Below, piece after piece: positions 1 through 12,615 of a stretch of DNA of 12,615 nt. Numbering within the stretch: the first letter of the stretch is position 1; each line of letters opens with the position of its first letter. The stretch comes from Candidatus Hodarchaeota archaeon. Its GTDB lineage: Archaea > Asgardarchaeota > Heimdallarchaeia > Hodarchaeales > Hodarchaeaceae. Location of the stretch: contig JAEOTQ010000161.1 of assembly GCA_016839785.1 (NCBI GenBank), positions 1 through 12,615 of the forward strand, in the 5' to 3' direction. A program made the translations under genes and the position numbers. The notes under the pieces were generated by a model. It saw only the letters and a program-made list of their open reading frames with translations, was not told the DNA's origin and ran no database searches.

Positions 1-2
1 AG

Positions 3-86
3 TTCGCACGACTCGCGGAACTAAAGAAAAAGTACGATCCATCGAACTTTTTCAGTTTGAATAGGAACATCAAACCAAAATCATAA
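3..86 (+). CDS. 3' end (partial) of FAD-binding oxidoreductase with berberine-bridge-enzyme (BBE)-like C-terminal motif
   Basis: Not in the ORF track. Frame 3 reads FARLAELKKKYDPSNFFSLNRNIKPKS*, matching the RLxxxKxxYDPxNxFxxNxNI C-terminal signature of BBE-like flavoproteins. Gene begins before the window. Confidence 0.85.
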   Translation, partial: FARLAELKKKYDPSNFFSLNRNIKPKS

Positions 87-105
87 TGATGGCATTAGTT
101 GTTTA

Positions 106-342
106 TTGGAACTAGTTCTATTCTCTTTTTTTTACCCTTTTTTTGTAATTTCTGCTAGGGATCTTCATCTACTGGAGTTTTCTCCAACATTCATAGTAAC
201 AAAGGATTTGAAGATGACTGCTAGAGGTGCCACATTTGGAGACCTTCTAAGTAGAAATTTACCATCACTGGTGACTTTCTCAGTAATGTGGTTTATCGCG
301 GGTGTCAGAGTGTTTAATACTCGAGTTATGAGATCGAAGTGA
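106..342 (+). pseudogene. possible C-terminal fragment of an ABC-2 type permease
   Basis: SPTFIVTKDLKMTARGATFGDLLSRNLPSLVTFSVMWFIAGVRVFNTR resembles the P-T...RGA..xDL...final TM helix...F end of ABC-2 membrane subunits. The ORF start (TTG) lies in the T-rich terminator zone, with no room for the rest of the protein. Recognised by eye only. Confidence 0.4.
121..145 (+). terminator. oligo-T archaeal-type terminator candidate
   Basis: TTCTCTTTTTTTTACCCTTTTTTTG-type T-runs about 35 nt after the BBE gene stop. Confidence 0.4.
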
Positions 343-538
343 GGGATAAAACGTAAATGAAAATTCAAGAAGGCAAGCCAAAGGTTATCAAGTTGATTTA
401 ATCAGAGTGTGCGAGTTTCCTCATATATTTCTTTTTCCTCCCCTTTTTCTCCTTTTAATGGTATGAGTTTTAGATATATTTAATGAAAAGAATGCATGTT
501 TTAAGAAAAAAAGACATATTAGGATTCGCTTGGTTCAG

Positions 539-651
539 GTATATACCCTAGTATATACTTTTGGAATCTAAACCAGCCTTTTACGGAGTTCACGAATAAA
601 ACTATATACCTCAGTATATTCTTATGTAATCTAACCAGCATGGACAACGTT
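539..651 (+). repeat. dispersed intergenic site, copy A (two tandem units: 539-590 and 602-651)
   Basis: GTATATAC CCTA GTATATAC TTTTGGAAT CTAAACCAGCC TTTTACGGA GTT, linker CACGAATAAAA, then CTATATAC CTCA GTATATTC TTATGTAAT CTAACCAGC ATGGACAAC GTT. Confidence 0.95.
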
Positions 652-825
652 CGAGTTAATAAATTTTTATCATTTCATGAGAGAAAATGTAATTATTTAT
701 GTCTACATGAATTTTTACAGGTGGGAAGTATTAAATATATCGATAAGTAGTTTGAACTCTGAGCTTTTTGATCTTAATTTCTGTGAAAATTAGTTTCCTA
801 GAGTAGGAAAACAAGAGGGATCCGA

Positions 826-3483
826 ATGAAAACACGGAAGAAAATCCAATGGGGAAGCATTAGCTTGCTTCTTCTGTTTATTAGTAGTATGAATTTCCAT
901 CATATCAATTTTAATCCAGTTGATCTCCAAGCACTAAACACATATGAAGATGAAAGAATATTGGGGGGGAGTGTAATGACCTCAGATTATTACCCCGATT
1001 TTACGGGTAACGGAGAAGATTGTAATGTTACTTTACAGCAAACCTTGATTGATTCCTCTCCCATTACGATCTTAAACACTTCTAATCCACTTAACAATAC
1101 TATTTATGAACCCTGTCCTACTGTTGAGAATTTCCCAAGTTCATTTGTGAATATGACTATTGAAGATATCTATGCTCCCAATAAAACCTTAATAATTGAA
1201 GATGGACCTGCAGAGGACATTTCAGATGAATTAGCAACGAAAGCTTACCTAACTTCATTTGCAGCAACGAGCTCTTGTTTACTAACAAATGTTTCCTTTG
1301 AGCTCAGTATAAGTGGATCTCCTATAGTTCATGTTTATTTTTACAATTCAACTTGGAATACGACAGTGAGTCGAAGTGAACCAGATACCAGATCAGAAAC
1401 AATCTTAGCATCTGGGATACCCACCGTTACTGGTTGGTTTGAGTTTGATCTTTTTGATGTTTTCCTAAATAGCTCAAATACAAAAAACAATACATGGTTT
1501 ATAGGTCTTTACAGATCAGGAGGAGCAGGTACTGCTAGATGGCGATTTAAATATACTGGTACAGACAATTCTGAGGTCTATTGGTATGATGGTCTATATT
1601 TAACACATCTTGACGTATATTACTTATGTAAAGTGGGATTAGCTCCCTATATTTCTCCTCACAATCAAACCTTAATCATTGAGGATGGTACTAATAATGG
1701 GCTCGAATTACTTTCAGGAATGCCTGAAGCTACATCATTTTGGATCAAAGGTAATGGATATTTGGAGAATATATCTGTGTATCTAAGAAATCCAACAGCC
1801 AATACTGCAACAATAAGATTCGATTTGTTCAGTTCTAAATGGAATAGCACGGAATCGAGAAGTCAACCTGTAGGTGGTCCTTTAGGCTTTCAATTAGGTC
1901 TATTTACAATAGAGGCTTCGAGTGAAGGATGGATGGGTATTACAAGAATACATGAATTTCTAAATAATTCAAATACTGAGAATAATACATGGTTCATTGG
2001 TGTGTTTAAATCAGGAACAGCAGCTCCTGTCTGGATGTTTACCCGTGACGATGTAAATGGAGACAATTCTGAGAGTAATTTTTATAATAATACTGCTAAT
2101 AAATGGCAATTAAGACAAGATGGTTTTTATAGAACAAGAGATTATCACTTAAAAGTCGATTTAAGTTTTATAGATAATATCCCATCGAAAATCGGGTTAA
2201 AAATAAATGATATTCCCGTTACTGGGCATACTAAAATTTATGGAGCGGGTTTTTGGGTCTCAGCAGATCAATACTCTAATCTATCAGGGAACTTAAACTT
2301 CACTTTAACGGCGGATTGGTGGGATGTGTCCTGTACAATAACTTTTGTTCAGATAGTTTATGCGAAAACTGATGTAAAAGCGAATTCAGATTTCACGGTT
2401 GCAGAAAGTAGTCAAGAGGTATTATGGAATGTAACTGATGCTGAAGGATTAAATTATCTTGATCCCCGCATTAATAAAACATCAATGATCAATTTCACTG
2501 TTCCTATCAGCTGGTATAATATTAACGTGTTTAATGGAACGATAAATAGAACTGATGATATTTCATTAAGACCTCTCAATAATGGATATTGTGAAGTTTG
2601 TGTATTGTATGCTGGAACTGGAAATTGGTTTTTAACCGCCTCCTCTGTGAATCTCCTAGAATCGATTGATTCTTATAGAGGATCAAGCCCAGAAAACATA
2701 TTTAATTATTCAAACATTGTGGATTTCAATGTTAGTTTTAAAGAAACAGTATTCCAAAATGACGGGTTACTTAATTTAAGTGTTTATAGTCCAGCTCTAA
2801 TTAATGATCTTTTAAACTTTACATTGGTCAAAACTGTTTTTGGTACAGGTCAAGAGATCTCTCTCGGAGATTGGGATGTCTCAGATACTGTCACTCAATA
2901 TGGGGCCTTTCGAGTACAAGTATCTTGGTTTAATAAGACAGCAGTAGGATTCTTAGAAGACTCTCTCACCATTGTCGGAGAATCGGAATTAATACTAATC
3001 GAACCAATTCAACACGCTATATTTGATCCAGATCAGCAGTTCAATATTATTGTATATTATGAGGATATTAATTTACATAAACCAATTGATGGTGCTGTTA
3101 TTAATTTTAACATCGCAAATCAAGGTTGGGAAGCAACTACGACAACTAACGGCACAACTGGCTACTATCTAATTCCTGTGGATTGTAGTGAATTACCCTC
3201 CAGTGGAGAAAAGCGTGTGGAAATTACTGCCACCCGAGAGTTCTATTCTACTCAAGCTCTTGAATACATTTTTGAACTTAGTGAAGGTACAACCACTACA
3301 ACTACAACAACTACTACTCAATCCGATACCAGTACGAGTGCTACTACCACCACTACTACACAAACGACAACCTCTATATCAATAACGACAACAACAGAAA
3401 CAGGTACTTTTCCTGGTATATTCCTAATTCTTGTTTCTTTTGCTGCTCTAGTGATTGTTATTCGTAGATTTAAGAAGACGTAA
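826..3483 (+). CDS. large secreted/cell-surface glycoprotein with duplicated domain, Thr-rich linker and C-terminal membrane anchor
   Basis: 885-aa ORF. Basic plus hydrophobic N-terminus (MKTRKKIQWGSISLLLLFISS), many N-x-S/T sequons, internal repeat (aa 119-272 and 280-446), poly-Thr linker, then FPGIF + hydrophobic helix + RRFKKT. GAGGG lies shortly before the ATG. Confidence 0.9.
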   Translation: MKTRKKIQWGSISLLLLFISSMNFHHINFNPVDLQALNTYEDERILGGSVMTSDYYPDFTGNGEDCNVTLQQTLIDSSPITILNTSNPLNNTIYEPCPTVENFPSSFVNMTIEDIYAPNKTLIIEDGPAEDISDELATKAYLTSFAATSSCLLTNVSFELSISGSPIVHVYFYNSTWNTTVSRSEPDTRSETILASGIPTVTGWFEFDLFDVFLNSSNTKNNTWFIGLYRSGGAGTARWRFKYTGTDNSEVYWYDGLYLTHLDVYYLCKVGLAPYISPHNQTLIIEDGTNNGLELLSGMPEATSFWIKGNGYLENISVYLRNPTANTATIRFDLFSSKWNSTESRSQPVGGPLGFQLGLFTIEASSEGWMGITRIHEFLNNSNTENNTWFIGVFKSGTAAPVWMFTRDDVNGDNSESNFYNNTANKWQLRQDGFYRTRDYHLKVDLSFIDNIPSKIGLKINDIPVTGHTKIYGAGFWVSADQYSNLSGNLNFTLTADWWDVSCTITFVQIVYAKTDVKANSDFTVAESSQEVLWNVTDAEGLNYLDPRINKTSMINFTVPISWYNINVFNGTINRTDDISLRPLNNGYCEVCVLYAGTGNWFLTASSVNLLESIDSYRGSSPENIFNYSNIVDFNVSFKETVFQNDGLLNLSVYSPALINDLLNFTLVKTVFGTGQEISLGDWDVSDTVTQYGAFRVQVSWFNKTAVGFLEDSLTIVGESELILIEPIQHAIFDPDQQFNIIVYYEDINLHKPIDGAVINFNIANQGWEATTTTNGTTGYYLIPVDCSELPSSGEKRVEITATREFYSTQALEYIFELSEGTTTTTTTTTTQSDTSTSATTTTTTQTTTSISITTTTETGTFPGIFLILVSFAALVIVIRRFKKT
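3289..3408 (+). repeat. low-complexity ACN-codon tract encoding a Thr/Ser-rich linker
   Basis: Encodes TTTTTTTTTTQSDTSTSATTTTTTQTTTSISITTTTETGT. Confidence 0.9.
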
Positions 3484-3505
3484 TTTTGTCTTCTTTCCTT
3501 TTTTA
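3484..3505 (+). terminator. pyrimidine/oligo-T terminator candidate
   Basis: TTTTGTCTTCTTTCCTTTTTTA directly after the stop codon. Confidence 0.45.
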
Positions 3506-3511
3506 TGCTTT

Positions 3512-3560
3512 GTATATACCCGAGTATATACTTTTGTAATCTAAACCAGCCTTTTACGAC
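3512..3560 (+). repeat. dispersed intergenic site, copy B (single unit lacking terminal GTT)
   Basis: GTATATAC CCGA GTATATAC TTTTGTAAT CTAAACCAGCC TTTTACGAC, after which similarity ends. Confidence 0.95.
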
Positions 3561-3629
3561 AGGATATTAGGCTAAGAAAACTGAAATCTAGATCAATAAC
3601 ATCTAATGCTTGGGAACTTAGACATCTAC

Positions 3630-3635
3630 TTATAA
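3630..3635 (+). promoter_or_regulatory. possible TATA box for a leaderless nfi transcript
   Basis: TTATAA 24-29 nt upstream of the ATG at 3659, with no obvious SD motif. Weak evidence in AT-rich DNA. Confidence 0.3.
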
Positions 3636-3658
3636 GATTACATTCTTAGTAGAAAAAC

Positions 3659-4357
3659 ATGGGTTCGATAGAGCTAGAACCGTGGATAGAAAAACTTATT
3701 CCTCCAAATTTGGTAGATCACTTTAAGACTCTCCGTAAAGAACAGTTAACCATGCAAAAAAGACTGATTATTAAAGATCATCCTTCTTTATCAAAGATTT
3801 CCCTCGTGGCAGGCTGTGATGTTTCATATTTCTCCAATGGTGATGCCTGTGCTGGTATAGCGGTTCTAGAAACCCCTAGCTTAACGCTGCTGGAATATGT
3901 ATTTCATATTTACACACCCAAGATTGACTATGTCCCTACATTTCTCGCATACCGAGAAGCACCAGGCTTAGTTGTGGCATACAAGAAATTACATAATAAA
4001 CCAGATCTAATTCTAGTTGATGGAAATGGGATTCTTCACCCTCACAAGTTGGGAATTGCATCTTATCTAGGAATTACTCTGAATAAACCATCCATAGGGG
4101 TTGCCAAGCGTCTCTTGATAGGAACCTTTGATGAACATCGCCTAGCAATAAATAAGACTACTTCCATTATGTATAAAAATCTAGAAATCGGAACAGCAAT
4201 GCTTACCCATCAAAACTACAACCCAATTTATATTTCACCTGGAAATCACCTTTCTATTCAGACTGCAACATCCCTTATCCCACGTTATACACGTCAACGT
4301 TTGCCAGAGCCTATTAGATTAGCAGATAAACTTACTCGAGATACCGTGAATGATTAG
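3659..4357 (+). CDS. nfi: endonuclease V (deoxyinosine 3' endonuclease)
   Basis: Motifs VAGCDVSY, YVPTFLAYRE (wedge plus catalytic Glu), ILVDGNGILHP..LGIAS, IGVAK, PIYISPG, RLPEPIRLAD; 232 aa. Confidence 0.96.
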   Translation: MGSIELEPWIEKLIPPNLVDHFKTLRKEQLTMQKRLIIKDHPSLSKISLVAGCDVSYFSNGDACAGIAVLETPSLTLLEYVFHIYTPKIDYVPTFLAYREAPGLVVAYKKLHNKPDLILVDGNGILHPHKLGIASYLGITLNKPSIGVAKRLLIGTFDEHRLAINKTTSIMYKNLEIGTAMLTHQNYNPIYISPGNHLSIQTATSLIPRYTRQRLPEPIRLADKLTRDTVND

Positions 4358-4360
4358 AAT

Positions 4361-4390
4361 CTTTTACAGAGTTCAGAAAACTATTTACTG
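4361..4390 (+). repeat. degenerate right-half fragment of the dispersed site
   Basis: CTTTTACAGAGTTCAGAAAACTATTTACTG aligns with gaps to CTTTTACGGAGTTCACGAATAAAACTATATACTG of copy D. Confidence 0.65.
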
Positions 4391-4397
4391 TCTTAAT

Positions 4398-4419
4398 AAC
4401 TCAAAACTCGATTTGAGTT
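4398..4419. terminator. hairpin between convergent genes
   Basis: AACTCAAA-actcga-TTTGAGTT, a perfect 8-bp stem between the nfi stop (4357) and the convergent stop (4446). Confidence 0.4.
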
Positions 4420-4445
4420 GTATGTAACAGAATAAATGCTAGGTC

Positions 4446-4892
4446 TTATTTTCTTCTTCTTTTTTCCCAATGAAGTTTAAAACTACTGCTAAACAAAATG
4501 AGAATAATAAAAACAGCGATGGTATCAAATGACCCTGTCGTGAAGGTGGTAGATGTTATCTGTGATGTAGTTGATATTGTTCCCGATGTAGTTTCGGAGG
4601 AGGTAATACATACTGGAGAATAGAACAGCACTTCACCAGAATTCTTGATTACTAATAACTTAAAACCATGATAGATAGCCTGACCATCAGTTAAACACGT
4701 TATATTTATAGGAATATAAGCAAAGTCGAGAAAGGACTCTTCCTCGATAGGGGGAAATCTAATAATCACAGAAGGCTCATTCTTATCTAAATGGGTATAC
4801 CGAGTATCACGTTCAAGTCCATAAAAGTAGTTTCACCAAAGAATAGACTTGAAATTTAACAGCTCGATAATTTTTATCCCCGATTGGTCTTT
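4446..4892 (-). pseudogene. 5'-truncated remnant of a surface protein (Ser/Thr linker, TM helix, basic tail)
   Basis: The listed ORF 4446-4769 starts at GTG with no signal peptide but ends TSSETTSGTISTTSQITSTTFTTGSF + TM + KRRRK. The frame stays open upstream to 4832, has one TGA (4833-4835), then is open to 4892, the edge of repeat copy C. Confidence 0.55.
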
Positions 4893-4933
4893 CTAAACCA
4901 GCCTTTTACGGAGTTGGCGAAAAACATTTTTAC
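4893..4933 (+). repeat. dispersed intergenic site, copy C (right half plus decayed linker)
   Basis: CTAAACCAGCC TTTTACGGA GTT (4893-4915, identical to copy A), then GGCGAAAAACATTTTTAC, similar to CACGAATAAAACTATATAC. No adjacent GTATATAC boxes upstream. Confidence 0.9.
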
Positions 4934-5034
4934 TATTTTAATTTATGATATTTTTTCAATTAAACAATGATTTGGGATCCCAAACAACTAAACCTCCCCC
5001 CATTTCGCAATTAATACAAATTCTTGTCTCATTA

Positions 5035-6876
5035 TCAAGTTCTTTCAGAAATTCGTTTGGGATTTCTTTCCCACATCTTTACCAGTTTATGCGCGTTTTC
5101 TGCGTATGCTATAATTTCGTCCTCATTTTGGTAAAGTCTTTTATGGATCATCCGGTTAATCAAACCTTCCAGCTGAGTTAATTTGATCCTCTCACTCATT
5201 GTGGGTTGCTCTTCGACGATTTTTTCCCATGTACTTAACTGCTTGATCAACGAATCGTGTTCAATGGAGATAATCTTCTCCAACCTCCCTAAGTTCTTTT
5301 CCTTAGTAATTAGGTGGGCTTGAGTCAATAAATCTCTAGCTTCATGCAAGTTCAGTTCCATTAACTGCAGTTTGGATTGGATAAGATAAGTTTCTGCAAG
5401 TAACCAATAGGAGTTCTGATCCTTCGCCATCTTGAGTAGTTTATTGGTGAGGTTTTTCAATTCGTTTAAAGCTGCTTCATTACCCGTGGTTTCTAACTCA
5501 AATAATAGTAATTCGCACAAATTAATTGTTGCTTCTACAGTAAGCTCAAACCAAACAATTTTTTCCTCTACAATCTGCCGAAAGATTGATTGAGCAGTTC
5601 CCATATCGACCAATCTCCCTTGTGATTTCAGAACAATTGCCTCAGCCAGACGACACTTCTGATTAGTCTGAGCAAAACCACTTTGCTGTCGCTTGATAAC
5701 TTTTAATTCATCTAAATAGCTCGTGACTGTACTGGGAGGAAGTATATGAACAAACAGACGGATTAAGCTGTATAGGATTTCAGCTATCATATCTACATTC
5801 TCGAGTTCTCTGGCAATGCTTAAAGACTTTTCAAAACTTTCAATAGCAGTTTTAAAATCACTTTTTTCGCCATAAAAACATCCGAGATTATTAAGAGCGA
5901 TAGCGGTACCCAAACGACGCTCAATTCTCTCAAATATTATTAAGCTTTTCTGTTGATACTCAATAGTTTGATCTAGCTCACCCTTATAACTGTAAATTAT
6001 ACTGATATTGTTGAGAGTACTAGCCATGCCAAGCTGGTTACCAATTGTTTCATTTATGGTCAAACTCTTCTGGTAAATTTCATTTGCCTTATCTAACTCA
6101 CCTTTACTAAGATAGGTATTTCCAATGACTCTGAAAGAGCGCGCTAGCCCGTATTGATCTCCAATTGCCTCGCAAATAGCAACGCTTTTTTGGACATACT
6201 CGTATGCTAAAGATAGATCTCCTATCCTGATATAATACTCTGCCATAAGGCGATATGAGTTGGCTTCTTCCTGTTGGTCTCCGATTGCTTCACTAATGGC
6301 TAGACATCTCTGACTACATTCTAATATTTGATCTCGTTCATTTGTTGTTACATAATAATCTCCTATTCTTGTCAGGGATTGAGCAATACCTGCTTTGTCA
6401 TTTATTTCTTCTCTCAACGAAAGGCTTTTTCCTAAAAATTTTATTGACTCCTCCATCTTAGATTGAGTTAAAAGAATAGAACCTTTTTGATAAAAGAATA
6501 AGGCTTTTTTCTTTTTCGACAAAGGTTGATTCATCGTAAGAATTTTAACTAGTTTTTCTCCTCTCCTTATAATTTGTATTCCTGCGTTTATTTCTCCTAG
6601 TCCTTGAAAGGCCCAACTGATGTTGATAAGGGCATCGAATTCTCTTTCTTGGGCTCCAACCTCCTTACTTTCATCTAAAAGTTGTTCTGCAACGACTTTT
6701 CCATCTTTGAACTTCCCAATCCTCAAATAAAGAGTACTTTTCAGGTATCTCAAAGCTAGTAACTGGTTTTTTGTTAGTTGGTCTGATCGTTCAAGAATTT
6801 CTATCTCTTCTAGTGCTTCTTTGAATTTCGCTTGATCCATTAACTGCTCAATTTTCCCAAAATTTTGTTCAGACAA
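5035..6876 (-). CDS. tetratricopeptide-repeat (TPR) protein
   Basis: 613 aa, with repeated ~40-aa helical units such as A.SL..IG..Y...G.LD.A.E.YQKSL.I.E.IG. TTG start preceded by GAGGGT SD-like motif; alternative ATG at codon 13. Confidence 0.92.
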   Translation of the reverse strand: MSEQNFGKIEQLMDQAKFKEALEEIEILERSDQLTKNQLLALRYLKSTLYLRIGKFKDGKVVAEQLLDESKEVGAQEREFDALINISWAFQGLGEINAGIQIIRRGEKLVKILTMNQPLSKKKKALFFYQKGSILLTQSKMEESIKFLGKSLSLREEINDKAGIAQSLTRIGDYYVTTNERDQILECSQRCLAISEAIGDQQEEANSYRLMAEYYIRIGDLSLAYEYVQKSVAICEAIGDQYGLARSFRVIGNTYLSKGELDKANEIYQKSLTINETIGNQLGMASTLNNISIIYSYKGELDQTIEYQQKSLIIFERIERRLGTAIALNNLGCFYGEKSDFKTAIESFEKSLSIARELENVDMIAEILYSLIRLFVHILPPSTVTSYLDELKVIKRQQSGFAQTNQKCRLAEAIVLKSQGRLVDMGTAQSIFRQIVEEKIVWFELTVEATINLCELLLFELETTGNEAALNELKNLTNKLLKMAKDQNSYWLLAETYLIQSKLQLMELNLHEARDLLTQAHLITKEKNLGRLEKIISIEHDSLIKQLSTWEKIVEEQPTMSERIKLTQLEGLINRMIHKRLYQNEDEIIAYAENAHKLVKMWERNPKRISERT

Positions 6877-7029
6877 TTAGTTTACCCTCAGTTACTTGAC
6901 CTAACATCTTCATATCAGTTGTAATAAGAAAACTTGCTTGATACAAAAGAAGGATTCTTAATATATTTTTCTAGAAATATTCAGAAATTCTCTGGTTTAT
7001 CTTCAATTTGAATTCCGATTCTTAATAAT

Positions 7030-7049
7030 TCAGAATAGATCTAATCTGA
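7030..7049. promoter_or_regulatory. 20-bp near-perfect palindrome, candidate operator
   Basis: TCAGAATAGATCTAATCTGA, 9 of 10 symmetric pairs, in the divergent TPR / HTH intergenic region. Confidence 0.35.
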
Positions 7050-7241
7050 GAGATAATTTTGCTTAGCATCACGAACTTTTTTTTATTTATCTCAAATAAA
7101 CAATAAGATCAACAAAGACAGAAAAAGCATATGAGACAAAAGAGGAGCCTAATAAATCATATTGTGAGGAAATAAATAATTTTTCCATTTCTGTCTTGCG
7201 TCAGGAAAAGAAAAAGAATAATTAAAATCTGTTTTCGAGTG

Positions 7242-7327
7242 TTAATCCAGCCTTTTACGGAGTTCACGAATAAAACTATATACTGTGGTATATACCATTC
7301 CTATCTAAACCAGCCATGGACGACGTT
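7242..7327 (+). repeat. dispersed intergenic site, copy D (right half + linker + full second unit)
   Basis: TTAATCCAGCC TTTTACGGA GTT CACGAATAAAA CTATATAC TGTG GTATATAC CATTCCTAT CTAAACCAGCC ATGGACGAC GTT. 7247-7283 is identical to 573-609 (37 bp). Confidence 0.95.
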
Positions 7328-7583
7328 CATTTATCCAAGATATGTTATTTTAGATTACTTCCTGGACTAGATGATTTCTATCAGCATTGATGAATAATTT
7401 TAATCCAATACGTGGTAATTTCCTCTCTTTTTTGGAGCGCATTTCGTATGTATTTTGTACCAAAAATAATTCTCCTTATTATTTTAGAATATTTTTAATT
7501 CTCCTTGTGAAATTACCATTGCCTGCAATTCAGGATGTTCATAAGAATTTTATGAGTCTCCAAGCAATTGGGAATTAATCAAA

Positions 7584-8183
7584 ATGACTCTTAAGAAATA
7601 TAAACAAATCTTTGAAGCATTAGATAACGAAAGACGAATAGAGTTGTTTGAATATATCCTGCAAAGAATTTTCATTTCAAAAAGTGAACTAGCCAAGAAG
7701 TATGATCTCAATCGTGCAAGCCTGAACCATCACTTAAAGATTATGTTGAACGCAGGCATAATATTCGAAAGAGGACTCATTCTTGATGGGCGAAAGCAAA
7801 TATTCATTACTCCTGCAGTCGTTCTACATCCAGATCGACTTATTGAACCAATGGAAGAATACCAAAATTTCGCAGAACAGTTAGAGGAATGGACTAGACG
7901 GAATCTAACAGCTGATACGTGGCAAATATTAAAGGAGGAGTTAAATAGACACGAAATTTCCCCAAATATTGTTGATATAGTTGAGATTCGCTTATTTCCG
8001 TCACTAATGAAACGAGTGTCAACTACAACTGAATATTGCTACATCTGCAGAACAGAAGAAGCACGAAGCTCTTGTAATACCTGTAAAAACTTGATTTGTA
8101 AGACTCATGAGCACAAAATCAAGCGAGAAGGCGAAGAAACAATTACTCTATGTCCAAACTGCGTGGAAAAGTTTTTTGGATGA
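7584..8183 (+). CDS. ArsR/SmtB-like winged-helix transcriptional regulator with C-terminal Cys/His zinc-finger domain
   Basis: N-terminal IFEALDNERRIELFEYI...SELAKKYDLNRASLNHHLKIMLNAGII (ArsR-type HTH). C-terminal C-x2-C-x8-C-x2-C-x4-C-x2-H-x14-C-x2-C. Confidence 0.85.
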   Translation: MTLKKYKQIFEALDNERRIELFEYILQRIFISKSELAKKYDLNRASLNHHLKIMLNAGIIFERGLILDGRKQIFITPAVVLHPDRLIEPMEEYQNFAEQLEEWTRRNLTADTWQILKEELNRHEISPNIVDIVEIRLFPSLMKRVSTTTEYCYICRTEEARSSCNTCKNLICKTHEHKIKREGEETITLCPNCVEKFFG

Positions 8184-8258
8184 AATTTTCCTAAATTGGA
8201 AGAAATCATTAAAGAACCAGTTTTATAAAAAAAGAGGAAGTTAGCTAAAGAAGTTTCT

Positions 8259-10649
8259 TTAGCCAATAATTCTACTTACAGTTTCTTCAGAAATTGTCGC
8301 CTGAAAGAGTGATCGGAGAGAGAAATAAGTAGCTAAAATAATTCCTAGGCACACATTCACAACTGTAATTGCAATACTGACTGGTGATAACTCAAAAACA
8401 AAAATCACACCAAGTGTTGCTGCCCAATCATACAGTAAGTCTATCATAAATACACTACCAATAAAACCAAAAACTACACCACCAACTCCAGTGATTATAA
8501 GTTCTAGTAGGATATTTGTAAATATTTCCTTGTTTGAAACTCCTAATGCTCTAAAGTTGATGAAATCGTATTTTCGTTCAGAAATCGAAATGGAAATTAC
8601 CGTTACTGCAATAGAAACTCCAACTAATAGACCAGCAATTAATGCAAGTAAAATTAGTACCATAGCTAAGCTATTAACTAAATCAATAGTTTCCTTGAGA
8701 TCATTCTTGTTAATAACTTTGTACACTTGGGACTCTAATTCAATTTTTGACGAAAGCTGATCTGGATCTGAAGTCTTGATGTAAATGGCGTTTGAGCTAT
8801 TATCCTCTAATTGAACTAGCATACGCGCTGTATCGATTGTACAGTAAATCCCTGATCCAGTGAGTTCATTTAGTATGTTTCCTATTGTTAAGGTGTATTC
8901 TTCATTTAAAACTTTGATTTTGATATTATCTCCCGATCTAACTTTAAAGTTCAGTGCTAAATCTTTAGTTATTATAAGTTCTCCTTCTGCAGGAAATATA
9001 TCATTATCAAAACGCCGCATATCAGAATTGAGAGTCAGTCCTGTCAAACTGTAAATTCGTGACAAGTCTTGTGAAAACCGAATTGGAACAAGTAACGCTA
9101 ACTCACTTTCATCGATCTTTCCTGCATTCTCTTGAAGTAAAGCCGAAATTTGGCTATCATTTTGATAATTACTAAAAATTACCTGAATATCCCAATTTTG
9201 ATAATAATCCATTTGTTTATCAAAACCTGAATAATAATTAATGGTGATATTTGACCCAAAGAACGAAACAAACGTTGCTAGAAAGATACCCGCTAGAACA
9301 AAGTACGATTTCCTCTTTTCTTGGAAAATAGAGCGAATTGAGAATTTTGAGAGAGGAGAAAGGGGACGAAACTTAGTTGTAAAACGTTCAAGTAGGGTCA
9401 ATTTACCTGGTTGGAATTTTGCTACAGGTTTCATTGCGTCTAATGGTCGCATCTGGAAAATTTTTCTAACGGCTAAGATGGAGCTTACTGATGTCAAGAC
9501 ACAGGTAAGAAGAAAATAGCTTATTGCAGGTAATAATGAAACCACACCTAAGGTTTTTACACTTGGCAGTTTTTTTATCCCAGATAATTCAAAAATCATA
9601 TAATCGCTTAAGCTTATTCCGATTATCGCGCCACATACGGAACCAATAATCCCGCCAATCAAGCTGATGATCAAAGAATAGAAAATTGTGCTTACCATTA
9701 GTTCACGATTTGTAAACCCTAAAGATTTGAACAGACCTAGAATAGGAAGCTCTTCTTCAATTGTTCTTTTCAGGACAATAAATAGTAAGATCGCAGCTAT
9801 CCCAGTAAAAGTTATAGCCATTATAACAGCCATACCTAGTAACTCTAAACCTATTACATCTATGTAGAAATTTCTTCCCTCAGTATTTAATATGTTTTTT
9901 TCGCCTAGTACTGTAAAGAGTTCTCCTAGAAACAAATTTTTCTCGGAAGGATCATCAAAATGAAATGCTACTTGATTAGCTTTGACTTCATTATTTGTAA
10001 CACTCAATAAATCAGCATACCGCATCCAAATTACAGGCCCAGACCAAAAATCAAAAAATTCACTAGCGGCAGCTCCAGGTGCTACCATGTATTCAGGTGA
10101 ATCCACATGAGCTATTGTACTCACAATGAAAGGTTCAGATTGTGGAACGTTAGGTGTGATTGTAAGGTGCCCACCAATTTGCCAATCATTAAGTTCAGCT
10201 GTGAATTTGTCAACTATTGACACGTTGGAAGAATTAGAATCATATAAAGTCTCAATTACACCTGTATGGTAATATAACTTATCTACATGTAACGGACGAG
10301 AACTATTTACTCCGTAAAGTCGTGTAGTAATCCCTGTTTCTCCTGTATCTTTACTAACTTTAACTTCAATAAAAGATCGGACTTCAAAATCAGGATCTAT
10401 CCCTGAGTTCATCATCGCTTGGTGCACAAGTTGGGTTAGATCTGTTACATCTGTGGGAGTAACTGTTACTAGAAGATGATGATACCTAAGATTTCCCCAA
10501 GAAGCATTGGTAGCTTCAGCCCATGTGAGATAAACATTACTGTACATGATTGCGGCCATACCACCTATAATAATGACAATGAATATAGGAATAGATCGAA
10601 TTTTCCTTCGTTTCAAATCCCTCCAAGCCTTCAGAAAAAATAACTTCAT
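8259..10649 (-). CDS. ABC transporter permease, FtsX/MacB/LolE-like with two permease repeats
   Basis: N-terminal KAWRDLKRRK + TM, a large extracytoplasmic domain and ILGLFKSLGFTNREL, then a second repeat with ISERKYDFINFRALGVSNKEI. Start placed at ATG 10649 rather than TTG 10655 because GAGGT lies 7 nt upstream. Confidence 0.92.
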   Translation of the reverse strand: MKLFFLKAWRDLKRRKIRSIPIFIVIIIGGMAAIMYSNVYLTWAEATNASWGNLRYHHLLVTVTPTDVTDLTQLVHQAMMNSGIDPDFEVRSFIEVKVSKDTGETGITTRLYGVNSSRPLHVDKLYYHTGVIETLYDSNSSNVSIVDKFTAELNDWQIGGHLTITPNVPQSEPFIVSTIAHVDSPEYMVAPGAAASEFFDFWSGPVIWMRYADLLSVTNNEVKANQVAFHFDDPSEKNLFLGELFTVLGEKNILNTEGRNFYIDVIGLELLGMAVIMAITFTGIAAILLFIVLKRTIEEELPILGLFKSLGFTNRELMVSTIFYSLIISLIGGIIGSVCGAIIGISLSDYMIFELSGIKKLPSVKTLGVVSLLPAISYFLLTCVLTSVSSILAVRKIFQMRPLDAMKPVAKFQPGKLTLLERFTTKFRPLSPLSKFSIRSIFQEKRKSYFVLAGIFLATFVSFFGSNITINYYSGFDKQMDYYQNWDIQVIFSNYQNDSQISALLQENAGKIDESELALLVPIRFSQDLSRIYSLTGLTLNSDMRRFDNDIFPAEGELIITKDLALNFKVRSGDNIKIKVLNEEYTLTIGNILNELTGSGIYCTIDTARMLVQLEDNSSNAIYIKTSDPDQLSSKIELESQVYKVINKNDLKETIDLVNSLAMVLILLALIAGLLVGVSIAVTVISISISERKYDFINFRALGVSNKEIFTNILLELIITGVGGVVFGFIGSVFMIDLLYDWAATLGVIFVFELSPVSIAITVVNVCLGIILATYFSLRSLFQATISEETVSRIIG

Positions 10650-10667
10650 TTTCAAAACCTCTATAAG

Positions 10668-11408
10668 TTATATTTTTTCAATGGCTGGAGCAGTTGTGAG
10701 GGTGTCCCAAAACTCTTCTTCTTTAGCTCGATCATAGGCTGAAGTTCCGAAGATCTTGCCATCTCGTAAATAAATGACTTTATCCGCTAGATATGAAATT
10801 CCAACGTTGTGGGTAATCAGTATCATCGTAACATTGTGATCTTTGTTAATTTTTTTAAGTAATTTCAATATTTTCCCAGTTGCTTCACTATCTAGATTCC
10901 CTGTTGGTTCATCAGCTAATAATATCTTAGGTTTTTTAGCTAATGCTCTTGCAATAGCTACTCGTTGTTGTTCCCCACCACTTAGCTGTGATGGGAATTT
11001 ATTGAATTTATCCCCTAAACCAACTTCTTCTAGTAAGTCTTTTGTTATTTTTCGTGCTTCATCCGAAGAATTGGTCAGCTTGGCTGCTAGTTCAACATTT
11101 TCAAATGCAGTTAAGGAACCTACAAGATTGTAAAATTGAAAAATAAATCCTACATTTTTCCGTCGATATTGAGTCAATTCCTTCTCAGAAAGTGAAGACA
11201 CTTCCAAATCATGGAATTGAATTGTACCCTCTGTTGGACTATCAATAGCTCCAATTAGGTTAAGAAATGTCGTTTTTCCTGAACCAGAAGGTCCTAATAC
11301 TGCGATAAACTGTCCTTCCTCAATGGAAATGGTGATCTCCTGAAGAGCAGGAACAGTTAATTCACCCATTTTATAACTTCTTGATAACTCTTTTATTTGT
11401 AGTGACAT
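10668..11408 (-). CDS. ABC transporter ATP-binding protein (LolD/MacB-like family)
   Basis: Walker A GPSGSGKT, GFIFQFYNL, signature LSGGEQQR, Walker B ILLADEPTGNLD, H-loop ITH. Short gap to the permease suggests an operon. Confidence 0.97.
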   Translation of the reverse strand: MSLQIKELSRSYKMGELTVPALQEITISIEEGQFIAVLGPSGSGKTTFLNLIGAIDSPTEGTIQFHDLEVSSLSEKELTQYRRKNVGFIFQFYNLVGSLTAFENVELAAKLTNSSDEARKITKDLLEEVGLGDKFNKFPSQLSGGEQQRVAIARALAKKPKILLADEPTGNLDSEATGKILKLLKKINKDHNVTMILITHNVGISYLADKVIYLRDGKIFGTSAYDRAKEEEFWDTLTTAPAIEKI

Positions 11409-11564
11409 GATGATTTACCACCAGATAGCGACTTTTAATGAGGATTTTTATAGTAAATAGGAAAATAAGAGTTTTTTACCCTAATTTCTATCTCATTTCA
11501 ATAGGTAAACATATGTTTCCAGATCATCGTAAATATTATACAAGGATTCGGTGTTTTTGAATTT

Positions 11565-11615
11565 TTGGACAAAGTTGAGGTAAATACTATTGTACCTTAT
11601 TTTGAGAAACTAGCC
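11565..11615 (+). repeat. probable decayed copy (F) of the dispersed site
   Basis: TTGGACAAA GTT (compare TTAGACAAAGTT and ATGGACAACGTT), GAG, then GTAAATAC TATT GTAC CTTATTTTG AGAAACTAGCC. This reads as box-N4-box (with ATAT deleted)-N9-core. Confidence 0.45.
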
Positions 11616-11855
11616 AGAGGATAAACTCACTCCAAAAAAACGCTAACTCGGAGAGTATTAACCTTCCACTATGAGTAAAATCACAATTGAAGCGTCTATT
11701 CATTCTTTGTTTCGTATGGAGCAATTCGATATCTTCTACAATCTTTGTGTTAGAGAAGGGAAGAATTTTTGTTATAAGTGTAAACAAGAAGGATGTTAAT
11801 TTAAAGAATAGATTAAATCACTAACTTCCGTACTCAAAGTTGAATAGATTTCAAG

Positions 11856-11907
11856 ATATATACCCTAGTTTATACTTTTGTCATCTAAACCAGCCTTAGA
11901 CAAAGTT
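11856..11907 (+). repeat. dispersed intergenic site, copy E (single full unit)
   Basis: ATATATAC CCTA GTTTATAC TTTTGTCAT CTAAACCAGCC TTAGACAAA GTT. Confidence 0.93.
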
Positions 11908-12263
11908 AGTAAAAAATTAAAAAAAAAGAAAAAAGCATCTATGACACTTTTTCACTAACGAATCGTCATTTAAGATTGAGAATTTGAAAAAATCGATTCA
12001 CTTTTCTCGAAAACGGGTAGATCTTCACCTATCAGATTTAAAAAGCATTCAAACGATTTTAACTGCAATAGCTTGCGATTAACTTTCTCCTGAGTCCCAG
12101 AAGTCCATCTCCTTATAGATAAGTCTTTTACTTGAGTCTTAATTGCAGTAACCTATATTTTTTTAAACTTCAATGAGCTACATTTTGTTGTACTTTAAGA
12201 TCAATCCCGCTTGTTGTGTGTTTAAATAGAGTTACTTGTGCACTAGAACGGCAGGTGAAAATA

Positions 12264-12615
12264 ATGAAAAGAAATGGGATTTTTTGCATCATAGTACTAT
12301 TGTCTGTATTATTATCATTCTTTGTCACGGCTCTCATCCTATTGACTGAAACGGATGAATCTGAAACGGATGAATCTGAAACGGATGAATCTGGAGTTGT
12401 TCCCGAATTTAAAGATCATATTATACAAAGTGGATTAGATGGTCCTCTCTATGTATCAACAATAGATTTAGACCAGGATACCGATAATGATATTTTAGTA
12501 ACAATCTTTCACGGGAACAAAGTTGTTTGGTATGAGAATAGAGGGAATAAAAGTTTTCAGGAACATGTTATCGATAAGGATTGTAGACAAGCAGTTTGTG
12601 TTCATGGAACCGATC
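12264..12615 (+). CDS. membrane-anchored/secreted FG-GAP (VCBS-like) repeat protein, 5' partial
   Basis: Not in the ORF track because it runs off the end. GGTGA SD at 12254-12258. Reads MKRNGIFCIIVLLSVLLSFFVTALILL-T-(ETDES)3-...IDLDQDTDNDILV...VVWYENRGNKSFQEHVID, with a DxDxDxxxD Ca-binding loop and WYEN motif. Confidence 0.88.
   Translation, partial: MKRNGIFCIIVLLSVLLSFFVTALILLTETDESETDESETDESGVVPEFKDHIIQSGLDGPLYVSTIDLDQDTDNDILVTIFHGNKVVWYENRGNKSFQEHVIDKDCRQAVCVHGTD
12346..12393 (+). repeat. perfect 15-bp tandem repeat x3.2 (CTGAAACGGATGAAT)
   Basis: Copies at 12346, 12361 and 12376 plus CTG; in frame, encoding ETDES x3. Confidence 0.97.

What the first reader, a model, noticed from the sequence alone, without database searches (positions are those of the whole stretch)
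539..11907. Polarised ~52-bp site in nearly every intergenic region: candidate non-canonical gene-cassette (integron-like) array
Seen: consensus GTATATAC-N4-GTATATAC-N9-CTAAACCAGCC-N4-AC-N3-GTT. Full or near-full units are at 539, 602, 3512, 7276 and 11856; half-sites at 4361, 4893 and 7242; a decayed copy at 11565-11615. Spacer lengths (4, 9, 9) are kept while spacer sequence varies (CCTA/CTCA/CCGA/TGTG; TTTTGGAAT/CATTCCTAT), as expected for protein-bound DNA with fixed geometry. All copies I found are on the + strand and intergenic, between tandem, divergent and convergent genes alike, so they do not track promoters or terminators. They separate unrelated single genes or small modules. Established: integron sites are co-oriented, separate unrelated genes and recombine at G/TT, and attI has a 5-bp spacer before GTT plus upstream accessory repeats. 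From memory, attI1 ends CCCTAAAACAAAGTT, close to CCTTAGACAAAGTT in copy E; this needs verifying. Inference: these are recombination sites of a cassette-shuffling system whose enzyme lies outside the window. Alternatives are a REP/MITE-like non-autonomous repeat or a replication-polarised binding motif.
Basis: partly seen in the sequence, partly recalled or inferred. Interest (0 to 1): 0.9.

Follow-up and report, generated by a model that had tools for sequence, protein, structure and literature searches.

The report
Polar repeat bounding archaeal gene cassettes
A 55-base, one-directional DNA motif sits between almost every gene module in one variable region of a Hodarchaeum-type Asgard archaeal genome and marks where modules are swapped between species, much like an integron cassette array but without the integron's hallmark sites or enzyme.

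Summary
The ~55-nt unit (two GTATATAC boxes, TTTT-N5, invariant ATCTAAACCAGCC, variable 6 nt, G-N-R-GTT) has 24 significant copies in the 4.04-Mb genome. All lie on 5 contigs (52 kb) and are co-oriented per contig. It occurs in 20 of 21 other congeneric genomes (relatives are titled Hodarchaeota/Hodarchaeum) and in 0 of 61 genomes of 17 other genera of the class. In 24 loci, 98 of 98 copies share their locus's orientation, and 97 of 98 are intergenic. Neighbouring genes point either way (52 of 94 downstream genes co-oriented), so it is not a simple promoter or terminator.

The stretches between copies are self-contained modules: cbiMNQO-nikR, ArsR-ABC, VapBC, HepT/MNT, DinB and endonuclease V. 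The same modules recur in other species with different neighbours. Sequence 3' of the invariant core is inherited with the downstream module, which places the exchange point in or at the edge of the core.

It is not a canonical integron: there is no attC-type fold, no IntI, and cassette genes run in both orientations. No recombinase is linked to it; a XerA-type enzyme is the only tyrosine recombinase found throughout. The best reading is a non-canonical cassette-exchange site (confidence about 0.5). The mechanism is inferred, not shown.

The parts
537..596 (+). Full repeat unit, type 1 (boxes, TTTT-N5, CTAAACCAGCC, TTTTAC, GGAGTT)
   Evidence: nhmmer E=9.6e-17; CM 78.3 bits
600..659 (+). Repeat unit, type 2 (central ATGGAC; core has a 1-nt deletion), in tandem 63 nt after the type-1 unit
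   Evidence: nhmmer E=1.5e-4; CM 46.7 bits; alignment A1
826..3483 (+). Module: 885-aa secreted or surface protein with an internal duplication, a Thr-rich linker and a C-terminal hydrophobic anchor. Orthologues in G008 and a metagenome contig are also flanked by repeats.
   Evidence: (no Pfam family)
3510..3569 (+). Full repeat unit, type 1. Its tail (ACGACAGG...) continues into the endonuclease-V module and is shared with the G014 and G002 orthologous junctions.
3659..4357 (+). Module: endonuclease V
   Evidence: PF04493, E=9.3e-60; orthologues in G014 and G002 with repeats beside them
4361..4381 (+). Remnant of the 3' part of a unit (CTTTTACAGAGTTCAGA), 3 nt after the endonuclease-V stop codon
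   Evidence: direct reading; fuller copies at the orthologous place in G014 and G002; not detected by nhmmer
4891..4917 (+). Half unit (core and tail, no boxes)
   Evidence: nhmmer E=3.7e-5, profile positions 32-58
5035..6876 (-). Module: 613-aa TPR protein
   Evidence: PF13424 and other TPR families
7242..7266 (+). Half unit (TTAATCCAGCC variant of the core plus tail), followed 63 nt later by a type-2 unit
   Evidence: (E=0.13)
7274..7333 (+). Full repeat unit, type 2 (central ATGGAC)
   Evidence: nhmmer E=2.1e-12; CM 63.3 bits
7584..8183 (+). Module gene: ArsR-type winged-helix protein with a C-terminal zinc-ribbon-like region
   Evidence: weak HTH_5/HTH_24 matches; NF033788, 28.9 bits, below cut-off
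8259..11408 (-). Module genes: FtsX-type permease (798 aa) and ABC ATPase (246 aa). Orthologous pair in at least 7 congeners at loci without repeats.
11577..11600 (.).
   Evidence: 7-species alignment
11854..11913 (+). Full repeat unit, type 1, with the variant tail TTAGACAAAGTT
   Evidence: nhmmer E=1.5e-13; CM 69.4 bits
12216..12614 (+). Start of the next module (FG-GAP-like repeat protein, runs off the contig). Homology to relatives starts at 11923, just after the repeat.

Best explanation
The unit is a polar, protein-recognised exchange (att-type) site. It delimits self-contained gene modules in a hypervariable chromosomal array of one Asgard genus (Hodarchaeum-like).

Proposed anatomy:
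- Left side: an accessory part made of two 8-bp palindromic boxes 12 bp apart plus a T-run.
- Middle: an invariant 13-bp common core, ATCTAAACCAGCC.
- Right side: a short arm (6 variable nt plus G-N-R-GTT).

Proposed working: modules are excised, inserted or replaced by breakage and joining, or by short-homology recombination, inside or at the 3' edge of the common core. After an exchange the left part of a site stays with the upstream module and the right part with the downstream module. Because the site is asymmetric, every event keeps the sites co-oriented, whichever way the genes inside a module point.

Shown: clustering, polarity, genus-wide conservation, reuse of modules with changed neighbours, and linkage of the right part to the downstream flank.

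Inferred: that a recombinase acts here, which one it is (a XerA-type enzyme is the only tyrosine recombinase found in all genomes checked), and that the boxes bind an accessory factor.
For: 1. Clustering. 24 of 24 nhmmer hits at E<0.01 lie on 5 of 248 contigs (C163 8, C123 6, C20 8, C67 1, C142 1). These stretches total 52,283 of 4,041,893 nt.

2. Polarity. 98 of 98 hits in 24 loci from 10 genomes lie in their locus's majority orientation. Downstream genes are co-oriented in 52 of 94 cases and upstream genes in 49 of 89.

3. Conservation. Matches occur in 20 of 21 other congeneric genomes and in 0 of 61 genomes of 17 other genera of the class. Copy number ranges from 1 to 25.

4. Modules reused with different neighbours:
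- cbiMNQO-nikR in 4 genomes;
- endonuclease V in 3;
- a VapBC pair in 3;
- DinB in 3;
- the surface protein in 3.

5. Exchange point. Among 124 unique copies, the 20 pairs sharing only the downstream flank are 0.80 identical over +8..+19 after the core, against 0.61 background (MWU p=2e-6; pairs are not independent). Pairs sharing only the upstream flank score 0.65. The 4 pairs whose upstream homology reaches the site are 0.82-1.0 identical in the left variable part, against 0.58 background.

6. Fixed locus. The distal flank of the array is syntenic in G000:C163, G014:C142 and G019:C220.

7. Content. Modules carry their own regulators, and toxin-antitoxin pairs are frequent. Ghaly et al. report toxin-antitoxin genes as typical of integron cassettes (PMC9668308, passages read).

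8. Median spacing between sites is 1354 bp, IQR 874-2841.
Against: - No recombinase is linked to any array. PF00589 matches in G000 and 10 relatives all lie on other contigs, or at least 167 kb away in the one-contig genome G010. tblastn of two G000 recombinases against all loci fetched up to then hit only their own locus.
- In the one-contig genome G010 the 7 hits at E<=0.1 are dispersed over 0.2-3.4 Mb, 4 on + and 3 on -. Two contigs have one copy of three in the opposite orientation (G003:C97; L077).
- One VapBC module is inverted relative to its flanking sites in G019 compared with G000 and G002 (87% identity over 764 bp). Simple excision and integration does not predict this.
- Overall, pairs sharing only the upstream flank show no excess identity in the left part (0.556 against 0.579).
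- An exchange mapped to the longest invariant stretch is also what plain homologous recombination between repeats would give.
- Some junctions between orthologous modules lie away from any site, for example upstream of G002 endonuclease V. A sample variant lacking window 4467-7179 has breakpoints about 60-85 nt from the nearest half-sites.
- No circular or excised form was seen (contigs only, low depth).
Confidence: 0.5

Rival explanations
1. The unit is a host cis-element: an operator, promoter or insulator, or an architectural site bound by a winged-helix or other dimeric factor at the palindromic boxes. It is kept by selection at the boundaries of accessory modules. Module shuffling is then a by-product of ordinary homologous recombination between these conserved 55-nt repeats.
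For: - Full-length copies are conserved even in species with 1-3 copies.
- Copies are no more alike within than between genomes (0.622 against 0.620; 840 of 2000 permutations as high). So each copy is held to a genus-wide consensus rather than homogenised.
- A similar palindrome sits in the conserved ABC-operon upstream region of 7 species.
- In the DinB module of 3 genomes the start codon lies about 20 nt upstream of box 1, the right distance for the box to act as a TATA element for a leaderless antisense gene (the geometry is inferred).
- In type-2 units an ATG sits about 25 nt after box 2 and opens small ORFs of 24-47 codons (direct reading).
- The exchange point in the longest invariant stretch fits homologous recombination.
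Against: - The unit's orientation is unrelated to gene direction (52 of 94 and 49 of 89).
- Most co-oriented downstream starts lie 100-350 nt away.
- At least endonuclease V keeps its own conserved TATA-like element 27 nt from the ATG in a species that lacks the unit.
- A regulatory role does not explain why 98 of 98 copies are co-oriented within loci, nor why copies are confined to 1.3% of the genome.
- Many truncated half-copies exist, which suggests no host-level selection on each copy.
Confidence: 0.25
2. The unit is a non-autonomous mobile element or solo end (MITE, REP or PATE-like, for example an IS200/IS605-type hairpin end). It inserts into intergenic DNA with a strand bias.
For: - The two boxes can form an 8-bp hairpin followed by a T-run.
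- Copy number varies from 1 to 25 between species, and truncated copies are common.
- A TnpB-type element fragment abuts one copy.
Against: - Y1 HUH transposase (PF01797) is found in 2 of 22 congeneric genomes, while the unit is in 21 of 22.
- No terminal inverted repeats or target duplications can be seen around units (direct reading of the alignments).
- Copies are clustered, not dispersed.
- Hairpin pairing is not supported beyond the conservation of each box: 75.0% paired against 73.4% in shuffles, with 103 of 500 shuffles as high.
- The right part of the unit is inherited with the downstream flank. A unit that inserts as one piece would not behave so.
Confidence: 0.1
3. It is a canonical integron cassette array without a nearby integrase (a CALIN), with true attC sites as reported for Asgard archaea.
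For: - Co-oriented sites lie between cassettes, toxin-antitoxin genes are frequent, and GTT is moderately conserved at the 3' end.
- Ghaly et al. 2022 report integrons enriched in Asgard genomes, most of them CALINs (PMC9668308, abstract and passages read).
Against: - No fold pairs the two ends of the site. Only the box hairpin forms, with z-scores from -0.46 to -2.12 on 8 strands.
- Bases after GTT carry no information.
- Cassette genes run both ways.
- The only strong tyrosine recombinase scores 167.6 bits against the integron-integrase model, below its cut-off of 265, and matches in two stretches. It passes the XerA model at 270.5 bits against a cut-off of 220.
Confidence: 0.03

Closest known systems
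Integron cassette arrays without integrase (CALINs), including the archaeal ones of Ghaly et al. 2022 (PMC9668308)
   Same: - Directly repeated, co-oriented sites separate unrelated small modules at a fixed chromosomal place.
- Toxin-antitoxin cassettes are frequent.
- Each site is a hybrid whose two parts belong to the two neighbouring cassettes.
- No linked integrase is present.
   Different: - The site is a conserved sequence of about 55 bp with two palindromic boxes and an invariant core. It is not a structure-defined imperfect hairpin (R''-L''...L'-R').
- The exchange maps 5' of the G-N-R-GTT tail rather than at G/TT.
- Modules are often multi-gene operons with their own regulators and promoters, and they lie in either orientation.
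- Sites are not homogenised within a genome.
- No IntI is found anywhere in the genome.
Xer-dependent elements: IMEX arrays at dif and pdif modules of Acinetobacter plasmids (listing and abstract of PMC11705084 seen; otherwise recalled)
   Same: - Modules, often toxin-antitoxin or accessory genes, are bounded by short recombinase sites and moved by a housekeeping Xer recombinase encoded elsewhere.
- A XerA-type enzyme is the only tyrosine recombinase found in every genome checked here.
- The box pair is an AT-alternating inverted repeat flanked by a T-run. This is loosely like the T. kodakarensis dif printed in PMC11840125.
   Different: - dif is 11-6-11 with TAA-N6-TTA. The boxes read 8-4-8 (ATA-N6-TAT).
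- pdif sites alternate in orientation (recalled), whereas these are all direct.
- The exchange maps to the core 3' of the boxes, not between them.
Lambda-type att sites (a common core plus arm-type accessory sites on one side)
   Same: An identical core shared by all partners, in which exchange occurs, with asymmetric accessory protein-binding repeats that give polarity (established knowledge, recalled).
   Different: There are many tandem sites in one array rather than an attL/attR pair. No integrase or excisionase gene is present in the modules.
REP/BIME elements with RAYT, and IS200/IS605-derived PATEs
   Same: Short intergenic palindrome-containing repeats present in many copies.
   Different: These units are clustered and co-oriented rather than dispersed, and the HUH transposase is absent from 20 of 22 congeners.

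Membership tests
Integron (attC array / CALIN) | attC folds as single-stranded DNA into an imperfect hairpin pairing R'' with R' and L'' with L' | tested here: not met
   DNA folds of 4 units on both strands show only the 8-bp box hairpin. z-scores run from -0.46 to -2.12, and no fold pairs the site's two ends.
Integron (attC array / CALIN) | R' core GTTRRRY with crossover at G/TT | tested here: inconclusive
   GTT is moderately conserved and the bases after it carry no information. The G-N-R-GTT block is inherited with the downstream flank, which places the exchange 5' of it. Resolution is limited by the invariant core.
Integron (attC array / CALIN) | Integron integrase (tyrosine recombinase with the IntI-specific extra domain) in the genome or beside the array | tested here: not met
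   Three PF00589 matches in G000, none on array contigs. The best one is XerA-type (270.5 bits) and falls below the integron-integrase cut-off (167.6 against 265). None lies on repeat contigs of 10 relatives. G000 is 84.5% complete, so absence is not proven.
Integron (attC array / CALIN) | Co-oriented sites separating unrelated cassettes | tested here: met
   98 of 98 copies are co-oriented within 24 loci. Module contents are unrelated.
Integron (attC array / CALIN) | Cassette ORFs generally in one orientation (stated for archaeal integrons in PMC9668308) | tested here: not met
   52 of 94 downstream genes and 49 of 89 upstream genes are co-oriented with the site.
Integron (attC array / CALIN) | [quoted passage not shown] | tested here: not met
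   Identity is 0.622 within and 0.620 between genomes; 840 of 2000 label permutations are as high.
Xer/dif-type site (IMEX, pdif module) | 28-bp site: 11-bp inverted arms, 6-bp spacer, TAA-N6-8-TTA (PMC8371274, PMC11840125) | tested here: not met
   The boxes are GTATATAC-N4-GTATATAC. Read with a 6-bp spacer, the inner ends are ATA/TAT, and only one outer arm (CTTTT) is conserved.
Xer/dif-type site (IMEX, pdif module) | Xer recombinase encoded in the genome | tested here: met
   G000:C174, 303 aa, NF040815 at 270.5 bits against a cut-off of 220. A match of 157-166 bits to PF00589 is present in G000 and in 9 of the 10 relatives searched. G005, 74% complete, lacks it.
Xer/dif-type site (IMEX, pdif module) | Recombinase binds and recombines the site | not testable with these tools
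   Needs EMSA or in-vitro recombination.
REP/RAYT or IS200/IS605-derived repeat | Cognate Y1 HUH transposase in the genomes that carry the repeat | tested here: not met
   PF01797 is found in 2 of 22 congeneric genomes, while the repeat is in 21 of 22.
REP/RAYT or IS200/IS605-derived repeat | Dispersed genome-wide | tested here: not met
   All 24 significant copies lie on 5 contigs covering 1.3% of the genome.
Structured RNA | Match to a known family, or covariation supporting a helix | tested here: not met
   Rfam gives 0 matches at E<=1. For the helix, 103 of 500 shuffles reach the observed pairing and 66 of 500 reach the covariation score.
Promoter or terminator element | Orientation follows the adjacent gene | tested here: not met
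   52 of 94 and 49 of 89.

The most novel reading that the evidence does not exclude
A previously undescribed archaeal cassette-exchange system, restricted so far to the Hodarchaeum-like genus. Its att-type site would consist of two dif-like palindromic boxes plus an invariant 13-bp core, used by the housekeeping XerA recombinase or by an as yet unrecognised enzyme. The system would excise, insert and reorder whole self-regulated operons at one chromosomal locus. These operons include eukaryote-signature genes: a Ras-like GTPase and a CAAX protease with an ICMT-like methyltransferase. It would be functionally analogous to an integron but of independent origin.
Probability: 0.3. Interest if true: 0.9.

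Novelty: new variant of a known kind. Interest (0 to 1): 0.75.

Why it matters
By current phylogenies (as cited in PMC11529989, passage read), Hodarchaeales are the archaeal lineage closest to eukaryotes. How their accessory genome turns over is almost unknown.

If these sites are real exchange points, they define a tractable and searchable mechanism for gene-module flux in that lineage. They would also show that integron-like cassette platforms arose more than once, with a different site logic: a sequence-defined core with one-sided accessory boxes instead of a folded attC.

The array carries whole regulated operons and toxin-antitoxin pairs. It would therefore also explain local assembly fragmentation and species-to-species synteny loss in these MAGs.

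If the unit instead proves to be a regulatory or architectural element, its strict polarity regardless of gene direction would still need a new explanation.

Tried and rejected
- **Rfam** on the window at E<=1: no match.
- **Hairpin covariation** for the two boxes: not above shuffles.
- **Viral contigs:** 0 matches to a 23-nt pattern.
- **Public reads:** no RNA holder was listed. Four DNA runs of one study, held as contigs at low depth, were laid on the window.
  - The three repeat-to-repeat 'joints' (590/592/610 to 3513/3526) are cross-mapping of another copy. The 20 letters between them equal the C163 tandem-unit spacer seen. They are not excision products.
  - One record in run X1 joins 4466 to 7180 with 14 other letters, and X1 has no depth over 5474-7157. 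This is a possible strain variant lacking the TPR module, but its breakpoints are not at the units. No circular form was seen.
- **Contig ends near units:** I considered this as evidence of population heterogeneity and dropped it. With sites every 1-3 kb, a random break is often near one: 13 of 30 ends lie within 350 nt, counted by hand, against roughly a third expected.
- **GC content:** the array is only slightly below the genome (0.343 against 0.361), so there is no clear foreign signal.
- **Intra-genome cassette duplicates:** only an old VapBC duplicate was found (79% over 820 nt on C20). It does not inform on boundaries.
- **Y2 transposase (PF04986):** none in 22 genomes, but the control genomes were silent too, so the result is uninformative.
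- **Serine recombinases:** 0 in G000 and G006, some in G014, G019 and G005, none tied to arrays.
- **Search for a separate dif site:** a scan for 11-6-11 palindromes with TAA-N6-TTA gave 4 candidates at 10 of 11 or better arm complementarity, none followed up. The region upstream of xerA shows nothing repeat-like. This is inconclusive.
- **Single-copy sites** of G016 and G001 are not obviously syntenic with the G000 array.
- **Literature:**
  - Searches for integron/archaea/attC/Asgard, Hodarchaeales with mobile elements, XerA/dif, and Hodarchaeales with integron listed no paper describing this repeat, judged from the listed titles and abstract openings and from the passages read.
  - Passages were read in PMC9668308, PMC2958812, PMC8371274, PMC11529989 and PMC11840125.
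  - Supplementary tables of PMC9668308, which list the genomes with integrons, are closed. I therefore cannot say whether any Hodarchaeum-like MAG was flagged there.
- **IntegronFinder and HattCI** could not be run.
- **attI1 resemblance:** not tested, because attI1 was only recalled.

Full report
**Observation.** The window is a complete 12,615-nt contig (G000:C123) of a 4.04-Mb genome. That genome has 248 contigs, 36% G+C and 84.5% completeness. The motif is there as described.
- The 11-mer CTAAACCAGCC occurs five times, all on the + strand, against 0.13 expected; 0 of 200 shuffles reach 5.
- A profile search finds six window copies at E<0.01 and one weaker half-copy.
- Alignment of 22 copies, and a consensus of 92 copies from ten genomes, give: gTATATAC-CcTa-GTATATAC-TTTT-N5-TCTAAACCAGCC-TTTkAC-GrnGTT. 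Spacings are fixed. Information content is zero before box 1 and after GTT.
- Two sub-types exist. Type 1 has the central hexamer TTTKAC. Type 2 has ATGGAC and usually follows a type-1 unit 62-73 nt downstream.

**Distribution.**
- Genome-wide, all 24 hits at E<0.01 lie on five contigs: C163 (first 21 kb), C123, C20, C67 and C142. Together these are 52,283 nt, or 1.3% of the genome.
- A covariance model finds the unit in 20 of 21 other species of the same genus, with 1 to 25 copies each. It finds none in 61 genomes of 17 other genera of the class.
- Public records holding an exact 23-nt version are all titled Candidatus Hodarchaeota, Hodarchaeum mangrovi or Heimdallarchaeota B3_Heim. None is in the viral collection.
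- In 24 loci from ten genomes, 98 of 98 copies share their locus's orientation, and 97 of 98 lie outside ORFs of 100 aa or more.
- Exceptions: one of three copies on G003:C97, one of three on metagenome contig L077, and the one-contig genome G010. In G010 seven weak-to-good hits are spread over 3 Mb on both strands.

**What it is not.**
- *Promoter or terminator:* orientation is unrelated to the genes. The next downstream gene is co-oriented in 52 of 94 cases and the upstream gene in 49 of 89, so a simple promoter or terminator is excluded.
- *Structured RNA:* Rfam has no match. The box hairpin is not supported by covariation.
- *attC:* single-strand folds show nothing beyond the 8-bp box stem and never pair the two ends of the site.
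- *HUH-mobilised repeat:* Y1 HUH transposases are present in only 2 of 22 congeners.
- *The 'decayed copy' at 11565-11615:* this is a different thing. It is a palindrome conserved upstream of the ABC-ATPase gene in seven species, six of them without any unit there.

**What lies between the units.** Median spacing is 1.35 kb, IQR 0.87-2.84 kb.

The intervals are self-contained modules:
- the surface protein;
- endonuclease V;
- a TPR protein;
- an ArsR-type regulator with an FtsX/ABC exporter;
- on the sister contigs: cbiMNQO with nikR, VapBC-like PIN pairs, DinB, radical-SAM/SPASM with a methyltransferase, RidA, Rce1-like proteases with an ICMT-like methyltransferase, and a Ras-like GTPase;
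- in relatives: HepT/MNT, glyoxalase, dehydrogenases and LRR proteins.

The same modules recur in other species beside units but with different neighbours:
- the cbi operon in four genomes;
- endonuclease V in three;
- DinB in three;
- a VapBC pair in three;
- the surface protein in three.

The distal flank of the array is syntenic in three species. The array therefore sits at a fixed locus while its content changes.

**Where exchange happens.** I compared 124 unique units with full flanks.
- *Pairs sharing only the downstream flank (n=20):* these are 0.80 identical over the 12 nt that follow CCAGCC, against 0.61 for 7,576 background pairs.
- *Pairs sharing only the upstream flank (n=26):* these score 0.65 over the same 12 nt. 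The excess identity begins at the first base after the core.
- *Left variable part (boxes, loop, N5):* there is no overall excess for upstream-sharing pairs. However, the four pairs whose upstream homology reaches the unit are 0.82-1.0 identical there, against 0.58 background.

Examples:
- The DinB units of G006 and G012 are identical up to CCTTTTA and then diverge.
- The endonuclease-V units of G000, G014 and G002 differ on the left and agree from ...TTTTACGACAG onward.

The switch therefore lies within, or at the 3' edge of, the invariant core. The G-N-R-GTT tail belongs to the downstream module, so a G/TT crossover is not supported. This mapping cannot separate enzyme-made exchange from homologous recombination in the longest identical stretch.

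**Enzyme.** No recombinase is linked to any array.
- Tyrosine recombinases of G000 and ten relatives all lie elsewhere.
- The repeat-rich genomes G014, G006 and G004 have only one, a XerA-type protein.
- In G000 that protein passes the XerA model and fails the integron-integrase model.
- Serine recombinases are absent from G000 and G006.
- The flanks of arrays on long contigs hold ordinary accessory genes.
- The box pair loosely recalls archaeal dif (AT-alternating inverted arms next to a T-run). It lacks the TAA-N6-TTA signature given in PMC11840125.

**Points against, or unexplained.**
- One VapBC module is inverted relative to its flanking units in G019.
- G010 shows dispersed copies in mixed orientation.
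- Some module junctions lie away from units.
- In the DinB module, box 1 sits where a TATA box for the leaderless antisense gene would be. Type-2 units carry an ATG that opens small ORFs. The unit may therefore also contribute regulatory signals.

**Verdict.** The cassette-array reading is supported at the level of organisation and comparative genomics. Membership in the integron family is rejected on four tested features: the attC fold, IntI, cassette-gene orientation, and greater within-genome than between-genome site similarity. Evidence on the GTTRRRY core and a G/TT crossover is inconclusive but points against them. The most likely explanation is a non-canonical, genus-specific exchange site whose enzyme is not yet identified (confidence 0.5). 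The main rival is a polar cis-element that merely serves as portable homology (0.25). The literature searches listed no description of this element, judged from the listed titles and abstract openings and from the passages read. The supplements of PMC9668308 could not be seen.

Noticed in passing
window 11500-11600 (and L057-L062): Upstream of the ABC-ATPase gene, 7 species share a half-site ATAGGTAAAC and a palindrome GGTAAAY-N4-6-GTWTACC. This is probably the operator of the exporter operon, possibly for the adjacent ArsR-type protein. It resembles the GTATATAC boxes of the repeat.
   Followed up: partly
G000:C163:16032-16497 (L001) and G000:C67:4717-4971: A dispersed repeat, 86-99% identical to pieces on at least 12 other contigs, holds the C-terminal TNB domain of a TnpB/Cas12f-like protein (PF07282, E=1.2e-23). 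In C163 it is cut off 3-4 nt before box 1 of a repeat unit, whereas the copies on C122 and C1 continue. The orthologous units of G014 and G019 keep a short relic of it.
   Followed up: partly
window 3289-3483: The 885-aa protein ends in a long Thr-rich run, then PGIFLILVSFAALVIVIRRFKKT. This looks like an archaeal C-terminal membrane-anchor or sorting signal (the name is recalled). Neither Pfam nor NCBIfam matched the protein. It also has an internal duplication of about 490 nt (1166-1590 against 1649-2088).
   Followed up: no
window 12346-12393: An 18-nt word (CTGAAACGGATGAATCTG) occurs three times in overlapping register 15 nt apart, inside the FG-GAP-like ORF.
   Followed up: no
G000:C163:7712-11063 and G000:C142:2564-3160: Array modules include eukaryote-style genes. 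These are two Rce1-like CAAX proteases next to an ICMT/PEMT-like methyltransferase, and a Ras-family small GTPase (PF00071, E=4.8e-44). A gelsolin-repeat protein lies just before the first unit of the G002 array.
   Followed up: no
G000:C163:12743-13090 and L027:3735-4046: The ATG in the type-2 unit upstream of cbiM opens a small ORF (47 codons in G000, 33 in G014) whose C-terminal part is conserved in frame. Two direct TTGTCTTACAA repeats before cbiM are conserved in 4 species and may be the NikR operator.
   Followed up: no
window 4467-7179: In run X1 a contig joins 4466 to 7180 with 14 other letters, and no X1 contig covers 5474-7157. Run X2 does cover the TPR gene. This is a possible strain-level presence/absence of that module.
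   Followed up: partly
window 1-86: The contig starts with the last 28 codons of a gene whose end reads like the C-terminus of a berberine-bridge/FAD-oxidase family protein. This is from direct reading and recall and was not tested.
   Followed up: no
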